Shown: one piece after another, positions 1 to 64,000 of the stretch | How the letters are laid out: each line of letters begins with the position of its first letter | Numbering within the stretch: the first letter of the stretch is position 1 | Source of the DNA: an uncultured Gammaproteobacteria bacterium | GTDB lineage: Bacteria; Patescibacteriota; Microgenomatia; CAYXHB01; CAZYTL01 | Direction: 5' to 3' | Assembly: GCA_964650355.1 (NCBI GenBank) | Contig: CAZYTL010000002.1 | Coordinates: 6,964-70,963, forward strand | Length of the DNA stretch: 64,000 bases | The notes under the pieces: generated by a model | What the model was told of the DNA's origin: nothing | The model's input: the letters and a program-made list of their open reading frames with translations, nothing else | Database searches by the model: none | Made by a program: the position numbers and the translations under genes

Positions 1-662
1 CAATTTGGGGAAAGATTTTTTGCTGCAAATATGACTCATCTGCCGGACTAGTTTTGCCAGCTAAGATGAGTTTGATTTTAAGCGTTTTAGCTGTTTTGAT
101 GGCCAAGTCTGGACCTTTTTGTGGAGATAGTCGAGCTAAAAACAATAAATATTTTTGTGGTTTTGAATTATACGGGAAACGGCTGAGATCTAATCCGTTG
201 TGAACTATACCTTGGAAATTCAGGAATTTGAACTCTTTGGCTATAGCATGGGAAATAGCGATAAAATTTTGGTGTTTATATCTTTTGAGAAGTTGGAGTT
301 CCTGAGTGAAGAATTCTCCATATTCTATGGTATGAACCACAGGAGTCGACACTAAACTAGAGAACAGAAGTCCCTTGTGTTCTACATGGCAATCCATGAT
401 GTCAAACTGATCTGCCATCTGAAACGCCCGGCTCAGATGATGATATTCGGTGAGTTCTGAATAGGGATGAGCGGATGAGTAGGGTTTAGGAGTAATACTA
501 ATCAGGCGGGCAGAAGTTCGGGAGTTTCCGGTGGCAAATAAAGTGACTTGGTGTCCACGTTTAATCAATCCTTCAGCTAAGTTACCAACCAGTACGCCAG
601 TACCCCCGGTTGAGTAAGGATCGGTCGGTTCCCAAAGTTTGGAAATAAGCGCAATTTTCATA
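1..662 (-). CDS. Glycosyltransferase family 4 (GT-B fold), partial. The N-terminal part lies in the window and the gene continues beyond the window start.
   Basis: The reverse-strand translation starting at the ATG at 662 reads MKIALISKLWEPTDPYSTGGTGVLVGNLAEGLIKRGHQVTLFATG..., a typical GT4 N-terminal domain. The ORF runs off the window edge, so it is absent from the complete-ORF track. Confidence 0.5.
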
Positions 663-837
663 CTCTGAGTTTATCCGCATTTTCATCTGTGATCAGCCTG
701 CTCAGCTGGTGGATTTTTGATTTATCTTAACATATAATAGTGCGGCAGTCTTGGCATACTCCGTTCGCCGTAACTGATTGCATATTTGAGATATTGACTA
801 AAACAGATATAATAGGGGCCAGGAAATCAATTATTTA

Positions 838-1380
838 ATGAAAAGAGGGCGATACAAACGAGCTGAACAAAAAATAAAGCATCGGATTAATCAACAAATA
901 AGAGCTCCTGAGGTGCGACTGATAGGCCAAGATGGTAAACAGATCGGTCTGATGTCTGTGGCTGAGGCTTTGGCTAAGGCTAGAGAGGCCAATCTTGACT
1001 TGGTTGAGATTGCTCCTAAAGCCAAGCCTCCGGTAGTGAAGGTAATTGACTATAAGAAATTTCAATATTTGGAGTCTAAAAAGCTCAGCCAGCAAAAGAA
1101 ATCAGCCAAGAAGGGAGACTTGAAGGAAATCAGGCTCAGACCTTTTATGGCTGACGGAGATTATCAAGTGAAATTAAAACGAATTAAAGAGTTTTTGAAT
1201 GACGGGAATCAGGTGCGAGTTTCTGTGTATTTCAAAGGCAGAGAGCTCGCTCATAAATCCAAAGGGTATGAATTAGTTAGTCGGGCGTTAGCCGACTTAG
1301 GCGAAATTGCCAAGTTAGATCAACCCGCCAAGTTTGCAGGGAGAAATGTGATTGCCAATTTTTCTCCGAGTAAGAAATAG
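838..1380 (+). CDS. infC: Translation initiation factor IF-3
   Basis: 180 aa ORF with the IF-3 N- and C-domain signature (EVRLIGQDGKQIG..., LVEIAPKAKPPVVKVIDY). It lies in the conserved infC-rpmI-rplT arrangement. Confidence 0.9.
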   Translation: MKRGRYKRAEQKIKHRINQQIRAPEVRLIGQDGKQIGLMSVAEALAKAREANLDLVEIAPKAKPPVVKVIDYKKFQYLESKKLSQQKKSAKKGDLKEIRLRPFMADGDYQVKLKRIKEFLNDGNQVRVSVYFKGRELAHKSKGYELVSRALADLGEIAKLDQPAKFAGRNVIANFSPSKK

Positions 1381-1551
1381 ACAGAGGGAAAAACTGCCAG
1401 AGGAGTGCGGGGTTTTTCTTTACACAGACGGAATTTGGATGACTACGAATGTTAAGTCAACTTGCTATGGATTTGTGGGTAGTTTGTATATTATAATTGC
1501 AACCGTGGCTAAATATTAGCCGTTTCTATTTGTTTTATAATCTGTTGTTTT

Positions 1552-1746
1552 ATGAAGAAACTTAAAGTCCGTAAAGCTATTGCTAAAAGGTTTAAAATTA
1601 CTTCCACAGGAAAGGTGATTTCCCGGAGGGCTTTTCATAGCCATTTAAAGTTGAATAAATCCAAAAGCAGATTAAGAAGGATGAAAGTTCCTAATGAAAT
1701 TACCGGTAGGATGGCGACAAAGATCAAGAAAGCATTAGGAGCTTAG
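1552..1746 (+). CDS. rpmI: 50S ribosomal protein L35
   Basis: 64 aa highly basic protein ([22 protein letters not shown]...) located between infC and rplT. Confidence 0.9.
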
Positions 1747-1759
1747 TTAAAGACTAGAT

Positions 1760-2122
1760 ATGAGAGTAAAAAGTCAATCAGCTAAAAAGCACCGTAAGGT
1801 CCTCAAGATGGCCAAGGGCTACCGGATGTCCAGGAGCAAGCACTTCCGTACCGCCCAGGAGGCAGTATTGCACGCCGGTCAGCATGCCTATATTGGAAGA
1901 AAGCTAAGGAAGAGAGACAAGAGAAGAGAATGGATTACCCAAATCAATGCGGCTTTGACCCAGTTGGCCATGGAGAAAGAAGAAGCTAAATTGAAATACA
2001 GTGAATTTATTCATGGGTTGAAAAAGGCCAAGATTGAGGTTGACAGGAAAATTTTGGCCAAGTTGTCGATTGAAGATTTGGAAACGTTTAAGTTTATTGT
2101 GGAACAGGCGAAAGCGGCTTAA
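1760..2122 (+). CDS. rplT: 50S ribosomal protein L20
   Basis: 120 aa protein with a basic N-terminus (AKKHRKVLKMAKGYRMSRSKHFRTAQEAV) typical of L20. It is the third gene of the operon. Confidence 0.9.
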   Translation: MRVKSQSAKKHRKVLKMAKGYRMSRSKHFRTAQEAVLHAGQHAYIGRKLRKRDKRREWITQINAALTQLAMEKEEAKLKYSEFIHGLKKAKIEVDRKILAKLSIEDLETFKFIVEQAKAA

Positions 2123-2153
2123 TTTTAAGCCCCATCCAAACCTGTTCCAACCC

Positions 2154-2178
2154 AACCGCCAAAACAGGCGGTTTTTTG
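2154..2178 (+). terminator. Rho-independent terminator downstream of rplT
   Basis: A 7-bp stem (aaccgcc / ggcggtt) with a 6-nt loop, followed by TTTTTT. It lies between the rplT stop and the pheS start. Confidence 0.5.
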
Positions 2179-2185
2179 ATAGGAT

Positions 2186-3196
2186 ATGGATATGGATCAA
2201 CAATTGAATAATATAAAAAACGAGGCTCTGGCTCTGATATTGGAAGCGGAATCTCAGGAAGAGTTGGAGCAGGTAAGAGTGAGATACTTAAGCAAGAAAG
2301 GTAATTTGAATCAGGTATTTTCTGAATTAATGCGATCAGCAGAGGATAAAAAACAACTGGGACAGGTGTTTAATCAAACTAAACAGACTCTGTTGGAAGC
2401 ATTGGAAGACAAACAGGCTCAACTATCAACGATGCCTGATGATAGGGAATGGTTTGATGTGACCAAGATAACGGATGAGACAGCAATGGGAATGATGCAT
2501 CCGATTAATCTGATGATTAGAGAAATGAACCAGTTTTTCCGTTCCTATGGATTTTCGGTGATGGACGGACCGGAAATCGAAAGTGATGAGTACAATTTTC
2601 AGAGACTAAATCTGCCGCCTGATCACCCGGCCAGGGACTTGCAGGATACGCTTTATATTAAAGAACCGAATATTCTCTTGAGGACTCATACTTCTTCTGT
2701 GGAAACCAGAGTAGTGGCTAAATACAAACCACCTTTCCGGGTGGTGGTGCCCGGGAAGTCATACCGCTATGAAACCATGAACCCCTCAAATACAGTGATG
2801 TTTTTTCAATACCAGGGTTTCAATGTAGAAAGAAACATTTCGATGTCTAACTTGAAGTGGATTTTAGAAAAATTTGTGCATTATTTTTACGGTACTAAAC
2901 AGGAGATGAGGTTTCGTTGTAAGTACTATCCAGAAGTCGAACCCACAGCCGGATTGGATCTGGCTTGTTCGTTCTGTAACAAAAAGGGGTGTGCGGTGTG
3001 TAAATACCGCGGATGGTTGGAAATGATCGGTTGCGGCATGATGCATCCTAATATTATGAAAACTGCCGGCATAGATCCTCAAAAATGGTCGGGATTCGCT
3101 TGGGGTATGGGACTGGATCGCCTGGTGATGACGAAATTTAATATTCCTGACGTGCGAATGTTGACCAACGGATCGATTACCTATCCAAATACATAA
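2186..3196 (+). CDS. pheS: Phenylalanine--tRNA ligase alpha subunit
   Basis: 336 aa with a class II catalytic core (FRSYGFSVMDGPEIESDEYNF, motif 2/3 regions). It is followed directly by pheT. Confidence 0.9.
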   Translation: MDMDQQLNNIKNEALALILEAESQEELEQVRVRYLSKKGNLNQVFSELMRSAEDKKQLGQVFNQTKQTLLEALEDKQAQLSTMPDDREWFDVTKITDETAMGMMHPINLMIREMNQFFRSYGFSVMDGPEIESDEYNFQRLNLPPDHPARDLQDTLYIKEPNILLRTHTSSVETRVVAKYKPPFRVVVPGKSYRYETMNPSNTVMFFQYQGFNVERNISMSNLKWILEKFVHYFYGTKQEMRFRCKYYPEVEPTAGLDLACSFCNKKGCAVCKYRGWLEMIGCGMMHPNIMKTAGIDPQKWSGFAWGMGLDRLVMTKFNIPDVRMLTNGSITYPNT

Positions 3197-3203
3197 ATTT
3201 TAT

Positions 3204-5993
3204 ATGTTAGTCCCGCTTTCCTGGTTAAAACGGTATGTAGAAGTGCCCAAGAGGTTGTCTGAGTTGACGGATAAATTGACTTACGCCGGGCATATGCTGG
3301 ATAAGGTGCTGCAAGTTGATGGTGAGACAGTGATCGACTTGGAACTGAGAGGAAATCGTGAAGATTTATTCGGAATTCTAGGCATTGCCAGGGAAGTAGC
3401 AGCTTTGTTCGATGTGCCGATTAACCTCCCCCAGGAGCCTGACTTGAATAAAATCCCGCAATCGAATTCCGGCAAGAAGGTGAAAGTCGAAGTGCAGGAT
3501 ACTGAATTGATCAATCGGTTCTTTTCTATTGAAATTACTGATCTGAAAGTTGGTCCTTCGCCCAAATGGCTGGAGCAAATTTTAAAACAGATGAGCACTC
3601 CGGCTATCAATAACGTCGTGGATGTCACCAATTACATCATGTTTCTCACTGCCCAACCGTTACACGCTTTTGACAGAAATAAAATTAATCAGGGAAGATT
3701 AATTCTTCGTCAGGGCGACGGAAAGCTAAAGTTCACGACTTTCGAAGGCACCCAAGTGACAGCAACCAAACAAGATTTGATTGCTAGCGATCCGGAAAAA
3801 TGCTTGGGGTTATTAGGGGTAATTGGCGAGAAATACTCCGGAGTAGGCAAAGACACCACTGCGATTTTACTGGAAGGAGGTAATTATAATCAGCCGAGTG
3901 TAAGAAGATCTAGTCGAAGACATAAATTAAGAACAGACGCGGCCTTACGTCTAGAAAAAAATATTGATCCCCTGCTTCCACCATATGCAGTGAAATTGTG
4001 TACCGAGCTGATCTGTAAGCTGGCCCAGGGAAAGGTGGTGGCCGGAAGCGTGGGTGATTACGAGAAAAAAAAGCATCATAATCCGTGGAAAACGATTTTA
4101 TTCACTACTGATGAAGTCAAAAGATTGGGCAATATGCAAGTTTCCCAAGAGGAAGCAAGAAACATTTTCAAACGGTTGGATTTACCGTCCAAATTGATAG
4201 GTGCCAAAGTTGAAGTGCAAATTCCGTGGAGAAGGTCGGATATTGAGGGAGAAGCAGATCTGGTTGAGGAAGTTTTAAGGGTGATTGGCTACGAAAATAT
4301 CCCCAGCGAACCGATCAGCAACCCGGTACCCAAATCTATCGAACCACCGCATTTGCTGTTGGAAGAAAAGGTGAGAGATATCTTGGTCGGACAGGGATTT
4401 AAAGAGAATGTGAGCGATTCGTTCATCAGCCAAGATGACCAGGAATTGTTTTTCGGAAGTCAAAGTCAGGCAATTAAGATTGTTAATCCTACTTCACCGG
4501 AAACTGCTTTGCTGCGCACTTCCCTACTCCCCGCCCAAATAAAATTGGTACAGAAATTATTAAATTTGCACAAGCAAAATATTTCCTGGTTCGAGATCGG
4601 AAAGGTATATTGGGAGACAAAGCAGTCGGATTCTAAAAGTAACTATCAGGAAGAGATTCATTTGTCAGGAGCGATAGTGCTGGGAATAGACACGGAAAAA
4701 TTTTACGGTCGATCTCTGGCAAAAATGAGACGATTGTTAAATTATTTGGGGATTTGGGATTTGAAAGTTCAACCTCAAGCTGATCATTTGCTGATGAGCA
4801 AAGAAGGATCTACAAGTATTTATCAGCAGCAAAGATTGTTAGTCCAGATGGGTTTGTTGCGCACGGACGTAAAACAAGCACTGAATATCCAACCGGATGT
4901 TTTTTTGTTTGATGCTAAGATTGATGATTTATTAAAAGCAAAGACTGAACTGCCTAGAGTGCTAGAATCTGACTATCCTCCCGTCATTGAGGATCTGACG
5001 TTTATGCTGCCTTCGGAAACTTACATTCAACCGGTGATCGATGAGATTTATGGCGTGGATAAATTAATTAATAAAGTCGACTTAGTTGACAGTTATGAAG
5101 ATGCCCGGACCTTTAGGATTTATTACCAAAGCCGGAAAAAGAGTTTAAGCGATAACGAAGTGGAACCAATTCGGATGAGGATTGTGAAGGACTTGGAAGG
5201 GAAATTTAAAGCTAAGTTGAAAGGGGAAATTTTAACAGCTACAAGAAAAACAGAGCAGCAAACTACTCGCCCAAAATCAATAAAAGACAAGAAGGATATA
5301 AAAACGGAAGCAATATATTATTCCAATCCATATCAAAAAGAGCTTGAATGTAGTGTACTCGCTATAGAATCAAAAGGAAATTTGTTAAATGTTATTTTAG
5401 ATAAGACTGTTTTTTACCCACAAGGTGGCGGCCAGCCATCTGATCACGGAATGATTGGCAAAGCCAAAGTCAAACACGTATTAATGTCAAAAGGTCAAAT
5501 AATTCATCAAGTAAAAGGCGATCTAAACGTAGGAGATAAAGTAAAAGCGTTTTTAGACTGGGAACGTCGATATAAGTATATGAAAATTCACACGGCAGGT
5601 CATTTAATTCATGATGCTTTCATGACCATGGTCGAGGATTTAGTACCCATTAAGGCTGACCACGGTGACAATGCTTATCTTGAATATCAGGGCGAGTTAA
5701 AGGTCAATTTAAAATCTCAATTAGAAAGGTTAGTCGATCAATATATTAGTGATGATTTACCTGTAACGACAAAACAGACCACCTATGAAGATTTAGTGAA
5801 AGACTGTCCGTTTGTACCTCAAAACTTGCCTAAAGATAAACCACTTAGGGTGATTAAAATCAACAATTTCCCAACCATGCCAGATGGTGGTGTACATGTC
5901 AAAAGTACTCAAGAGATTGGGTCTGTGGTGATAGAAAGCATCTCCTCTTTTGACAACAAGACGGTGGTCAAATATCGTGTTTTAAATTCTTAG
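3204..5993 (+). CDS. pheT: Phenylalanine--tRNA ligase beta subunit with a C-terminal AlaX-M-like (tRNA_SAD) editing-domain extension
   Basis: 929 aa. The B3/B4 region (NNVVDVTNYIMFLTAQPLHAFD), the B5 region and the FDX-ACB-like region are recognisable. The last ~240 aa carry FYPQGGGQPSDHG, HTAGHLIH and DGGVHV motifs, as in AlaX/AlaRS/ThrRS editing domains. Confidence 0.85.
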   Translation: MLVPLSWLKRYVEVPKRLSELTDKLTYAGHMLDKVLQVDGETVIDLELRGNREDLFGILGIAREVAALFDVPINLPQEPDLNKIPQSNSGKKVKVEVQDTELINRFFSIEITDLKVGPSPKWLEQILKQMSTPAINNVVDVTNYIMFLTAQPLHAFDRNKINQGRLILRQGDGKLKFTTFEGTQVTATKQDLIASDPEKCLGLLGVIGEKYSGVGKDTTAILLEGGNYNQPSVRRSSRRHKLRTDAALRLEKNIDPLLPPYAVKLCTELICKLAQGKVVAGSVGDYEKKKHHNPWKTILFTTDEVKRLGNMQVSQEEARNIFKRLDLPSKLIGAKVEVQIPWRRSDIEGEADLVEEVLRVIGYENIPSEPISNPVPKSIEPPHLLLEEKVRDILVGQGFKENVSDSFISQDDQELFFGSQSQAIKIVNPTSPETALLRTSLLPAQIKLVQKLLNLHKQNISWFEIGKVYWETKQSDSKSNYQEEIHLSGAIVLGIDTEKFYGRSLAKMRRLLNYLGIWDLKVQPQADHLLMSKEGSTSIYQQQRLLVQMGLLRTDVKQALNIQPDVFLFDAKIDDLLKAKTELPRVLESDYPPVIEDLTFMLPSETYIQPVIDEIYGVDKLINKVDLVDSYEDARTFRIYYQSRKKSLSDNEVEPIRMRIVKDLEGKFKAKLKGEILTATRKTEQQTTRPKSIKDKKDIKTEAIYYSNPYQKELECSVLAIESKGNLLNVILDKTVFYPQGGGQPSDHGMIGKAKVKHVLMSKGQIIHQVKGDLNVGDKVKAFLDWERRYKYMKIHTAGHLIHDAFMTMVEDLVPIKADHGDNAYLEYQGELKVNLKSQLERLVDQYISDDLPVTTKQTTYEDLVKDCPFVPQNLPKDKPLRVIKINNFPTMPDGGVHVKSTQEIGSVVIESISSFDNKTVVKYRVLNS

Positions 5994-6016
5994 TTAAAAT
6001 TTATTCCTTTATCCCA

Positions 6017-6190
6017 TCTTTGATTTTGCCATCGTGGATGTGGATTTGGTGCTTGGTGCGTTTGGCAACTAAAGAACTATGAGTGACGACTATGTTAGAG
6101 CTCTGGTAATGGCGGTGCTTTGCTGTCCGTCCCCGGAGATTTTATTGGGATAAAATTTTTTTAGGTGGGCAATGCCAAACCGATCCTTGA
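6017..6190 (-). pseudogene. Degraded partial duplicate of the ABC ATPase gene at 7251..7946 (C-terminal and signature-motif segments with an internal deletion)
   Basis: 6017-6066 is identical to 7283-7332 (50/50 nt). 6100-6190 aligns with about 7470-7565 at roughly 85% identity. About 105 bp are missing between the two blocks. No intact ORF remains. Confidence 0.55.
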
Positions 6191-6211
6191 ACACACACCA
6201 TGCACATTTTT

Positions 6212-7198
6212 CTATGCTCGCGTTTGGACGACCTGGTAAAGAGGTACTTCAAATTCTTGCTCGGTTCTTCTAAGAATCGGGTTATCGATTGGAAATTGTT
6301 CACTTTGCTTTGGAGGAGTACTTAACCCTATCCCCCCTAACGCTAAATACCTATCAACGTATAATCCCAAATTAGGTTCGCCTTTTTTGGGAAAGTAATA
6401 AGGAGCAAGAATGTTGCTAGGCCATACTCCATTAGGCTGATCTCCTAGCTTAGATAAAAAATAATCAGTTGCTTCGCTAGCCATACCTTGCTCTGCTAAA
6501 GGTTGTGCCGGATCCCAGGCCGAAACAATAATTATCTCTACTTTTTGTTGCCAAGCATCCTTTATTGGCTGCCGCAGTAATCCAATTTGTTCTGGTCCGT
6601 TTAGCATATTGACACGGAAACCTCGGGTATAACTTTTTCCTCCCAAACCAATTTGCGGTGGCCAAGGAGCTTTGATCGTGGCTTCTGTATATCCTCCCAT
6701 TAAGCTCGTCCAAGGAATTGTTACTATGCCAAATGCTCCTGTCTCACCACTACCAGTAATTTTTGCGTGCTGAAATAATACTTCACCTTCCAAATCGATG
6801 GTTGGTTTATATATCGATGTCGAATGTTCCAGATCTTGAATACTAACTGGTAAAACTTGATTTTTATCATCATCTTCTCTAACTTTATCCTTTAATGAAC
6901 TTGGTCTCGCCCTGAGAGGTTGGGGTTCACCAATCAACTCTACATCACCTTTCTTAATCCATTCAGCAAATGGCCCAAGGCGAGTATCTAAATAGAGAGT
7001 AGGAGATCTCTCGACATCTCTTTCAGGTGCTACCCGGGAAGAAGCTAACTCTTGTGAGTCAGGTGTGGGTATTAGACGACCTAATGCAGCACCTGCAGCA
7101 AAGATAGTTCCTGTCCTTATTGCTTCAAGTAGTTGTCTCCTAGTAATTCCTAACCTTGTCTTTTCATCATCAGGAAGGGCATTTTCTGCTTCGGTCAT
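6212..7198 (-). CDS. Secreted protein of unknown function with a twin-arginine (Tat) signal peptide
   Basis: 328 aa. The N-terminus TRRQLLEAIRTGTIFAAGAALG matches the Tat consensus (RRxLL plus an h-region). No recognisable catalytic motifs. Confidence 0.6.
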   Translation of the reverse strand: MTEAENALPDDEKTRLGITRRQLLEAIRTGTIFAAGAALGRLIPTPDSQELASSRVAPERDVERSPTLYLDTRLGPFAEWIKKGDVELIGEPQPLRARPSSLKDKVREDDDKNQVLPVSIQDLEHSTSIYKPTIDLEGEVLFQHAKITGSGETGAFGIVTIPWTSLMGGYTEATIKAPWPPQIGLGGKSYTRGFRVNMLNGPEQIGLLRQPIKDAWQQKVEIIIVSAWDPAQPLAEQGMASEATDYFLSKLGDQPNGVWPSNILAPYYFPKKGEPNLGLYVDRYLALGGIGLSTPPKQSEQFPIDNPILRRTEQEFEVPLYQVVQTRA

Positions 7199-7250
7199 AA
7201 TTTACTGAGCTTATTGTAACACAAAAACTTAAATATAATCGTTTGTATAC

Positions 7251-7946
7251 TCAATCTTTCGAAGCAGATAAGTGAAGACCGTCTTTGATTTTGCCATCGT
7301 GGATGTGGATTTGGTGCTTGGTGCGTTTGGCTACTAAAGGGTCATGGGTGACGACGATAATGGTGACTTTTAGTTCTTGATTCAACTCTTCAATTAATTG
7401 AAGTATCTCACTACCTGTCTTGGAGTCTAAATTTCCGGTAGGTTCGTCTGCAAGAACTATTTTGGGATTCATAATTAGAGCTCGAGCAATGGCGGTTCTT
7501 TGTTGTTCGCCTCCGGAGATTTTATTAGGGTAAAAGTTTTTCCGGTGAGCAATACCGAAGCGGTCCATGAGTTCCTGGGCTTTGGTATTGGGATTGTAAG
7601 ATAATTTCACGCGGGCGTAAATGGTTGGAAGTAAAATGTTTTCCATGACGGTGAGTTTGTTGATCAAATTAAATTGCTGAAAAACGAACCCGATCAGTTG
7701 ATTCCGGAGTTTGGAAATTTGTCTGTCCGACAGTTGGGCAACATCTTTACCATCTATGAGTAACTGTCCACTGGTGGGAGTATCCAACAGGCCAATGATG
7801 TGCATGAGAGTGGACTTGCCCGATCCAGATGCACCCAAGATACCCAGAAATTCTCCGTCTTTGATCTTCAATGAGATTCCCCTCAGTACTTCGGTAGATT
7901 CTTTGCCGATTTGGAAGGATTTGGTGATGTTGCGAAGTTCTACCAT
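7251..7946 (-). CDS. ABC transporter ATP-binding protein, MacB/LolD/DevA-like
   Basis: Walker A (GASGSGKST), signature (ISGGEQQR), Walker B ([12 protein letters not shown]) and H-loop (VTHD). 231 aa. Confidence 0.85.
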
Positions 7947-7968
7947 GGAGGTTGGATATTAAAACTCA

Positions 7969-8973
7969 CTAGCTCTTCAGATTGTAAATCACGTCTCCTG
8001 CTTTGATCTGGTCACTGATGATTTCGGCATCCTCGTCCGTCTCAATGCCGGTTTGGATATAGACTTTGTTTTCCGGGTTATTAACTAGTAGATATTCGCC
8101 CTGATCATCTGATTTAATATATTGAAGTGGAGCATAAAGTACGTCTGTCTTTTTATCGGTAACAAAAGTGGCGTCTCCGGTCATGCCTAAGCGGTAAAGG
8201 AGCTGGCGATTGTCCAAGTCCTGAAAGTCGACTGATACTTCATAGACAGTACCGGTTTCACCTGTTTGAGGTGTAAAAGCAATCCGGTCGATAATACCGG
8301 AAAGGTGTTCGTCAGGAAAGGCATCGAGAACGATTTTGACCGCTTGTTGAGAGTAAAGTTTGACTACTTCCGTTTGGTCTGCGCTGACTTTAAAATAAAT
8401 GGTTTCCGGATTGACGACTTCGAACTGAGTGGTGGTGTAAACGATATTGGTACCGGGTTGGGCGTTGCTGACTCTGATAACGACTCCGGAAATCGGTGTG
8501 GTCAAGGTGGCGTATTTAACAGCCAAATCTTGGATTTCCACATCAATGACCGTGTTGTCTAAATCTTTTTGGCCTTTATCTAAAATTCTTCTGAGTTCGT
8601 CGTCTAAAACATTATCGCGGTAGTCATATCTTTCTTGTTCGAAGTCCCATCTTTCTTTGACATAAAGGTTAAGTTTTTTTTGCAGGGTTTTTTGCAGTTC
8701 TCTTTGGTCTAAACCAGCGATAGCCTGGTATTTGTCAACCAAATCGCCTTCTTTGACTCCTACCCAAGCCAGCCTGCCTGAAGATTGAAATTGGAGTACG
8801 GTGTGTTCATGAGCAGCCAGTTCTCCGGACAGAACTAACTCTTGGCTAAGATCTCCCTGCTGAATGGTTTCGGTGTCGTACTGGGGTTGGTTTTTGGATC
8901 GCCAATAGCGATATCCGCCATAGACCAAGACTATAAGAATTAAGATAATCAGCAGGCGTTTGGGCTTGAACAT
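7969..8973 (-). CDS. Periplasmic adaptor / membrane fusion protein (HlyD/MacA family)
   Basis: An N-terminal TM anchor (RLLIILILIVLVYGGY) is followed by a coiled-coil and beta-barrel-like sequence typical of membrane fusion proteins. I chose the internal Met (MFKPKRLL) as the start rather than the ORF-track start at 9015. Confidence 0.7.
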   Translation of the reverse strand: MFKPKRLLIILILIVLVYGGYRYWRSKNQPQYDTETIQQGDLSQELVLSGELAAHEHTVLQFQSSGRLAWVGVKEGDLVDKYQAIAGLDQRELQKTLQKKLNLYVKERWDFEQERYDYRDNVLDDELRRILDKGQKDLDNTVIDVEIQDLAVKYATLTTPISGVVIRVSNAQPGTNIVYTTTQFEVVNPETIYFKVSADQTEVVKLYSQQAVKIVLDAFPDEHLSGIIDRIAFTPQTGETGTVYEVSVDFQDLDNRQLLYRLGMTGDATFVTDKKTDVLYAPLQYIKSDDQGEYLLVNNPENKVYIQTGIETDEDAEIISDQIKAGDVIYNLKS

Positions 8974-9146
8974 GGTTTCTCTGTTTAGGTACCTGGTGGT
9001 ATTAATGAAACACAAATCACTGAATATTATACCGCCTCTGCTTCTAAAGTATCCTCATTGTAGCAGAAATTTCACTTGATGTGTGTTTTTACCAGAATTC
9101 AATTTTCGGGTTTTTAAGTTCGATGAATTTTCTGTACAATAGATCC

Positions 9147-11711
9147 ATGGAGTTGAAAGTAACTTCGGGTGCAAAGAGGTTGATCACCTTGGCTTACCGA
9201 TTGCCTTTGATGTATCTGAATTTAGCTAAGAATTTGCCGTTGGCGATCATGGAGATTTTCGGGCTAAAGGTGCACTTAAGATATTTGTTGGTGCCCATGT
9301 TCCATGATGTGACTTGGGTGGGCAGAGGATTGTCTTTGTTTTTCCGATTGGCGATTTTGTTCAGCGGTTCTCTGCTCTGGTTACTCGTCACGGTGGCGAC
9401 TTGGTTCTTGATACCGGCTTTGATAGTGATGCCGGTGTTGGGAGTGGTACATAATCCTAATTGGTTGGTGATTTGGCTGGTGGTTTTGTTGTTAATAGTT
9501 GCCTGGCGGTTGAGCAGTAAACAACCGAACGGAAAGCTAAAATCCTCTTATAAACCTGACGACGTGCTCCTGGCATTGCCAAGAAATTTAAGTGCTCTGG
9601 TGGCTGGTTATCCCGGAAATCCCGGAAACTGGTGGTCGGACAGACAGGTGCAATTGTGGATGAGCAGAATGGAGATTAACCTGGCTGAATGGGGGAATAA
9701 TGTGGGTTTTTTGAATGAGACGAGTCAGAACGAAAAATTGACCAGAGAAATTTATAATTTAAGCCAGCAATTGGGAACTGATTACCCTGAAATCGGGGAG
9801 GTGATGTGGGCTCTGACTAACGTTGATCAAGCTATTCGAGAGGCATTGGACCAGCGGAACGTAGAGCAAGAAAATGTGGAGGAGTTGGCTAAATGGTTGA
9901 GGAGAGAGATCGGATGGTTTAGGCATTACGCTTTGTGGGACGATCGCTATGAAATCAAGGAACTAGCTGGATTTAATCGGGCAATGACTGGCACGGCAAC
10001 CCCAATTTTAGATGCTTATAGTTTTGATTTAACTATTAATGCCCATAAACTACCCGAGGCAGTTGATAGAGAAGATGCTTATGAATCAGTACTGAAAGTT
10101 TTAAGTAAGAAGGGTAATAACCATGTGATGATCATTGGGGAAACCGGCTGTGGAAAGTCTACGTTTGTGGGAGGTTTGGCTCAATTAATTATGATGGGTA
10201 ATGCTCCTGAACAAATAGCAGATAAAAGGCTGGTCAAATTAGAACCGGGTAGGTTATTAGCAGGAACAAGAACTCAAGGAGAGTTAGCCAACCGGCTATT
10301 GGGGGCAGTCGAAGACATAAAGAAATCAGAAAATATTATTTTATTCATTGACGAGATTCATACTTTGCTAACGGCAGATGAGACTTCAGGAGGATTGAAT
10401 ATGTATTCAGTGTTGGAAGAAGCTTTGTTTAGTAAAGAAATTCAGGTGATCGGAGCGACTTCGATTGAGAATTATAAAAGATATATAGAACCAAACGATG
10501 CGTTCACTAGGTTGTTTGAAGTAGTGAAACTTGATGAACCGGACGATCAGCAAGCATTGATTATCTTAGAAAACGTATCATCAGGACTGGAAGCTCTTCA
10601 CGGTGTGACAATTAGCATGCCGGCTTTGAAAGCAGCCATTGAGCTGTCCAAAAGATACATTCATGACCGGGTGTTGCCAGACAAAGCCAGGTCTCTGTTG
10701 GATGCAGCCTGTATCGACGCTAAAGGGAACGATCTGATTGTCCACTCTGAAGATGTGGCCAAAGTGGTTACCAGGTGGACAGGGGTACCTGTTACCACTC
10801 TGGGTGAGGAGGAGAAAACCAAATTGATCAATTTGGAACAGGAACTGCATCAACGTTATGTAGATCAGGAGGTGGCAGTGAAAGCGGTCGCGGATGCCCT
10901 GCGCAGAGCTCGGCTTGATATTAGAGAACAAAACCGGCCGATAGGGACTTTCATGTTTGTAGGACCTACAGGAGTAGGTAAAACAGAACTGGCCAGACGG
11001 TTATCTGAGATTTATTTCGGCAGCGAATCGGCCATGATTCGGTTGGACATGGGTGAGTTTGGCAGCCTGGAGATGATTCGCAGACTGATTGGCGCTGCTC
11101 CTGGGGAACCGGGATATGGCGAAGGTGGTGAATTAACTGAAAAAGTGAGAAGACAGCCTTCGGCTTTGTTGTTATTAGATGAAATTGAAAAGGCTCATCC
11201 TAAGGTGTGGGATTTGTTGTTACAGGTGATTGACGAAGGTAGATTAGCGGATGCGGCGGGTTTACAAGTAGATTTTACCAACACTATTATTATTACGACC
11301 AGCAATGCGGTGACTGGTTATATTAGCGAACAACTTAAAGCTGGTAAGGAACTGGAGAGTATTAAAGATCGGGTGTTTGATGAGTTGTTAAAAACTTTTA
11401 AGATTGAATTTTTAAACCGCTTTGACGGGATTATTCCTTTTGGGCCTTTGAGTGAGCAAGATATGGAGCAAGTGGTGCGGATTCAATTGGAGCGATTAAC
11501 AGAGAGATTAGAGGAAAAGAAGGTGCAAATTAAATATACGCCAGAGCTAATTCATCAACTGGCAGTTCAAGGAACTGATCCTCGCTTGGGAGCCCGACCG
11601 TTGAGAAGATTAATTCAAGATAAGTTGGAATCGCAATTGGCCAAGATATTGTTGAACCGGGAGAAAGAGAAGGAAATTTCGGTGACCTTGGATGAAAAAA
11701 TTTTGGCTTAA
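9147..11711 (+). CDS. Membrane-anchored Clp/Hsp100-family AAA+ ATPase with two nucleotide-binding domains
   Basis: The N-terminal ~150 aa contain about 3 predicted TM helices. D1 carries GETGCGKST and ILFIDEIH. D2 carries GPTGVGKTELARRL and LLLDEIEKAH, and a C-terminal GARPLRRLIQ sensor. The start is uncertain (9081 or 9147). Confidence 0.8.
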   Translation: MELKVTSGAKRLITLAYRLPLMYLNLAKNLPLAIMEIFGLKVHLRYLLVPMFHDVTWVGRGLSLFFRLAILFSGSLLWLLVTVATWFLIPALIVMPVLGVVHNPNWLVIWLVVLLLIVAWRLSSKQPNGKLKSSYKPDDVLLALPRNLSALVAGYPGNPGNWWSDRQVQLWMSRMEINLAEWGNNVGFLNETSQNEKLTREIYNLSQQLGTDYPEIGEVMWALTNVDQAIREALDQRNVEQENVEELAKWLRREIGWFRHYALWDDRYEIKELAGFNRAMTGTATPILDAYSFDLTINAHKLPEAVDREDAYESVLKVLSKKGNNHVMIIGETGCGKSTFVGGLAQLIMMGNAPEQIADKRLVKLEPGRLLAGTRTQGELANRLLGAVEDIKKSENIILFIDEIHTLLTADETSGGLNMYSVLEEALFSKEIQVIGATSIENYKRYIEPNDAFTRLFEVVKLDEPDDQQALIILENVSSGLEALHGVTISMPALKAAIELSKRYIHDRVLPDKARSLLDAACIDAKGNDLIVHSEDVAKVVTRWTGVPVTTLGEEEKTKLINLEQELHQRYVDQEVAVKAVADALRRARLDIREQNRPIGTFMFVGPTGVGKTELARRLSEIYFGSESAMIRLDMGEFGSLEMIRRLIGAAPGEPGYGEGGELTEKVRRQPSALLLLDEIEKAHPKVWDLLLQVIDEGRLADAAGLQVDFTNTIIITTSNAVTGYISEQLKAGKELESIKDRVFDELLKTFKIEFLNRFDGIIPFGPLSEQDMEQVVRIQLERLTERLEEKKVQIKYTPELIHQLAVQGTDPRLGARPLRRLIQDKLESQLAKILLNREKEKEISVTLDEKILA

Positions 11712-12175
11712 GAGGAGCGCAGTATTTTACCGGCTTTGGTAAAGAAGTGACGGGCTTTGGAAGCCGTATTTTTGAGTTGTTGAGAAACTGATGAGGATTC
11801 CGGTACAGTAGTTGGTGTTTTCCCCTCATTTTGAACATCTGGAGAAGTATTGTCTGGATTCGATTGAAGGACGGATTGAATTTGTTTAACTTCCTCGACG
11901 ACTTCTTCTTTAAGGCTTTGCGGATGATCCTCTATCTGACTGCTTAACTCGTCAAGAATTTCCGGTAGTTGCTCGGCTACTTGTTTGGCCTTTTTTAACA
12001 GATCCTTTTTGATTTTTCCTCCTTGCTTGTGTGCAGAAAGATAGGCAATACCGGCGCCAATCACCGCGCCAGTGAGCACTCCTAAATAAAACTGCTGACG
12101 GTGAGGGGCCGGTTCAGAGGAAGGAGCCGTGGGAGTGGGTTTAGTCATGGGATGATGATTTGGACTTTTTCTCAA
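11708..12175 (-). CDS. YtxH-like membrane-anchored coiled-coil protein
   Basis: An N-terminal glycine-zipper TM (GVLTGAVIGAGIAYL) followed by charged coiled-coil sequence. 155 aa. Confidence 0.4.
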   Translation of the reverse strand: MRKSPNHHPMTKPTPTAPSSEPAPHRQQFYLGVLTGAVIGAGIAYLSAHKQGGKIKKDLLKKAKQVAEQLPEILDELSSQIEDHPQSLKEEVVEEVKQIQSVLQSNPDNTSPDVQNEGKTPTTVPESSSVSQQLKNTASKARHFFTKAGKILRSS

Positions 12176-12422
12176 ATTTTGAAGTAAACAAATTGATGAG
12201 TTTAGCTCCGTCTTTCAGGCCGGTGAGAAAACCGGAAAAAGACACCACGGGCTCGGCCACCGATTGAGAAATCCGGTTGGCATCATCCAAGATTTGGTTG
12301 ATTTTAGTAATAGTTTCCTTTAATTCCTGGAGAATGAGCACAATTTGGTAGCCAATGATGATAAACAGAGCAGTGAGGCTAATGGCGATGATGATACCGA
12401 TGAGTTGGGTGATAGTAAGCAT
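12141..12422 (-). CDS. DUF948-like small membrane protein
   Basis: N-terminal TM (LIGIIIAISLTALFIIIGY) plus a helical tail. 93 aa. It overlaps the downstream gene by about 35 nt. Confidence 0.4.
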   Translation of the reverse strand: MLTITQLIGIIIAISLTALFIIIGYQIVLILQELKETITKINQILDDANRISQSVAEPVVSFSGFLTGLKDGAKLINLFTSKFEKKSKSSSHD

Positions 12423-12620
12423 AAAAGTATATTGGTCTATTGTTTCTCTATTATGTTTATTCTAATTTAACCAATCTATCCAGTAAGAGCAAGGGGTGGT
12501 AGTAAAACCAAGTTCTAATTTGCCAGATGACGAAAGACTGTGTAACTCCTGTTGCTAATGATTTAATTTAATCTGTTTTGCTGTTGACAATTATTGATTG
12601 ATAATTGGAACTTATCAGAG

Positions 12621-13262
12621 TTATTCCTTCAATCTCACCTCAATATGCCTGACCAACGTGGTGGTGTATCCGCGGTTGTTGGTAGCTTCGACAGTAACGG
12701 TGGCAGAGCCGGCAGGTAAGTTTAATTGGCTGGAAAAACTCCCGTCGGCGTTGACAACCACTAACTGACGGTTAACCGATACCACGGCCGAAGGATCAGC
12801 ACTGCCGGTTACTGAAATGTCAGGTCCTAAGACAATTTCCCCTTCCGCCGGAACCAGCACTTCCAATTTAGGCTGAATCAGGCTCTGATATTGAGAGGCG
12901 ATAAAGCCGACAAAAATTAACACTAGGATGGCAATGACTGCTGCCAAAGTAGCTTTAGGGGTCCAGAGAAAGCGACGGTCTGACAAAGGTTTGATCATGC
13001 TTCGAGGAACGATTTGTCCTTGATCATCTTCAGTAAAATCCCGGCGAAATATTGACAAGATGGTTTTAACAGGCAGATTTAAATACTGGGCGTAGTTTTT
13101 GATAAATCCCTTGGCATAGGTACCTGAAGGCAGTAGATGGTATTGATCGTTTTCCAAGGCTTTCAGATATTTAACCCTTATTTTAGTGGCCTTTTCCACA
13201 TCAACCAGGGTGATGGCCTTTTTTTCTCTGGCGGACTTAAGTAATTGACCGGCGGTTTTCAT
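12621..13262 (-). CDS. rodZ: Cytoskeleton protein RodZ-like (XRE-type HTH, TM, C-terminal beta domain)
   Basis: N-terminal HTH (AITLVDVEKATKIRVKYLKALE), a single TM helix and a C-terminal DUF4115-like domain. Confidence 0.7.
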   Translation of the reverse strand: MKTAGQLLKSAREKKAITLVDVEKATKIRVKYLKALENDQYHLLPSGTYAKGFIKNYAQYLNLPVKTILSIFRRDFTEDDQGQIVPRSMIKPLSDRRFLWTPKATLAAVIAILVLIFVGFIASQYQSLIQPKLEVLVPAEGEIVLGPDISVTGSADPSAVVSVNRQLVVVNADGSFSSQLNLPAGSATVTVEATNNRGYTTTLVRHIEVRLKE

Positions 13263-13395
13263 AGCTCAGAGTTGGTAAGATAAAAATTTCTAGAGGCGTC
13301 GTTGATTAATGCGAATGTGTATAGACTGATTTTACCAAAGATGTGGAGGCAGCTTTTGTTTAACCAGGATGAACCGTTTACACTTCAGGAACGGA

Positions 13396-15588
13396 TTAAC
13401 TTGTTGAAGCTTTCCCAGCTATATATTCTGAGATGGCTCCCATGCGCACTTCTCTGGGTTTGGAACCGTCTGCAGGACCGACTAAGCCGGCGGCTTCCAT
13501 CTGATCTAAAATTCTGGCTGCTCGGGCATAGCCGATAGATAATTTACGCTGGAGAAGAGAGGCGGAGGCATTGTCGGAAGTCATTAACCTGACTGCCTGG
13601 TCGAAAAGTTCATCCCTGTCCTCTTCACTCGGGGTACCGGCACCTCTACCCATACCAGAAGTGATTTTGCCCGTAGGAGTAGTGGTGACTTCTTCGGTGT
13701 ATTCCACGGGAACACCCTGGCTCTTGTGGAAATCGATCAAGCGGCGAATTTCATTGTCAGAAATAAAGGTCCCTTGAACCCGGGAAGGCTTGGCTTGATC
13801 CGGGGGAAGAAAGAGCATATCTCCCTGGCCCAGGAGTTTCTCTGCTCCCGGAGTATCCAGAACTACCCGGGAATCAGTCATGGAAGAAACCGCAAAAGCA
13901 ATTCGGGCTGGGATATTGGCCTTGATCAGTCCGGTTAGTACGTCAACCGAAGGTCTTTGGGTGGCAATTACCAGATGAATGCCGGTGGCCCTGGCCATTT
14001 GGGCGATGCGACAGATGAGATCTTCTACTTCGGAAGGGGCAAACATGATAATATCCGCCAATTCGTCGATGACTATCACGATGTAGGGGAGGGCTTGGAA
14101 TCCGGATACTTCATTGTATGCTTCCAAGTTCCTGGCTCCTACTTCGGAGAACAGTTTATAACGTCTTTCCATTTCTTGAGTGGACCACTTGAGAGCAGAG
14201 ATGACTTTTTTAGGATCAACAATCACCGGGGTTAGCAGATGAGCAACACCGTTGTAGCGAGTCAATTCTACCCGCTTAGGGTCGACAAGGATGAATTTAA
14301 CTTCAACGGGAGAGGCCCGGAATAGAATTGTGGCAATAAAGGCATTAATGCACACTGATTTGCCACTGCCGGTTGCGCCGGCGATGAGTAAATGAGGCAT
14401 GCGGGGGAGATTAAAGCTGACCGGATTGCCAGCTACATCTAATCCCAGACCAAAGGTGAGTTTGGATTTAGCCTGTTGCATGGCTTCGGACTGCAGAATC
14501 TGGCGTAATCCTACAAATTCTGGCGATAAATTCGGCAATTCTATCCCCACTAAGGAACGGCCGGGAATAGGCGCTTCGACCCGAATCTGGCCCGTGCGAG
14601 CGGCGAGAGCCAGAGCCAGATCAGAATTTAAGGCGGTGATTTTGGATAATTTGGTACCCAGGGCGACTTCCAAAGCGTATTGGGTGACTGCCGGACCGCG
14701 GTTGACTTCAATAACCTTGGCATTAATGTTAAAAGATTCCAGGGTTCGTTCAATAACCGAGGCGTTCTTTTTGATGTCTCCCCGATCCGCCTTACCAGAG
14801 ATATGCTCATCCAGGAGGGAAAGGGGAGGCAGTTCCCAAATTTGGTTGGTGGGATGAAGATTCATAGTAGGGGAGAGGTCGTCACTGTCTACCGGTGGCT
14901 GATCCGGAACAGGGGTTGGAGCAGTAGAAGAGGCGGATGCGGCACCTGAAGCAGCAGGCTGGTCGGTAGTCCCGGACTCCGGATATTGTCCGCCCTTAAT
15001 AATTAACTCACGCTCTGACGAAGATTTATCAGTAGCTAATTCCTGGTTTTGACCGGTAATGATCATTAAGGTTTTGCGCAGTTGATGAAGAACTTTCATC
15101 AAAGCCAGCACTACTTGATCAAGAGCCAAGTTGAACAAAACCATGGCGCCAATAATTAAAGAACTGAAGAGGAGTAATAAAGTACCGGGAGTAGTGACTA
15201 CTAAAGCCAGGCTTTGCCAGATTTCCGTGCCGACACTGCCTGCTCGGGTTAACCCAGCAAAAGAGATGATTACCAGAATGGTACCTACCAGCACATGAGG
15301 CCGGGTAATCGGCAAGGAGTAGTTGGCCAAGATTAAGCCGATGACAAAGATGAGAAAGGGTAGAAAAATCGCTGTCCACCCTAAATACTGTTGGAGAAGC
15401 TGGTTTAGATGCAAGAGCTGGGAGGTTTGACCGGTGAAGGAGATAGCTATCACCCCGGCAACAACTAGAGTAGCCAAGGCGGCAATGCTCTGGAGGGTGC
15501 CTTTTTTAAGCTTAAGCTTGAAGCTGCGGCGATTTAAGCCAGAGCGCTTGCGCCGTCGACTGACTGAACGTTTTTTCTTTTTAGCCAT
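13396..15588 (-). CDS. ftsK: DNA translocase FtsK/SpoIIIE
   Basis: 730 aa. Basic N-terminus, about 4 TM helices, a low-complexity linker and a motor domain (GATGSGKSVCIN, VIVIDELADI, ATQRPSVDV), plus a C-terminal gamma-like winged helix. Confidence 0.9.
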   Translation of the reverse strand: MAKKKKRSVSRRRKRSGLNRRSFKLKLKKGTLQSIAALATLVVAGVIAISFTGQTSQLLHLNQLLQQYLGWTAIFLPFLIFVIGLILANYSLPITRPHVLVGTILVIISFAGLTRAGSVGTEIWQSLALVVTTPGTLLLLFSSLIIGAMVLFNLALDQVVLALMKVLHQLRKTLMIITGQNQELATDKSSSERELIIKGGQYPESGTTDQPAASGAASASSTAPTPVPDQPPVDSDDLSPTMNLHPTNQIWELPPLSLLDEHISGKADRGDIKKNASVIERTLESFNINAKVIEVNRGPAVTQYALEVALGTKLSKITALNSDLALALAARTGQIRVEAPIPGRSLVGIELPNLSPEFVGLRQILQSEAMQQAKSKLTFGLGLDVAGNPVSFNLPRMPHLLIAGATGSGKSVCINAFIATILFRASPVEVKFILVDPKRVELTRYNGVAHLLTPVIVDPKKVISALKWSTQEMERRYKLFSEVGARNLEAYNEVSGFQALPYIVIVIDELADIIMFAPSEVEDLICRIAQMARATGIHLVIATQRPSVDVLTGLIKANIPARIAFAVSSMTDSRVVLDTPGAEKLLGQGDMLFLPPDQAKPSRVQGTFISDNEIRRLIDFHKSQGVPVEYTEEVTTTPTGKITSGMGRGAGTPSEEDRDELFDQAVRLMTSDNASASLLQRKLSIGYARAARILDQMEAAGLVGPADGSKPREVRMGAISEYIAGKASTS

Positions 15589-15727
15589 AGACTAATGATT
15601 AGAAAGTAGAAACTAAGGTTAGTTCTCGTACCTCAACTATAGCACAGGCAGAGAAGTTACTTAAGGAAGAAATAATAGACGCTCTAAGTTAATGGTTTTT
15701 GACTTAAAGATTTCTCAGACTAGTTAC

Positions 15728-16210
15728 TCATGTCTGAGTGTTGGCCCTGACGGAGACGGTCTGGTATTGAGTAAGATGTTTGAGGACTATTTGATTTTTG
15801 ATGTTAACTCCCTTGGTTTGATCGCCGGCACCCATGCTCCAGGTTTCCAAAGCGAATGCATCTTTATCGATGAGAATCGGTAAGTCCAGTACGAGAGGAT
15901 TAATCCCGCCCGGGTGGTAACCAAACTTGTTTTCTAGAGTTTGTTTGTCTACAACGCTCCATTTACCCACTATTTGTTTAAGTTTTGACTGATCAATTCG
16001 ATCATCGCCTTTGAGGATCACTGCCTTGAATCCGTCTTTTGTAGAAATAACCAAGGTCTTTATAGCAGTGTGTGGATCATAATTATTATCAATTGAAGTG
16101 TCTCTGGTTCGGGCCGAAACTGCTATGTCGGTGAAGGTTATTTCTTCGAAGGGAATCCCTCGTTGTGTGAGATTTTGTTTGATGATATCAAACGTGACTT
16201 CAGCTCTCAT
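15728..16210 (-). CDS. YbaK/ProX-type aminoacyl-tRNA trans-editing deacylase
   Basis: 160 aa with the YbaK-domain signature (GYHPGGINPL) and overall length typical of Cys-tRNA(Pro)/Ala-tRNA(Pro) deacylases. Confidence 0.7.
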   Translation of the reverse strand: MRAEVTFDIIKQNLTQRGIPFEEITFTDIAVSARTRDTSIDNNYDPHTAIKTLVISTKDGFKAVILKGDDRIDQSKLKQIVGKWSVVDKQTLENKFGYHPGGINPLVLDLPILIDKDAFALETWSMGAGDQTKGVNIKNQIVLKHLTQYQTVSVRANTQT

Positions 16211-16329
16211 GATTAAGATGCTTCTTAAACTTTTTAGGTAAAAATTTTTGTTTGCCGACCATCACTAAGATAAATAGATATTACGCTGAACACGCGTCTA
16301 TAACGACATGAGGATACTCACTTTTGAGT

Positions 16330-17403
16330 TCAGTTTAGTGATTGTACATAATCTTTAAGTATCAAGCAATATGTTTCTAGGCTAGAAATATCTACCCATT
16401 CGTTGTCCGAGCCAATATTTCCGCCTTTTGGTCCAAATTCCACCCCTTCACAGTTAACTTTTATAAAATGTCTTACATCAGAAGATCCATGGGTCTTGTA
16501 AATGGTTACCTTATTATTGGTTATCTTTTTGGTTATTAGATGTAACTTCTTTAAATACTGATTATTTTTATCGACTGTGGTGGCAGGTTCGTCCACAACA
16601 ACTTTTACTTTGAAATCTTTGGGAACAAGTTCTTTAATTCTTTCTAAGATGGTATTGGCATCATTAGGAATAAAGCGAATGTCAAGCCACACAGTACAAT
16701 CATCCGGTATTTTATTAAACGAGTTGTTGTTGGTTTCAATTTTGCTTAGATTAACAGTAGTCTTCCATTGCTCTGAAATGGGTAAGGGAAAATTTTTTCT
16801 AAGAATGTTTAGAAATTTGTTCATTTTCCATAAAGCATTTTCTCCTCTCCAGAGGTATGCGCTGTGCGATGTCTTTCCGGAACAACTAACTTTTAAACAT
16901 AAAATTCCTTTAGCTTGATTAACAATGTTGAGATTCGTTGGTTCTCCCGTGATCACGAAATCTGCTCTAACTCCTTTATTTATCTGGTGTTTTGTGCCGT
17001 TAAATCCGCCAATTTGTTCGTCTGTTACCAGCTGTAAACCCAGAGGATAATTAACTTTATTAGCCATTTCCTTAAACACCATTATTAGGCAAGCGACACT
17101 GGCCTTCATATCTAGAGATCCAACACCAGATAATCTGTTCCTTTTTATGGTAGCTAGATATTGATGTTCCTTTCCTGGTATTACGTCAAGATGGCCATTC
17201 AGAATGAGCTTATACTTGTTTGAATTTATTTTTGGGCTATGGACCAAGACGCTTTTTATTCCTTGCTTTTCGAATCTTTCTACTTTAAATTCCCTTAGAT
17301 TTGATAGCGCAAGTTCCAGAATCTCATCCAATGCTGTTAAATTGTTAAAAGTAGATCTGATTGATATAAATTGTTTCGTTAAAGGTAAAATTTTGTCTAA
17401 CAT
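16330..17403 (-). CDS. M20 family metallohydrolase (ArgE/DapE/dipeptidase-like)
   Basis: 357 aa with the M20 metal-binding motifs GHLDVIP, GVGSLDMKAS and GEPT. The local GC content (about 35%) is clearly lower than that of the upstream gene. Confidence 0.8.
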   Translation of the reverse strand: MLDKILPLTKQFISIRSTFNNLTALDEILELALSNLREFKVERFEKQGIKSVLVHSPKINSNKYKLILNGHLDVIPGKEHQYLATIKRNRLSGVGSLDMKASVACLIMVFKEMANKVNYPLGLQLVTDEQIGGFNGTKHQINKGVRADFVITGEPTNLNIVNQAKGILCLKVSCSGKTSHSAYLWRGENALWKMNKFLNILRKNFPLPISEQWKTTVNLSKIETNNNSFNKIPDDCTVWLDIRFIPNDANTILERIKELVPKDFKVKVVVDEPATTVDKNNQYLKKLHLITKKITNNKVTIYKTHGSSDVRHFIKVNCEGVEFGPKGGNIGSDNEWVDISSLETYCLILKDYVQSLN

Positions 17404-17418
17404 AATTCTTGATTAATA

Positions 17419-19212
17419 TTACGATGAAATCGGAGCGGAAATCATTTCTCTTGTTCCATGAAGCCTTCCCATGTGAGCTTCTTCAGAATCCGATGGAACT
17501 AGGATTCTGATTCCACCCATAAATTCTGCACTGCCTCTCACTAAAGAGAAAAATGCTCTGTCCATAACCGCAAAAGTTGCTCCATTAGTACTATCATTTA
17601 CAACGAGAGATTCTATTTCGGGTTGAATTAGGTAAGGTCCCCTTAAGGCCAACATCTCCTTCAGCCATGATATATTACTACGATCGAAAAGATTCATGGT
17701 TTTTTGGCCATAACCGCCAAATACACCTTGCAATGGCTTGACTCGAAAGGCAGATAATTGTGACAACCCACGAGAATTCATAAAATCATTAAAGGTTTTG
17801 GTTACAGAAATTTTCTCGCCTTCAACAGACGCAACAACATCGTTGACGGCATCAACTCGAAAGCCCATAGCCATTAAGGGTAAAGCAACTTTGCTATCTT
17901 TTAAACGTTTTGGGTCGCCAATTGGCCAACCGGGATCATCGATATTTAAGGTGAGGGCATTTTCCCTTATTATTCTCCTCAAATTTGGATCTACCAATAA
18001 TGGATTTTCTACCCCTACTGTTGGATCTTTTAATTTAGATATCGGATCGGACGGACGAACATATAAAAGGCAATTGCATTGCCCACTATCTTGTTCTAAG
18101 TGTTTAAGAAATTCATCCGGCCCCCATAAGTCGTTAAAACCAGATATCTGAAAGACTTCTTCAGAGGTCAGATCCTGAACTCCTACCTTACCGAACTCAG
18201 TCTCCCGCATGTCTTCAAGCTTTTCTCTAGTCGGAGCAAGCAATACGATTGGCTTTTGATGTTGGGCTCTGATGATATCAAGTTGTTCTCTAAATCTAGT
18301 GCCAAGTAGTCCTCCACCGCCTAGTGTTTCTATCAACCCATACATAGCAATTGAAGGTTCGAATTCGAATATCCTGTCGCGTAAAGTGTTTATTACGTCT
18401 TCAGCACCAGGAGCGCCTGCTCCGGTGAGTAACTCTTGTGATAAACCAGCTATATCGACCTGAAAGAAAGGCTCTGTAATGTGACCACCGGTCATCCTTA
18501 CACAATGCTGGTATGCTAGTTTATGTCCTTCGTTATTTCCTGGAACAAATTGGGAAAAAACCCGTGCGTGCTCTTCAACCAACCTACTCAAACCGTCAAT
18601 GACTTTTGGCGGAAATCTAATTTGATAGTCTGGAGCATATTCGAAAGGTCCTAAGGTAGAAGGGATATCCTCTCGAGTGATGACGTTTTCAAGTCTTATT
18701 TTCTCTCCTGGTCGCGGTTGTTCTGAAGCGTAAGAGAACATTCTTGTTTCAACTACCTCCCGTATTGACATGGCACTCAGACCGTCACCGTTTAGTGCGT
18801 TTTGGCCTATTGCATGTAACCCAAGGTGAATAAAATCAGCATCTACTAGATGGCGAACGACCCTACCTCGGACCAGTGAATGATCCCAACCATGTCTTCG
18901 TACATCCTGAAAAAGGCTATCTTGAACATTCTGTGGTGTTATTCCTGCCAAATTTTTAGTCTGCGTGTCTTCAATTCCCTTGTCTGGGGGAAGTGGAATT
19001 AATGAAGGATCTTGCAATGCCTGGTTAACTCGCAAGTCACCTACCCGATTTAAGTCTTCCAGACAAGCCACATGAATTCCATTTTGTGCAGCCCACAACA
19101 CAATACCCTGAAACCTTGCTATCTGAACAAGTTTTTTCGGGGTAAGGCCAATCCCATTATTCTCTGCTATGAATGGGGATATTAAATGGTTGAATTCTAG
19201 TTGTTTTTTCAT
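17419..19212 (-). CDS. Uncharacterised 597-aa protein, possibly a ligase-like enzyme. It is the first gene after a T-box leader.
   Basis: Long intact ORF. It has a glycine-rich segment (ETLGGGGLLG) and a C-terminal FRVKPLQGVFGGYGQ loop that weakly resembles an ATP-grasp nucleotide-binding loop. It has no aaRS (HIGH/KMSKS or class II), Mur-ligase or adenylation-domain motifs. Confidence 0.35.
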   Translation of the reverse strand: MKKQLEFNHLISPFIAENNGIGLTPKKLVQIARFQGIVLWAAQNGIHVACLEDLNRVGDLRVNQALQDPSLIPLPPDKGIEDTQTKNLAGITPQNVQDSLFQDVRRHGWDHSLVRGRVVRHLVDADFIHLGLHAIGQNALNGDGLSAMSIREVVETRMFSYASEQPRPGEKIRLENVITREDIPSTLGPFEYAPDYQIRFPPKVIDGLSRLVEEHARVFSQFVPGNNEGHKLAYQHCVRMTGGHITEPFFQVDIAGLSQELLTGAGAPGAEDVINTLRDRIFEFEPSIAMYGLIETLGGGGLLGTRFREQLDIIRAQHQKPIVLLAPTREKLEDMRETEFGKVGVQDLTSEEVFQISGFNDLWGPDEFLKHLEQDSGQCNCLLYVRPSDPISKLKDPTVGVENPLLVDPNLRRIIRENALTLNIDDPGWPIGDPKRLKDSKVALPLMAMGFRVDAVNDVVASVEGEKISVTKTFNDFMNSRGLSQLSAFRVKPLQGVFGGYGQKTMNLFDRSNISWLKEMLALRGPYLIQPEIESLVVNDSTNGATFAVMDRAFFSLVRGSAEFMGGIRILVPSDSEEAHMGRLHGTREMISAPISS

Positions 19213-19317
19213 CTTTAAATCTGAAAATTAAAAGATTAGTTTGTATATAGAGCTGGACTCTATCTGGACGAAAACGCTACAGACCGGCGCGTTGTCGTTC
19301 TGCCACCTGCGGGCATT

Positions 19318-19363
19318 AAAAAAGCCCTTACGAATTCTCAAGATATTAAGAATTCGCAAGGGC
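19318..19363 (-). terminator. Intrinsic terminator hairpin of the T-box leader
   Basis: On the minus strand: gcccttgcgaattc - ttaatatcttga - gaattcgtaagggc, followed by UUUUUU. This is a 14-bp stem with one G-U wobble pair. Confidence 0.6.
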
Positions 19364-19741
19364 CATCTTTATAAGCTATCAGCGATAAGCTAACAGCTAA
19401 GGTAGGCGGTACCACCTTGCTTTACTAACTCAATAAAAAAACACCATGGTCACTGGTGTTTACCGTCATTGAGGTAGTCTCAATTATTCACGTACTTGAC
19501 GGTGTGATTTGCCGTTGGGCAATTCACTTTGCAGTGATACGTTAGCGCTATGACGGGCGCGCCCGTTCTCGATCTGTGGTCGGGAAGGCTCAACAGGGTA
19601 ATTCATTTTTTCTTGTGCGTCAGGTCTTGCACCAATCGCCTGATCTCTGGTGTCACCAAGAGAAAACTACTTCACTGTTTCACAGCCTTTATTAATTTTT
19701 CAGTATTGAGGATTATATAATAGATACAAAGCAAAAATCAA
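19318..19741 (-). promoter_or_regulatory. T-box riboswitch leader (promoter, stem I region, T-box core, antiterminator/terminator) upstream of the 17419..19212 operon
   Basis: The minus strand has a promoter TTGATT-N18-TATAAT (plus coordinates 19736-19741 and 19712-19717). The T-box core AAGGUGGUACCGCC (plus 19401-19423) matches the AGGGUGGNACCGCG consensus. Its flanks AAGG...GCC can pair with GGC-CCUU, which is the 5' arm of the terminator, giving the classical mutually exclusive antiterminator and terminator. Confidence 0.55.
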
Positions 19742-19780
19742 GTTCTGTTAGCAACGTGAGGAGAGCTTATTTTATACCTC

Positions 19781-21472
19781 TTATACCTCGATGATCACCG
19801 GTAAAATCATGGGATTGCGTTTGAGCTGTCGGGCAAAGAATTTTTGTAGTACTTCAGAGGTCCTTTCTTTGATTAAATGCCAGTCAGTCAGCGGCTGTTC
19901 AGGAGACTTAAGGGACTGGGTGACCAGTTTTTTGGCTTCGGTTAAGAGGCCTTCCTGACCTTTAAGGTACACAAATCCCCTAGTGATGATGTCGGGTTCG
20001 TTAACCAGTTCCTTGGTATTGACATCCAGTTGAAGTAGAACTACTACAACCCCTTCTTCTGCCAGTACTTGGCGATCCCGCAGCACCACATTGCCTACGT
20101 CCCCTACTCCCAGACCGTCGATCATCACGTTGCGCACATCGACTGGTTTGCCTAAATATATGGATTGGGAGTCGAGATGCACTGAACGATTGGTAGTGGG
20201 TAGGAGGACTTGGTCGGTCTTGTAACCCATGTTTTCCGCCAGGATACGGTAGTGGACCATGTGGCGATAGGTACCGCCAATCGGTAATACAGCCCGAGGT
20301 CTGGTCAGCCCGAGAAGAAGTTTGAGGTCGGCTTGTGATCCGTGTCCGGAAACGTGCAGGTCATCCTTGATATCAGCATAGGTGACAGTGGCACCGTCTT
20401 TGTAGAGAGCATCAATAGCCGCATGAATTGAAGTCTCTGAGCCGGGGATGTAGTCGGTGGAGAAAACGACTTTATCGCCCTGTTTAATTTTTACATTGCG
20501 ATGTTCGCCGGCGGCAATGCGCTGCAAGGCTGACCCTGGTTGTCCCTGACTGCCGGCTACTAATAGGGTTAGTTGTTGATCAGGGTATTTATTCATTTTA
20601 TCCATGGGGACCATCAATTCTTGCTTGAGGTGAATATAGCCTAGTTGCATGGCGATTCTTAAGTTGCTTTCCACCGAGCGACCCACGCTGACGATTTTGC
20701 GCCCTCGAGAAATGGACACGTCAATGGCCTGCTGCCAGCGGGAAATGCTGGAAGACATGGCGGTGACAATGAATTTGCCTTTGCAGGTGGCAATTTCCCG
20801 GTTAAACATTTCGTATAGATCTAGTTCTGACCTGGTGGCGCCCTGTCGTTCACTCCCTAAGCAATCGGAGATTAATAAGTCCACTCCTTGATTGCCTGCG
20901 GCAGCGATTTTGCCGACTTCTGGCTGGATACCGTCAACCGGAGTCCAGTCGAATTTGAAATCCGCCCCGTGGTAGATATTGCCAACGGGGGTTTGGATAT
21001 AATAGTGATAAGTATCAGGTACAGAATGTGTCACCCTAATGGGTTGGATTTTATAATTACCCAAGGTAATGGTTTGATTGGGATTAAGTACCTGGACGTT
21101 GCGAGGAATTTGATATTCCTGAAGTTTGCTTTGAGCAAATGCAGCAGTCAGTTTGGAGGTGTAGATGGGAAATTCGGGCAGGTTGGGCAACACATAAGGC
21201 AAAGCACCCACGTGATCTTCATGACCATGAGAGATGACCATGCCTTTAATTCTTTGTTCTTTACCCTTGAGGTAATAGGTATCAGGAATGAGCAGATCAA
21301 CTCCTAACATTTCTTCCGTGGGAAAGCCGATGCCGCAATCAACTATTAAGATGTCCCCGCCATTGGGAAGTTCGTAAGCAAACATGTTGCGGTTAACTTC
21401 ACCAAAACCTCCAAGAGAAGTGATCTTAAGAGAAGATGACGAATTAGCCGAAGAATTGTTTCGTTTGGACAT
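19781..21472 (-). CDS. rnj: Ribonuclease J (metallo-beta-lactamase / beta-CASP RNase)
   Basis: 563 aa with the HGHEDHVGALPYV motif, a beta-CASP region and a C-terminal domain. Confidence 0.9.
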   Translation of the reverse strand: MSKRNNSSANSSSSLKITSLGGFGEVNRNMFAYELPNGGDILIVDCGIGFPTEEMLGVDLLIPDTYYLKGKEQRIKGMVISHGHEDHVGALPYVLPNLPEFPIYTSKLTAAFAQSKLQEYQIPRNVQVLNPNQTITLGNYKIQPIRVTHSVPDTYHYYIQTPVGNIYHGADFKFDWTPVDGIQPEVGKIAAAGNQGVDLLISDCLGSERQGATRSELDLYEMFNREIATCKGKFIVTAMSSSISRWQQAIDVSISRGRKIVSVGRSVESNLRIAMQLGYIHLKQELMVPMDKMNKYPDQQLTLLVAGSQGQPGSALQRIAAGEHRNVKIKQGDKVVFSTDYIPGSETSIHAAIDALYKDGATVTYADIKDDLHVSGHGSQADLKLLLGLTRPRAVLPIGGTYRHMVHYRILAENMGYKTDQVLLPTTNRSVHLDSQSIYLGKPVDVRNVMIDGLGVGDVGNVVLRDRQVLAEEGVVVVLLQLDVNTKELVNEPDIITRGFVYLKGQEGLLTEAKKLVTQSLKSPEQPLTDWHLIKERTSEVLQKFFARQLKRNPMILPVIIEV

Positions 21473-21508
21473 AGTGAAAATGGGGGGCTTAAAATTAGTG
21501 CTTTTTCA

Positions 21509-22600
21509 TTACCAGGTGGGTAGATAGCTTTTGACGTTATCAGTGGTAATATGGAATTTATCTCCTTTACCTTCGACGATTTGACGGGCAACTTTGCGAC
21601 AAACACCGTTAATGGTTCTTTCCAGAGTTCTGATTCCAGCGTCAAAACCCAGAGGGCGAATGATTTTTGGCCAGACCTCCTCATCGATCTCTACTTGTTC
21701 TGGTTTAAGCCCGGAATCTTTTAACATTCTGGGTAAGACGTAGTCCTTGCCAATGTGATATTTTTCGTCATCGGTGTAGGAAGGCATCTGAATAACTTCC
21801 AACCTGTCAAGAACAGCAGTTGAGATTTTGGCGGTATTATTGGCAGTAGCAATGAACAGACATTGGGATAGATCAAAGGGATAATCTATGAAGTGGTCTG
21901 TAAAAGCGTAATTTTGCCCCGGGTCCAGAAGTTCGACCAAAACACCCATGATGTCAGCCCGGGCGTGTTCTGCTACCCGGTCAATTTCATCCAGCAGGAC
22001 GACCGGATTCCTGACTTTGGACTGGCGCATGGCTTTGATAACCCACCCAGGCTCGGCGTCGGGACGGACTCGGGATTGACCACGCAAAGTTAAGGCGTCT
22101 CCCATGCCGCCGAAGGGAATTCTCACAAAAGGTCTGCCCATAGCTTGGGCAATGGAATAGGAAATGGTAGTCTTACCAGTACCTACCAAACCGACGAAAA
22201 ATAAGATGGGAGCCCGCATCATATCGCGGGCAAACTCTTCTTCTGATTTATCTCCGATTTGTTGACGTTTTAAATTCATGACCGCGATGTATTCCAGGAC
22301 CCGATCTTTGATGAATTCTAATCCGTAGTGGTGCTCATCTAAAACTTTTTTCGCATGATTAAGATCTAAAATGTCGTCAGCGCGCTTTGACCAAGGCAGA
22401 TTAGTAATCCAGTCTATGTAGCGGTTAACTTGTTCAAATTCTTGAGAATAAAATCCATATTTAGCCATGCGGCTCAGCCTGCCCAGCATGCCAACGACTC
22501 GCTCTTTCAGGTCTTGAGGGGCTGATGACTTCTCAAGTACGGCTTCTAAATCTTCGACTTCTTTAAAGATATCGGTATCTTTGGAAGAGTTATCAGGCAT
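21509..22600 (-). CDS. Lon-like AAA+ ATPase without an S16 protease domain
   Basis: 363 aa. It has the Lon ATPase core (HYGLEFIKDRVLEYIAV, GLVGTGKTTISYSIAQAMGRPFVRIPFGGMGD, VVLLDEIDRV). It ends 36 nt before the rnj start, with no protease domain and no long Lon N-domain. Confidence 0.75.
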   Translation of the reverse strand: MPDNSSKDTDIFKEVEDLEAVLEKSSAPQDLKERVVGMLGRLSRMAKYGFYSQEFEQVNRYIDWITNLPWSKRADDILDLNHAKKVLDEHHYGLEFIKDRVLEYIAVMNLKRQQIGDKSEEEFARDMMRAPILFFVGLVGTGKTTISYSIAQAMGRPFVRIPFGGMGDALTLRGQSRVRPDAEPGWVIKAMRQSKVRNPVVLLDEIDRVAEHARADIMGVLVELLDPGQNYAFTDHFIDYPFDLSQCLFIATANNTAKISTAVLDRLEVIQMPSYTDDEKYHIGKDYVLPRMLKDSGLKPEQVEIDEEVWPKIIRPLGFDAGIRTLERTINGVCRKVARQIVEGKGDKFHITTDNVKSYLPTW

Positions 22601-22734
22601 GGGTTTAAGGTTTACAGAGTTAGTAAAGCGAATTCGTGATTTATAAACGAAGGTATCTTCAATATAACATAAAGTCCGAGAAGAGTACCTTTTAATTAAA
22701 AAACTTTAAGCGGTTAAGTTTCTGAGCCAAATGA

Positions 22735-22932
22735 CTAGGGACCAAGTCCTTCTACGGCTTGATTGAGTGTGTCAACGTCAAGTTGGACAGTCTTGGCTTG
22801 TAATTGAGCTTTATCTGGTTGGTCCAGTTGTTGATATGTGGTCCACAACCACCATGACACTCCTCCAGAAACTAAAAGCCAGAAAAGGATCAAGCCAATA
22901 ATGATTAATGTGTTTTTTTTATTTGACGACAT
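22735..22932 (-). CDS. Small single-pass membrane protein, last gene of the pilus block
   Basis: 65 aa with one TM helix (LIIIGLILFWLLVSGGVSWWLW). Function unknown. Confidence 0.3.
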   Translation of the reverse strand: MSSNKKNTLIIIGLILFWLLVSGGVSWWLWTTYQQLDQPDKAQLQAKTVQLDVDTLNQAVEGLGP

Positions 22933-22961
22933 GATTTACGATCACAGATAAATAAGTTGGG

Positions 22962-23732
22962 TTAGAGATTGGTCTTTAGTAGCTCCTTGGACACGAACAG
23001 GTTGCCACGGTAATCAATTTTGCCCAGTTGAGAAAGACCGTCTGCAGTATTGACTTCTAAATATACAGGTTGGAAGAGATAATGACTGTCTGCGATGTGA
23101 CTTATCACCTGGGTGAAGGCGCTGGGTGTGGCGGTCACAGTTAAGGAAACTGGGAGTAAAGGAGCAAAAAGTTCTTTGGTTTGGATGGGTTCGTTATTAC
23201 TAATATCTAATTTTTTATCAGCATATGGTTGGATTTGATTATTTAAGTCGCCAACGAACTCTCTGATGCCGTCCAGTTTGGGGAAGGATTGAGATAATAG
23301 GTCTATTTGATCCTGGTGTTCCGTAAGTGCCTGATGCGCGTCCCGTTCGTCTGCTTCTTGTTGTTGGGCAAGGGCCTGTTCGGTTGATTGGCGTTTGACG
23401 TTATTGCCAAAGATAGAGATGAGGAGTAATTGAGCGATTAAGGTAGCGCCTAAAACAATGGCGATTAAAGGAAGATAGTAAGACAGGGGTTTACGATCAG
23501 AAGGCGGTTTTTCTGGTGGCGGTGAAGCAGTTTCTGGAGTTTGTGGTTTTTTGGTCTGAACGTCTGGAGAGGATTTGGATGGCCCGGGAGTGGCTGTCTG
23601 AGGGTTGGCAGATTGACGGTTAGAAACTGCGGGCTTTCCCTGAGTAGACGGGGCAGCAGGGGTTTGACTCTGGGATTGAGAGGAAGATGTAGGGACTGTG
23701 GTTGATGGTGATGGGGTGTGGGAATCTGGCAT
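22962..23732 (-). CDS. pilO: PilO-like type IV pilus assembly protein with an S/T/P-rich N-terminal region
   Basis: A low-complexity S/T/P/Q-rich N-terminus, one TM helix, then coiled-coil plus a globular domain. It is positioned after PilM/N. Confidence 0.5.
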   Translation of the reverse strand: MPDSHTPSPSTTVPTSSSQSQSQTPAAPSTQGKPAVSNRQSANPQTATPGPSKSSPDVQTKKPQTPETASPPPEKPPSDRKPLSYYLPLIAIVLGATLIAQLLLISIFGNNVKRQSTEQALAQQQEADERDAHQALTEHQDQIDLLSQSFPKLDGIREFVGDLNNQIQPYADKKLDISNNEPIQTKELFAPLLPVSLTVTATPSAFTQVISHIADSHYLFQPVYLEVNTADGLSQLGKIDYRGNLFVSKELLKTNL

Positions 23733-23738
23733 AAAAGG

Positions 23739-25130
23739 CTAATCTGTTTTCCATTTAAAGGATAATGAGAAATTTATATCTTGGCTTTTTTCCAACACGG
23801 ATAAAGGAAGAGAGACTTGAATAAAGAGAGGATTTTCCTCCAATAATTGTTTCAATTTAAGAATATCTTCCTGGTGAGGAGCAAAACCTCTCAAAGTCAC
23901 CATTTGAGTGCTTGCTTCGAGTTTGATGTAATTAATGGTTAGTTCGGGAGGCAGAGTGGTGAATAGTTGCTCCACTACCTGGCTGAAAGTCTGTTTTTGG
24001 CGAGAAATTTGCACAGCAGAAACTGCTTGTTGATTGATAATGTTGATTTGGTTTAAGGTGTCAAGACCGCTGGTTTGCTCTTCCTGGAGAGGCTCTGATG
24101 TAGAGGCGGATGATCTGGCGGTAAGAAAAAGAAATCCGCCGCCAATCAGGTTCAAAATGATCAGAAATATCACAGAGATGAATAATAGATGACGTTTTAA
24201 TTGATGGGAGCTAGATTGACTGTAGTCGTATTGGACATGGGGCGGAATCAAGTTGATGGTTCTGTCGTCTTCAGGAGGGTTAGTGGGTATCTGGGTTAAG
24301 GAATAACCCACTACTTGTGCAGGAGGAAGCTTGGCATTGGTTTTGATGGGCTCGGCAGGAATGTCCGGTGGCAAAACTCCTGATAATTGATCCTGGAGGC
24401 TACCAGTATAAAGGATTTGTTTAATTTCCTGACGGTATTTTTTGGCGTAATAACTGATCAGGTCTTTGATTACTTGTGATAGGTCCTGGCTTAATTGCCC
24501 ACCGGTGGGTGACTGACTGACCACGCTAAGATTAATGCTTTGATTGGGGTTGATAACGATTAATGTTGACGTCGTATCGGCATCAATTACTAAGGTAGGT
24601 TGTTTAACAGGGCTGGCGAGACGGCTGAGGGTCAAGCTGGATGTTTCTACGGCTAAGGGAATGACCCCGGCGGAGTTAAGCGCAGCAAAGTATTTGTCCA
24701 ATGCGGTCTTGGGAACAGCGGCCACCTGGATCAGTTCACTGGATTCGGGCACCCAACGCCAATCAAGATAAAGTTGATCTATGGGATAGGGCAATTCATG
24801 TTCGATTTCAATGGCAATGCGATCCTGAGTCTCGGCCGTAGTCTGATGTTTAAGTTTGAAGGAACGAATAAAGGCAATATGTTCTGGAATGCCCAAGGTG
24901 ATGAATTTATCAGATAAGGAAGCTTGCTTTAGGAGTTGTTGCAAGATTTGAGTAAATTTTTCCGGTTGCTCTAGCTCTCCTTTATCAATGATATCCGGCT
25001 CTAGAGGCACTTCTATATGCTTTTTAACTGTTTGCCTACTGGCAATGGTGAGGCTGATTTTATCCGGAGTGATGTGTAAACCCGGATGACTAGTGACTGA
25101 GGGAACGGAACGTTGAGAGGATTTTTTCAT
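23739..25130 (-). CDS. pilM: PilM-PilN fusion (actin-like PilM domain, TM, PilN-like domain)
   Basis: 463 aa. The N-terminal ~300 aa are an actin-like fold typical of PilM. These are followed by a TM helix (LLFISVIFLIILNLIGGGFLFL) and a PilN-like periplasmic part. Confidence 0.7.
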   Translation of the reverse strand: MKKSSQRSVPSVTSHPGLHITPDKISLTIASRQTVKKHIEVPLEPDIIDKGELEQPEKFTQILQQLLKQASLSDKFITLGIPEHIAFIRSFKLKHQTTAETQDRIAIEIEHELPYPIDQLYLDWRWVPESSELIQVAAVPKTALDKYFAALNSAGVIPLAVETSSLTLSRLASPVKQPTLVIDADTTSTLIVINPNQSINLSVVSQSPTGGQLSQDLSQVIKDLISYYAKKYRQEIKQILYTGSLQDQLSGVLPPDIPAEPIKTNAKLPPAQVVGYSLTQIPTNPPEDDRTINLIPPHVQYDYSQSSSHQLKRHLLFISVIFLIILNLIGGGFLFLTARSSASTSEPLQEEQTSGLDTLNQINIINQQAVSAVQISRQKQTFSQVVEQLFTTLPPELTINYIKLEASTQMVTLRGFAPHQEDILKLKQLLEENPLFIQVSLPLSVLEKSQDINFSLSFKWKTD

Positions 25131-25167
25131 AGATCTTATTGGGGAGAAAAAATAGCGATAAGATGAA

Positions 25168-26394
25168 TTATCTGCCCGGGGTGTTGGCTTCGATGCCTCC
25201 CACCAAGCTATAGATGGGAGCGATAACTGCTAAAACCATGGCTCCTACGCCAACGCCTACCAGGAGTAAGAGGATAGGCTCCAGGACAGCGGTAAAGTTG
25301 TTAAGCGTTGAGTCAACTTCCTGCTCGTAATGGTCGGCAAGTTCACTGAGCATGGAATCTACGCTGCCGGTTCTTTCACCGGTGGCCACCATGCGCATCA
25401 CCATATGGGGAAAGATTTTTTTGTGGACGCGCATCACATCCGAGAGGGCTTTACCTTTTTGGACTTCGTCTCTAAAAATAGTAGCTAATGTATTGAACTT
25501 CGGTTGAGACAGAGATGACACCACAATATATAAGGCTTCGTTAATTGATACTCCGCTGGACAACAGAGTGGATAAGGTGCGACAAAATCTGGCCAGGTCT
25601 AATTCGTCAATCAGCTTCTGAATGGCAGGAAGCAGACTTACAATTTTGAGGGCGATTTGTCGTCCCTGACGCTGGGTCATTCCGACGATTAATAAACCTA
25701 AACAGGCGAACAGAGCGGAAAAGACCAAAATCGAATTCTGGCTGATAAATAATCCCCCTTCCAAGACTACGCGGGAAAAGGTAGGCAGGCTGACATCCAT
25801 TTGTAAAAAAATTGGGGCAATCTTGGGCAGCACAAAAAAGACCAAAATTAGACCGACTCCGCCCATCGCAGACACGATGATGATGGGATACATCATGGCG
25901 CTTTTGACTTTTTGTTTTAGCTTGTATTCCGAATATAATTGTCGGGCTAAATAATCCAATGATTTTGTCAGAGTACCTGATAATTCTCCAGCCTGGATGA
26001 TGGAGATCATCGTTTTATCAAACGAATCAGAATACTTGGTCAAGGCAGTAGAAAGAGGTTTACCTTCTTGTAGTTGCTGCTGGGTATCGTGAAGGATAGT
26101 TCTTAGTTTAGGGATTTGGCTATCCTGTCCATAGACTTCAATAGCTTCGGGTAAAGGCAAGCCGGCATTAACCATGGTGGCTAAATAACGGAATAAAGTA
26201 GCTTTTTCCAGCAATGGTACCCCTTTGCGAAAACTAATCCCTAATTTCTTTTTTTCCCGGACTTGGGTAATACTCTCCACATGGTATCCCTGGCCGCCTA
26301 GTAATCTTTTGGCGTCTTCAATGTTGGTGGCCACAATGGTGTCTTCTACGGTCTGTTTATCTCGGTCGGTAGCTTTATAGGAATAGACGGGCAT
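25168..26394 (-). CDS. pilC: Type IV pilus platform protein PilC (GspF family)
   Basis: 408 aa with two GspF repeats and three TM segments. Confidence 0.85.
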   Translation of the reverse strand: MPVYSYKATDRDKQTVEDTIVATNIEDAKRLLGGQGYHVESITQVREKKKLGISFRKGVPLLEKATLFRYLATMVNAGLPLPEAIEVYGQDSQIPKLRTILHDTQQQLQEGKPLSTALTKYSDSFDKTMISIIQAGELSGTLTKSLDYLARQLYSEYKLKQKVKSAMMYPIIIVSAMGGVGLILVFFVLPKIAPIFLQMDVSLPTFSRVVLEGGLFISQNSILVFSALFACLGLLIVGMTQRQGRQIALKIVSLLPAIQKLIDELDLARFCRTLSTLLSSGVSINEALYIVVSSLSQPKFNTLATIFRDEVQKGKALSDVMRVHKKIFPHMVMRMVATGERTGSVDSMLSELADHYEQEVDSTLNNFTAVLEPILLLLVGVGVGAMVLAVIAPIYSLVGGIEANTPGR

Positions 26395-26441
26395 AGTATA
26401 AAAAAATAATTAACTAAGACATCTTTTAATTTTTGACTTTG

Positions 26442-28130
26442 CTACTCGATATCTCTGACTGCTCTGATAACTTCTTCTACAGTGGTTAAACCGGAACTGG
26501 CTTTGTCCAGACCGTCTTCGATCATGTTGGTCATTCCTTCTTCACGGGCTTGAGCAAGGATTTGATCTCCAGAAACTTTTTTGGTAATGAGCTCCCGAAT
26601 TTTAGCGCTCACTTCTAAGACTTCAAAGATGCCGATTCTGCCTTTATATCCTGAGTAGTTGCATTCTTCACACCCCGGGCTTTTAAAGATGGTGACTTTT
26701 TTGACTTGAGGACGATATTTGGAGAACAGATTCAGGGCTACCTGATCAGGTTCCGAACGTTTGATGCAAACTGAGCAGAGGCGGCGAACCAGACGCTGGG
26801 CGACTACCATGTTGACGGTAGAAGCAACTAAGAAGCCTTCTGCTCCCATGTCCAAAAGTCTGGGAATAGCGCCAGCTGCGTCATTAGTATGCAGAGTGGA
26901 GAGTACTAAATGCCCGGTGAGTGAAGCGTGGATAGCCATTTCCGCGGTTTCTTGATCCCGGATTTCACCCACCATGATGATGTTAGGGTCATGGCGGAGC
27001 AAAGCTCTAAGTCCTGCGGCAAAAGTAAGTCCTGTATCCGGGTTGACCTGGATTTGATTTACCCGGTGAATGCCATATTCAATGGGGTCTTCTACCGTAC
27101 AGATATTAACTTCGATGGAGTTAAGGATGTTAAGAACGGAGTAGAGAGTAGTGGTTTTTCCTGAACCGGTGGGGCCAGTGACTAAAATCATTCCGTGAGG
27201 TTTTTTAATATTCTGGCGAAGCAGATTTAACTGGATCCCGGTGAGACCGATTTCCTCTAGACTCAAAGGCCGAGTGGATTCGAATAACAGCCTCATGACT
27301 ACGTTTTCTCCGTAAAACGAGGGGATGATGGATACCCGTAGAGCCAAGGCTTGGTCTTCGTAGGCATATTTGAAACGTCCGTCTTGAGGCACCCGATGTT
27401 CATCAATTTTCAGTTGGGAAAGGATTTTGATCCGGGCAACAATGGCTGGTTGTACTTGTTTGGGTAATTTGATGATGTCACGCAACCGGCCATCAATACG
27501 GAAACGAATCGCCAAGGCGTCATGAAGAGTTTCGATGTGGATATCTGAAGCCAGTTCGGCGATGGCATATTCAAGGATGGTGTCCAGGACTTTGATCACC
27601 GGCAAATCAACTGCAGCTTTGGCAATGTCTTCCTCGTCTTTGACTTTGGCTGTTTGTTCGATGTTGGCAGAGAGAATTTCAGCGAATTCTTTTTTGATGC
27701 TCTTTTTATACTGATTAAGAGCCAGAGTCAGATCCGGAGGAGAAATATAGTGAGGAATAATTTTTTTCTTGGTGCGGCGGCGGATTTTTTCCAGGGCTTC
27801 GAAATCGCTAGGATCTTCCATGGCCACCCGAAGTTCCTGATCGGTTTCCTGAAAAGGAATCATCCGGAAACTGCGGGCTAGTTTTTCTGGTACCAGATCC
27901 AAAATTTCTAAAGGAATACTTTTGGACCTGAGGGAAATAAAGGGCACGTTCAAGTGCTCGGCAATCAGCTGGCCCAAGGCCTGTTCAGAAATTAACCCGT
28001 GAAAGATTAAGATATCTGAGACTCGTTTTTCCAGAGCTTCAGAAGCCTGTAAAGCTTTTTGGAAATCTTCTTCGGTAACAAATCCGGAAGCAACAAGAAT
28101 GGTTTTCAGTTCATCGGGCAGGATGGCCAT
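26442..28130 (-). CDS. pilB: Type IV pilus assembly ATPase PilB (GspE family)
   Basis: 562 aa. N-terminal GSPII_E_N-like region, Walker A (GPTGSGKTTTLYSVLN), Asp box, Walker B and His box. Tetracysteine motif CSVC...CEEC. Confidence 0.9.
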   Translation of the reverse strand: MAILPDELKTILVASGFVTEEDFQKALQASEALEKRVSDILIFHGLISEQALGQLIAEHLNVPFISLRSKSIPLEILDLVPEKLARSFRMIPFQETDQELRVAMEDPSDFEALEKIRRRTKKKIIPHYISPPDLTLALNQYKKSIKKEFAEILSANIEQTAKVKDEEDIAKAAVDLPVIKVLDTILEYAIAELASDIHIETLHDALAIRFRIDGRLRDIIKLPKQVQPAIVARIKILSQLKIDEHRVPQDGRFKYAYEDQALALRVSIIPSFYGENVVMRLLFESTRPLSLEEIGLTGIQLNLLRQNIKKPHGMILVTGPTGSGKTTTLYSVLNILNSIEVNICTVEDPIEYGIHRVNQIQVNPDTGLTFAAGLRALLRHDPNIIMVGEIRDQETAEMAIHASLTGHLVLSTLHTNDAAGAIPRLLDMGAEGFLVASTVNMVVAQRLVRRLCSVCIKRSEPDQVALNLFSKYRPQVKKVTIFKSPGCEECNYSGYKGRIGIFEVLEVSAKIRELITKKVSGDQILAQAREEGMTNMIEDGLDKASSGLTTVEEVIRAVRDIE

Positions 28131-28271
28131 GGATTATGAAATATTTATTCTCTAATTAAAGTGGTTTTGGTTAAAAATTCCGACCAGAGTTTCTACGCCT
28201 TTGGCCGGAAGATATATGGCTGTATAATTCAATCTTTAGGGACTTTCTAGCGTATCGATACGGCGCGGTCA

Positions 28272-28721
28272 TCATTTCTTTTGATGATTATTTTTGCTCT
28301 TCGGCTTGGTATCTTTGCTGTCTTCTTCCTGAGGGATCGACGTCTTGCTGGTAGTCTTGGGAAGATATTTTTGCAGAGCCTGGACTACTTGACTGGGAGT
28401 GTATTGGACTTTGGCTAAAAATTCTGTAGCGCCGCGTTTTTTGGCTTCTTCCTGCTCTTCGGCATGGCTAAGATTGGATAGAATGACTACGGGAATTTTA
28501 CTTAGTTGTCTGTCCTCTTTAATGGCGGAAAGAACGTCTAACCCGCTAAGTTTGGGCAACATGATGTCCAGAATGACCAAGTCTGGTTTGGTTTCTTTAA
28601 TTTTGTCCAAAGCTGATTGTCCGTCAGTAGTAGCCAGCACTTCGTGCCCGTCCCGGCTGAAGCGGGTGGAATAAATTTGAATCAAAAAGGGATCATCGTC
28701 AGCGATTACGATTTTGGCCAT
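28272..28721 (-). CDS. Single-domain response regulator (CheY-like receiver)
   Basis: ADDDPF...DLVILDIMLP...the receiver Asp pocket and the conserved Lys region. 149 aa with a short charged tail. Confidence 0.8.
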   Translation of the reverse strand: MAKIVIADDDPFLIQIYSTRFSRDGHEVLATTDGQSALDKIKETKPDLVILDIMLPKLSGLDVLSAIKEDRQLSKIPVVILSNLSHAEEQEEAKKRGATEFLAKVQYTPSQVVQALQKYLPKTTSKTSIPQEEDSKDTKPKSKNNHQKK

Positions 28722-28768
28722 AATTAGAAATTTAGTTTCAGTTAAAGTAGAGATTATGGATAAGGGAT

Positions 28769-29011
28769 TTACTTATCTTTATCTATTATTTGATAGACTT
28801 GCTCTCTAAGTTCTTGGAGTTCTTTGACAAGGTCAACCGAATGCTCATTCATGGTCCGAATCATATCTGTGACCTGTTGAGGTAGTTGATCCGTATAGTC
28901 TTCAAGAATCACCGAGCAGGCTGACCTAATGGTAGTCACTCTACCCAGGATTTGATGGAATGTTTTGTGGTAATCAAAGGAATCGTCCACTAGAGCCATT
29001 GTAACTAACAA
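28769..29011 (-). CDS. Hypothetical 80-aa protein
   Basis: ORF only. It lies upstream of, and is co-oriented with, the receiver gene. Confidence 0.3.
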   Translation of the reverse strand: MLVTMALVDDSFDYHKTFHQILGRVTTIRSACSVILEDYTDQLPQQVTDMIRTMNEHSVDLVKELQELREQVYQIIDKDK

Positions 29012-29126
29012 TGACTATAGATACAAGCTTGTGTTAGAGTTAAAATGAAGCAAAAATTAGGAATAAGGAGTTATGTAATAATCAATGAGACAAAACTTTT
29101 TTTTCTGATTCTTAATTCAAGTTTTT

Positions 29127-30152
29127 ATGCAACTTCTCAGAGAGCATATCTCAGAGCTAACCGGCCAAAAGGTGTTAGTGCGGTGTAATTTTGACGTGCC
29201 GATTAAGGATAGCCAGGTGCAGGACGTTACCCGAATAGAGGATTGCGGAGAGACGTTAAGGAATTTGTTAGATCATGGCTGCAAGTTGATGTTACTGTCT
29301 CATCAGGATCGGCCGGGAGGTAAGCCCGATCCTGATCATAGTTTGCGACCGGTGATTGATGTTTTGGAACCGATGTTGGGAGAAACAGTGGCCTTTAGTA
29401 ATCAACTAGACCCGCAAGGCATTGATCAACTGCCGGCCAGAATTGTGTTGCTGGAGAATTTACGCTTTTGGCCGGGGGAAGAGGCAAATGATGACGACTT
29501 TGTGGAACTATTGTCTGAATTGGGTGAATTTTATGTGAATGAGGCGTTTGCCAATTGCCATCGCCAGCACGCCTCGATTGTGGGTATACCTAAGAAAGTA
29601 CAAGGCTTTGCGGGTTTTCATTTGGAAAGGGAGATTCGGGTGTTAGCAAAAGTGAAAGATCAACCTGACCGACCACTAGTATTGGTGATTGGCGGGGCTA
29701 AGTTGGAGTCAAAAGAACCCTTGGTAACCAAATTTAAGACCATTGCCGATAAAATCCTGGTGGGGGGCAAAATTGCCCTTGATTTAAAGGATAAGCCTGA
29801 CTTGGGCGACAATGTCATGTTGGCAGAAGTTGATCAGAGCGGCAAAGATATCACTGAAGCCTCTGCTCAAAGGTTTGCTCAGGAGATTATGAAAGCTAAG
29901 ACTCTGGTTTGGAATGGCCCGATGGGGATGTTTGAAGATTCTAAACATGCGTTAGGTACCCAAATTGTGGGAGAAGCGATTGAAAAAACTCCGGCGTTTA
30001 CGGTGATCGGTGGAGGTGACACTGAAGCAGCTATGACTCAATTTGATTTGGAGCACGGGATAGACCATATCAGCACCGGAGGTGGGGCGATGCTGGAGTT
30101 TTTGGTGAAGGGCACCTTGCCGGGGATTGAGGTACTGGGGTATGAGAAGTGA
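29127..30152 (+). CDS. pgk: Phosphoglycerate kinase (compact, 341 aa)
   Basis: N-terminus VLVRCNFDVPIKD...LLSHQDRPGG and C-terminus ISTGGGAMLEFL are both PGK-like. It is about 50 aa shorter than typical bacterial PGK. Confidence 0.85.
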   Translation: MQLLREHISELTGQKVLVRCNFDVPIKDSQVQDVTRIEDCGETLRNLLDHGCKLMLLSHQDRPGGKPDPDHSLRPVIDVLEPMLGETVAFSNQLDPQGIDQLPARIVLLENLRFWPGEEANDDDFVELLSELGEFYVNEAFANCHRQHASIVGIPKKVQGFAGFHLEREIRVLAKVKDQPDRPLVLVIGGAKLESKEPLVTKFKTIADKILVGGKIALDLKDKPDLGDNVMLAEVDQSGKDITEASAQRFAQEIMKAKTLVWNGPMGMFEDSKHALGTQIVGEAIEKTPAFTVIGGGDTEAAMTQFDLEHGIDHISTGGGAMLEFLVKGTLPGIEVLGYEK

Positions 30153-30191
30153 CAATTATTACCTGATATCCGAGTTAATCTTCTGGTTTGT

Positions 30192-30578
30192 TTACTGCTT
30201 TTCGTGAAGTTTGTTTAAGATTTGGCCGAAAATTATTCCCAATATAAAAAGTATCACTGCAGAAATGATTATCGGCGGGAGGAAAAATGTGGTGAAGCCG
30301 AAGTCAGTTAAAAGATTGAGGTTGAGTATCTGGAGGTTCAAGTATTGGTTGAGTATTTTAATGATCACTAATCCTGGAGCTAATGAGTTGACTAAAAGCA
30401 CGAAAGCTATTTCACCAAGAACATTTCTTTTTGATGAATAAAAGGAGGTAGTGCTTAATTCGTAGGAAAATAAGAGGAACAAAAATAATTCGAGTAAAGT
30501 ATATCCGACACTAAGATACAAACCTAATTTATACCAAGGATCTTGGGCTTTTGATTTAAGAGAGAAAAAGGACTTCAT
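30192..30578 (-). CDS. Hypothetical membrane protein
   Basis: 128 aa with about 4 TM helices. Confidence 0.35.
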   Translation of the reverse strand: MKSFFSLKSKAQDPWYKLGLYLSVGYTLLELFLFLLFSYELSTTSFYSSKRNVLGEIAFVLLVNSLAPGLVIIKILNQYLNLQILNLNLLTDFGFTTFFLPPIIISAVILFILGIIFGQILNKLHEKQ

Positions 30579-30655
30579 ACCATAGATGAGGATGAGCGTA
30601 AAGGGTTGGGTGGATCAGAATTCTGCATAACCCCTCTAGGGTGGTGCCGACCGAA

Positions 30656-31162
30656 CTAAAGACTGCCGGTTAAGTTGTAAATAGGAAAAATAGTAGACAA
30701 GATTATTAATGGAGTGGCGCTATAAAATGATAAAAAATTAAGAGTTAAGAAGCCTACACTAATAATAAGTAGTGGTTTGGTTAATGGTGAGGGTGACTTT
30801 AGTCGCCGGAATAAATAGATCCCGAATATAGCTTGACATAAGGCATAAATAATTCCCCCATAACCGAGATACAGGCTTGATTGGGGTTGAGTCACGTGGA
30901 GGTTTTCATAAAGGGCTAATAATTTAGGCATGACTATGAGTGTTTGGACTCCTAATAGGCTAAACATCAGAGCGGCTGTAATGATCAATACGATGGGAAA
31001 CCAGGTATGGTAGCGGTGGTCTTTCCACATAAAATACCAAGCTACCGGAGCAAAGAAGATGAGTAAGATGATGATTATCCAAGCGGGAACTGAAGGATTT
31101 TCAGGAGTTAAAGTTTCAGAAGTTGGCGAATTGTTATCCACGATTAGGACTATTATACACAA
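30656..31162 (-). CDS. Hypothetical membrane protein
   Basis: 168 aa with about 4 TM helices. It lies immediately downstream of the ABC exporter. Confidence 0.35.
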   Translation of the reverse strand: MCIIVLIVDNNSPTSETLTPENPSVPAWIIIILLIFFAPVAWYFMWKDHRYHTWFPIVLIITAALMFSLLGVQTLIVMPKLLALYENLHVTQPQSSLYLGYGGIIYALCQAIFGIYLFRRLKSPSPLTKPLLIISVGFLTLNFLSFYSATPLIILSTIFPIYNLTGSL

Positions 31163-31168
31163 TTCACG

Positions 31169-33019
31169 TTACTGGTAACCTTTGGCCTGAAGGGAAAACA
31201 ACCGCGCGTATTTACTATTTTGTTTCATTAGTTCTTCATGACTCCCCTGCTCGATGATGCGGCCCTGATCTACAACCAGGATTTTGTCTGCCCTGCGCAC
31301 GGTAGAAAATCTTTGGGAGACGAAGATGAGGATTTTGCCTTGGGCTTTTTTAAGTAGCTCGTTAAAGATGTTTTCTTCGGCTTCCGGATCCACGCTGCTA
31401 GTGGGCTCGTCCATGATGAGCACGTCGGCATTTTTTCTGAATAGCATTCTGGCGATACCGATTCTCTGCCATTGGCCGATGGAAAGGTCTACCCCTTGGT
31501 CAAACTCGGGAGTGAGAGGATTTTCCCATTTCAAGGGTAAGGATTCGATATAGTTGTCAATGCCGGTTTTGTGGGCTGCCTGTTTAACTTCTGACAGCTT
31601 TTCCAGTCTGGTGATATCTCCGTAACCAATGGATTCTTTGCCTGTGAAGGGATAGGTTTCAAATCTTTGAAACAGAATGCCCAATTTGTTTCGCCACGAT
31701 TGGAGATCAATTTCTGTCAGTTGGTGGTCACCAATCAGAACTTGGCCTTTTTGAGGATCGTAAAATCTGGCGATGAGTTTGACTAAAGTTGATTTGCCGG
31801 CGCCGTTTTCACCGACGATGGCAATCCGGTCACCAGGATTGATTTGTAAATTAATGTTTTTCAGGATCCAGGGTTGTTCATGGCGATATTTAAACCAGAT
31901 ATCCTCAAATTTAATGGCATATTTTTGCTGATTGTTAAGCTTAATGCTGCCATCTTGATCCCTGATGGCAGGCTGAAGATTTAAGAACCATACCAGATCG
32001 GTGACGAACATATAATTTTCGTAGATCTCTAATAAAGCTGACACCAAACCGCTGAGATTGCTTTGAGCTGATCTCAGAGCTCTCAAGTACATCTCAAAGG
32101 AACCCACGGTGATTTTTTCAGTGATCACTAACATGATCATCCAGACTGAAATTGACAGTTCAAAAATTGATAATGGCAAATAGGTAATGACGTGAGATGA
32201 TTCCCGTTGTTTGTCTAGTTGATATTGTTGGTTAAGAACGTCAGCCTTGACGCTGCGCATTCGGTCGATCAGATAATCTGATAAATTAAGAATTTTGAGT
32301 TCCATGTAGTTTTTGTTGTAGGTTAAGTAGCTGTTCAACCAGCCCCACAAGCGGTTGAGCGGAGCCAACTTAGTTTGCAAATGGTATTCTTTTTTAATAA
32401 ATTGCTGATCGATTAAAAATTGGGGTAGGGCAACGATGATGATGCCCAGAGAAATTAAGGGCTGGAGAAGGATAAGTAAGCCGACCGCAGAGAAAAAGCC
32501 GACTAAATAATTAGGCAGGTTGGACACGGGATACATCAGGCCCCAGGCCCGTTGGCCTGATTCCCGTTCAACTTTGGTAAAGCGGTCTTTAAATTCGGGA
32601 TCTTCCAAGGTGGTGAGATCCAGTTGAGCCATTTTTTCTCCCATTAGGCAGTAAATTTCGGCGCTAAAGGTGCGGGAAAGATTAACCCTGAGAAAGCCAT
32701 TTATATTGCTTAATAAACTCCGAAAAAGTTCTATCAGCAATCTCAAGCCGATTAAAATGCCAATACTATAAATGACTGGTTTAAGGTGAGGATTGCCGAT
32801 ATTTTGGACTAAGCGATCAAGAATCAGTTTCTCAAGATAAAACCCAGGCAGGCTGGAAAATCCCCACAAAGCATTGAAAATGATGACCAAGATTACCAAC
32901 CGGAGGTTGATTTTGGCAGCTAGGCGGAAGACTTGTTGAAACACAAACAGCACCTGCTGCAGACGATCAAGAGCTAATTTAGGTCGGGAAGGGGTAGTTG
33001 AAGTTGAAGACTCAGCCAT
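31169..33019 (-). CDS. ABC exporter, fused permease and ATPase (MsbA-like, type I exporter)
   Basis: 616 aa. Six TM helices, Walker A (GENGAGKSTLVKL), signature (LSIGQWQR) and Walker B (ILIMDEPTSSVD). Confidence 0.85.
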   Translation of the reverse strand: MAESSTSTTPSRPKLALDRLQQVLFVFQQVFRLAAKINLRLVILVIIFNALWGFSSLPGFYLEKLILDRLVQNIGNPHLKPVIYSIGILIGLRLLIELFRSLLSNINGFLRVNLSRTFSAEIYCLMGEKMAQLDLTTLEDPEFKDRFTKVERESGQRAWGLMYPVSNLPNYLVGFFSAVGLLILLQPLISLGIIIVALPQFLIDQQFIKKEYHLQTKLAPLNRLWGWLNSYLTYNKNYMELKILNLSDYLIDRMRSVKADVLNQQYQLDKQRESSHVITYLPLSIFELSISVWMIMLVITEKITVGSFEMYLRALRSAQSNLSGLVSALLEIYENYMFVTDLVWFLNLQPAIRDQDGSIKLNNQQKYAIKFEDIWFKYRHEQPWILKNINLQINPGDRIAIVGENGAGKSTLVKLIARFYDPQKGQVLIGDHQLTEIDLQSWRNKLGILFQRFETYPFTGKESIGYGDITRLEKLSEVKQAAHKTGIDNYIESLPLKWENPLTPEFDQGVDLSIGQWQRIGIARMLFRKNADVLIMDEPTSSVDPEAEENIFNELLKKAQGKILIFVSQRFSTVRRADKILVVDQGRIIEQGSHEELMKQNSKYARLFSLQAKGYQ

Positions 33020-33124
33020 GGATACATTGTATTACAAAATACGGTCCTTATGTTGGACTTTTCTTTATCATCAAGACGTAGTTCTAAAACTGAAAAGTAT
33101 TAATTAGCAGCTGGAAAATATATA

Positions 33125-33733
33125 ATGAAATTAATGAATAATGTAAGTAGCAGTTTTTTGCATGAAATTTTATTTCAGTTTGGGTTAGGTCACTTTCTTA
33201 AATATGGCTTTGAACCACAATTGACTTACTATTTATATGACCAAGGATTTTTCCCATTCTTATCTGGTCCCCCCAGCCCTCAGATTAGTTCTGAATTGTT
33301 GGTAAGTTTACAATGGTTGACTGATTATCAGTGGAGAGTATTTACCGGTTCGATATTATTGGGATTGCTGATCCTGGGATATTTGTTGATTAGAAAAATC
33401 AATCCTATTCCTAATGCCCGTCTATGTTTACTGTTCATCGGGCAATTTATTTTGATCATCTTATTTTATTGGCTATTATTTAAAGGTTTAGGTAATATAC
33501 CTGATCGATTTGTTGCTATGCATTGCCCGGATAATAAATGTCCTCCGGGAGCGTTATGTGATTGTCCCCACTATATTCCAATTTCCCCAAACGACCAGAT
33601 TCAAATCCTATACCAATGGTATCTTCTCCCTTTGTATGGATTGTTTTTTCTGTCATTTGTTGCCCAATATTTTATTCTAGTGGCTTGGCCCAAAATAAAG
33701 GGTAAAAGGGAGAATGTTCGCAAGATGGGTTAA
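33125..33733 (+). CDS. Hypothetical membrane protein with a Cys-rich loop
   Basis: 202 aa with TM helices and an HCPDNKCPPGALCDCPH segment. Confidence 0.35.
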   Translation: MKLMNNVSSSFLHEILFQFGLGHFLKYGFEPQLTYYLYDQGFFPFLSGPPSPQISSELLVSLQWLTDYQWRVFTGSILLGLLILGYLLIRKINPIPNARLCLLFIGQFILIILFYWLLFKGLGNIPDRFVAMHCPDNKCPPGALCDCPHYIPISPNDQIQILYQWYLLPLYGLFFLSFVAQYFILVAWPKIKGKRENVRKMG

Positions 33734-33745
33734 AGTAGCGATAGA

Positions 33746-34225
33746 TCACTCCAATAATGTAAATGTCTGCTTTTGGTCAGGATTGGCGAAAGTCTGTTGG
33801 ACTATGTTACGCATTTCGATATGCATTAGATCTTGATCAGGAATTCGATTAACTTCATCCTGAGTAAGCCATTTAGCTTGGATCAAATCGCGTGAATCAG
33901 GATTTAATTTCCCTCCAACGAGTTGGGCTTTAAACATCACAATTATTACATTGCGATCCGGCATCGTTAGGCTTTGGTAAATTCCTAAAAAACTAGCGAG
34001 TTTAATATGATAACCTGTTTCTTCATAAACCTCTCTAATAGCTGCATCTGCGAGGCTTTCATCAGGTTTCATTTCACCTAAGGGAAAATTCCATTTGCCG
34101 CGAAAAGGGTCATCTGCTTCCTGAACAAGTAGTGCTTTTTCATCCTTAATTACCAGAGCACCTGCGTTGAGATAAACTTTCCTGATGATTGGTCGATTGT
34201 AATTAATATGTTTCTGCCTATCCAT
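33746..34225 (-). CDS. NUDIX hydrolase
   Basis: Nudix box GKWNFPLGEMKPDESLADAAIREVYEETGY. Confidence 0.8.
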   Translation of the reverse strand: MDRQKHINYNRPIIRKVYLNAGALVIKDEKALLVQEADDPFRGKWNFPLGEMKPDESLADAAIREVYEETGYHIKLASFLGIYQSLTMPDRNVIIVMFKAQLVGGKLNPDSRDLIQAKWLTQDEVNRIPDQDLMHIEMRNIVQQTFANPDQKQTFTLLE

Positions 34226-34229
34226 ATAA

Positions 34230-35012
34230 CTAAACTACTTTCCATGCGGGATGAGAATCAACAAAGATCACTTCTACTCCTCGCTTCTGAAGGTTTTTCT
34301 TTAAAATTCTGGCCAAATTTTTAGCTCCGGGCAATTCAGTGCGATACCCTCCTACGTCGATTAATGAGAGATCCAGCTCATTGGCATATCTAGCAGATGA
34401 ATCACGAATATCTCCCGATATGTAAACGTCAGCGCCTTTTTGTTTAGCTAATTCAAAATGGCTGAGGACTTCATTACCTGATCCAGCGACTGTGGCGACT
34501 GTTTGAATTGATTTATTCAGATCTCCGACAACAATGGAGTAGGGTGAGCTGAGTTTGTGTTTGGCAATTTCTGCCAATTTTTTAAGAGATGTTTTTTCGA
34601 TGGTGCCGATTCTGCCAAAGGGAATTTTGGCTGTAATTTTAATCCCTAAAGTCGCGGCTAATACGTCGTTAGTTCCTCCGGGAGCGTCGTCCCAATTAGA
34701 ATGGACCCGATAAACAACTACGCCTGTCTGGTTAAGCAGTTGTTTACGCTGTTTATTGGGAGTTAATATTAGTCGTGATTCGGCTACTAAGAATGGTTTG
34801 ACTTTTTGAATCAGGGGTTCGTGGATGACTAACATGTCAATGTGGTCATCTGTGACTTGTTCTAAAACTTCTACTGTTGGTCGCCAAACCACGCCCAGTT
34901 TGTCGATTTCTTTTTCTGGATCTCCCCAAATAAAACCGTGTTCTTCTCCTTCATAAGCGTATTTTAAGGGGGCAATTTGTTTAAGGATGCGATCAATTTC
35001 TTGTGCTCTCAT
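34230..35012 (-). CDS. Nif3/YqfO-family dinuclear metal-centre protein
   Basis: 260 aa. Nif3-like N-terminus (IAPLKYAYEGEEHGFIWG) and conserved His/Glu positions. Confidence 0.6.
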   Translation of the reverse strand: MRAQEIDRILKQIAPLKYAYEGEEHGFIWGDPEKEIDKLGVVWRPTVEVLEQVTDDHIDMLVIHEPLIQKVKPFLVAESRLILTPNKQRKQLLNQTGVVVYRVHSNWDDAPGGTNDVLAATLGIKITAKIPFGRIGTIEKTSLKKLAEIAKHKLSSPYSIVVGDLNKSIQTVATVAGSGNEVLSHFELAKQKGADVYISGDIRDSSARYANELDLSLIDVGGYRTELPGAKNLARILKKNLQKRGVEVIFVDSHPAWKVV

Positions 35013-35031
35013 TAATTCTTAAATGAAGGTG

Positions 35032-35667
35032 TTATTGGACATTACCATATTTTTGCTCGATTTTCCTAAATCTTCTAATCACTTCGTTGAATATTTGCAA
35101 CAGAACTTTGTCCCAGTCAAAAAATTTTTTCCTTTTTTCAATTACATCGACACTATAATTGAAGTGCTTGAATCTTTGGATGGTTACTTTAGGAAGTGTT
35201 AATTCATGTAATGGTGGGGCGATAGCATCGACTGATTTGGCAAATTTGGCATCAAGGGAATTCCTTTGTTCAAATTCTTGAAAATATGAGAGTAGATTTG
35301 CTGGTAGAAGTTGATTTGCAGCTTGGTTTTCTAGCTTTTTGTTCTGCTCTGACTTGGTAAAATGTAGATCACCAGCTTTGGTTTCTCCTATATCATGCAC
35401 AGCTAGCATAATTAGAGACCTACCTAAGTTGATTTGGGAAGAGTGTTGGATATGAGGATATAAATAGGCTGCAATGATGGGAAGATGACCGACGTGTTCG
35501 ATCAATGGTTCTCTAATTGCCTCTGTGTCGTAAGTGTATGTTGTTAAGATTCCAGATTCCACGAGATTTCGGTATCTTTCTGCTGTTGTCATCGTACGAT
35601 AGGTACTCGCGTATTGGTCTTGAAGCTGTAACAGGTCGCTGACTATTTGAGCGGTATTGGTCATCAA
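35032..35667 (-). CDS. HD-domain phosphohydrolase (YfbR-like)
   Basis: Contains H...HD...D motifs (MLAVHDIGETKAGD). Confidence 0.7.
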   Translation of the reverse strand: MMTNTAQIVSDLLQLQDQYASTYRTMTTAERYRNLVESGILTTYTYDTEAIREPLIEHVGHLPIIAAYLYPHIQHSSQINLGRSLIMLAVHDIGETKAGDLHFTKSEQNKKLENQAANQLLPANLLSYFQEFEQRNSLDAKFAKSVDAIAPPLHELTLPKVTIQRFKHFNYSVDVIEKRKKFFDWDKVLLQIFNEVIRRFRKIEQKYGNVQ

Positions 35668-35703
35668 GTAATGATTATACCATTGTACGCATCATAAGAG
35701 GTC

Positions 35704-36393
35704 CTAAATGTTGTCCAGTTGGATATATTCTTCGAAGTAGGGGGTGTATTTTTCTGTGATCACAATTTTTAACGCGGAGATGAAACCCGGGAAGATCTTT
35801 AATTTGTAGATTTGGTCTTCGGTGAGCCAATAGTTCCTGCCTTCGATGGTGTTCACAAGTTTTCCATGAGGTTGTTTAATTAAATAAACTAAAAAGAAAT
35901 TGTCCAGTTTGATTTGTCGTTCGTTCGGACCGCGTCTTTTATGGTAAACACAAAGGATTTGAGGATCGCCGGTTAATCCTGTTTCTTCCTTTAATTCTCT
36001 TTGGGCGCAGGCTTTAGACGACTCCCCGAAGCGGACTTTTCCGTTGATAAAACCGTAATAGCCGTAAAATGGTTCTTTTAATCTCTGTTGGATAAGAATT
36101 TTAGTCTGCCCTCTGATAACTTTTTTGGCTGTCACAGCCACGCTGACTGTTCCTTGCTTTTCGATTACTAACCGATCAATGTCTAATTTGCTGACAAAGG
36201 TTTTGCCTGTCTGGGTGAGATAATATTTATGGTCTTTTTTGGTAATTATGCCTTGTTTAAGTAATTGTCGAAGATGATAGGAAAAGTGATCATTGGGGAT
36301 ATCGACTTGGTTTAAGGCAGAGAAGCTGGAACCATTTCTGAAAAGGAGCTCACGGCAAATGCTGGCTTGAATTTCATGAAGGTCATCGGTCAT
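35704..36393 (-). CDS. Winged-HTH / NUDIX fusion protein
   Basis: The N-terminal ~70 aa are wHTH-like (SFSALNQVDIPNDHFSYHLRQLLKQGIITKK). The C-terminal part has a Nudix box (GKVRFGESSKACAQRELKEETGL). Confidence 0.6.
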   Translation of the reverse strand: MTDDLHEIQASICRELLFRNGSSFSALNQVDIPNDHFSYHLRQLLKQGIITKKDHKYYLTQTGKTFVSKLDIDRLVIEKQGTVSVAVTAKKVIRGQTKILIQQRLKEPFYGYYGFINGKVRFGESSKACAQRELKEETGLTGDPQILCVYHKRRGPNERQIKLDNFFLVYLIKQPHGKLVNTIEGRNYWLTEDQIYKLKIFPGFISALKIVITEKYTPYFEEYIQLDNI

Positions 36394-36529
36394 TGAGTTG
36401 ATAATAAGAGGCTTTTTTCTCGGTGTCTAGTTAAGAACCCTTCATTTGGCTGAGGTCAAAATTTTAATACCATACCTCAAGATAAGCCCGCGATTCTATC
36501 GTGAATGTAAAAGGAGGAAAAATTTTAAC

Positions 36530-37450
36530 TTATAAAGGCTCTATCTTTAAATTTCGAATAATAGCCCCATGTTTCATATATGCTCTAAATCCAACTAATC
36601 CATACTTTAGCCTAAATGGGATACCTTGAACATGCCCTGCAAAGGACTTACCAGCGACCATGTTTCTATCTGTTTTGCCACTTTTTTCTTCATCCTGATT
36701 AACTCCTGATTCAATATGATTAACGTCGACATGTGTGGGGAGTACCCAATCAAAAACTGGTACTCCTTCATAAAATAAGTGGGCGGTATCTCCTTCTACT
36801 TCCAGTTTAATTTTAACGAAATCGGAAAAATTAAACGGGGCCTTAATTTCTTCAACACTCATCAATTCCCAACCACCACCGTATCTAATATGCGGTTTAA
36901 TACTTAAATCTAGAGAATCTTCAACATCTTTACCGATTTCTATCATAAAATAGTTATTTAAGTCTTCGGCTCTAAAAACTATCCCAATTCGCTTTTGGTA
37001 TCCCAATATCTTTTTATCCTTTTCATTTAAGAATCTCATCTCAAAGCTCATGCTTAAATTTTTCCAATAATAATCTTTTAAGAGATTACCTGCTCTGGAG
37101 GATTTCACAAATAAGTATCCTTCGATAGTCAATTCTGTTTTTCCATTAAAAATCCATTCCTTGGGCCAATTTTTGCTATTGAAAATGTACCTTTTATTCC
37201 TTTGAAAATAGCTCTTTATAGATTTAGGTAATTCCTTAGATAATACAAAGACCACAACTAAACATAAAAAGAATATAGCAACCCTAATAGCTTCTGGTGC
37301 GACTACAAAATAAGGAAACCTTATAGAAAAGTTTCTATTAAACAGCTCTCCTAAATATAGAAGAACTAAACTTCCAAGAAGCCAAATAATAACATCTACA
37401 ATTAACAGAAATTTATTCCTAAAGTTTAAATATCGATCTATTTTATCCAT
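36530..37450 (-). CDS. Hypothetical membrane-anchored protein (2 N-terminal TM helices plus a ~230 aa soluble domain). The gene is AT-rich.
   Basis: 306 aa. No recognisable motif. GC is noticeably lower than in neighbouring genes. Confidence 0.4.
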   Translation of the reverse strand: MDKIDRYLNFRNKFLLIVDVIIWLLGSLVLLYLGELFNRNFSIRFPYFVVAPEAIRVAIFFLCLVVVFVLSKELPKSIKSYFQRNKRYIFNSKNWPKEWIFNGKTELTIEGYLFVKSSRAGNLLKDYYWKNLSMSFEMRFLNEKDKKILGYQKRIGIVFRAEDLNNYFMIEIGKDVEDSLDLSIKPHIRYGGGWELMSVEEIKAPFNFSDFVKIKLEVEGDTAHLFYEGVPVFDWVLPTHVDVNHIESGVNQDEEKSGKTDRNMVAGKSFAGHVQGIPFRLKYGLVGFRAYMKHGAIIRNLKIEPL

Positions 37451-37478
37451 ATTCCTACATGAACAAAAAATGGTTATA

Positions 37479-38198
37479 TTAGACCTTCTTTAGCTTCATA
37501 ATAAGAAAAAGAGGGGTGATGTCCCCTGCTTTGTCTCCCATAATTTTTGCTCCGTTTGGTTCAACTACTTTTTCTAAACACAAGCCTGAGTCAGCAAATG
37601 AATTCAAATAGTCAGATAGCAGATAGTGGTAATGAAGGTGATCGTTTTCGGGATTAATCACTTGTCCGGTAACAAAATAGTTGGTGATGACTTTTCCTTT
37701 ACTTTCTCCTTTATCATTATACAAAGTGTAAACATGAGGAGGATTTTCAAAACAGGGATGAGTGATACTCACTACCAATGAACCTTGACTTTTCAGCACC
37801 CGTGAGAGTTCTTGGATGGCTGGAAATAAATCATCTATGTTTATCAAAGCCATGTTGCACAGAACCAAATCAAAGAATTTATCAGAGAATTCCAATTTTT
37901 TAATATCACCTACTCTAAACTCAAGTTTTTTAGTTTTCCCATATCTTGCTCGTGCTAAAGCTATGAACTTGGAATTAAAGTCAACACCAATAACTTTTTT
38001 GGCATTCAAAGCCATTTTTTGGGAAAGATAACCATTTCCACAGGCGGCATCCAATACCACTTTATTTTTAAGATCACCTAATAAATCACCCACTATTGGG
38101 TTAATAACCAGCCGATGATGTTTATCTCCCTGATCACCAACCAGTGAATCATAGTCTTCCGTAATTTCTTCCCAAAAAGTTTGATTATTCCTCCCCAT
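37479..38198 (-). CDS. Class I SAM-dependent methyltransferase
   Basis: Motif I VLDAACGNGYLS and overall length (239 aa). Confidence 0.75.
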   Translation of the reverse strand: MGRNNQTFWEEITEDYDSLVGDQGDKHHRLVINPIVGDLLGDLKNKVVLDAACGNGYLSQKMALNAKKVIGVDFNSKFIALARARYGKTKKLEFRVGDIKKLEFSDKFFDLVLCNMALINIDDLFPAIQELSRVLKSQGSLVVSITHPCFENPPHVYTLYNDKGESKGKVITNYFVTGQVINPENDHLHYHYLLSDYLNSFADSGLCLEKVVEPNGAKIMGDKAGDITPLFLIMKLKKV

Positions 38199-38302
38199 AC
38201 TGAGAGTATAACAAATATTTTCAGATGGACACTGAGTCTGAACTCATAACAGATCAATAGTGTTATGGGTGATTAATTATCAACAAGTGATAGAATATAG
38301 GC

Positions 38303-38890
38303 ATGGCAGTGCGGGATGTTTTGCAAATTGGTAATCCAAAATTAAAGGCGAAGAACAAGGCTTTCAAGAGTTTTAATAGTCCTAAATTGAAACAGGTAAT
38401 AAAAGACTTGGTAGACACCATGAAGAAAAATGAATTGGTGGGAATTGCAGGACCACAGATTGGAGTTAATTACAAGATACTTGTAACTCAACCGAGAAAA
38501 ACCAAGTATCGGCCAGCTAGCCAAGCAGATGTGCTCCGGGTTTATATTAATCCCAAAATCATTAAGTATTCAAAAAAGAAAAATACCATTTACGAAGGAT
38601 GCGGAAGCGTGGTGGAAGGAAATTTATTTGGTCCGGTAGTCCGACCCCAAGAAATTGTGATTGAGGCTTATGATAAGCATGGGAAGAAATTTCAGCTTGA
38701 TTGCGATGGATTGTTGGCCAGAGTAATTCAGCATGAGTATGATCATTTGTTTGGAATTGAGTTTACGGAAATCATTTCTGACTATTCCAAATTAGTAAAC
38801 CTGGAATTTTACCTTAAAACTATCAAAAAATCTGCTCAACAATTTCAGGCTTCAATGATCACTAAGAAGGAGTATAAGAAGCTTGGATAG
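38303..38890 (+). CDS. def: Peptide deformylase
   Basis: Motifs GIAGPQIG, EGCGS and HEYDHL (HExxH). Confidence 0.85.
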   Translation: MAVRDVLQIGNPKLKAKNKAFKSFNSPKLKQVIKDLVDTMKKNELVGIAGPQIGVNYKILVTQPRKTKYRPASQADVLRVYINPKIIKYSKKKNTIYEGCGSVVEGNLFGPVVRPQEIVIEAYDKHGKKFQLDCDGLLARVIQHEYDHLFGIEFTEIISDYSKLVNLEFYLKTIKKSAQQFQASMITKKEYKKLG

Positions 38891-38913
38891 AGTCGTTAGA
38901 ACACTAGAGTATT

Positions 38914-39696
38914 TTATATCCCCACGCTGTCGTAGACGGTGAGGCCTTTTTTCCACATGCGAGTGCTGATGAAAAACAGGCAACCATTAAGCAACAATCC
39001 GGTCAGGAAATTGTTGAGATTGAAACCGTGACGCAGCACGTCAACCGGGAGGTTGACGATAAAGAAAATGGGGATAATGAACATGAATAAGTTGGCGAGA
39101 AAACCGTCAAAAATGTCTTTGGGATAGCGGGAGATGTTTTGCAGTTCCCAATATAAATTGTTTAAGTAGTTGACATTAGTAGCCCAAAAGGACAGCGACA
39201 TAATGATCAGCAGAATCCATGTAAAAATCCCGACGCCAATGAGCACCATGGCTAGATAACCAATGATTTGCAGTAGGGAGAAGTTGAATTGATAATTCAC
39301 CAGATAATAAACTAGTAAGACTGGAGTGTTCAGTGAAGTCGATAAAAAGCCAATTTCAGAAATTGCTAAATTAAAAAGGGGGCTAAATGGCTTAATTAAA
39401 TAAGTATTCAGGCTACCATCAAGAATTCTGTCTTGTAAGCGGACAATGCCGCCGGAAGTAAATCGCCAGAAAATATCCCAAAATAAGGACAAGGTAAAAA
39501 TAAGCAATACGGCGTCTCTAAATGTCCAGCCGGCGAAACTGCCTACGCTGGAAAAAATGCTTTGAAAAAATAGCAGATCGACAATCACCCAAATAAACAA
39601 GTTGAAGACCTGTAGCCAAGCGGATAACCGATAAACCGTGGATTTGGTCAAGTTAAGCCGATGATAATGGAGATAAATTTTCAGTGCTTTGAGCAT
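38914..39696 (-). CDS. Putative ABC-2-type transporter permease
   Basis: 260 aa polytopic membrane protein, a paralog of the adjacent gene. No ATPase is adjacent. Confidence 0.4.
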   Translation of the reverse strand: MLKALKIYLHYHRLNLTKSTVYRLSAWLQVFNLFIWVIVDLLFFQSIFSSVGSFAGWTFRDAVLLIFTLSLFWDIFWRFTSGGIVRLQDRILDGSLNTYLIKPFSPLFNLAISEIGFLSTSLNTPVLLVYYLVNYQFNFSLLQIIGYLAMVLIGVGIFTWILLIIMSLSFWATNVNYLNNLYWELQNISRYPKDIFDGFLANLFMFIIPIFFIVNLPVDVLRHGFNLNNFLTGLLLNGCLFFISTRMWKKGLTVYDSVGI

Positions 39697-39699
39697 AAA

Positions 39700-40500
39700 T
39701 TAGATGCCGATAGATTCATATCTTTTAATGCCTTTTTGCCAAAGAAAGTAGTTAAATTTAAGCAAAATCAAAACCCAGAGAAATTGAATGGTTAGTTGGC
39801 AAAGTAAATTGTTAAGCGATAATTGGGATGTGGTCAGGATGGTGGTGGGAAAATAAATGGTTGCGGAAAAGGGCAAAAATTTCAAAATTGTTTGGAGCAG
39901 GTCAGGAAACAAAATAATAGGAATATATCCGCCGGCCAGAAATTTAGCCAGTTTTTTAACTGTACTGATGAGAAATTCTGATTCGATGATCCAAAAAGTG
40001 CGGTTGCCGATGATGAGGTAGAGTTGGCAATAAATAATTAACCCTAAAAATACGGCAAGGATGAAGCCGGCAATTCGATAAAAGCTCAGAGTATAAGTTA
40101 GTTGGGGGAGAGTTAACAAAATTAATATAAATAAAATTAAGGCAACGATGGCTTCGAAAAGAAATATACCTACATTCCCGGATAAGAAATAGATAATATA
40201 GTCCAGTGGTTTGATTAAATAAATGCTCACTTGGCCGTCTTTAATTTCTTTATAAATTTTTCTGCCGACATTGGTATCCACTAAGGAAGAGACGATCACT
40301 GCCAATAATGTGTAGCTAATCATTTGCCCAAAAGTCTGGCCTTTGACAGTCTCTCTGGTGGCATAAATTAGACGCCAAAATGCATATAAGGTAACGAAAA
40401 ATAGCAATCTAGTGATGATTGCCATAGAGGTATTGAACCGATATTCAAGCCTGTTCCGAATACTTAATTTGACGGCAAAGAAGTATTTTCTGAGTTTCAT
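39700..40500 (-). CDS. Putative ABC-2-type transporter permease
   Basis: 266 aa polytopic membrane protein. The N-terminal RNRLEYRFN motif resembles ABC-2 family permeases. Confidence 0.4.
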   Translation of the reverse strand: MKLRKYFFAVKLSIRNRLEYRFNTSMAIITRLLFFVTLYAFWRLIYATRETVKGQTFGQMISYTLLAVIVSSLVDTNVGRKIYKEIKDGQVSIYLIKPLDYIIYFLSGNVGIFLFEAIVALILFILILLTLPQLTYTLSFYRIAGFILAVFLGLIIYCQLYLIIGNRTFWIIESEFLISTVKKLAKFLAGGYIPIILFPDLLQTILKFLPFSATIYFPTTILTTSQLSLNNLLCQLTIQFLWVLILLKFNYFLWQKGIKRYESIGI

Positions 40501-40671
40501 ATAGACAAATTAGTACTACAAAATCCAGAAGAAATGAAGGGTCAGTTTCGGGATTTATTGGGGTCATTACAATAGTCCGAAAGGCCAAATAATAAAAAAC
40601 TGAGTTGAATTTCGTCTACCCGGTGTCAGTTAGATGACTGTTGTTTTTATGCTGAAGTTTATAATTAGATT

Positions 40672-41142
40672 ATGCTAAAAGTTGGTGATCAGGCCCCGTT
40701 GGAAATTAAGGTGAAAAGTATGCAGGGACAGGATGTATCCCTGAAAGATTTATTGGGTAAGTACGTGGTGGTGTATTTTTATCCCAGAGACAATACTCCG
40801 GGATGTACCAAAGAGGCTTGTAGTTTCCGAGACGTGAATACGGAGTTAAAGAAATTAGGAGTGAAGGTGATCGGAGTAAGCAAGGACAGCGTCAAATCGC
40901 ACCAGAAGTTTATTGATAAATATGGCTTAAATTTTGAACTCTGGTCTGATGAAGAACACAAATTAATTGAAGCGTTCGGAGCTTGGCAAGAGAAAAAGTT
41001 CATGGGCAGGAGTTTTATGGGCACGGTGAGGTCAACGTTTGTGATTGATCCCCAAGGAAAGATTTTTCAGGTATGGGAGAAGGTGAAGCCTGATGGTCAC
41101 GGAGAGGAAGTGTTGAAGTTGATGAAAGAAACTTTGAGATGA
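40672..41142 (+). CDS. bcp: Peroxiredoxin Bcp (thiol peroxidase)
   Basis: YFYPRDNTPGCTKEACSFRD active-site motif. 156 aa. Confidence 0.85.
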   Translation: MLKVGDQAPLEIKVKSMQGQDVSLKDLLGKYVVVYFYPRDNTPGCTKEACSFRDVNTELKKLGVKVIGVSKDSVKSHQKFIDKYGLNFELWSDEEHKLIEAFGAWQEKKFMGRSFMGTVRSTFVIDPQGKIFQVWEKVKPDGHGEEVLKLMKETLR

Positions 41143-42186
41143 TTATTTAAATTCAGTAATAAATTGTCGGCGTTTTTTGGTGGCTTTGCCTTTGGCACCA
41201 AGGACGGGATGAAGGGAAAGGTCTGCTGAATACTTACTCGCGGGAGGCGTTCTTCCCAATGCTTCAGCCATAGACCGCACGTGATGCGGGCTGCCTCCAC
41301 AGCAGATGCCGATGTAATTAACTCCTAATTCTTTGGCTTGCTTGGCAAAGTCGGCCATTTCAAACCTGGTTAATGTGAAAGGGTCAAGAGCGATGTAGGT
41401 GTGTTGTTCACCTTTCTGTTTCAGATGTTGGAAAATTGGCCGTTTTTGAGTGGTGCGATAAGGTACCGGTTGGGCGGCAATATAGCCACTTACTTTGTTT
41501 CTAAGTTTCTTTAATAACGGCAACATAGTAGCAGGACCTCGGCTGCAATTATAGCCGACGATATCAGCGCCTTGATCGTGGAGTTTCTTGCAGGCAGTTT
41601 CCCAATGATATCCGTCATGGGTTTTTTCTCCGGTAGTAGCAAAAGTGATCATGGCAGGAAATCCAGCTTCTTTAATTACTTGCAGTGCGATGAGTGCTTC
41701 ACCATAATGACTAAATGTTTCGGCGATCACAAAGTCGATGCCTTCTTCTTTGGCCCAAGTAACTTGTTCTTCAAACATGGGACGAACTATTTTTTCGGAG
41801 CGGGAATGATTTTGAGGATCATATTCCCATGTATTACTTAAGTCACCTGCCACCAAGGCATTACCTGCTCGAGCAATTTCCTGGGCTAGTCTGACGGCCT
41901 GGCGATTGAGATCTTCTAATAGATGTTCTTTACCAATGGCGCGCATTTTAGCCCGATGGCCATAATAGGTAAAGGCGACCATCACTTCTGCTCCGGCGCG
42001 GAGAAAGTCGCGATGCAGTTGTTTGACCGCTTCAGGGTGATCTAAAACCACCTCTGGGACATAAGGGCCGGCTTTAAGATAGCCTCGTCGTTCCAATTCA
42101 AATAGGTAACCTTCGGCGCCGAGAACTACTCCCTTTTTCAATCTGTCAAGAAGTCCGGGTTTGGTTTTGCGAAATTTCATAAGCAA
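41143..42186 (-). CDS. Homocysteine S-methyltransferase-domain protein
   Basis: The zinc-binding motifs GYNCSRGP and IGICCGGSP are typical of the Hcy-binding domain (MmuM/BHMT/MetH N-domain). Confidence 0.75.
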   Translation of the reverse strand: MLMKFRKTKPGLLDRLKKGVVLGAEGYLFELERRGYLKAGPYVPEVVLDHPEAVKQLHRDFLRAGAEVMVAFTYYGHRAKMRAIGKEHLLEDLNRQAVRLAQEIARAGNALVAGDLSNTWEYDPQNHSRSEKIVRPMFEEQVTWAKEEGIDFVIAETFSHYGEALIALQVIKEAGFPAMITFATTGEKTHDGYHWETACKKLHDQGADIVGYNCSRGPATMLPLLKKLRNKVSGYIAAQPVPYRTTQKRPIFQHLKQKGEQHTYIALDPFTLTRFEMADFAKQAKELGVNYIGICCGGSPHHVRSMAEALGRTPPASKYSADLSLHPVLGAKGKATKKRRQFITEFK

Positions 42187-42278
42187 TACGGCGATAATAG
42201 CAGCCTAATCCGAATCGGTCAAGATTGATAATCGGCAGTTCTATTGCAATTGATTTCCAGATTCGATAACTTATTAAT

Positions 42279-42974
42279 ATGAAGAGAAATAAATTTTGGC
42301 TGGGGTTTTTGGTGTTGGTATTGGGAGTTGAGGCAGTACTGTTCAAACCGCAACTGGATTGGGCGAGAAAGAATTTATCTCATCAGCATCGGGTGACAGG
42401 TGAGGATTTAAGCGGGGTTTACGATCCCGGAGAGGTAACTGGTTCCTGGTGGGGACAAGTTGTCCGATCTACTCAATTTTCAGAGCCGGAAAAGCTGGCT
42501 GATAAAAGGGTATTAGGTCAAACCACAGACAATAAACGCATTGAAATTGATTTGACAAACCAGAAGTTATATGCGTTCGAAGGTGAACGGAAGGTTTATG
42601 ACTTTCCTATTTCTTCCGGGTTGTATGACTGGACACCAAGAGGGGTGTTTAACATCTGGATCAAATTAAAGTACACCAGGATGGAAGGTGGAAATCCGGC
42701 ATTGGGAACTTATTATAATTTGCCCAATGTACCTTATACCATGTATTTTGCCAATGCTGACATTCCGCCCTGGAGAGGGTTTGGCATCCACGGGGCTTAT
42801 TGGCACAATGATTTCGGCCGGCCGAAAAGCCATGGGTGTGTTAATTTGCGACCGGAAGATGCGGCACTGCTTTACTATTGGGCAACGCCTGATTTACACG
42901 GCAAGAATTCTATTCGGGCCACAGCCGACAATCCGGGAACACAGATTATTATTTATGGAAAGTATCAAGGGTAG
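42279..42974 (+). CDS. L,D-transpeptidase (YkuD domain) with signal peptide
   Basis: Catalytic motif GFGIHGAYWHNDFGRPKSHGCVNL. N-terminal hydrophobic signal. Confidence 0.8.
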   Translation: MKRNKFWLGFLVLVLGVEAVLFKPQLDWARKNLSHQHRVTGEDLSGVYDPGEVTGSWWGQVVRSTQFSEPEKLADKRVLGQTTDNKRIEIDLTNQKLYAFEGERKVYDFPISSGLYDWTPRGVFNIWIKLKYTRMEGGNPALGTYYNLPNVPYTMYFANADIPPWRGFGIHGAYWHNDFGRPKSHGCVNLRPEDAALLYYWATPDLHGKNSIRATADNPGTQIIIYGKYQG

Positions 42975-43042
42975 GTGAAAAACGATCTTAACCCGCCGGC
43001 TGGCGGAACGAATCCTATCTGAATGGTACGAATAATTGTTGT

Positions 43043-44887
43043 TTACTCTTTATAGCTTTCGGACTGGATACGGAAGAGTTTGGCATAGAGGCCATTATGT
43101 TTCATTAGTTCCTGATGGCTGCCCTGCTCCACTAGTTTGCCTGATTCGATGACCACGATTCGGTCAGCTCTTTTCACAGTAGAAAATCGGTGGGAAATTA
43201 ATATCATGATGCGTTTTTTCACTGTACGAATGAGTTTATTAAATATTTCTTCTTCACTCTCCGGGTCTAAGTTGCTGGTCGGTTCATCAAGGATAATGAT
43301 TTTTGATTTTCTAAACAGGGATCGGGCAATGGCCACTTTTTGCCATTGGCCGGTTGAAAGTCCTACACCACCTTCGAGCTCTCTGATTAAAGGAGTTTGA
43401 TAGCCTTGGGACAAGGAAGCTAAATGATCGTTAATACCGGTGAGTTTGGCTACTTTTTTAATTCGATCTAAGTTGGAAATCTGGCTGATTTGACCGTAAC
43501 CGATACTTTCCTGGGCGCTCATGCCATAAGTCTCAAAATCTTGGAATAAAGCGCTGATGAGATGCCAATAATCATGGATGTCAAAATTTTGAATATTAAT
43601 GCCATTGACTAAAATCTGCCCGGATGTAGGTTGGTAGAAACGGCAAAGCAACTTAACCAAGGTGGTTTTACCGGCACCGTTGTGTCCTACGATGGCAATA
43701 TTTTCCTGAGGGTTGATAGTAAAGGAAATGTCTTTTAACGCGTAACGATTGGCGTTAGGGTATTTGAAAGAAACGTTATGAAAGTCAATTTGTTTGATCT
43801 GTTCAAAGGATATTTTGGGGCCCTGGTCAGCGGTTTCAGGAAGATTAAGGATAGTTTGTAATTTTTCAATAAAGACCGAAGTTTCTCTCAGACTGGCATA
43901 ATTATCAATAATTCCCTTGCCCTGATCAGAAAACCGGTAAGTGGTATTGATCAGTAGTTGCCAATTACCAATGGTTCCAGATCCGGCGATCAGTTGTCGC
44001 AGATAAAGGTAGCTGGTGGCAAAGATACCGGCATTAGGTAAGATAGCGCCAATAATTCGGCCTCTAAGTAGTTGGTTCTCTACCTGTTCATAAAATCCTA
44101 ACGATTTGTTTTGCAGTTGAATTAACTTGTTTTTAATGTAGCTCCCGATGTTTAAGATTCTGGCTTCATAACTGCCCTTGATGCTCTCCAAAAATTCCAT
44201 ATAAATATCCATGTAACGACTGACTTTCGAAGTTAAAGCTACCCGCTGGGTGATTTTTTTAACGGCGGGATTTACAGTTAAAGCCCTAGGAATTTGGACA
44301 ACCACCATGATCAGTAAATATAACCAACTGAATCCCAGAATCACTCCACCGGTGACGATTAGGGTAATGGTGGAAGCAACTAAGCTGACTGCTTGGTCTA
44401 CCAGAGGAAAAATCCGCATAGCGCTTTCACGCTTAACTAATACATATTTATCCCGGAAATCGCTGCTTTCAATGGTAGTAACAGGCAAAGCAGCATGTTT
44501 ACTGGCCAAGTCAATTTCAAGTTGAGAGACTAGCCTTCTCTGCAGGATCCGGCCGATGACTATCCGATGACGAAAGCTATATTGATCCCAAGCATCTACA
44601 ATAAAGTGTCCGGCAATAATTAAGGTAATTCTGAAGAGAATAACAGAAGGATCAATCTGGCCGATGAGGGTTAAAGTGTCGATAGTGAGCTTGATAAAAT
44701 AGGCATTGACGACCGGATGAATGCTTTTGTATGTTTGCAAAAATAGCAATAGCCAGATCTTTCTGCCCGCTACCTTGTGACTGTAGGAAAAGCTGAATTT
44801 GACTGCCTGAAGTATGGATTGAATATAATCGGTATGTTTCTTCATGAAGGATAAATAATTGTTAGCTTTGCCCCTAGCTGGACCCAT
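43043..44887 (-). CDS. ABC exporter, fused permease and ATPase (second MsbA-like paralog)
   Basis: 614 aa. Walker A (GHNGAGKTTLVKL), signature (LSTGQWQK) and Walker B (IIILDEPTSNLD). Confidence 0.85.
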   Translation of the reverse strand: MGPARGKANNYLSFMKKHTDYIQSILQAVKFSFSYSHKVAGRKIWLLLFLQTYKSIHPVVNAYFIKLTIDTLTLIGQIDPSVILFRITLIIAGHFIVDAWDQYSFRHRIVIGRILQRRLVSQLEIDLASKHAALPVTTIESSDFRDKYVLVKRESAMRIFPLVDQAVSLVASTITLIVTGGVILGFSWLYLLIMVVVQIPRALTVNPAVKKITQRVALTSKVSRYMDIYMEFLESIKGSYEARILNIGSYIKNKLIQLQNKSLGFYEQVENQLLRGRIIGAILPNAGIFATSYLYLRQLIAGSGTIGNWQLLINTTYRFSDQGKGIIDNYASLRETSVFIEKLQTILNLPETADQGPKISFEQIKQIDFHNVSFKYPNANRYALKDISFTINPQENIAIVGHNGAGKTTLVKLLCRFYQPTSGQILVNGINIQNFDIHDYWHLISALFQDFETYGMSAQESIGYGQISQISNLDRIKKVAKLTGINDHLASLSQGYQTPLIRELEGGVGLSTGQWQKVAIARSLFRKSKIIILDEPTSNLDPESEEEIFNKLIRTVKKRIMILISHRFSTVKRADRIVVIESGKLVEQGSHQELMKHNGLYAKLFRIQSESYKE

Positions 44888-45014
44888 TGTACAATAGTAA
44901 TTGTATGAGTGAGAATATGAAGGGACAGAAGTTGTACGATAGAAAGGATGATGTCAACTTTCCTGCTATCAATATCTAATCTGATATCATTAAGTTAAAA
45001 TCGTGCTCTAGGCT

Positions 45015-45914
45015 ATGAAGCAGACGATATTTGCCACCAATACTAACCGAGATTTAGCTAAATCATTGACTAAGATCTCAGGCTGGAAAATGGGTAAATG
45101 TTTGGTGGGGAGGTATGCGGATGGGGAGGTACGAGTGGAGTTAGAGGAAGCGGTTGACGGGCAACGCGTTTATGTATTGGGTTCCACTTTTCCGCCCGCG
45201 GAAAATTTTATCGAGTTGTTGTTATTAATTCACACTTTAAAGGTTAACAAGGCTAAAAAGGTAACAGTGGTGATCCCCTATTTGGGTTATGCCAAATCGG
45301 ATCAAATTACAGAACAAAGTAATTCTTTAAGCGCAAAACTCGCAGTTCAATTAATTGAAGAGGTGGGGGTAGATGAATTAATAGCCGTTGATTTACATAG
45401 TAAAGCGGTAGAAAAGTTTTTTACCATCCCCTTGAAATCTCTGAGTGCAGTCCCTTTACTGGCTGATCGGCTTAAAAATCTGAAGATTGATAACTTGGCT
45501 ATTGTCTCTCCTGACTTGGGCGGAGTGGTCAAGGCCAGACGGTTCGCTAAATTGGCAGGAACTAATTTGATGGTAGTGATTGAAAAACACCGACCGCAAG
45601 TAGATCAGGCAGAGGTGGTAAGGATTACCGGAAACGTGAAAGGTAAAAATGCGGTGATTGTAGATGACCTGATTCAGACCGGAAATACTCTGATAAAAGC
45701 GGCTGAATGTTTAAAGAATCATGGGGCAGATGAGATTTATGTATGTGTCACTCATTTAGTACCCACAGCAGGAGCGGTGGAAAAATTAACTAAAAATTCT
45801 GATATTAAAATGGTGATGGTAACAGACACCATTCCCCTACCGAAAGATAGCTTGTCTGAAAAGTTTGAGATTGTTTCGGTAGTTGATTTAATTGCTAAGG
45901 CTATTAATGGATAA
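45015..45914 (+). CDS. prs: Ribose-phosphate pyrophosphokinase
   Basis: 299 aa with a PRPP-binding loop (VIVDDLIQTGNTL) and an N-terminal domain typical of Prs. Confidence 0.85.
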   Translation: MKQTIFATNTNRDLAKSLTKISGWKMGKCLVGRYADGEVRVELEEAVDGQRVYVLGSTFPPAENFIELLLLIHTLKVNKAKKVTVVIPYLGYAKSDQITEQSNSLSAKLAVQLIEEVGVDELIAVDLHSKAVEKFFTIPLKSLSAVPLLADRLKNLKIDNLAIVSPDLGGVVKARRFAKLAGTNLMVVIEKHRPQVDQAEVVRITGNVKGKNAVIVDDLIQTGNTLIKAAECLKNHGADEIYVCVTHLVPTAGAVEKLTKNSDIKMVMVTDTIPLPKDSLSEKFEIVSVVDLIAKAING

Positions 45915-46536
45915 ACTGGTACAAATTCCTATCAATTCAATTAAGCTTGAGGGCAAGTTGGTGGTTCCGGAATCCACAAAAGAGATGGTAATTTTTTCCT
46001 ACGGCAGTGGTAGCAGCCGGCATAGCCCGAGAGATAACTTTGTGGCAGAAGTGCTACAGAAAGCCGGGATGGGAACTTTACTGTTTGACTTATTAACTGA
46101 GGAGGAAGATGAGACTTATGCCAACCGATTCGATATTGATCTGTTAACTGAAAGGCTAATGATCGCGACTAAATGGGTTCAAAAGCAGATTGAGATAGAA
46201 GGGCTGAATATAGGCTATTTTGGTGCCAGCACCGGAGCTGCTTCGGCCCTCCGAGCCGCAGCCGGTCTCGGAGACGAGATTAAAGCGGTGGTATCCCGCG
46301 GAGGAAGACCGGATTTGGCAAGAGAGGTATTTGGCAAAGTAAAATCTCCTACGCTACTAATTGTGGGAGGCCGTGATTATCAGGTAATTGAGTTGAACCA
46401 ATGGGCATATGAGCAAATTAAGACGGAAAAGGAGTTGAAGATTGTGCCTGGTGCGACTCACTTATTTGAAGAACCGGGAACGCTGGAAGAAGTAGCTGAG
46501 TTAGCAAAAGATTGGTTTAGGAAGTATTTGGTTTGA
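45907..46536 (+). CDS. Dienelactone hydrolase-family alpha/beta hydrolase
   Basis: The nucleophile elbow GASTGAA and overall similarity to DLH. Its ATG overlaps the prs stop (aATGgaTAA). The ORF-track start at 45892 is less likely. Confidence 0.6.
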   Translation: MDKLVQIPINSIKLEGKLVVPESTKEMVIFSYGSGSSRHSPRDNFVAEVLQKAGMGTLLFDLLTEEEDETYANRFDIDLLTERLMIATKWVQKQIEIEGLNIGYFGASTGAASALRAAAGLGDEIKAVVSRGGRPDLAREVFGKVKSPTLLIVGGRDYQVIELNQWAYEQIKTEKELKIVPGATHLFEEPGTLEEVAELAKDWFRKYLV

Positions 46537-47194
46537 TGGATTGGAGAAGTTGAATTACCTGTTCGTCAGAAACCTGGTCGAATTTTTGGTAATAAGCGCC
46601 GACTGCTCCTACGTAGTTTTCAGGAGCCTCAAGAATAATTAGTTCGTCTACTTCTGACTTTATTTGTTCGGCAGTATCTTTAGGAGCCACAGGAATGGCG
46701 GCGATTAGTTTTTTGGGTTGTCGATGTTTAAGTTCCTGGATGGCTAAGCGGAAGGATAACCCAGTAGCTACGCCGTCATCCACTAAGATGGCAATTTTGT
46801 TTTTGGCTTTAAGGCTTGGTTTATCTTTAAGATATGTCTGACGTCTTCTTTGGGCTTCTTGGATTTCTTCTTGAGTTACTTTTTCCAGCCATTGAGGATC
46901 TAAGGAGGTCTTTTCTTGCTCGTTAAATAAGCTATGGCCGTCTTCGGAAACGATACCCACGGCATATTCCGGACTCCAGGGATGGCCGATTTTTCTGGTG
47001 ATGATCAGGTCGAGAGGAGCTTTAAGATGACGGGCAATTTCGACACCTAAAACAACTCCTCCGCGGGGAATGGCGTAGATGATAACCTGCCCTTTGTTTT
47101 GGTATTTTTCCAATTTTTTAGCTAACTGTTGACCAGCGTCAGTTCGATCTTGGAAGGTAATAGACGGTTGGCCTAAAAGTTGGGCCAGACTCAT
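46517..47194 (-). CDS. Phosphoribosyltransferase-domain protein
   Basis: PRTase motif ILVDDGVATGLS. 225 aa. Confidence 0.7.
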   Translation of the reverse strand: MSLAQLLGQPSITFQDRTDAGQQLAKKLEKYQNKGQVIIYAIPRGGVVLGVEIARHLKAPLDLIITRKIGHPWSPEYAVGIVSEDGHSLFNEQEKTSLDPQWLEKVTQEEIQEAQRRRQTYLKDKPSLKAKNKIAILVDDGVATGLSFRLAIQELKHRQPKKLIAAIPVAPKDTAEQIKSEVDELIILEAPENYVGAVGAYYQKFDQVSDEQVIQLLQSIKPNTS

Positions 47195-47426
47195 AATGAT
47201 TATCTAAGAATTAACAGCTATCTGTAGATTTCCGCTGATCCAGTCACGGCGCGTATTTACTGACCTTAAAGTCTCAGGATAAAATAGTAAGCGTGTACCA
47301 CTCTAGATTATACCGGTTAATAACGAATAACAAAATATTTCCTCGTTGTTTAATCAATTAAAGTTCGTTTTTGAGTGACTAAAAGACTCGCGGAGGAGCA
47401 AGATGTAAACTAATACTTAACAAGTT

Positions 47427-49913
47427 ATGAAGATCTTTCCTTGGTTGTTCTTTGGCCTACTAACTTTGATCTTTTTAAATCCGGTGATATTTGGTGGCCG
47501 GGTGCCGTTTCCGGGAGATAATTTGGTGGGTCATTATTATCCCTGGAAAGATTACGTATGGGAAGGAAGAGAGGCTGGTTATCCAATTAAAAATTTTGAA
47601 CTTAATGATGCTTTGGTACAGATGTATCCCTGGCGTGAGTTAGCAGTGACGGAAATTAAGAAAGGTCGATGGCCGTTATGGAACCCTTATAACTTCACCG
47701 GGACTCCCCTATTGGCAAATTTCCCGACGGCAATCTTCTACCCGCTGAATGCCCTGGAGTTGATTTTCCCGTTTGCTCTGGGGTGGACGATTTACATTGG
47801 TTTACAAACCTGGCTGGGAGGAGTGTTTATGTATTGGTATTTAAATAATCAGGGATTGTCAAAGTTAAGTTCGTTGTTTGGCGGACTGGTGTTTGCCTGG
47901 TCCTCTTCTATGACCACGTGGTATGAATACGGAATCACAGGCCATACTTGGTTATGGGTACCGTTAGTTCTATCAGCGATAGATAAAGTACAATCAAATG
48001 TTATACGGCAAAAATCAAAATTGACAAGTTCTAAGACTTGGTTTGAGATAACCTTAAGTCTTTTGAATAAGTGGTGGTTAGTGGGAGTAGGAGCGCTAAC
48101 GATGATGATCTTGGGTGGATTTATCCAAGGGGTTATTTATGGTTACACGATTGTTGCAGCTTACCTGGGATTTAGATTGTACGAAGGATTTAAAATCCTA
48201 TCCTCTGACCATGTTCAAAGTAAGAGGAAAATAATAGAGATCAAGCCTAATCATCACCATAAGAAAAGATCAGGAGTATATATCTTGGTTGGGCTGGGTT
48301 TGTTGGCAGTACCGGTTTTGCTCTCTGCAATTCAATGGTTACCATTTGGGGAAATGGTGGTAAGCAGTAGTCGGGTTGTAAGCAATGGAGGTCAAGGCGC
48401 CGGAGTTGATGACTATTTTCTTCCTTGGAGAAGACTGATCACGGCCATGGTTCCAGATTTTTTTGGCAATCCAGCGACAGGCAATTTTTGGGGGCAGACA
48501 TCTTACCTTGAGTTTGCCTTTTATATTGGTCTGATTCCATTAGTCTTAGTGCTTGTTGGCTTCTTGAATAAGAAACCATCTGCAGTTGAGAAATATTGGA
48601 GAGTTGCTTTAGTTTTAGGACTATTGTTTCTCTTGGATTCGCCCTTGGCCCGTTTACCATATTATATGAATATTCCTGGATATGCCGTATTATTACCCTC
48701 CAGGTTAACGGCGGTGGTCACTTTGACATTGGCGATTCTGGCTGCTTACGGTCTAAATAGCTATCAAAATGCAAAAGTTAAAGATAATCGACACCTGAAA
48801 AGTTTAGTTATTTGGTTGACTTTATTACTAGTTTTGTTGTGGGAAGTAGTGTGGTTGTCGGGAAGAATATTTATTGATAAAGAGTTAGTGGCTAATTTGA
48901 CAACTGTTGCTAAGCGAAACTTAATCTTGCCGTCAGGATACTTGTTATTAGTTTCCGGTTTTTTAACAGTTGATCACAAGATTAGGACCAAGAAACTTTT
49001 GCAGATTGGTTTAGTGACGTTAATCGCGGTGACAATCTTTGATTTACTGCATCAGGGATGGAAATATAATGGATTTGTGCCCAAATCAATAATTTACCCG
49101 CAGACTAAATCAACTGAATTTTTGCAAAATCAGAAATTGCCCCCGCGGGTGATGATCACCCATCCCGAACTGTTTCCACCGAATGTTAATTTAGTTTATA
49201 GAATCCCCATGTTGGATAGTTTTGATCCTGTCCATGACAGAAGAGTTGAGCGGTTGTTATCGACTTTAAACGGACAAGGGTTGTCCGGGGCTGTTGATTT
49301 TAGAAGAGTGACTTTTTCAGGAAATTATCAATCGCGGGCGCTTAATTTGTTCAGCCCTGAATATGTGTTTAGTTTAGGAAAAGATTTAGAAGCACCTGGG
49401 TTTCAATTAGTGATGCAGGAAGGACGGTCGAGATTATACAAAAACTTGCTAGCTTATCCGAGAGTTTATCTAACGAAAGATGTAGATTACTCAACTGATG
49501 ATAAGGAAATCTTACAAAGGGTTTTAGATTTTAGCCAAAAGGGAGAACGTAAGGCCATATTGGAAAGCAGCCTCAAACTGACAAACGAAGATTTAAAAGA
49601 TTATCGGGCAGAAATTATTAGTTACCAACCCAATGAAGTAGATATTAAAGTTTCAACTAATACTGACGCATTGTTAGTATTTAATGATGCCTATAATGAG
49701 GGTTGGGAGGCAATGGTTGATAGCTCGCAAGAGCCTATTTTTAGAGCTAATTATGCTTTCAGAGGAGTTAGAGTACCAGAGGGCAACCATTGGGTAAGGT
49801 TTATTTATGATCCCCAATCGTTTAGAATAGGAATGTTGATATCTGCGGGAACGGTGATGGGATTGGGAGTAATTTTGTTGATGAAAAAATCGAGATTCAT
49901 TCTTGGAGGTTAA
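47427..49913 (+). CDS. YfhO-family large polytopic membrane protein (GT-C-like)
   Basis: 828 aa. The N-terminus FGGRVPFPGDNLVGHYYPWKDY is typical of the YfhO family. Many TM helices and a C-terminal TM. Confidence 0.6.
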   Translation: MKIFPWLFFGLLTLIFLNPVIFGGRVPFPGDNLVGHYYPWKDYVWEGREAGYPIKNFELNDALVQMYPWRELAVTEIKKGRWPLWNPYNFTGTPLLANFPTAIFYPLNALELIFPFALGWTIYIGLQTWLGGVFMYWYLNNQGLSKLSSLFGGLVFAWSSSMTTWYEYGITGHTWLWVPLVLSAIDKVQSNVIRQKSKLTSSKTWFEITLSLLNKWWLVGVGALTMMILGGFIQGVIYGYTIVAAYLGFRLYEGFKILSSDHVQSKRKIIEIKPNHHHKKRSGVYILVGLGLLAVPVLLSAIQWLPFGEMVVSSSRVVSNGGQGAGVDDYFLPWRRLITAMVPDFFGNPATGNFWGQTSYLEFAFYIGLIPLVLVLVGFLNKKPSAVEKYWRVALVLGLLFLLDSPLARLPYYMNIPGYAVLLPSRLTAVVTLTLAILAAYGLNSYQNAKVKDNRHLKSLVIWLTLLLVLLWEVVWLSGRIFIDKELVANLTTVAKRNLILPSGYLLLVSGFLTVDHKIRTKKLLQIGLVTLIAVTIFDLLHQGWKYNGFVPKSIIYPQTKSTEFLQNQKLPPRVMITHPELFPPNVNLVYRIPMLDSFDPVHDRRVERLLSTLNGQGLSGAVDFRRVTFSGNYQSRALNLFSPEYVFSLGKDLEAPGFQLVMQEGRSRLYKNLLAYPRVYLTKDVDYSTDDKEILQRVLDFSQKGERKAILESSLKLTNEDLKDYRAEIISYQPNEVDIKVSTNTDALLVFNDAYNEGWEAMVDSSQEPIFRANYAFRGVRVPEGNHWVRFIYDPQSFRIGMLISAGTVMGLGVILLMKKSRFILGG

Positions 49914-50054
49914 TGTATCTTGAAAAAGCCTCGAGGTAATATTAAAAACACCATTAAAAGTGCTGCAAAACACAGGATGATTAAAATCTGAGATGGTATT
50001 GAATAGTTTGTTTATTCGGGTGTAAATTCATGATTAACGATACTTAAGATTTGT

Positions 50055-51908
50055 ATGGCGAAAAGAAAAAGAAAAAAGGTAGGGAAAATATCAGTGACCA
50101 GACAATCAGATCAGATCCAGCCAACTGCCCAACTGGTTGAAGAGACTTCAAGACCGGGAGTAAAAGAAATCATTAGAAATAATTGGAAGTATATCTTGCT
50201 GCTGATGTGGGTGACCTTGGGTGTTTATGCGAATTCCCTGCCAGGCGATTTTTCTATCGTAGACGATATTCCAGGAATTATAACCAGTGGCAGGTATGAT
50301 AATTTGGCTGAAAATATTAAAACCTTCCATTTGCAAAGTATTATTTACTCTATCTTAATTAATGTCTTTGGCAAGAATCCTTTAGTTTTTCATATTTTTT
50401 CATTGCTGCTCACCTTGATGATTGTGGGATTAGCCTTTGTTTTAGTTAGAATGATTTGGAGCAAAAGAGTAGCTCTAATCGCTTCTCTAATTTTTGCGGT
50501 GCATCCGGTGACCACTGAATCAGTGACTTGGATCAGCGGCAGTCCTTATCTGATCAATGCTATGTTTTTATTGCCAGGGATGATCAGTTATATAAAGTTT
50601 AAACGGACAAAGAAAGAGGGTTACTTGCTTCTGTCTCTAGTTATTTATTCCTTGGCATTGTTACTAACGAGAACTCCCTGGGTGCTGACTTTACCCATTG
50701 CATTATTGATTATAGATCAGTTTATTGTTGAACAGAGGTTTGATTGGAGATCTTTAGTGAACTTTGTCTATTATTTGGTACCGACAGTTATATACGTGGG
50801 GTTGTTTTTACGTAAAGCAGGTGCAGCTAGATTGGCCAGTAGGCAAAGCGGTAGTTACTTGAATCAACAAACTTTACCGCTGACAAAAAGTTACATTTTT
50901 ACAATTTATTCAATGATTCGGTTGTATGTTTTTCCCAAAGATTTGAAAATCTACTATGACGGAAATGTGATCACTAATCAGCAGTTAATCATCATGGTGA
51001 TTCTGTCATCAATATTTGTAGCAATGGTTTTATTCTTTTGGTTGGGGAAGAGGAATCTGAAAGTCACTGGTTTGTTACTATTGCTGCCAGCGATGTTGGC
51101 TCCCAGTTTCAGTCCGATAAAAGTTACCTGGAACATGGCAGAGAGATACTTATATTTAGGTACCTTATTTTTCGGGGTGTTAGTCGCTTTGATAATATTA
51201 AAAATCAGTAGTTATTTTAAATGGAAATATGTATGGATTCTACTAACAGTACCATTGCTCTTGGTTTTGTCGGTAAGAACGGTGATCAGAAACAATGACT
51301 ATCTTGATAATAAGGAATTTGCTAGAAAAACAATTATCGCCGCTTCCCAAAGTGTGCGGCCATATAATGATTTGGGTACGTTGTACTATATGGATGGAGA
51401 CACAGAGACAGCTCTTGATTATTACAGCCGAGCATTACAGATTAACCGGCTATCTGCAACTGCGATCAACAATATTGGGCTGATTTTTTTGAAGAATGGA
51501 GTTCCTGATTCAATTTTTTCGGCACCGGATTACTTTCCTCAGATGGAGCCAAATGATTATCAAGCTTGGCTAGCAAGGGCAATTAGTTCTTATAAAAACG
51601 AAAACCCCACCAACGCTGCCTATTACTTAATTGGAGCAGTAATAAGGAATCCTCAAGGCATAGAGGCATTAAATTTAATGGGAGATATGTATTACGCCCA
51701 GCAAGAATGGGAGAGGGCAAAGGATTTTTATTTAAGGTCGGTAAAGGTTAATGACCAGCAAGCCAATATCTACTATAAGTTAAGCACCATCGAAGCCACA
51801 AAGTTGGGTGATTATCAAAAAGCTAAAGAATATACTCTCAAGACCTTAGAAATCGATCCAAATCTCGAAGGTGCTAAGAAAAATTTGGAAATGTTGGATA
51901 GAAAATAA
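50055..51908 (+). CDS. Polytopic membrane protein with an N-terminal PMT/DUF2723-like glycosyltransferase region and C-terminal TPR repeats
   Basis: 617 aa. About 11 TM helices followed by TPR-like repeats (ALDYYSRALQINRL..., AKDFYLRSVKVNDQ...). Confidence 0.5.
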   Translation: MAKRKRKKVGKISVTRQSDQIQPTAQLVEETSRPGVKEIIRNNWKYILLLMWVTLGVYANSLPGDFSIVDDIPGIITSGRYDNLAENIKTFHLQSIIYSILINVFGKNPLVFHIFSLLLTLMIVGLAFVLVRMIWSKRVALIASLIFAVHPVTTESVTWISGSPYLINAMFLLPGMISYIKFKRTKKEGYLLLSLVIYSLALLLTRTPWVLTLPIALLIIDQFIVEQRFDWRSLVNFVYYLVPTVIYVGLFLRKAGAARLASRQSGSYLNQQTLPLTKSYIFTIYSMIRLYVFPKDLKIYYDGNVITNQQLIIMVILSSIFVAMVLFFWLGKRNLKVTGLLLLLPAMLAPSFSPIKVTWNMAERYLYLGTLFFGVLVALIILKISSYFKWKYVWILLTVPLLLVLSVRTVIRNNDYLDNKEFARKTIIAASQSVRPYNDLGTLYYMDGDTETALDYYSRALQINRLSATAINNIGLIFLKNGVPDSIFSAPDYFPQMEPNDYQAWLARAISSYKNENPTNAAYYLIGAVIRNPQGIEALNLMGDMYYAQQEWERAKDFYLRSVKVNDQQANIYYKLSTIEATKLGDYQKAKEYTLKTLEIDPNLEGAKKNLEMLDRK

Positions 51909-52078
51909 AATCTGCAACAGTGAGTTCCGAAAGAGGAATGAGCGATTGGAGATGGAGATTTTACTAATTGACGAAGTTTGAACTCAGATGGTATTATTAA
52001 GCTAGATAGTTTGTCAAAGAGCAGTAGACATCATATGTGCGAAATAATGTGCTCTCGATGACAGAGAATATTATTTGA

Positions 52079-52675
52079 GTGCATATGATGCGGGATGTGA
52101 TCTACGATAGCGGGTTGGGAATCGCAGCACCGCCATCGGCGGTGTCAAGGAGGGGGTTTTTTGTCCAAAGACCTAGTTTTCCGGTTTCTTCTCTGATTGA
52201 TGGGCGATATGATTGGGATAGAGAGAATTTGGGAGAAGAACTAATTAAAGTAACTGATTTTTACCAACGAAGACCAATCCCGATTGGGGAAGATAGCCAG
52301 GTAGAAGATGCTGAATTAGTGGTGGCATCAAAAAAATCAATGAAAACGAAATTAAGAATAAAAACAGTGTTTCCTTTTATTTTTTTCCCGGACGATTTAA
52401 TTATCGACGAAGCGAAAGTAACTATTATTAAACGTTACTTCTTTGCCTGCCAGGAAATTCATACTATTCCTATTAAGGATATTGTTGATGTCATTGTAGC
52501 CTCTAGTTTATTCTTTGCTACTTTATATATAAAAAGGGCTTTTCAAAATGATCTTTATCAATTTAATTATTTAAACAAGCAAGATGCGATGCGAGCCAGA
52601 CAATTGATTCAAGAGTTGGGGGGGAAAATTGGTAGAGAAAAAGTAAGCTCTAGGAAAGACGCACCAGATATGTAA
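52079..52675 (+). CDS. Hypothetical protein
   Basis: ORF only. The start is uncertain. Confidence 0.3.
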   Translation: MHMMRDVIYDSGLGIAAPPSAVSRRGFFVQRPSFPVSSLIDGRYDWDRENLGEELIKVTDFYQRRPIPIGEDSQVEDAELVVASKKSMKTKLRIKTVFPFIFFPDDLIIDEAKVTIIKRYFFACQEIHTIPIKDIVDVIVASSLFFATLYIKRAFQNDLYQFNYLNKQDAMRARQLIQELGGKIGREKVSSRKDAPDM

Positions 52676-52793
52676 GGTTGTTGTGAGATTTGTGAGACAA
52701 ATAGTTTCGGCAACCAAAGGAGGCCTTTATATAATATAACGATTAGGGTATAGTGATGGTGATAAATGATTTCACGAAGGGAGGTGAAGATAG

Positions 52794-53177
52794 ATGAAAG
52801 TGTACGTGGATAATATTGAAGATTTGACTTTAAAAAATAATTTTTTCCGTCAAGTGTTATTCACCGCGCCTCATTCACAGTTGGTGGTAATGTGTTTGCA
52901 ACCAGACGAAGATATCGGCATGGAAGTCCATGACGATGTTGACCAATTCTTAAGAGTTGAAAAAGGACAGGGAAAAGCTATCTTAAACGGTGAAGAGTAT
53001 CCGCTTAAAGACGGTGACGCAGTGGTGGTGCCTGCAGGTACAGAGCATAATGTAGTGAATACCTCTGACAGCGAGCAATTAAAGCTATACACGATTTATA
53101 GCCCGGCGGAGCATAGAGACGGGGTAATCCACCAAACCAAAGCAGTGGCTATGGCTGATGAAACAGATCATGTATAG
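52794..53177 (+). CDS. Cupin-domain protein
   Basis: Cupin motifs (G...H.H around MEVHDDVDQF and PAGTEHNVVN). Confidence 0.6.
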   Translation: MKVYVDNIEDLTLKNNFFRQVLFTAPHSQLVVMCLQPDEDIGMEVHDDVDQFLRVEKGQGKAILNGEEYPLKDGDAVVVPAGTEHNVVNTSDSEQLKLYTIYSPAEHRDGVIHQTKAVAMADETDHV

Positions 53178-53206
53178 CAAAATTAGAGTATGATAAGCTA
53201 ATCCCA

Positions 53207-54358
53207 ATGATCTGGGTGCAAAATAAATTTTGGAGAATAGTCATTTGGTTGTTCATCTTTGGCACGGTATGCTTGGCTGTTTTTACTGTTGGAAGGATCC
53301 TGATCACTTTTCGATTGCACGACTTTGATATTTACTACCGGGGAGTCGGAGACTTGCTGGCCCATACAAATCCGTACGCTAATAGACCAGGAGAAGTAAT
53401 TTATCCACCCGTGGCTTTGCTGTTATTAATGCCTTTAGGTTTTTTCTCACAAACACTGGCAGAAGATGTCTGGACCGTCATTTCAGTGATAAGCATATTG
53501 GGTTCATTGGCCATGTTATTAATCCTATGGAAAGGAAAGATTAAAGCTAAACACATTGGACTGTCTTTTGGTTTGGCGATGTTGTCATTTCCGGTGAAGT
53601 GGAACCTGGGAATGGGGCAAATTAATTTGTTACTGTTGTTACTAGTTATCGGTAGTTTTTACGCTTATAGAAAAAGCAGATCAATAACTAGTGGGGTATT
53701 GTTAGGTATAGCATCGGCTATTAAATTCATTCCCCTACCCTTGTTTTTGTTTTTCTTGCACAAAAGACAGCGGAGATCTGTTGTGGCCGGAGGTTTAATG
53801 TTCTTGTTTATGCAATTGGCCGGTGGGTTGGTAGTAGGTAAGGAGATAAATTTTTATTATTGGAGCCAGGTGTTTCCTCATTTGCCAACTGTGGGCAACA
53901 TTGCTTACTATAACCAAGCGTTAACTGGGTTTTTGGCCAGAGCTCATGTTTCAGTGGAAATTTCCAAACTGATTAACTATAGTGTCTTTGTGGGTTTGTT
54001 GATTGGAGTATGGAAAGTAACAGACTCTAATCGGGAAAAGTTAGAGAAGGAATTGTTAGAGTACGGGCTGCTTGTTCTGGCCGTTTTAATAGGCGCTGGT
54101 CTGGCTTGGCAATATTATTTTGTATTAACAGTGATTCCGTTTGCGGGAGTTTTCCTTTTGATTATTAACTCCTTTAATAAATTAAAGTGGTACTGCGTGT
54201 TTACTTTAATAGCATATTTGTTGATTTCCGGAAACATTAAACATCCCGAGAACTTTGGAGGAGTGAAAGTTGTCTTCTTATCTCATGTCTTATACGGTAC
54301 GATGCTCCTGTACGGCATCGCTTTTTCGCTGCTGAGACGAAGATCCACCTGGACCTAA
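53207..54358 (+). CDS. DUF2029-like (GT87-like) polytopic membrane protein
   Basis: 383 aa. The N-terminus with DFDIYYRGVGDLLAHTNPY resembles the GT87/DUF2029 mannosyltransferase-like family. Confidence 0.45.
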   Translation: MIWVQNKFWRIVIWLFIFGTVCLAVFTVGRILITFRLHDFDIYYRGVGDLLAHTNPYANRPGEVIYPPVALLLLMPLGFFSQTLAEDVWTVISVISILGSLAMLLILWKGKIKAKHIGLSFGLAMLSFPVKWNLGMGQINLLLLLLVIGSFYAYRKSRSITSGVLLGIASAIKFIPLPLFLFFLHKRQRRSVVAGGLMFLFMQLAGGLVVGKEINFYYWSQVFPHLPTVGNIAYYNQALTGFLARAHVSVEISKLINYSVFVGLLIGVWKVTDSNREKLEKELLEYGLLVLAVLIGAGLAWQYYFVLTVIPFAGVFLLIINSFNKLKWYCVFTLIAYLLISGNIKHPENFGGVKVVFLSHVLYGTMLLYGIAFSLLRRRSTWT

Positions 54359-54432
54359 TAATTGTCCACCCAAAAACCCTGGACGATTATTTGCATAAAA
54401 ATCCAGGGCTTTTTAAACTCTCTCTTGAGTTT

Positions 54433-54717
54433 TTAATATTGAGGTTTGCGATCGTACGTACCCCGTGGTTTGGGTGGTCTGGCTTCATTGACTACCAGGG
54501 CGCGACCTTGGAAGTCTTTGCCATTAAACATCTCGATAGCTTTTTGAGCTTCTTCCTCGGTACTCATTTCCACGAACCCGAATCCCCGAGAGCGTCCGGT
54601 ATCTCTGTCTGTAACTACACTAGCACTGACAACTTGACCTGCCTGGGCAAAAAGTTCTTCTAATTGATCACTAGTAATACCGTAATCAAGATTACCTATA
54701 TACAGTTTATTTTTCAC
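54433..54717 (-). CDS. RRM-type RNA-binding protein
   Basis: RNP-2 (LYIGNL) and RNP-1 (RGFGFVEM). 94 aa. Confidence 0.85.
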   Translation of the reverse strand: MKNKLYIGNLDYGITSDQLEELFAQAGQVVSASVVTDRDTGRSRGFGFVEMSTEEEAQKAIEMFNGKDFQGRALVVNEARPPKPRGTYDRKPQY

Positions 54718-54976
54718 GAAATTTCACCTCCGATCATGATAGGAGAAGACTTCTTTGGAGTTAACCGGAGTATCTGAAGTCCTTTTAAAATAAAGGATAT
54801 TACACGGTCTCTACTGGATGATTTAGATTTACGCTTCAGTAGTGTAAACCAAATGAAGTTGATCCTGAATTCTTTTGATTGTTAAGAACCTATTTAGAGT
54901 TAGGCTAAGTTTAACATATTCAGATTATATTTCCACTGGTGAATTATAAGAAGCTATTAAAGAGTTTGCTAAAAGG

Positions 54977-55471
54977 TTAATGGGTTAAGACTTTGGTTTT
55001 ACCAACAAGGTACCGAAGGTAATTACGATAGAGGTTGTTGGTAGTAACGATACCGACCAGATGCTCGTGATCTACCACTGGTAACCGGCGGATTTTGTGA
55101 ATAATCAGAACCGCACAGGCTTTAAGCACATGATCCTGAGGCTCGACGGTAATTAGTTCAGTGGTCATGAGGTCTTGAGCGGTCAGATCGTTAATTTTGT
55201 TGGCTTCGTGCTCAATATGTTCGTGGCTTAAGTAATAAGGATAATCTTGGTAGAATTGCGCTTGGGAAGGAAACAAGTTGAGAAGGAGATCTTTTTCGGA
55301 GATGATTCCCACAAATTTCTCGTGGTGGTCGATAACCGGCACACCAGAGATGCGATGGTGAATCAATATTTGGAGCACTTCAGCAAAGCTGGCAGAAGTC
55401 TTTACACAATGTAGCTGTGTGCTCATGACGTCACGGACCAGCATGTTTGTCACCCTGCCATTATTATACAT
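54977..55471 (-). CDS. CBS-domain pair protein
   Basis: Two CBS motifs (VPVIDHHEKFVGIISEKDL and LPVVDHEHLVGIVT). Confidence 0.75.
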   Translation of the reverse strand: MYNNGRVTNMLVRDVMSTQLHCVKTSASFAEVLQILIHHRISGVPVIDHHEKFVGIISEKDLLLNLFPSQAQFYQDYPYYLSHEHIEHEANKINDLTAQDLMTTELITVEPQDHVLKACAVLIIHKIRRLPVVDHEHLVGIVTTNNLYRNYLRYLVGKTKVLTH

Positions 55472-55531
55472 GAGATGGCAAACTAAAGGTAGAACTCGAA
55501 TGGAAAATATCCGGGGAGTTTTTCCTACCGT

Positions 55532-55804
55532 CTATTTCTTCTTTTTGGAATTCGTTCTTTCAACTGTAAGGGTGCATTCGGTAACTAAAGCAGCGATGGC
55601 GCCGACTGCTGCTAATACGGGAGCCAGAGCCGCGCCAATCACGCCAATGGTTAAAGGTAAAACCATGATGGTTTTTCCTTGTTTATCTTTTATGGTTACC
55701 TGACGGACGTTGCCTTCTGCGATAAGTTCTTTAGTCCTTTTTAGTAGCTGGTCACCTTTGACTTTGATGGTTTCTGTGGCTGTTGAGGATGGCAAATGAA
55801 TCAC
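55532..55804 (-). CDS. Small conserved protein, DUF4342-like
   Basis: 90 aa. The Gly/Ala-rich hydrophobic segment IGVIGAALAPVLAAVGAIAALV resembles the DUF4342 family. Confidence 0.4.
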   Translation of the reverse strand: MIHLPSSTATETIKVKGDQLLKRTKELIAEGNVRQVTIKDKQGKTIMVLPLTIGVIGAALAPVLAAVGAIAALVTECTLTVERTNSKKKK

Positions 55805-55841
55805 CTCCTTTCATACATTTCCTACAATGTGTTAGTTAGAG

Positions 55842-56720
55842 CTAAATGTCAATTTGTAAATATTGCCGGATAAGCAGGCCGATTAAAAATGTAAAGGCAG
55901 AAATTCCCATACTGATAAGAGCCATTTCTATAAACCTATGTTTGAAGGATAAATTCTGCGCCACAGAGATATAAAAAGTAAAAGCCAAAATTACGATGAC
56001 GGCATTGAATAGAGTAATGACTAAACAGAGATATATATTGTGGAAGATTAAATAAGGAAAGATCAGGAATAAAACTGTGAAAACGTATGCTATACCTGTA
56101 TAGATAGATGCTCTTAAAGGGCTTAAACCATTGGAGTCTGTTTTAGTAGATAAATACTCTGAAGCAGCCATAGAAAAAGAGGCGGCAATCCCAGTAATCA
56201 AGCCAGCCACTGCAATAATACGGTTGTTCTGGAAGGCAAGAGTAAATCCGGCCAAAGCCCCTGTAAGTTCAACCAAGGCGTCATTTAGCCCTAAAACGAT
56301 GGAGCCGACATATAACATCCTGTCTTCTTTAAGAAGAGCTAATATTTTTTGTTCATGACGATCTTCATCTTGGATGATGGTTTTGACCTCAGGAATTTCG
56401 TGAGCAACTGATTGATAAATCTGTTGAGCTCTTTGCTCTCCCCTCTCCATTAATCTTAAGGCAAAGGTTAACCCTAAGATTCGTGCAATTATAAAATAGA
56501 CCGATACTTTCACCCGGTGGGGTTGGATTTCTTGGCCGGTGTATTTTTCCCAATAGAGGTAATGTTGATGCTCATCGTCAGCCATTTCATCAAGGAAGTG
56601 CTTATTTCTATGATTGTGTTCGATGGTGGCCAGCGCATGGTAAACCGTATGTTCGGTAATTTCTGTTTCTTGAGCAGCTAGAATGATTTGTCTTGTGTTT
56701 CGGCTGATTTTTTTTGTCAT
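55842..56720 (-). CDS. Ferritin-like domain fused to a VIT1/CCC1-family iron/manganese transporter
   Basis: The N-terminal ~120 aa have rubrerythrin/ferritin-like helices (HALATIEHNH...DDEHQHYLYWE). The C-terminus has the VIT1 membrane domain (NDALVELTGALAGFT...SMAASEYLS). Confidence 0.75.
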   Translation of the reverse strand: MTKKISRNTRQIILAAQETEITEHTVYHALATIEHNHRNKHFLDEMADDEHQHYLYWEKYTGQEIQPHRVKVSVYFIIARILGLTFALRLMERGEQRAQQIYQSVAHEIPEVKTIIQDEDRHEQKILALLKEDRMLYVGSIVLGLNDALVELTGALAGFTLAFQNNRIIAVAGLITGIAASFSMAASEYLSTKTDSNGLSPLRASIYTGIAYVFTVLFLIFPYLIFHNIYLCLVITLFNAVIVILAFTFYISVAQNLSFKHRFIEMALISMGISAFTFLIGLLIRQYLQIDI

Positions 56721-56816
56721 GATTGTAGAGTATTTTTAGTTTAGATTAAGAACCAGATGTAACGATTATATACCACTATTTATAAAATTATATCTGAAAG
56801 GTATATAATTAGCTTA

Positions 56817-57830
56817 ATGGTTGATAAGATTGTCAGATCATTATGTTGTTTTTCTGACAATCCTGGGCCGTGGTGCGTAGAGAGAGCTGAGCAGAGAATA
56901 AAAAGATTGGAGAATCACGGATTCACGGTGCAAACTCAACGGTTGTGTACAGAGCTATTTGCACCCAAATGGCTGGAAAATAGGATTTGGGATCGAACCG
57001 TGCTATTAAGTGTGGGAACTGTAAGTTATAAAAGGGCGATGAAGATGCTGCCCAGCTATTGTAAATGTCCCCGGATCAGTTTTAATGTGGATTTAACTAA
57101 AGAAAAGATCAAGAATCTTCATGCTCGGTTGTTATTTAAATTAATAAAGCACGCTCCAGAAAATACTTTTAATTTCGCGTATGTATTCAACAACCCATTT
57201 TCTTCACCCTTCTTTCCTGCGGCGAATTATCAAAAAGAAGGTTTTGCCATTGGATTGCAGCCGACTGATTTGGCTGAAGGGTGCAAAACTTTAAAACAAT
57301 GGTTAACAAGAGTCCGGGAAGTATGGGAAGAGATTGAGGTACTCTTCAAACATGACGATCAATTTTTAGGGATTGATTCTTCTGTCGCTCCCTTATTTAC
57401 CGGTAAGAGCAGCTTAGTAAATTTTATTAAAAGGATAGATAGCTTTTCTCATTCGTCAACCACGAATGTTTACTTGAAAATAAGTAAATTTTTGAAAGAG
57501 CACAACCCCAAACCGGTGGGTTTGTGTGGATTAATGTTTCCTTGTCTTGAGGATTTCGAATTGGCTGAAGAGTATGAGAAGGGTAATTTTTCGATTGAAA
57601 AAAATTTGTTTTTGTCACTCCATTCTGGTTTAGGCATTGATACTTATCCTATCGGAGTGGACGAGTCTCCTGATCGGGTGGTTGAGATACTAAGATTGGT
57701 CCAAGATCTATCAAATAAATATGAAAAACCTCTATCAGCGCGATTTGTATCTGATGGTAAAGCTAAAATCGGAGATAGAACTAATTTTCAGAATCAGTAT
57801 TTGAAAGATGTAGTGGTTAGGGAGCTATAA
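56817..57830 (+). CDS. Hypothetical protein
   Basis: 337 aa. No confident family assignment. Confidence 0.4.
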   Translation: MVDKIVRSLCCFSDNPGPWCVERAEQRIKRLENHGFTVQTQRLCTELFAPKWLENRIWDRTVLLSVGTVSYKRAMKMLPSYCKCPRISFNVDLTKEKIKNLHARLLFKLIKHAPENTFNFAYVFNNPFSSPFFPAANYQKEGFAIGLQPTDLAEGCKTLKQWLTRVREVWEEIEVLFKHDDQFLGIDSSVAPLFTGKSSLVNFIKRIDSFSHSSTTNVYLKISKFLKEHNPKPVGLCGLMFPCLEDFELAEEYEKGNFSIEKNLFLSLHSGLGIDTYPIGVDESPDRVVEILRLVQDLSNKYEKPLSARFVSDGKAKIGDRTNFQNQYLKDVVVREL

Positions 57831-58142
57831 ATTTTTTGGTTGCCAGTTGAATCGGGTGAGATCTACAGTTGAGCCTTGGAAAACGATGCCTTCGGACTGG
57901 AGACGACGAATTTTTCCGGGAATACCACCTTGGCCAGCATAACCATGCATGTGACCGTCAGACCCGATGACTCGATGACAAGGAATGTTTTTCAGGTCAG
58001 GATTGTGTTTCATGAGTAACCCGACTGACCGGGCAGCCTTGGGGCTACCTGCCAGTTGGGCAATCTGTTGATAAGTGGCCACTTTGCCGGCCGGAATCTG
58101 ACTAACAACATGGTAAACCCGACGGGAGAAGTCTGAGGACAT
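57825..58142 (-). CDS. ogt: Methylated-DNA--protein-cysteine methyltransferase, C-terminal DNA-binding/active-site domain only
   Basis: Active site IPCHRVIGSDG and HTH. 105 aa. Confidence 0.8.
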   Translation of the reverse strand: MSSDFSRRVYHVVSQIPAGKVATYQQIAQLAGSPKAARSVGLLMKHNPDLKNIPCHRVIGSDGHMHGYAGQGGIPGKIRRLQSEGIVFQGSTVDLTRFNWQPKNL

Positions 58143-58648
58143 AGATGAATGTTACCGGGAAACTGTGAGTGAGTCAACGAAAGGAAAAGACGACGGCGCG
58201 TGCTTAACGGACCGACAACGTGTTTTAATTTCCCTGAATTTTGTTAGTTAAAAACACCGAATTTGTAACCAAATAGATCATGGCAGCCGGTCGAAATATT
58301 CATTAATAAAAGAGATAATGACTATCTCCCAGACAATCCCTCCCAGAGGGTGATGTCTAATGCGGGTTTGAGTGAAGGTACGAGTTAGAGTTGGTAGAAG
58401 TTTTTTCAGACGAACTATCAATCATATTTTTATTACCGGTAGGGATCGTTTTTTGAAGATTCGACCATAAACGGCTATTTGGTTTCTACTAACTGAATAG
58501 TAGGTTAGATAGAGACCTTGTCGAGCAGACTAATCTTTTATCGAGTTTGATTTTGAAAATAGCTCTGGTTTATGAACTGAGCATTTAAAACTGATTATTG
58601 TCTTCGTCGATCTGACTAGATTAAAATGGTATTATAAATAATTAAGTT

Positions 58649-58789
58649 ATGGAAGAAACTCCAACGGATCAAACATCAACCGCCCCTGTGAAACAAACTA
58701 GCGACAGCCCTACTCCGGTCAATTCGTATAGTCCAGCACCTGAAACTCCGCAAAGTACAGAAAAGATAGAATCTAAAAGTAGTAGTTGA
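58649..58789 (+). CDS. Possible small S/T/P-rich upstream ORF (46 codons). It is in frame with the downstream gene and separated from it by a single TGA.
   Basis: The ATG at 58649 gives MEETPTDQTSTAPVKQTSDSPTPVNSYSPAPETPQSTEKIESKSSS, then TGA at 58787-58789, immediately followed by the ATG at 58790. Confidence 0.25.
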   Translation: MEETPTDQTSTAPVKQTSDSPTPVNSYSPAPETPQSTEKIESKSSS

Positions 58790-59590
58790 ATGGTTTGGTT
58801 AATATTGGGAGGATTAATTTTAATCGTTTTAGTAGCCGGAGGCATATATTATTGGCTGCAAAAAACACCAAATTCTAACACGGCACTAACTCAAAATATC
58901 CAACCAACTCCATCAGTCCCATCCATTAAAGAGCAATTAGTAATTGGAACTGACGCTACTTTCCCTCCGATGGAGATGTTCGACGGCTCAAACAACTTGG
59001 TTGGTTACGATATCGATTTAGGCAATAAAATTGGTGAAAAGTTAAACACCAAAGTTGAGTTTAAAAATATCCCCTGGGATCAGCTATTTACATCTCTGGA
59101 GTCGGGAGATGTGGACATGGTGATTTCCGGAGTAACCATAAATGATGAACGGAAACAAACTTATGATTTTTCCGAGCCTTACCTAAATAACGGCCAAGTA
59201 GTGATTGTCCAACGGATTAATCAGGATATTAATTCGGTTAACGACTTGCAAGGGAAAAAGATTGCAGTTCAGAAAGGCACCACGAATGAAGAACAAGCAT
59301 ATAATTATACCGATAAACAATTAGTTTTAGCTGTAGATAATTTTATTCAAGCTACAGAATTATTAGTAGATGGCACCGCTAATGCTGTTTTTTCCGATTT
59401 AGCTGGCGCTAAAGGAATTATAAATGACCACCCAGAATTGAAAATTGTAGGAGAGCCGTTTACTTCAGAATATTACGGTATCATGTTTGCCAAAGGCAAC
59501 CAGGATTTAGTAAGTAAGGTTAATGATACCCTTGATAACCTTAGACAAGAAGGGGTGCTGGTGTTTTTGAAACAAAAATGGTTAGAATAA
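58790..59590 (+). CDS. Periplasmic substrate-binding protein (SBP family 3, amino-acid type) with an N-terminal membrane anchor
   Basis: Motifs GTDATFPPMEM and DMVISGVTINDERKQ. 266 aa. Confidence 0.8.
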   Translation: MVWLILGGLILIVLVAGGIYYWLQKTPNSNTALTQNIQPTPSVPSIKEQLVIGTDATFPPMEMFDGSNNLVGYDIDLGNKIGEKLNTKVEFKNIPWDQLFTSLESGDVDMVISGVTINDERKQTYDFSEPYLNNGQVVIVQRINQDINSVNDLQGKKIAVQKGTTNEEQAYNYTDKQLVLAVDNFIQATELLVDGTANAVFSDLAGAKGIINDHPELKIVGEPFTSEYYGIMFAKGNQDLVSKVNDTLDNLRQEGVLVFLKQKWLE

Positions 59591-59594
59591 TTTA

Positions 59595-61802
59595 ATGAGG
59601 TTCAGTATCCGGACGAAATTATTATTGGGTTTTGCCTTATTAGGGTTATTATCTTCTCTGGTACAGGTTTTTGGGGTTGTAATTATAGAAGATTATTTTC
59701 ATGCTCAGGTTGAGCAATCATTAAAAGACAAAGCTGACCTAGCAGCTACCCAAATATTAAACCTCAGATCCAGAATCGAACTGGACCATTTAGGAATTGC
59801 AAGAGAGTATGGCTTATTAGAGTCTGGTGATGTTAGGCAATTGGCGGGAATAATTGATTTCGTTTTAAGCCAAAATCCCTTTTATCAAAAAATTACTATC
59901 CTCTCCCCTACCGGAAAAGAAATTCTGAAGATAGACCAGTTTTCACAAATCCCCGACGAAAGTTTAGATTTTGAAATTCCTACCCAATCATTTACTCAGG
60001 CTTTGGACGGCAATACTGGTGTTTCTAAAGTTTATTTTTTAGAACCAAGCTCTTCTCCCCAAGTCGACATATTTACACCGATTTTATCGTTTGATAAACA
60101 AGTTATCGGGGTGATAAAAAGCCAAATCAGACTGGATAGCTTGTGGGATGTCTTAGCACAAATTCAGATAGGTAAGCAGGGATTGGTGTACGTAGTTGAT
60201 GACGAAGGCCGGCTAATTGCCCACCCGGATAGAGCGTTGGTATTACAGGCGCCAAATTATGCTGAGCGGCCTTTAATTAAAGCGATGATTAACCATCAAA
60301 CGAATCAACTAACTGACGAGGATTTTAATTACCTCAATGATAAGCAAGAACCGGTAATCGCTATGGCTAAGTTAATTCCCGATCTGAACTGGGTGGTGAT
60401 AGTAGAGGAACCCCAGAGTGAAGCTTTCAGTCAAATCAATATATTAAGGAGTGTATTTCGTGGGGCCACGGTAGCGTCTATTGGGTTACTGATTCTGATT
60501 TCTTTTTTCTTAAGTCATAGATTATCCCAACCAATTAAGAAATTACAAAGTTTTTCAGAATCATTAAGTAAAGGAAACCTACGCATCAGATCCGATATTT
60601 CAACCGGTGATGAAATTGAAGATTTATCAACGTCGTTTAATTCGATGGCCAGCCAATTAAACTCTTTGGTAGATCAACTGGCGGAAAATAACCAAAATCT
60701 GGAACAGGAAAAAACTCACGTGGAGGCCGAACGCAATAAATTGTCGATTATCATGCACGAAATTACCGACAGTGTGATTGCCGTTGATAAACAAAGAAAA
60801 ATTGTAATTTTTAATAAAGCTGCGGAAAAAATAACTGGATACCAAATAAGTGAGGCAAAAGATAAACCGATCAGTGATTTGCTTAGACTTTATGGCCAAA
60901 ATGGTGAAATTTCCGTAGATATCTATTGTCCGATAAAACCAGGCGATTATGAGGGTCTAGTATACCATCAAGATAAGGTTAAATTAGTGGGTAAGGAAGA
61001 TAAAACGACTTATGTAAATATAGTTTCAGGAAAAATCAAAGAAGGCGAATCAGTAAATTTGGGTACTATATTAACGATCCACAATGTTACGCCAGAAAGA
61101 GAACTGGAAAAGATGAAGCTGGATTTCGTGGCCATGGCTGCTCATGAGCTGCGAACTCCTTTAACTACGGTTCTGGGCTATCTGTCTTTTATTCAGAAGC
61201 CTAAGACAGCCGATAAACTCGCAGAAAATGAACGAGAATATTTATCAAAGGCGATGGTTAGCGCCACCCGTCTGAACCGATTAATTGATAATTTACTAGT
61301 AGTATCCAAGATTGACCAAGGTAGAATGGTGGTGAATGTGAAACCGACCAATTTGGGGAAGTTAATTGAAAAGATGGCTAAGGAATTTACCAACCTGGCT
61401 CAGGTTAAGGGTTTGCAAATGAATATTGAAACTGAAGATAATCTGCCCGAAGTAATGGCTGATCCGGTAGCATTAGAAGAAGTGATTATCAACTTAGTGG
61501 GTAACGCGATTAACTACACTCTATCAGGCAGCATCACCGTCAAAGTGCGCAGAAATGAAGACCAGGTAATGGTTTCCATAGCTGATACAGGGAAAGGCAT
61601 TCCTAAGGAAGCTATTCCGCATTTATTTACCAAATTTTTCCGAGTAATCGGAGAATTACAATCAGGAGCGAAAGGTACCGGATTAGGGCTTTATATTTCT
61701 AAGAAAATTGTTGATTCTTTGGGAGGAAAAATATGGGTGGAAAGTAACTTAAACCAGGGATCAACTTTTTATTTCAGTCTACCGATTGCCAAAATGGATT
61801 GA
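59595..61802 (+). CDS. Sensor histidine kinase (two TM helices flanking a periplasmic Cache-like domain, then HAMP, PAS, HisKA and HATPase)
   Basis: H-box MAAHELRTPL, G-boxes GKGIP and GTGLGLYISKKIV, and a HAMP region. 735 aa. Confidence 0.85.
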   Translation: MRFSIRTKLLLGFALLGLLSSLVQVFGVVIIEDYFHAQVEQSLKDKADLAATQILNLRSRIELDHLGIAREYGLLESGDVRQLAGIIDFVLSQNPFYQKITILSPTGKEILKIDQFSQIPDESLDFEIPTQSFTQALDGNTGVSKVYFLEPSSSPQVDIFTPILSFDKQVIGVIKSQIRLDSLWDVLAQIQIGKQGLVYVVDDEGRLIAHPDRALVLQAPNYAERPLIKAMINHQTNQLTDEDFNYLNDKQEPVIAMAKLIPDLNWVVIVEEPQSEAFSQINILRSVFRGATVASIGLLILISFFLSHRLSQPIKKLQSFSESLSKGNLRIRSDISTGDEIEDLSTSFNSMASQLNSLVDQLAENNQNLEQEKTHVEAERNKLSIIMHEITDSVIAVDKQRKIVIFNKAAEKITGYQISEAKDKPISDLLRLYGQNGEISVDIYCPIKPGDYEGLVYHQDKVKLVGKEDKTTYVNIVSGKIKEGESVNLGTILTIHNVTPERELEKMKLDFVAMAAHELRTPLTTVLGYLSFIQKPKTADKLAENEREYLSKAMVSATRLNRLIDNLLVVSKIDQGRMVVNVKPTNLGKLIEKMAKEFTNLAQVKGLQMNIETEDNLPEVMADPVALEEVIINLVGNAINYTLSGSITVKVRRNEDQVMVSIADTGKGIPKEAIPHLFTKFFRVIGELQSGAKGTGLGLYISKKIVDSLGGKIWVESNLNQGSTFYFSLPIAKMD

Positions 61803-61867
61803 TGTGGTTAATAATATAAATTAGTTTGGGATTTAATTAAATGATCAAATAAAGTAACTCTTATCCG

Positions 61868-62263
61868 ATGAAATTAAACATGTCTAAAAGAATTTTATTA
61901 ATTGAAGACGAACAAATGATTCGAGAGATGTACGAGATCGCTTTGAAAGAAGCTGGTTACAAGGTGAATTGTGTTAAAGATGGAAAGGAAGCTTTGGAAA
62001 TATTAAAACAACCGAACGTTAACTACGATCTAGTACTATTAGATATCCTGCTCCCGGAATTGAATGGAATGAGTGTGTTGAATGAAATGAAGAAAAATGA
62101 CTCGCCTTCGAAAAATATTCCAGTAATTCTATTAACTAATCTGGGAATGGAAGGACTGGTCAATGAGGCTATGAATTTGGGAGCGGAACAATATTTAATT
62201 AAATCAAATATTTTGCCCCAAAATCTGGTAGAAGAACTAAAAAATTTCTTCACAGCACGGTGA
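61868..62263 (+). CDS. Single-domain response regulator (receiver only)
   Basis: Receiver domain only, with a phospho-acceptor pocket (LLIEDEQ...DLVLLDILLP...). 131 aa. Confidence 0.85.
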   Translation: MKLNMSKRILLIEDEQMIREMYEIALKEAGYKVNCVKDGKEALEILKQPNVNYDLVLLDILLPELNGMSVLNEMKKNDSPSKNIPVILLTNLGMEGLVNEAMNLGAEQYLIKSNILPQNLVEELKNFFTAR

Positions 62264-62337
62264 TATGCTTAGTGATGATTTAATCTGACATCCACCGATA
62301 TACGTCAAGATTAACGTGATTTTTAATATTAAACTGC

Positions 62338-62625
62338 ACACCTTCCCTTTAACCGGGCAACTTTTTCAATAATTCCTCCCTGACCAGCGTAGCCATGCAT
62401 GTGTCCGTCAGAGCCGATGACTCGATGACAAGGAATGTTTTTCAGATCAGGATTGTGTTTCATGAGTAACCCGACTGCCCGGGCAGCCTTGGGGCTACCC
62501 GCCAGTTGAGCAACCTGTTGATAAGTGGCTATTTTGCCGGCCGGAATCTGACTAACAACATGGTAAACTCGCCGGGAGAAGTCTGAGAATGTTATCTGGA
62601 AACTAAGAGTGAGTCAACTAATTAG
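62338..62625 (-). pseudogene. Truncated duplicate of ogt. The start codon is lost, the C-terminus is divergent, and the copy extends about 45 bp into the former 5' UTR.
   Basis: About 90% nt identity to 57880-58185 over roughly 260 bp. The ATG is replaced (ata aca ttc), with an in-frame TGA upstream. Only a ~44-codon internal ORF remains (MKHNPDLKNIPCHRVIGSDGHMHGYAGQGG...). Confidence 0.6.
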
Positions 62626-62656
62626 ATGGTTGTAATTATGTTTCATGTTTTATGGT

Positions 62657-63046
62657 TTACTTCCTAATTCTCGGAATCAATTTCCCGGGAACTTTTCTAA
62701 CCTTAATGGTTCTATAACCTAAGATTTTGGCCTTAACCAGTCTATGCAGTCCATCTAGCAGTAGCCATTTACCTCTCCAGTACATGATATCCAAGGGGTA
62801 TCTTAAATCACAGTTCAGTGTTCTGGTATACTCTTCAAGGTATTTTTCTGGATTCTCAACTACCTCATTGGGCTTTAAATCGTAATATCCTTGCTCCGTG
62901 TTCCAAAAAGGAATTTCAAAGTGCCACACTAGTTTAGAAAGAGCCATTTTTTCAACTGGAAGTATTAGAGCCCAAACCTTACGTTCATCCCACTTAAAGT
63001 CAAATCCCACCTCCCGGATAATTTTGGGAACCTTTCTGATACTCAT
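62657..63046 (-). CDS. Hypothetical protein with a ParB/sulfiredoxin-like DGxHR motif
   Basis: 129 aa. LLLDGLHRLVKA resembles the ParB/Srx-fold signature. Confidence 0.35.
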   Translation of the reverse strand: MSIRKVPKIIREVGFDFKWDERKVWALILPVEKMALSKLVWHFEIPFWNTEQGYYDLKPNEVVENPEKYLEEYTRTLNCDLRYPLDIMYWRGKWLLLDGLHRLVKAKILGYRTIKVRKVPGKLIPRIRK

Positions 63047-63048
63047 AG

Positions 63049-63465
63049 CTATTCCTCAAAAGGTTCGGAGATTTCCCAAATGTGATGATCCGGGTCCTGG
63101 AAATAGGTAACTGTTTGGCCCCAGGGGGTAGTTTTGGGTCCTTCTAAAATCTCTACACCTTTAGATTTTAATTGCTCACAGGATTTTTTGAGATCGTCAA
63201 CTTGAAAACCCAGAACTGCTCCTCCTCCGGATCTCATAAATTTAGAGGGAAACATGGTCGTGGCTTCGTCTTTTTGAAAAATTGATAATGAGGTCTCTCC
63301 ACCCACAAAGTTGGCAAATTTACCATCTCGGGATTGGAGTTTTAACCCAAGTTTGTGCTGATAAAAGTCTAGTGACTTATCAAAATCTTCAACTAGTAAA
63401 CAAATAGCAAATAAGTTTTTGAACATGCTGATCACCTCCAATCGATGACGAAGAAATTTTATCAA
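63049..63465 (-). CDS. VOC-family (glyoxalase/bleomycin-resistance) protein
   Basis: 138 aa with a paired beta-alpha-beta-beta-beta module pattern and conserved H/E positions. Confidence 0.65.
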   Translation of the reverse strand: MIKFLRHRLEVISMFKNLFAICLLVEDFDKSLDFYQHKLGLKLQSRDGKFANFVGGETSLSIFQKDEATTMFPSKFMRSGGGAVLGFQVDDLKKSCEQLKSKGVEILEGPKTTPWGQTVTYFQDPDHHIWEISEPFEE

Positions 63466-63533
63466 AGCACTAAAGATCAGATCCAGAGTAGTGGACTACA
63501 CTAAAGTTTCTCTGGCCTATATAATTGTGATTA

Positions 63534-64000
63534 ATGCACAAGATTCAGAAGATTTTATTGAAAAGACTATTGGTGCAAAATAATCAGCGTTACTCTACTT
63601 TGACTCGGGGATACGATTTTGAGGATAATGTGGTGTGGCATTTGAAACAACTAATACAAAAGGGGTTAATTAAGAAGTTGGAAAATCAATATCAAATTAC
63701 TGTTGAAGGAGTGAAACTGGTGACGGATTTTGATTTACCTGATTTGGAAGATACCGGTTATAAAACTTTTTTTCTGGGTTTCCTTTGCCAATATCAAGAT
63801 AAATATTTAATAAAGGAACACCCGGGGGGTGGGATTAATTTTTACAATTTACCCAGTGGAAAACCTAGATTTGGAGAGCCTTTAGAGGAAGCTCTGATAA
63901 GGACTTTTCAGGGTAATACCGGAGTCATTCTTAAGCCAGATAACTTTGGTTATTTAAGTTTGCACTTAAAGACGGTAAAGACTACCAAAGGGGAGGTGTT
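63534..64000 (+). CDS. wHTH / NUDIX fusion protein, partial (continues past the window end). It is a paralog of 35704..36393.
   Basis: Translation from the ATG at 63534 gives ...WHLKQLIQKGLIKKL... (wHTH) and ...GKPRFGEPLEEALIRTFQGNTG (Nudix box), open to the window end. Confidence 0.45.
   Translation, partial: MHKIQKILLKRLLVQNNQRYSTLTRGYDFEDNVVWHLKQLIQKGLIKKLENQYQITVEGVKLVTDFDLPDLEDTGYKTFFLGFLCQYQDKYLIKEHPGGGINFYNLPSGKPRFGEPLEEALIRTFQGNTGVILKPDNFGYLSLHLKTVKTTKGEV

Follow-up and report, generated by a model that had tools for sequence, protein, structure and literature searches.

The gap between rnj (21472–19781, minus strand) and a gene for a 597-aa protein (19212–17419, minus strand) carries a leader that very probably works as a class I T-box riboswitch, with specificity for tRNA-Tyr and control by transcription attenuation. 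Both genes lie in a 64,000-nucleotide stretch of DNA, hereafter the window, from a bacterium assigned through homologues to the candidate phyla radiation (CPR; Patescibacteria). RNA homology, sequence motifs, alternative pairings and gene context were observed directly in the window and in related CPR loci, which are denoted below by L numbers, and from these observations we infer the regulation itself.

The first-pass annotation of the window had placed a T-box leader in this gap and had suggested searching the minus strand with the covariance model RF00230. Infernal aligned the full length of this model (positions 1–219 of 219) to 19692–19396 on the minus strand with 69.8 bits, corresponding to E = 5e-15 for a 701-nt region and E = 4.6e-13 for both strands of the whole 64-kb window, where T-box was the sole RNA family with E ≤ 0.01. 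The placement is thus borne out by a highly significant match. At the Rfam gathering thresholds nothing is reported in the whole 64-kb window, and the T-box becomes visible in E-value mode only. The gathering score for RF00230 is 93 bits, which is an operational cut-off and not a structural feature, and the window leader falls short of it because three large lineage-specific insertions interrupt the alignment. The sister leaders L001/L005 (99.4 bits) and L060 (97.3 bits), which have the same specifier loop as the window, score above it, and the T-box core is kept in six leaders in the comparison across CPR loci. The weak points of the T-box call are the sub-gathering score, a C after the specifier codon, the three sizeable insertions and an adjacent decayed tRNA gene, all of which are described below.

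The leader is preceded by a predicted sigma-70-type promoter, TTGATT-18 nt-TATAAT, at 19741–19712 on the minus strand (-35 box, 19741–19736; -10 box, 19717–19712). It has 10 of the 12 consensus bases and agrees with the near-consensus promoter described in the first-pass annotation; transcription presumably starts near 19705 on the same strand. The promoter pattern as such is no commoner than in shuffled sequence (2 found, 2.0 expected). The sister leaders L001 and L060 have promoters with the same 18-nt spacer (TTGACA-18-TATAAT, 12/12, and TGGACA-18-TATAAT, 11/12, respectively), which end 20–26 nt ahead of the start of the T-box model, thereby reproducing the placement seen in the window.

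Stem I was aligned with high posterior probability to 19687–19587 (minus strand) by Infernal, and it contains the specifier loop, GA/K-turn and distal-loop motifs that the first-pass annotation had proposed to look for. The basal helix GGC/GCC carries the K-turn GA motif (UGA...GAG) and is followed by the helix AACAG/CUGUU. The S-turn motif of the specifier loop is formed by AGUA on the 5' side (19671–19668) and GAA (19604–19602), and further along the stem are the AG bulge AGAGA (19648–19644) and the distal loop GCGAUUGGUGCAAGA (19639–19625), all on the minus strand. Seven of the 22 predicted Stem I pairs are altered on both sides yet still paired when the window is compared with the L001 leader from Dojkabacteria.

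The identity of the specifier codon had been left open; the model columns, the frame rule of TBDB and the sister leaders now give UAC (Tyr) at 19600–19598 on the minus strand. According to the TBDB rule (PMC7778990), the codon occupies positions 2–4 of the specifier loop, counted from its 3' end, and UAC is found at these positions of the specifier-loop strand GAAUUACC. The base after UAC is C in place of the usual purine, and C is also found there in L001 and L060. Both of these leaders have the identical specifier loop and the same UGGU, and the next gene after each of them is a tRNA-Tyr gene with the anticodon GUA and A73.

Between Stem I and the T-box core, the Infernal alignment identified a short Stem II with one mismatch (19586–19566, minus strand) and the Stem IIA/B pseudoknot element (19565–19545, minus strand), a hairpin CGG-GCGCGC-CCG followed by AUAGCGC. 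Read by eye, the GCGC of the IIA/B loop is able to pair with the downstream GCGC, and L001 has the equivalent pairing UCGCU:AGCGA and L060 the pairing UCGAU:AUCGA; a compensatory change separates these two sister leaders. A lineage-specific insertion of about 57–66 nt relative to RF00230 follows as a linker (19544–19479, minus strand), in which the minimum-free-energy fold contains two small hairpins, CACU/AGUG and UUGCC/GGCAA. Stem III (19478–19424, minus strand) is elongated and two-tiered, with the outer helix ACUA.CCUCAAUG / UAUUGAG.UUAGU and an inner GC hairpin, AAACACCA-GUGACCA-UGGUGUUU (19461–19433, minus strand), which is followed by a U-run; this element is terminator- or pause-like and was also scored as resembling a terminator. 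The stem folds at -20.1 kcal/mol (z = -3.6). We compared Stem III among the loci through individual folds; a MAFFT alignment misplaced the window sequence. Two-tier hairpins with a U-run and unrelated sequences were found in L049, L050, L051 and L060, and this shared design indicates a conserved lineage feature. Pausing sets kinetic checkpoints in the glyQS T-box (PMC13001445), and by analogy the Stem III hairpin with its U-run may act as a pause element.

The T-box core AAGGUGGUACCGCC (19418–19405, minus strand) has 13 of the 14 conserved bases and is the core reported in the first-pass annotation. It belongs to an antiterminator at 19420–19356 (minus strand), in which the A1 helix GCAAGG/CCUUGC and the A2 helix GCC/GGC flank the 7-nt T-box bulge UGGUACC, with UGGU at 19414–19411. 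The 3' strand of the antiterminator, GGCCCUUGC (19364–19356, minus strand), doubles as the 5' arm of the intrinsic terminator, so that the AAGG/CCUU and GCC/GGC antiterminator sharing a strand with the terminator holds as it had been drawn. When these pairs are forced, the segment folds at -23.7 kcal/mol, only 0.4 kcal/mol from the unconstrained minimum free energy of -24.1 kcal/mol. A 40-nt insertion in helix A2 holds a 10-bp hairpin (19398–19374, minus strand). The Infernal alignment paired the AAGG of the T-box with a nearby CCUU (19401–19398), a candidate that we dropped as the antiterminator because this pairing does not overlap the terminator; the long-range AAGG/CCUU pairing is preferred because it does overlap the terminator and costs only 0.4 kcal/mol. 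The terminator itself (19364–19323, minus strand, with U6 ending at 19318) has a 19-bp stem with the loop UAUC and folds at -28.7 kcal/mol. The terminator and its U6 tract had thus been recognized correctly, and only the stem is longer than the 14 bp given at first. Terminators built in the same way, with 20 bp, are found in L001 and L060.

These features suggest the following mechanism. Transcription would start near 19705, and Stem I of the nascent leader would bind tRNA-Tyr(GUA) via the UAC specifier and the distal-loop platform. The free 3' ACCA end of an uncharged tRNA would then pair with the UGGU bulge and lock the antiterminator, and the polymerase would read through into the genes for the ligase-like 597-aa protein, an M20 hydrolase and, probably, a YbaK-like protein. 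With a charged tRNA, the 19-bp terminator would form instead and the transcript would end at about 19318. Since rnj is not followed by a terminator, transcripts running on from rnj would be subject to the same control.

The strongest indication of the amino acid comes from the sister loci, whose tRNA-Tyr genes provide the decisive comparative evidence for the predicted tyrosine specificity. In addition to the genes behind the L001 and L060 leaders, a tRNA-Tyr gene (GUA, A73) is located 15 nt past the terminator of L049, a partial T-box truncated at its 5' end. The A73 of these genes agrees with the discriminator base A that the first-pass annotation had predicted from UGGU. In L001 and L060, no promoter-like site was found on the plus strand between the terminator and the tRNA gene, so the tRNA appears to lie inside the regulated unit. 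ARAGORN detected no tRNA in the 64-kb window, and genes for tRNA-Tyr, tyrosyl-tRNA synthetase (TyrRS; tyrS) or D-aminoacyl-tRNA deacylase (DTD; dtd) are not visible within it. The 105 nt separating the terminator from the start codon of the first regulated gene, however, contain a decayed tRNA-Tyr gene (19314–19243, minus strand) in register with the tRNA-Tyr genes of L001 and L049. It keeps GGUGGCAGAaCGaCAAcGCgCCgGUCUGUA, and we regard it as a pseudogene because it has a disrupted anticodon stem, lacks the T arm and no longer shows acceptor pairing. Its local alignment with the L049 tRNA scores 25, which 2 of 2000 shuffles reached; for the weaker alignment with the L001 tRNA, 53 of 2000 shuffles did so. 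At the same site, L051 has an independent and different truncation of the tRNA, and L050 has lost the tRNA entirely. The ancestral unit in this CPR clade probably consisted of a T-box(Tyr) followed by tRNA-Tyr and by genes including tyrS, dtd or a YbaK-like gene. In the window the tRNA has decayed, the unit lacks tyrS, and the operon is probably a remodelled tyrosyl-tRNA module.

Two other readings of the RNA have to be considered. The leader could be a decaying relic that has ceased to switch, leaving the operon constitutively terminated or driven from elsewhere, and several features would be in line with such a fate: an Rfam score under the threshold, sizeable extra segments in helix A2, Stem III and the linker, a C following the codon, and an adjacent tRNA-Tyr in decay. 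We consider this improbable. The K-turn, AGUA/GAA, AGAGA, the distal loop, UGGU and 13 of the 14 core bases are all intact, the helices are kept by compensatory change, and the antiterminator is energetically competitive. L001 and L060, both of which score above the gathering score, likewise have a C after the codon and a long Stem III, and a 19-bp terminator without a working antiterminator would silence a conserved, intact gene pair. Still further from likely is a specifier that is read as one of the overlapping triplets of UUACC, either ACC (Thr) or UUA (Leu), or that has dual specificity. The specifier loop does contain UUA, UAC and ACC, the frame is less anchored with the purine missing after the codon, and A73 would be compatible with tRNA-Leu; against this, UAC is the codon obtained from the RF00230 column homology as well as from the TBDB frame rule, tRNA-Tyr(GUA) follows three sister leaders, and TyrRS is encoded in the operons. 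A working T-box for tRNA-Tyr remains by far the preferred reading of the leader.

The first regulated gene encodes the 597-aa protein, in which a variable N-terminal extension of about 167 aa, helical at low confidence, precedes a conserved core (residues ~168–597) resembling ATP-grasp acid-amine ligases. The protein has no match in Pfam, NCBIfam or PDB sequences. The catalytic core shows fold similarity to ATP-grasp acid-amine ligases of the GspS, YgiC and eukaryotic GS type, and we read the protein as a candidate ATP-grasp acid-amine ligase with a glutathionylspermidine-synthetase-like fold. Its homologues (18 word-indexed; 187 clusters at 50% identity) come from CPR genomes wherever a source is named. 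The next gene (17403–16330, minus strand) starts 15 nt past the ligase gene and encodes an ArgE/DapE-like M20 metallohydrolase with Peptidase_M20 and M20_dimer domains. Its best NCBIfam match is the subfamily TIGR01910 (159.8 against a cut-off of 217.6), and all DapE/ArgE equivalogs of NCBIfam score far under their cut-offs; it is a member of the M20 fold family.

In about 35 of 38 CPR loci, an M20 gene (44–62% identity) directly follows the gene for the ligase, indicating that the two form a conserved module. The neighbours of the pair in these loci are mostly unrelated housekeeping genes. Exceptions are L015, L025 and L026, with prephenate dehydratase and a second M20 gene, and the pair stands beside pheST in L004/L009. 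A fuzzy search for the T-box core, covering the 1.5 kb ahead of the ligase gene in the 38 other CPR loci, gave nothing that we read as a T-box leader for the ligase. L007 has a weak, short T-box-like element ahead of another gene, and L028 has three T-box core matches with two mismatches and a T-run nearby, these being core matches alone. Apart from the L028 matches, a T-box ahead of the ligase–M20 pair is thus confined to the subclade of the window, to which metagenome scans for close relatives added only L051. The same genes are also present in the Logan data set SRR14802573.

The third gene encodes a stand-alone YbaK-like protein of 160 aa (16210–15728, minus strand), a member of the tRNA_edit/INS superfamily, and begins 119 nt after the M20 gene. 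No terminator-like site was found on the minus strand from 19318 to 15728, and the YbaK-like gene is probably the last gene of the transcription unit. The protein matches PF04073 with 60.2 bits (cut-off, 25.5) and the equivalog TIGR00011 for YbaK, the Cys-tRNA(Pro) deacylase, with 47.5 bits (cut-off, 153.25), which makes it a tRNA_edit superfamily member distinct from YbaK in the strict sense. In L001 (Dojkabacteria), a YbaK-like domain forms the N-terminal part of a fusion with TyrRS (NF006330, 401.8 bits), and the 160-aa protein shares 53% identity with that domain. The position after the M20 gene, taken by the YbaK-like gene in the window, is occupied by a YbaK-like fragment in L050, by dtd in L049 and by tyrS in L051. 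The first-pass annotation had concluded that the operon contains no classical T-box target; this is correct for the window but does not extend to its close relatives, in which the same leader stands ahead of tRNA-Tyr, tyrS or dtd within one string of genes.

Other loci connect the YbaK-like protein with tyrosine as well. In L059, a stand-alone homologue ends an operon of chorismate mutase, an aminotransferase and TyrA-PDT, just ahead of TyrRS; in L057 the gene for the homologue overlaps, and is translationally coupled to, an amino-acid racemase gene; and in L060 it stands behind another T-box(Tyr)–tRNA-Tyr unit, where tRNA-Tyr and the YbaK-like gene are separated by two unrelated genes in place of the ligase–M20 pair. 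A profile comparison revealed no relationship between the 428-aa protein of L060 and the ligase family (probability 0.2%). Across L001, L059, L057 and L060, the YbaK-like subfamily is consistently linked to tyrosine and TyrRS. TyrRS is regarded as an enzyme without an editing domain. We speculate that the YbaK-like protein may act as a trans-editing factor for tRNA-Tyr, perhaps as a functional counterpart of DTD, and D-Tyr-tRNA would be the obvious candidate substrate because the YbaK-like gene replaces dtd and is linked to a racemase gene.

The main competing explanation concerns the cargo and not the RNA. Our best guess, made with much lower confidence than the T-box assignment, is that the cargo would serve the supply or quality control of tyrosyl-tRNA. 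For the ligase–M20 pair this could mean, speculatively, an aromatic-amino-acid-linked ligation and de-acylation step; the indications for a tyrosine-related function of the pair are only circumstantial. There is a real chance, somewhat short of even, that the T-box works and that the pair is a mere passenger, unrelated to tyrosine, in a unit whose leader arose for the control of tRNA-Tyr, tyrS and the editing factor. About 35 CPR loci have the pair without a T-box within 1.5 kb upstream, most of its neighbours there are unrelated housekeeping genes, and in L060 two unrelated proteins are encoded between tRNA-Tyr and the YbaK-like gene, all of which would be expected of a passenger. However, the window, L049, L050 and L051 keep an intact core and terminator directly before the pair, also in those loci with a lost or truncated tRNA, and the location of the pair beside pheST or with prephenate dehydratase and a second M20 gene makes a recurring aromatic theme. 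A bolder view, which we put forward tentatively and consider rather unlikely in its entirety, is that this CPR clade runs a self-contained tyrosyl-tRNA module under one T-box, comprising the tRNA-Tyr that is its own ligand, the YbaK-like editing domain, the ATP-grasp ligase and the M20 hydrolase. L001, L049 and L060 would represent the complete form of such a module, and the window a derived form in which only the cargo is still under the control of tRNA-Tyr. The YbaK-like domain fused to TyrRS in Dojkabacteria would be a proofreading partner, perhaps replacing DTD, and the ligase and M20 hydrolase would provide an ATP-dependent step in the supply or detoxification of tyrosine or aromatic amino acids.

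The RNA mechanism is ordinary: the leader is an added member of the class I transcriptional T-boxes of the tyrS type. It has the same full domain order, from Stem I to the terminator, as class I T-boxes of Firmicutes such as the Bacillus subtilis tyrS leader (RF00230), and it shares with the B. subtilis tyrS type the UAC specifier and a UGGU matching A73 of tRNA-Tyr, with tyrS in the operon of its relatives. Its unusual sides are the CPR host and the cargo, the C that follows the codon, a long Stem III resembling a terminator, extra sequence in helix A2 and the presence of a tRNA gene or tRNA relic within the unit. Unlike the T-boxes of Firmicutes, the window leader belongs to CPR/Patescibacteria, has C and not a purine after the codon, and contains extra sequence in the linker (~60 nt) and in A2 (40 nt) as well as a two-tiered Stem III whose hairpin and U-run resemble a terminator; in the relatives of the window, moreover, the regulated unit begins with the gene for the ligand's own tRNA. 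Unlike classical T-boxes, the leader in the window controls neither an aminoacyl-tRNA synthetase gene nor a biosynthesis or transporter gene. The A2 insertion is found in the window only, the sister leaders having a short A2 or, in L049, an extended one. It recalls stem Sa of the staphylococcal glyS T-box, likewise a lineage-specific extra hairpin inserted in helix A2, which is tolerated and modulates read-through (PMC9177973). The specificity for Gly and the host are different there, and the comparison does not imply that the insertion in the window takes part in tRNA discrimination.

Among the proteins, the 160-aa protein is of the tRNA_edit fold family (PF04073) like YbaK/ProXp, and it is comparable to DTD, with dtd at the same operon position in L049. 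Unlike YbaK/ProXp, it is associated not with ProRS but with TyrRS (as a fusion in L001 and as a neighbour in L059), with the TyrA-PDT operon and with T-box(Tyr) leaders. The core of the 597-aa protein can be likened to the ATP-grasp acid-amine ligases glutathionylspermidine synthetase, YgiC/YjfC and eukaryotic glutathione synthetase, and the logic of pairing a ligase with an M20 enzyme to LysX/LysK, an ATP-grasp ligase with an M20 hydrolase. Searches of open-access full text, in which a blank result is weak evidence, yielded no paper on T-boxes together with Patescibacteria or the candidate phyla radiation, nothing evidently on topic by title for T-box-controlled tRNA genes, and nothing on topic by title or abstract for a YbaK-like domain fused to TyrRS.

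The leader places a complete, apparently working T-box in CPR, where standard Rfam annotation at the gathering threshold misses it. Because a T-box reports which amino acid the genes under its control serve, it provides a rare functional handle on two unannotated, CPR-restricted families: the first is the GspS-like ATP-grasp ligase, encoded together with an M20 hydrolase, and the second the YbaK-like subfamily associated with TyrRS. A T-box driving the gene of its own tRNA ligand would be an unusual feedback design. Textbooks describe TyrRS as an enzyme without editing; an editing domain fused to or associated with TyrRS would, if true, call for a revision of this view.

In three of the related contigs that carry sister leaders, a tRNA-Tyr(GUA) gene lies between the terminator of the Tyr T-box and the first open reading frame (L001, a Dojkabacteria contig, 1337-1423; L049, 251-336; L060, 660-743). 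Promoter prediction found none in the intervals between these terminators and the tRNA genes, and from this arrangement in the sequence the riboswitch therefore appears to control the gene of its own ligand, tRNA-Tyr. A text search of the literature, judged by titles, returned nothing evidently on a riboswitch controlling the tRNA gene of its own ligand. In L060 (885-2943), two proteins of 428 and 260 aa are additionally encoded between the tRNA-Tyr gene and the YbaK-like gene. Both are unrelated to the ATP-grasp/M20 pair, and family searches gave no matches to them beyond a weak S4-domain match at the C-terminus of the 428-aa protein (E 0.06), which recalls the tail of bacterial TyrRS.

Within Stem III of the window leader, upstream of the T-box sequence, a GC hairpin of 8 bp with a U7 tail (19433-19461, minus strand) was scored as an intrinsic terminator. 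Equivalent Stem III hairpins with U-runs, differing in sequence, are found in four sister leaders (L049, L050, L051, and L060). The polymerase could be programmed to pause at this element, or the element could add a second checkpoint. Elsewhere in the window, pheS and pheT follow each other on the plus strand (2186-5993) with no T-box upstream of pheS; the C-terminal ~100 residues of the 929-aa PheT match the C-terminal part of the Pfam model for the AlaRS catalytic core (tRNA-synt_2c, E 2.6e-12). A Lon-like protein of 363 aa (21509-22600, minus strand) matches Lon only over the AAA+ and lid portion (positions 252-571 of 795), and the protease domain is absent from this reading frame.

Around the ligase-M20 pair, a prephenate dehydratase and a second M20 paralogue adjoin the pair in three CPR loci (L015, L025, and L026); in L015 and L025 the dehydratase also has an ACT domain. 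In another locus, L007, a 959-aa ligase homologue is encoded about 0.7 kb downstream of a weak T-box-like element (3494-3740, 29.9 bits) with a short Stem I, a UGGC bulge, and its own terminator. The element is located directly after a YerC/TrpR-like gene, and a gene for a small, Cys-rich membrane protein lies downstream of it. The N-terminal extensions of the ligase family are highly variable and all of low confidence in the structure model: they are missing from the 434-aa forms, span about 170 aa in the window protein (residues 1-167; gene at 17419-19212, minus strand), and in the Levybacteria and Daviesbacteria forms consist of helical repeats totalling about 530 aa.

In L059 (863-6426), a YbaK-like gene follows an aromatic amino-acid operon that encodes a DAHP-synthase-like protein, chorismate mutase, an aminotransferase, and a fused TyrA-PDT; next come an NYN-domain gene and the beginning of the TyrRS gene. 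The operon is preceded by a weak Phe-leader-like match (40.6 bits vs 55). In L001, a 536-aa protein (1447-3057) fuses an N-terminal YbaK-like editing domain to a TyrRS of the archaeal/eukaryal type (NF006330, 401.8 bits); TyrRS is not known to carry a domain for editing. In L057 (5315-6468), the gene of a YbaK-like homologue with 62% identity shares a 4-nt overlap with the stop of an amino-acid racemase gene (TIGR00035, 169.6 bits), an arrangement that hints at some connection with D-amino acids.

Follow-up and report, generated by a model that had tools for sequence, protein, structure and literature searches.

Gene content of the locus

The 64,000-nucleotide stretch of DNA that was analysed (the window) carries a pair of full-length ogt paralogues that point in one direction and lie 4.45 kb from each other; one (ogtA) is live and the other (ogtB) is dead. 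Between them are a non-coding spacer and a three-gene sensor module, as outlined in Table 1. The ORFs and Pfam matches agree here with the original prediction for this DNA, in which the repeats were said to bracket a non-coding stretch, a binding protein, a kinase and a receiver-only regulator.

Table 1. Coordinates of the genes, repeats and lesions at the ogt locus, as positions in the window.
Feature	Position	Strand	Basis or remark
DUF711 gene, convergent with ogtA	56817-57830	+	Pfam; left synteny anchor shared with L020
ogtA, intact 105-aa single-domain MGMT/Ogt gene	57825-58142	-	ORF, PF01035, TIGR00589
Repeat copy A, high-identity tract	57921-58181	-	promoter and codons 1 to ~75 of ogtA
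ogtA core promoter (predicted), TTGACT-17-TAACAT	58149-58177	-	consensus scan
Spacer, 608 nt, non-coding	58182-58789		between ogtA promoter and SBP start
Enclosed three-gene sensor module	58790-62263	+	Pfam, NCBIfam
SBP_bac_3, membrane-anchored protein	58790-59590	+	Pfam
dCache-HAMP-PAS-HisKA-HATPase kinase	59595-61802	+	Pfam
Receiver-only regulator	61868-62263	+	Pfam
ogtB pseudogene, full length	62280-62621	-	promoter to restored stop
Divergent ogtB tail	62280-62370	-	maximum chi-square breakpoint, HMM match, identity table
Frameshift in ogtB, near codon 83	62345-62347	-	same in Logan L022
Repeat copy B, high-identity tract	62371-62621	-	10 bp shorter than copy A
10-bp deletion junction in ogtB	62586-62587	-	alignments; also in Logan L021
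p129, small ParB-N-terminal-like protein	62657-63046	-	directly upstream of ogtB, same strand

The reading frame of ogtA is intact, with an ATG at 58142 followed through 105 codons, and its 3' end shares 6 nt with the convergent DUF711 gene. OgtA matches PF01035 with 102.1 bits (cutoff 27) and TIGR00589 with 78.6 bits (cutoff 46.4), and it is a predicted member of the Ogt/MGMT family of O6-alkylguanine-DNA alkyltransferases, with which it shares the NP...IPCHRV active-site segment and a C-terminal L..EG. The acceptor Cys is present in its PCHRV motif (NIPCHRVIG), and the same codons are kept in ogtB. Whereas E. coli Ogt and Ada-C carry an N-terminal PF02870 domain (Methyltransf_1N), the 105-aa OgtA is the C-terminal domain alone; the Pfam search detected PF01035 only, and PF02870 is typically missing as well from the proteins of approximately 100 to 105 aa that make up the short-MGMT clade. 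The clade of OgtA comes mostly from unnamed metagenomic contigs, and a few members are labelled as Patescibacteria-type (e.g., Saccharimonadales). ATL proteins such as E. coli YbaZ (eATL) are similar to OgtA in size and likewise have a single MGMT C-terminal domain, but an ATL identity was rejected for both ogtA and copy B because both retain the Cys of PCHRV. Two matches from the ogt homologue search (P0010 and P0011) have PWHRV.

The -10 box of ogtA ends 6 nt ahead of the ATG, so the mRNA is probably leaderless. The promoter hexamers are invariant across copy A, copy B and the related gene of L020 described below (12/12 positions, compared with 8/17 in the promoter spacer; Fisher p = 0.003).

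The enclosed module has the same GC, GC3 and tetranucleotide composition as the rest of the window (tetranucleotide z from -0.6 to 0.9). The 608-nt spacer ahead of it contains a 46-codon ORF (58649-58789) that is in frame with the SBP gene and separated from it by one TGA. A search of Rfam with the spacer gave nothing over threshold (the best-scoring family, purD, reached 20.7 bits where the gathering score is 41), its fold z-score is an unremarkable -0.38, and it has no similarity to L020 or to anything elsewhere in the window. On the far side of ogtB, p129 has more than 150 homologues of at most 67% identity in CPR/DPANN, some of them named ParB-like in their source.

The two ogt copies form a direct repeat

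A BLAST comparison of the window with itself ranks the ogt pair as the strongest repeat in its 64 kb. Copy A (57921-58181) and copy B (62371-62621) are direct repeats with a spacing of 4450 bp. A repeat search resolves the pair into an ungapped core of 229 nt at 90% identity (57909-58137 and 62359-62587) and a second segment of 35 nt at 86% (58147-58181 and 62587-62621), which is 10 bp out of register with the core; BLAST merges both into one match of 261 nt at 87.7% (E 8e-91). Over the promoter and CDS nt 7-206, copy B is 92.3% identical to copy A. Differences fall once per approximately 10 nt, and the longest identical runs are 36, 32 and 31 nt.

These results bear out the prediction of same-orientation repeats of about 260 bp, 4.4 kb apart and roughly 90% identical. 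The prediction was mistaken as to which part of the gene is repeated. Because both ogt genes are on the minus strand, the repeated part is not the 3' two-thirds of ogt but its 5' three-quarters, namely the core promoter and codons 3 to approximately 72, and the proposed left limit at 57868 coincides with no boundary of any feature.

The repeats are also present in a second, independent assembly of the same sample (Logan, k=31, SRR14802573), which is 100% identical to the window. Its contig breaks fall exactly within the 32-nt and 36-nt runs common to A and B. One contig (L021) joins the 10-bp deletion of copy B to p129, another (L022) joins the B tail to the regulator gene and the start of copy A to the spacer, and a third (L023) joins the A tail to DUF711.

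ogtB is a full-length mosaic pseudogene

The second copy retains its promoter (62589-62617), with both hexamers intact, and has been damaged in two places. A 10-bp deletion, seen in the alignment and with 1 nt of microhomology at its junction, takes out ATCTATGTCC (58146-58137 in copy A), the ATG included; the loss of the start codon had been predicted. Further downstream, the sequence TTA AAG G GAA GGT has a G too many (or has lost 2 nt), which shifts the frame; the open frame stops prematurely at TAA 62329-62331, and the conserved EG, with its catalytic Glu, falls outside it. The longest ogtB ORF with a canonical start encodes 44 aa. ogtB is therefore a pseudogene, as was also proposed, because its ATG is deleted and a 1-nt frameshift severs the conserved EG and the C-terminus. 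The loss of the ATG weighs especially heavily since the message appears to be leaderless.

The original prediction also described this copy as truncated, which is incorrect. The Ogt homology of copy B passes the break in identity and extends approximately 30 codons beyond the repeat, reaching, after the frameshift, a restored stop (TAA 62280-62282). This stop lies 17 nt from that of the convergent regulator gene, as expected of a resident gene. Frame-corrected OgtB matches positions 1-81 of the 81 in PF01035 with 103 bits, and it scores 154.7 bits against a family HMM compared with 139.4 for the in-frame part alone. The tail fits the family motif EGVxF...V(D/N)L..(F/Y)xW.

Identity between the copies changes abruptly along the gene. 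The first 251 alignment columns are 91.2% identical and the following 75 are 44% identical. At the protein level the heads share 96% identity and the tails 37%, the latter being typical of family members that share only approximately 60% in the head. The breakpoint, at about codon 70-75, is in register (maximum chi-square 81.7, a value that 0 of 2000 permutations reached). A patch of approximately 260 bp in ogtB, comprising the core promoter and codons 1 to approximately 72, is of the ogtA lineage and is joined in register to a much older, divergent ogt tail. For annotation, this means one live short MGMT gene and one full-length mosaic pseudogene rather than a truncated insertion marker.

Comparison with a relative lacking the module

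Only one close relative was found, a sequence of 1176 bp (L020, from JGI 3300056879). It has the order HhH-GPD, 125 nt, ogt and convergent DUF711, and its ogt is the orthologue of ogtA, with 83% protein identity. The 5' end of L020 is given as an unknown gene X in the JGI gene call; this was rejected, since in the correct frame it is the C-terminus of HhH-GPD. The DUF711 genes are 87% identical in nucleotides and 91% in protein, and ogtA is L020-like throughout (84% in the tract and 78% in the tail). L020 lacks approximately 6 kb that are present in the window (58190 to ~64240), and this segment holds the sensor module together with copy B, p129, a glyoxalase gene and a gene for a 225-aa protein. 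The comparison with this relative shows a form of the locus without the module, but the indel is not bounded by the repeats, because copy B, p129, the glyoxalase gene and the 225-aa gene also lie inside it.

A GTDB genome scan anchored on DUF711 gave 19 loci at 53-66% identity, none with an adjoining ogt or module, and so provided no synteny that could be used. Metagenome scans gave 0 matches to an exact 23-nt ogt pattern and 0 confirmed loci for p129 peptide patterns. The surroundings of the nearest ogt homologues (P0003 and P0004) are not syntenic with the window, and the nearest p129 homologue (P0014, on L024) shares only a neighbourhood of p129, a p150-like gene and a weak NUDIX match, with no ogt nearby. 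When proteins are clustered at 90%, those of the kinase, regulator, SBP and DUF711 genes each form a cluster of one, which leaves nothing to compare at strain level.

Within the tract, dS is 0.23 between A and B, 0.71 between A and L020 and 0.48 between B and L020, and site patterns comprise 8 unique to A, 4 unique to B and 23 unique to L020. With L020 as outgroup, both copies of the tract fall in the A/L020 lineage, which identifies the donor lineage. Uniform decay after a whole-gene duplication was rejected, since a tail only 44% identical is incompatible with a tract dS of 0.23. A dN/dS of 0.10 suggested purifying selection on copy B; this reading was dropped as well, as the B branch has only 4 changes, of which 2 are non-synonymous.

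Origin of the shared tract

The best overall explanation, which we favour with some reservation, is that a patch of the ogtA lineage converted part of a resident, divergent ogtB and that the repeat arose as a by-product. In this process, homologous replacement, by gene conversion or some equivalent form of recombination, would have carried ogtA-lineage sequence into the resident paralogue after the split from the L020 lineage, and the direct repeat would reflect homogenisation and not the insertion of the module. It is the sharp, in-register switch in identity that argues for homologous replacement rather than for a module-insertion footprint. Both the mechanism and the family are already known, and in this sense the locus is ordinary. 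Conversion between bacterial paralogues has been described for Salmonella tufA/tufB and for rrn operons, with tracts bounded by homology (PMC5485169). As in those systems, the ogt copies are paralogues of the same genome and have in common a highly identical, in-register tract with an abrupt end inside the gene. They differ in that the recipient, ogtB, is a pseudogene today, homogenisation reached no more than part of the gene, and the core promoter lies within the tract; moreover, the ogt event is deduced from one genome. The locus can thus serve as a small, clear-cut illustration of how paralogues in a reduced Patescibacteria genome become homogenised over part of their length, and as a reminder that direct repeats can enclose a module without having been left by its arrival.

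Gene conversion requires homology at both ends of the tract. The 3' end of the tract is within the conserved core of the gene, and its upstream end falls at the -35 box, past which no similarity is detectable. It follows that either the promoter of the original ogtB was similar to that of ogtA, or the upstream end was joined illegitimately. Counting against conversion, RecA-type pairing would have been very inefficient if the whole of ogtB had once been as divergent as its tail. In addition, a search of 5.8 billion proteins with frame-corrected OgtB found no intact B-type ogt (the best new match, P0132, has 65% identity and an A-like tail), so the postulated older paralogue lineage is without a living witness. 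The synteny of A with L020 stops at 58189 and the homology of A with B at 58181-58185, only 4-8 nt away. We attribute this near-coincidence to the edge of the constrained promoter; it could instead reflect a single rearrangement event.

A second explanation, which we consider possible and rather doubtful, is an insertion of the Campbell type, in which a circle carrying the module and a piece of ogt recombined at a chromosomal ogt and left the repeats as its scar. The geometry is suitable: in the direction of ogt transcription the defective copy precedes the complete one, and direct repeats surround the module, much as the integration of suicide plasmids and episomes leaves direct repeats of a gene segment around extra DNA with one copy defective. 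The absence of the module from L020 is consistent with this, as is another complete gene with a decayed partial copy in the window (6014-6190 and 7279-7570), which brackets one gene. A single crossover, however, predicts that ogt homology ends with the repeat and that the empty site carries the upstream flank of copy B. Instead, ogtB is a full-length homologue whose similarity to Ogt exceeds the repeat, and the incoming ogt would already have had to be a mosaic of A head and B tail; the single ogt of L020 has HhH-GPD upstream and not p129, and the limits of the indel differ from those of the repeats. The repeats are therefore unlikely to be a footprint of the module's arrival. Also at odds with an inserted element are the native composition of the module and the absence of integrase, transposase or other mobile-element genes within approximately 10 kb on either side; no tRNA was found either. 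The original suggestion that the module arrived, or was rearranged, by recombination within ogt holds to the extent that a breakpoint does lie inside the gene, but not as an account of how the module came to be there.

We regard it as improbable that copy B is a mere 5' fragment of ogtA, with an Ogt-like C-terminus following by chance. The shifted-frame stretch (62351-62286) alone scores only 7.7 bits, against HMM positions 83-103, and 24 of 5000 shuffles equal or beat the alignment of the A and B tails. Against this, the 7.7-bit match ranks top of 2124 six-frame background chunks of the window and is collinear with the in-frame match to HMM positions 5-84, which it directly adjoins. Furthermore, B has not yet left the frame at residues 74-82 (IIEKVARLK), and these fit the family consensus isekiellk where nucleotide identity has already fallen to approximately 57%.

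An assembly artefact, in which variants from different strains were fused into the second copy or into its linkage, is very improbable. The source is a MAG, the repeat is unresolved in the k=31 Logan graph, and that graph does not by itself tell a linear arrangement apart from a deletion accompanied by a circle; yet the two assemblies match base for base, each copy is linked to its own unique flanks, and with differences every ~10 nt and no identical run longer than 36 nt, reads of 100-150 nt would phase the copies. Finally, it is barely credible that a functional short Ogt-like protein is still made from copy B, be it from an alternative start or by programmed frameshifting: the promoter hexamers of copy B are intact and its head departs from that of copy A by just 3 conservative amino-acid substitutions, but there is no in-frame ATG, GTG or TTG before Met44, an ORF starting there would lack the first 43 residues of a DNA-binding domain whose PF01035 match starts at residue 4, the frame terminates ahead of the conserved EG with no recognisable slippery site at the frameshift, and the few changes on the B branch are compatible with neutrality. 

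Recombination between the repeats

Whatever their origin, the repeats could serve for a rare RecA-dependent pop-out or duplication of the module. Deletion or amplification of this kind, which had been predicted, is possible in principle because of the identical runs. However, the 10-bp deletion divides the repeat unevenly, with approximately 229 nt on its downstream side and 35 nt on its upstream side, so most pop-outs would yield just one ogt, lacking a start codon, and should be selected against.

One reading goes further and sees an active population switch, in which the 4.45-kb module is popped out as a circle and the ogtB promoter acts as an antisense regulator; we consider this highly improbable. 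If it were true, the switch would yield a dead, start-less ogt and hence alkylation-sensitive, sensor-less variants, and the intact ogtB promoter, convergent on the regulator-kinase operon, might persist in an antisense regulatory role. Coexisting deleted and circular forms would be compatible with the k=31 assembly graph. Elsewhere in the window, the other pairing of a complete gene with a decayed copy hints at possibly recurrent homology-driven gain and loss of genes in this genome.

The repeat and the two ogt copies

When the 64-kb window is compared with itself by BLAST, the strongest repeat is an alignment of 261 nt at 87.7% identity (E 8e-91) between ogtA, the live ogt gene, and a second ogt sequence, copy B, some 4.4 kb away. 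A repeat search returned it as two pieces whose spacings (4450 and 4440) indicate a single repeat broken by a 10-bp indel. The original prediction of a same-orientation repeat of about 260 bp at roughly 90% is therefore confirmed, with 229 nt reaching 90% and the longer BLAST alignment not far below. As it also stated, the copies bracket a sensor module and a non-coding stretch, with a receiver-only regulator, a sensor kinase, an SBP_bac_3 binding protein and a 608-nt spacer lying between copy B and ogtA. Because both ogt sequences are on the minus strand, the repeat covers the core promoter together with codons 3 to ~72. It thus holds the 5' three-quarters of ogt, not its 3' two-thirds.

Coordinates of the ogt features, the independent contigs and the HhH-GPD equivalents (window numbering unless a contig is named)
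Feature	Coordinates	Strand	Details
ogtA	57825-58142	-	ORF, 105 aa; PF01035 102 bits, TIGR00589 78.6 bits, each above curated cut-off
ogtA promoter	58177-58149	-	TTGACT-17-TAACAT
Copy B promoter	62617-62589	-	Same motif as ogtA
Repeat piece 1	57909-58137 vs 62359-62587		229 nt, 90% identity, spacing 4450; repeat search
Repeat piece 2	58147-58181 vs 62587-62621		35 nt, 86% identity, spacing 4440; repeat search
L023	48116-57993		Logan contig, 100% identity
L022	58089-62443		Logan contig, 100% identity
L021	62539-64000, plus 9 kb past the window		Logan contig, 100% identity
HhH-GPD C-terminus	L020 1-41; L021 8764-8804 (~64243-64283)		Equivalent segments

The promoter motif of ogtA is common to copy B and to L020, a 1176-bp JGI contig that is the only close relative found (85% identity to 57135-58189). 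Across these three sequences the hexamers are invariant at 12/12 positions, compared with 8/17 in the spacer (Fisher p = 0.003). The -10 box (TAACAT) ends 6 nt upstream of the ogt ATG, in L020 as in the window, a distance which suggests that the ogt mRNA is leaderless; no Shine-Dalgarno sequence was found before the ATG (58140-58154; 62587-62594; L020 152-169). At its other end, ogtA overlaps the stop of the convergent DUF711 gene by 6 nt (57825-57830), an arrangement kept in L020 (479-484). The GC content of ogtA is 50% (GC3 47%) versus 34-39% in six neighbours from VIT to glyoxalase (CBS 44%); copy B has a genome-like 38% in its divergent tail. Two OgtA homologues of 102-105 aa, P0010 and P0011, have PWHRV in place of PCHRV, making them alkyltransferase-like (ATL) proteins and not true transferases.

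Copy B lacks ATCTATGTCC (junction 62587/62586), and the ATG is gone with it. From codon 3 it is open, with only three conservative amino-acid changes relative to copy A, until an extra G at ~62346 (TTA AAG G GAA GGT) shifts the frame and leads to a TAA at 62329-62331. The lost start codon and the pseudogene status proposed earlier both hold, the latter through the combination of start-codon deletion and frameshift. What does not hold is the description of copy B as truncated. In the other frame the sequence goes on as EGVQFNIKNHVNLDVYRWMSD and a stop, and this tail fits the motif EG(V/I)xF....V(D/N)L..(F/Y)xW found in OgtA, its L020 counterpart and further short MGMT proteins. Once the frame is corrected, the product aligns with all of PF01035 (positions 1-81 of 81, 103 bits), and a family HMM built without ogtA gives it 154.7 bits versus 139.4 bits for the in-frame part only. 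The restored stop lies at 62280-62282, 17 nt from the convergent regulator stop (62263). Judged by its tail homology and restored stop, copy B is a full-length ogt pseudogene.

Origin of the repeat

In a protein-guided nucleotide alignment, copies A and B share 91.2% of positions in columns 1-251, from the promoter to codon 75, and 44% in the 75 columns that follow, with a maximum chi-square of 81.7 at the breakpoint that was reached by 0/2000 permutations. Their proteins share 96% of residues 1-72 and 37% of the tail, a value typical of family members with only ~60% head identity. Since the similarity between ogtA and its orthologue in L020 is uniform (tract 84%, tail 78%, neighbouring DUF711 87%), the shared tract belongs to the ogtA/L020 lineage. 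Synonymous divergence over codons 3-69 (dS 0.23 for A-B, 0.71 for A-L020, 0.48 for B-L020) and the unique sites in the tract (8 in A, 4 in B, 23 in L020) indicate that the copy B tract coalesces with ogtA later than the L020 split. The B-specific branch carries 4 changes, 2 of them non-synonymous, too few to date the death of copy B. Uniform decay following whole-gene duplication can be rejected, as a dS of 0.23 beside 44% identity is impossible, and in-register recombination inside ogt is therefore required. To this extent the earlier suggestion of recombination within ogt stands; the reading of the repeats as a scar of module insertion is not supported.

The explanation that we regard as probable is replacement within a resident ogt paralogue. 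A divergent paralogue would have been the last gene of a small repair/detoxification cluster (NUDIX, HhH-GPD, glyoxalase and p129, a small ParB-N-terminal-like gene), in convergent orientation to the sensor operon. In register, ogtA-lineage sequence would have taken the place of the paralogue's promoter and first ~72 codons, by gene conversion or an equivalent homologous replacement, leaving the 260-bp direct repeat as a by-product; the gene is now inactivated by the start-codon deletion and frameshift. Gene conversion is documented between tufA and tufB, where the extent of homology sets the limits of the tracts (PMC5485169). The replacement proposed here is of the same kind. Against conversion, the tract stops at the -35 box with homology absent beyond it, and pairing with a very divergent recipient would be inefficient. 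The end of A/B homology is only 4-8 nt from the break in synteny between the window and L020 (58189), a coincidence attributed to the edge of the constrained promoter. An intact B-type ogt was not found among 5.8 billion proteins. The locus is an ordinary mosaic pseudogene beside a live paralogue and adds one more example to a known kind.

Relatives and alternative explanations

JGI called the 5' end of L020 (2-106, 34 aa) in the wrong frame, and it is not an unrelated ORF: in the correct frame, positions 1-41 end in YGSLALWESLET and a stop, the C-terminus of an HhH-GPD glycosylase. The window genome's HhH-GPD (L021 8196-8804) ends in YGSLALWASLET and a stop, just past the right end of the window (~64243). 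L020 thus reads HhH-GPD, 125 nt, ogt and convergent DUF711. The window genome reads HhH-GPD, a convergent 225-aa gene, glyoxalase, p129, the copy B pseudogene, the convergent regulator, kinase and SBP genes, the 608-nt spacer, ogtA and convergent DUF711. L020 is without ~6 kb, from 58190 to ~64240, which includes copy B and three more genes besides the module. The comparison with relatives envisaged by the original prediction thus finds the module absent, in an indel that the ogt repeats do not delimit. A duplicative, Campbell-type insertion of the module, in line with its suggestion that the module arrived by recombination, fits the repeat geometry; we consider it unlikely, as homology to Ogt continues in the defective copy B, and as other boundaries and another flank mark the empty site in L020. 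No integrase, transposase or tRNA was found within ~10 kb, the module is native in GC, GC3 and tetranucleotide composition, and its proteins are singletons at 90% identity clustering.

More distant relatives showed no synteny with the window. The distant genome L024 (4183-6334) and the window genome (L021 7227-10390) each have p129, a 150-aa protein (49% identical) and a NUDIX gene within ~2 kb, which suggests a conserved small neighbourhood of unassigned function. Because L024 also has this cluster, there is a weak suggestion that p129 is old at the locus and that the block was lost in the L020 lineage.

A partial duplication with a tail similar to Ogt by chance is improbable. The shifted-frame segment 62351-62286 matches positions 83-103 of the family HMM at 7.7 bits, ahead of every other non-ogt segment when all 2124 six-frame chunks of the window are scored (6.1 bits for the runner-up). 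Its match also abuts the in-frame match and is collinear with it, and these results support a real homology.

An assembly artefact is more doubtful still. The window is part of an NCBI contig, 174 kb long, that belongs to a metagenome-assembled genome of Patescibacteria (CPR), and a separate Logan k=31 assembly of run SRR14802573 can be compared with it. The Logan contigs end exactly within perfect A/B runs of 32 nt (57964-57995 / 62414-62445) and 36 nt (58083-58118 / 62533-62568); in a k=31 graph, contigs break at a two-copy repeat. Each copy keeps its own unique flanks (10-bp deletion/p129, B tail/regulator, copy A start/spacer, A tail/DUF711), so misassembly is unlikely, the graph by itself being equally compatible with the linear order or with a deletion plus a 4.45-kb circle. 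That copy B, with its start deleted and its frame shifted, is still functional is hardly credible.

Consequences and other observations

The minimal processing segment of RecA is ~25 nt, and where mismatch repair operates, a divergence of 10% makes recombination rarer by orders of magnitude. The repeat has identical runs of 31-36 nt, so the 4.45-kb unit could on rare occasions pop out or be duplicated. The 10-bp deletion divides the repeat unequally, with ~229 nt on its downstream side and 35 nt on its upstream side. Most pop-outs would therefore link a B head without a start codon to the tail of copy A; such events would cost the cell ogt as well as the sensor module and are expected to be disfavoured by selection.

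A second bracket of this style is present on the minus strand, where the intergenic 6014-6190 repeats, in decayed form, the 3' end (7279-7570) of an ABC ATPase gene (7251-7946). It is 90% identical to 7279-7358 and 80% to 7475-7570, has a ~116-nt internal deletion and its own stop codon, and together with the live gene flanks a 328-aa gene at 6212-7198. Upstream of the SBP gene, 58649-58789 (+) is a Pro/Thr/Ser-rich ORF of 46 codons in the SBP frame, separated from the SBP ATG by one TGA and called as a gene by Logan; it is possibly an upstream ORF, or else was once an N-terminal extension. Finally, 31217-31495 and 43094-43369 have a weak direct similarity (65% over ~280 nt) and are probably two paralogous genes.
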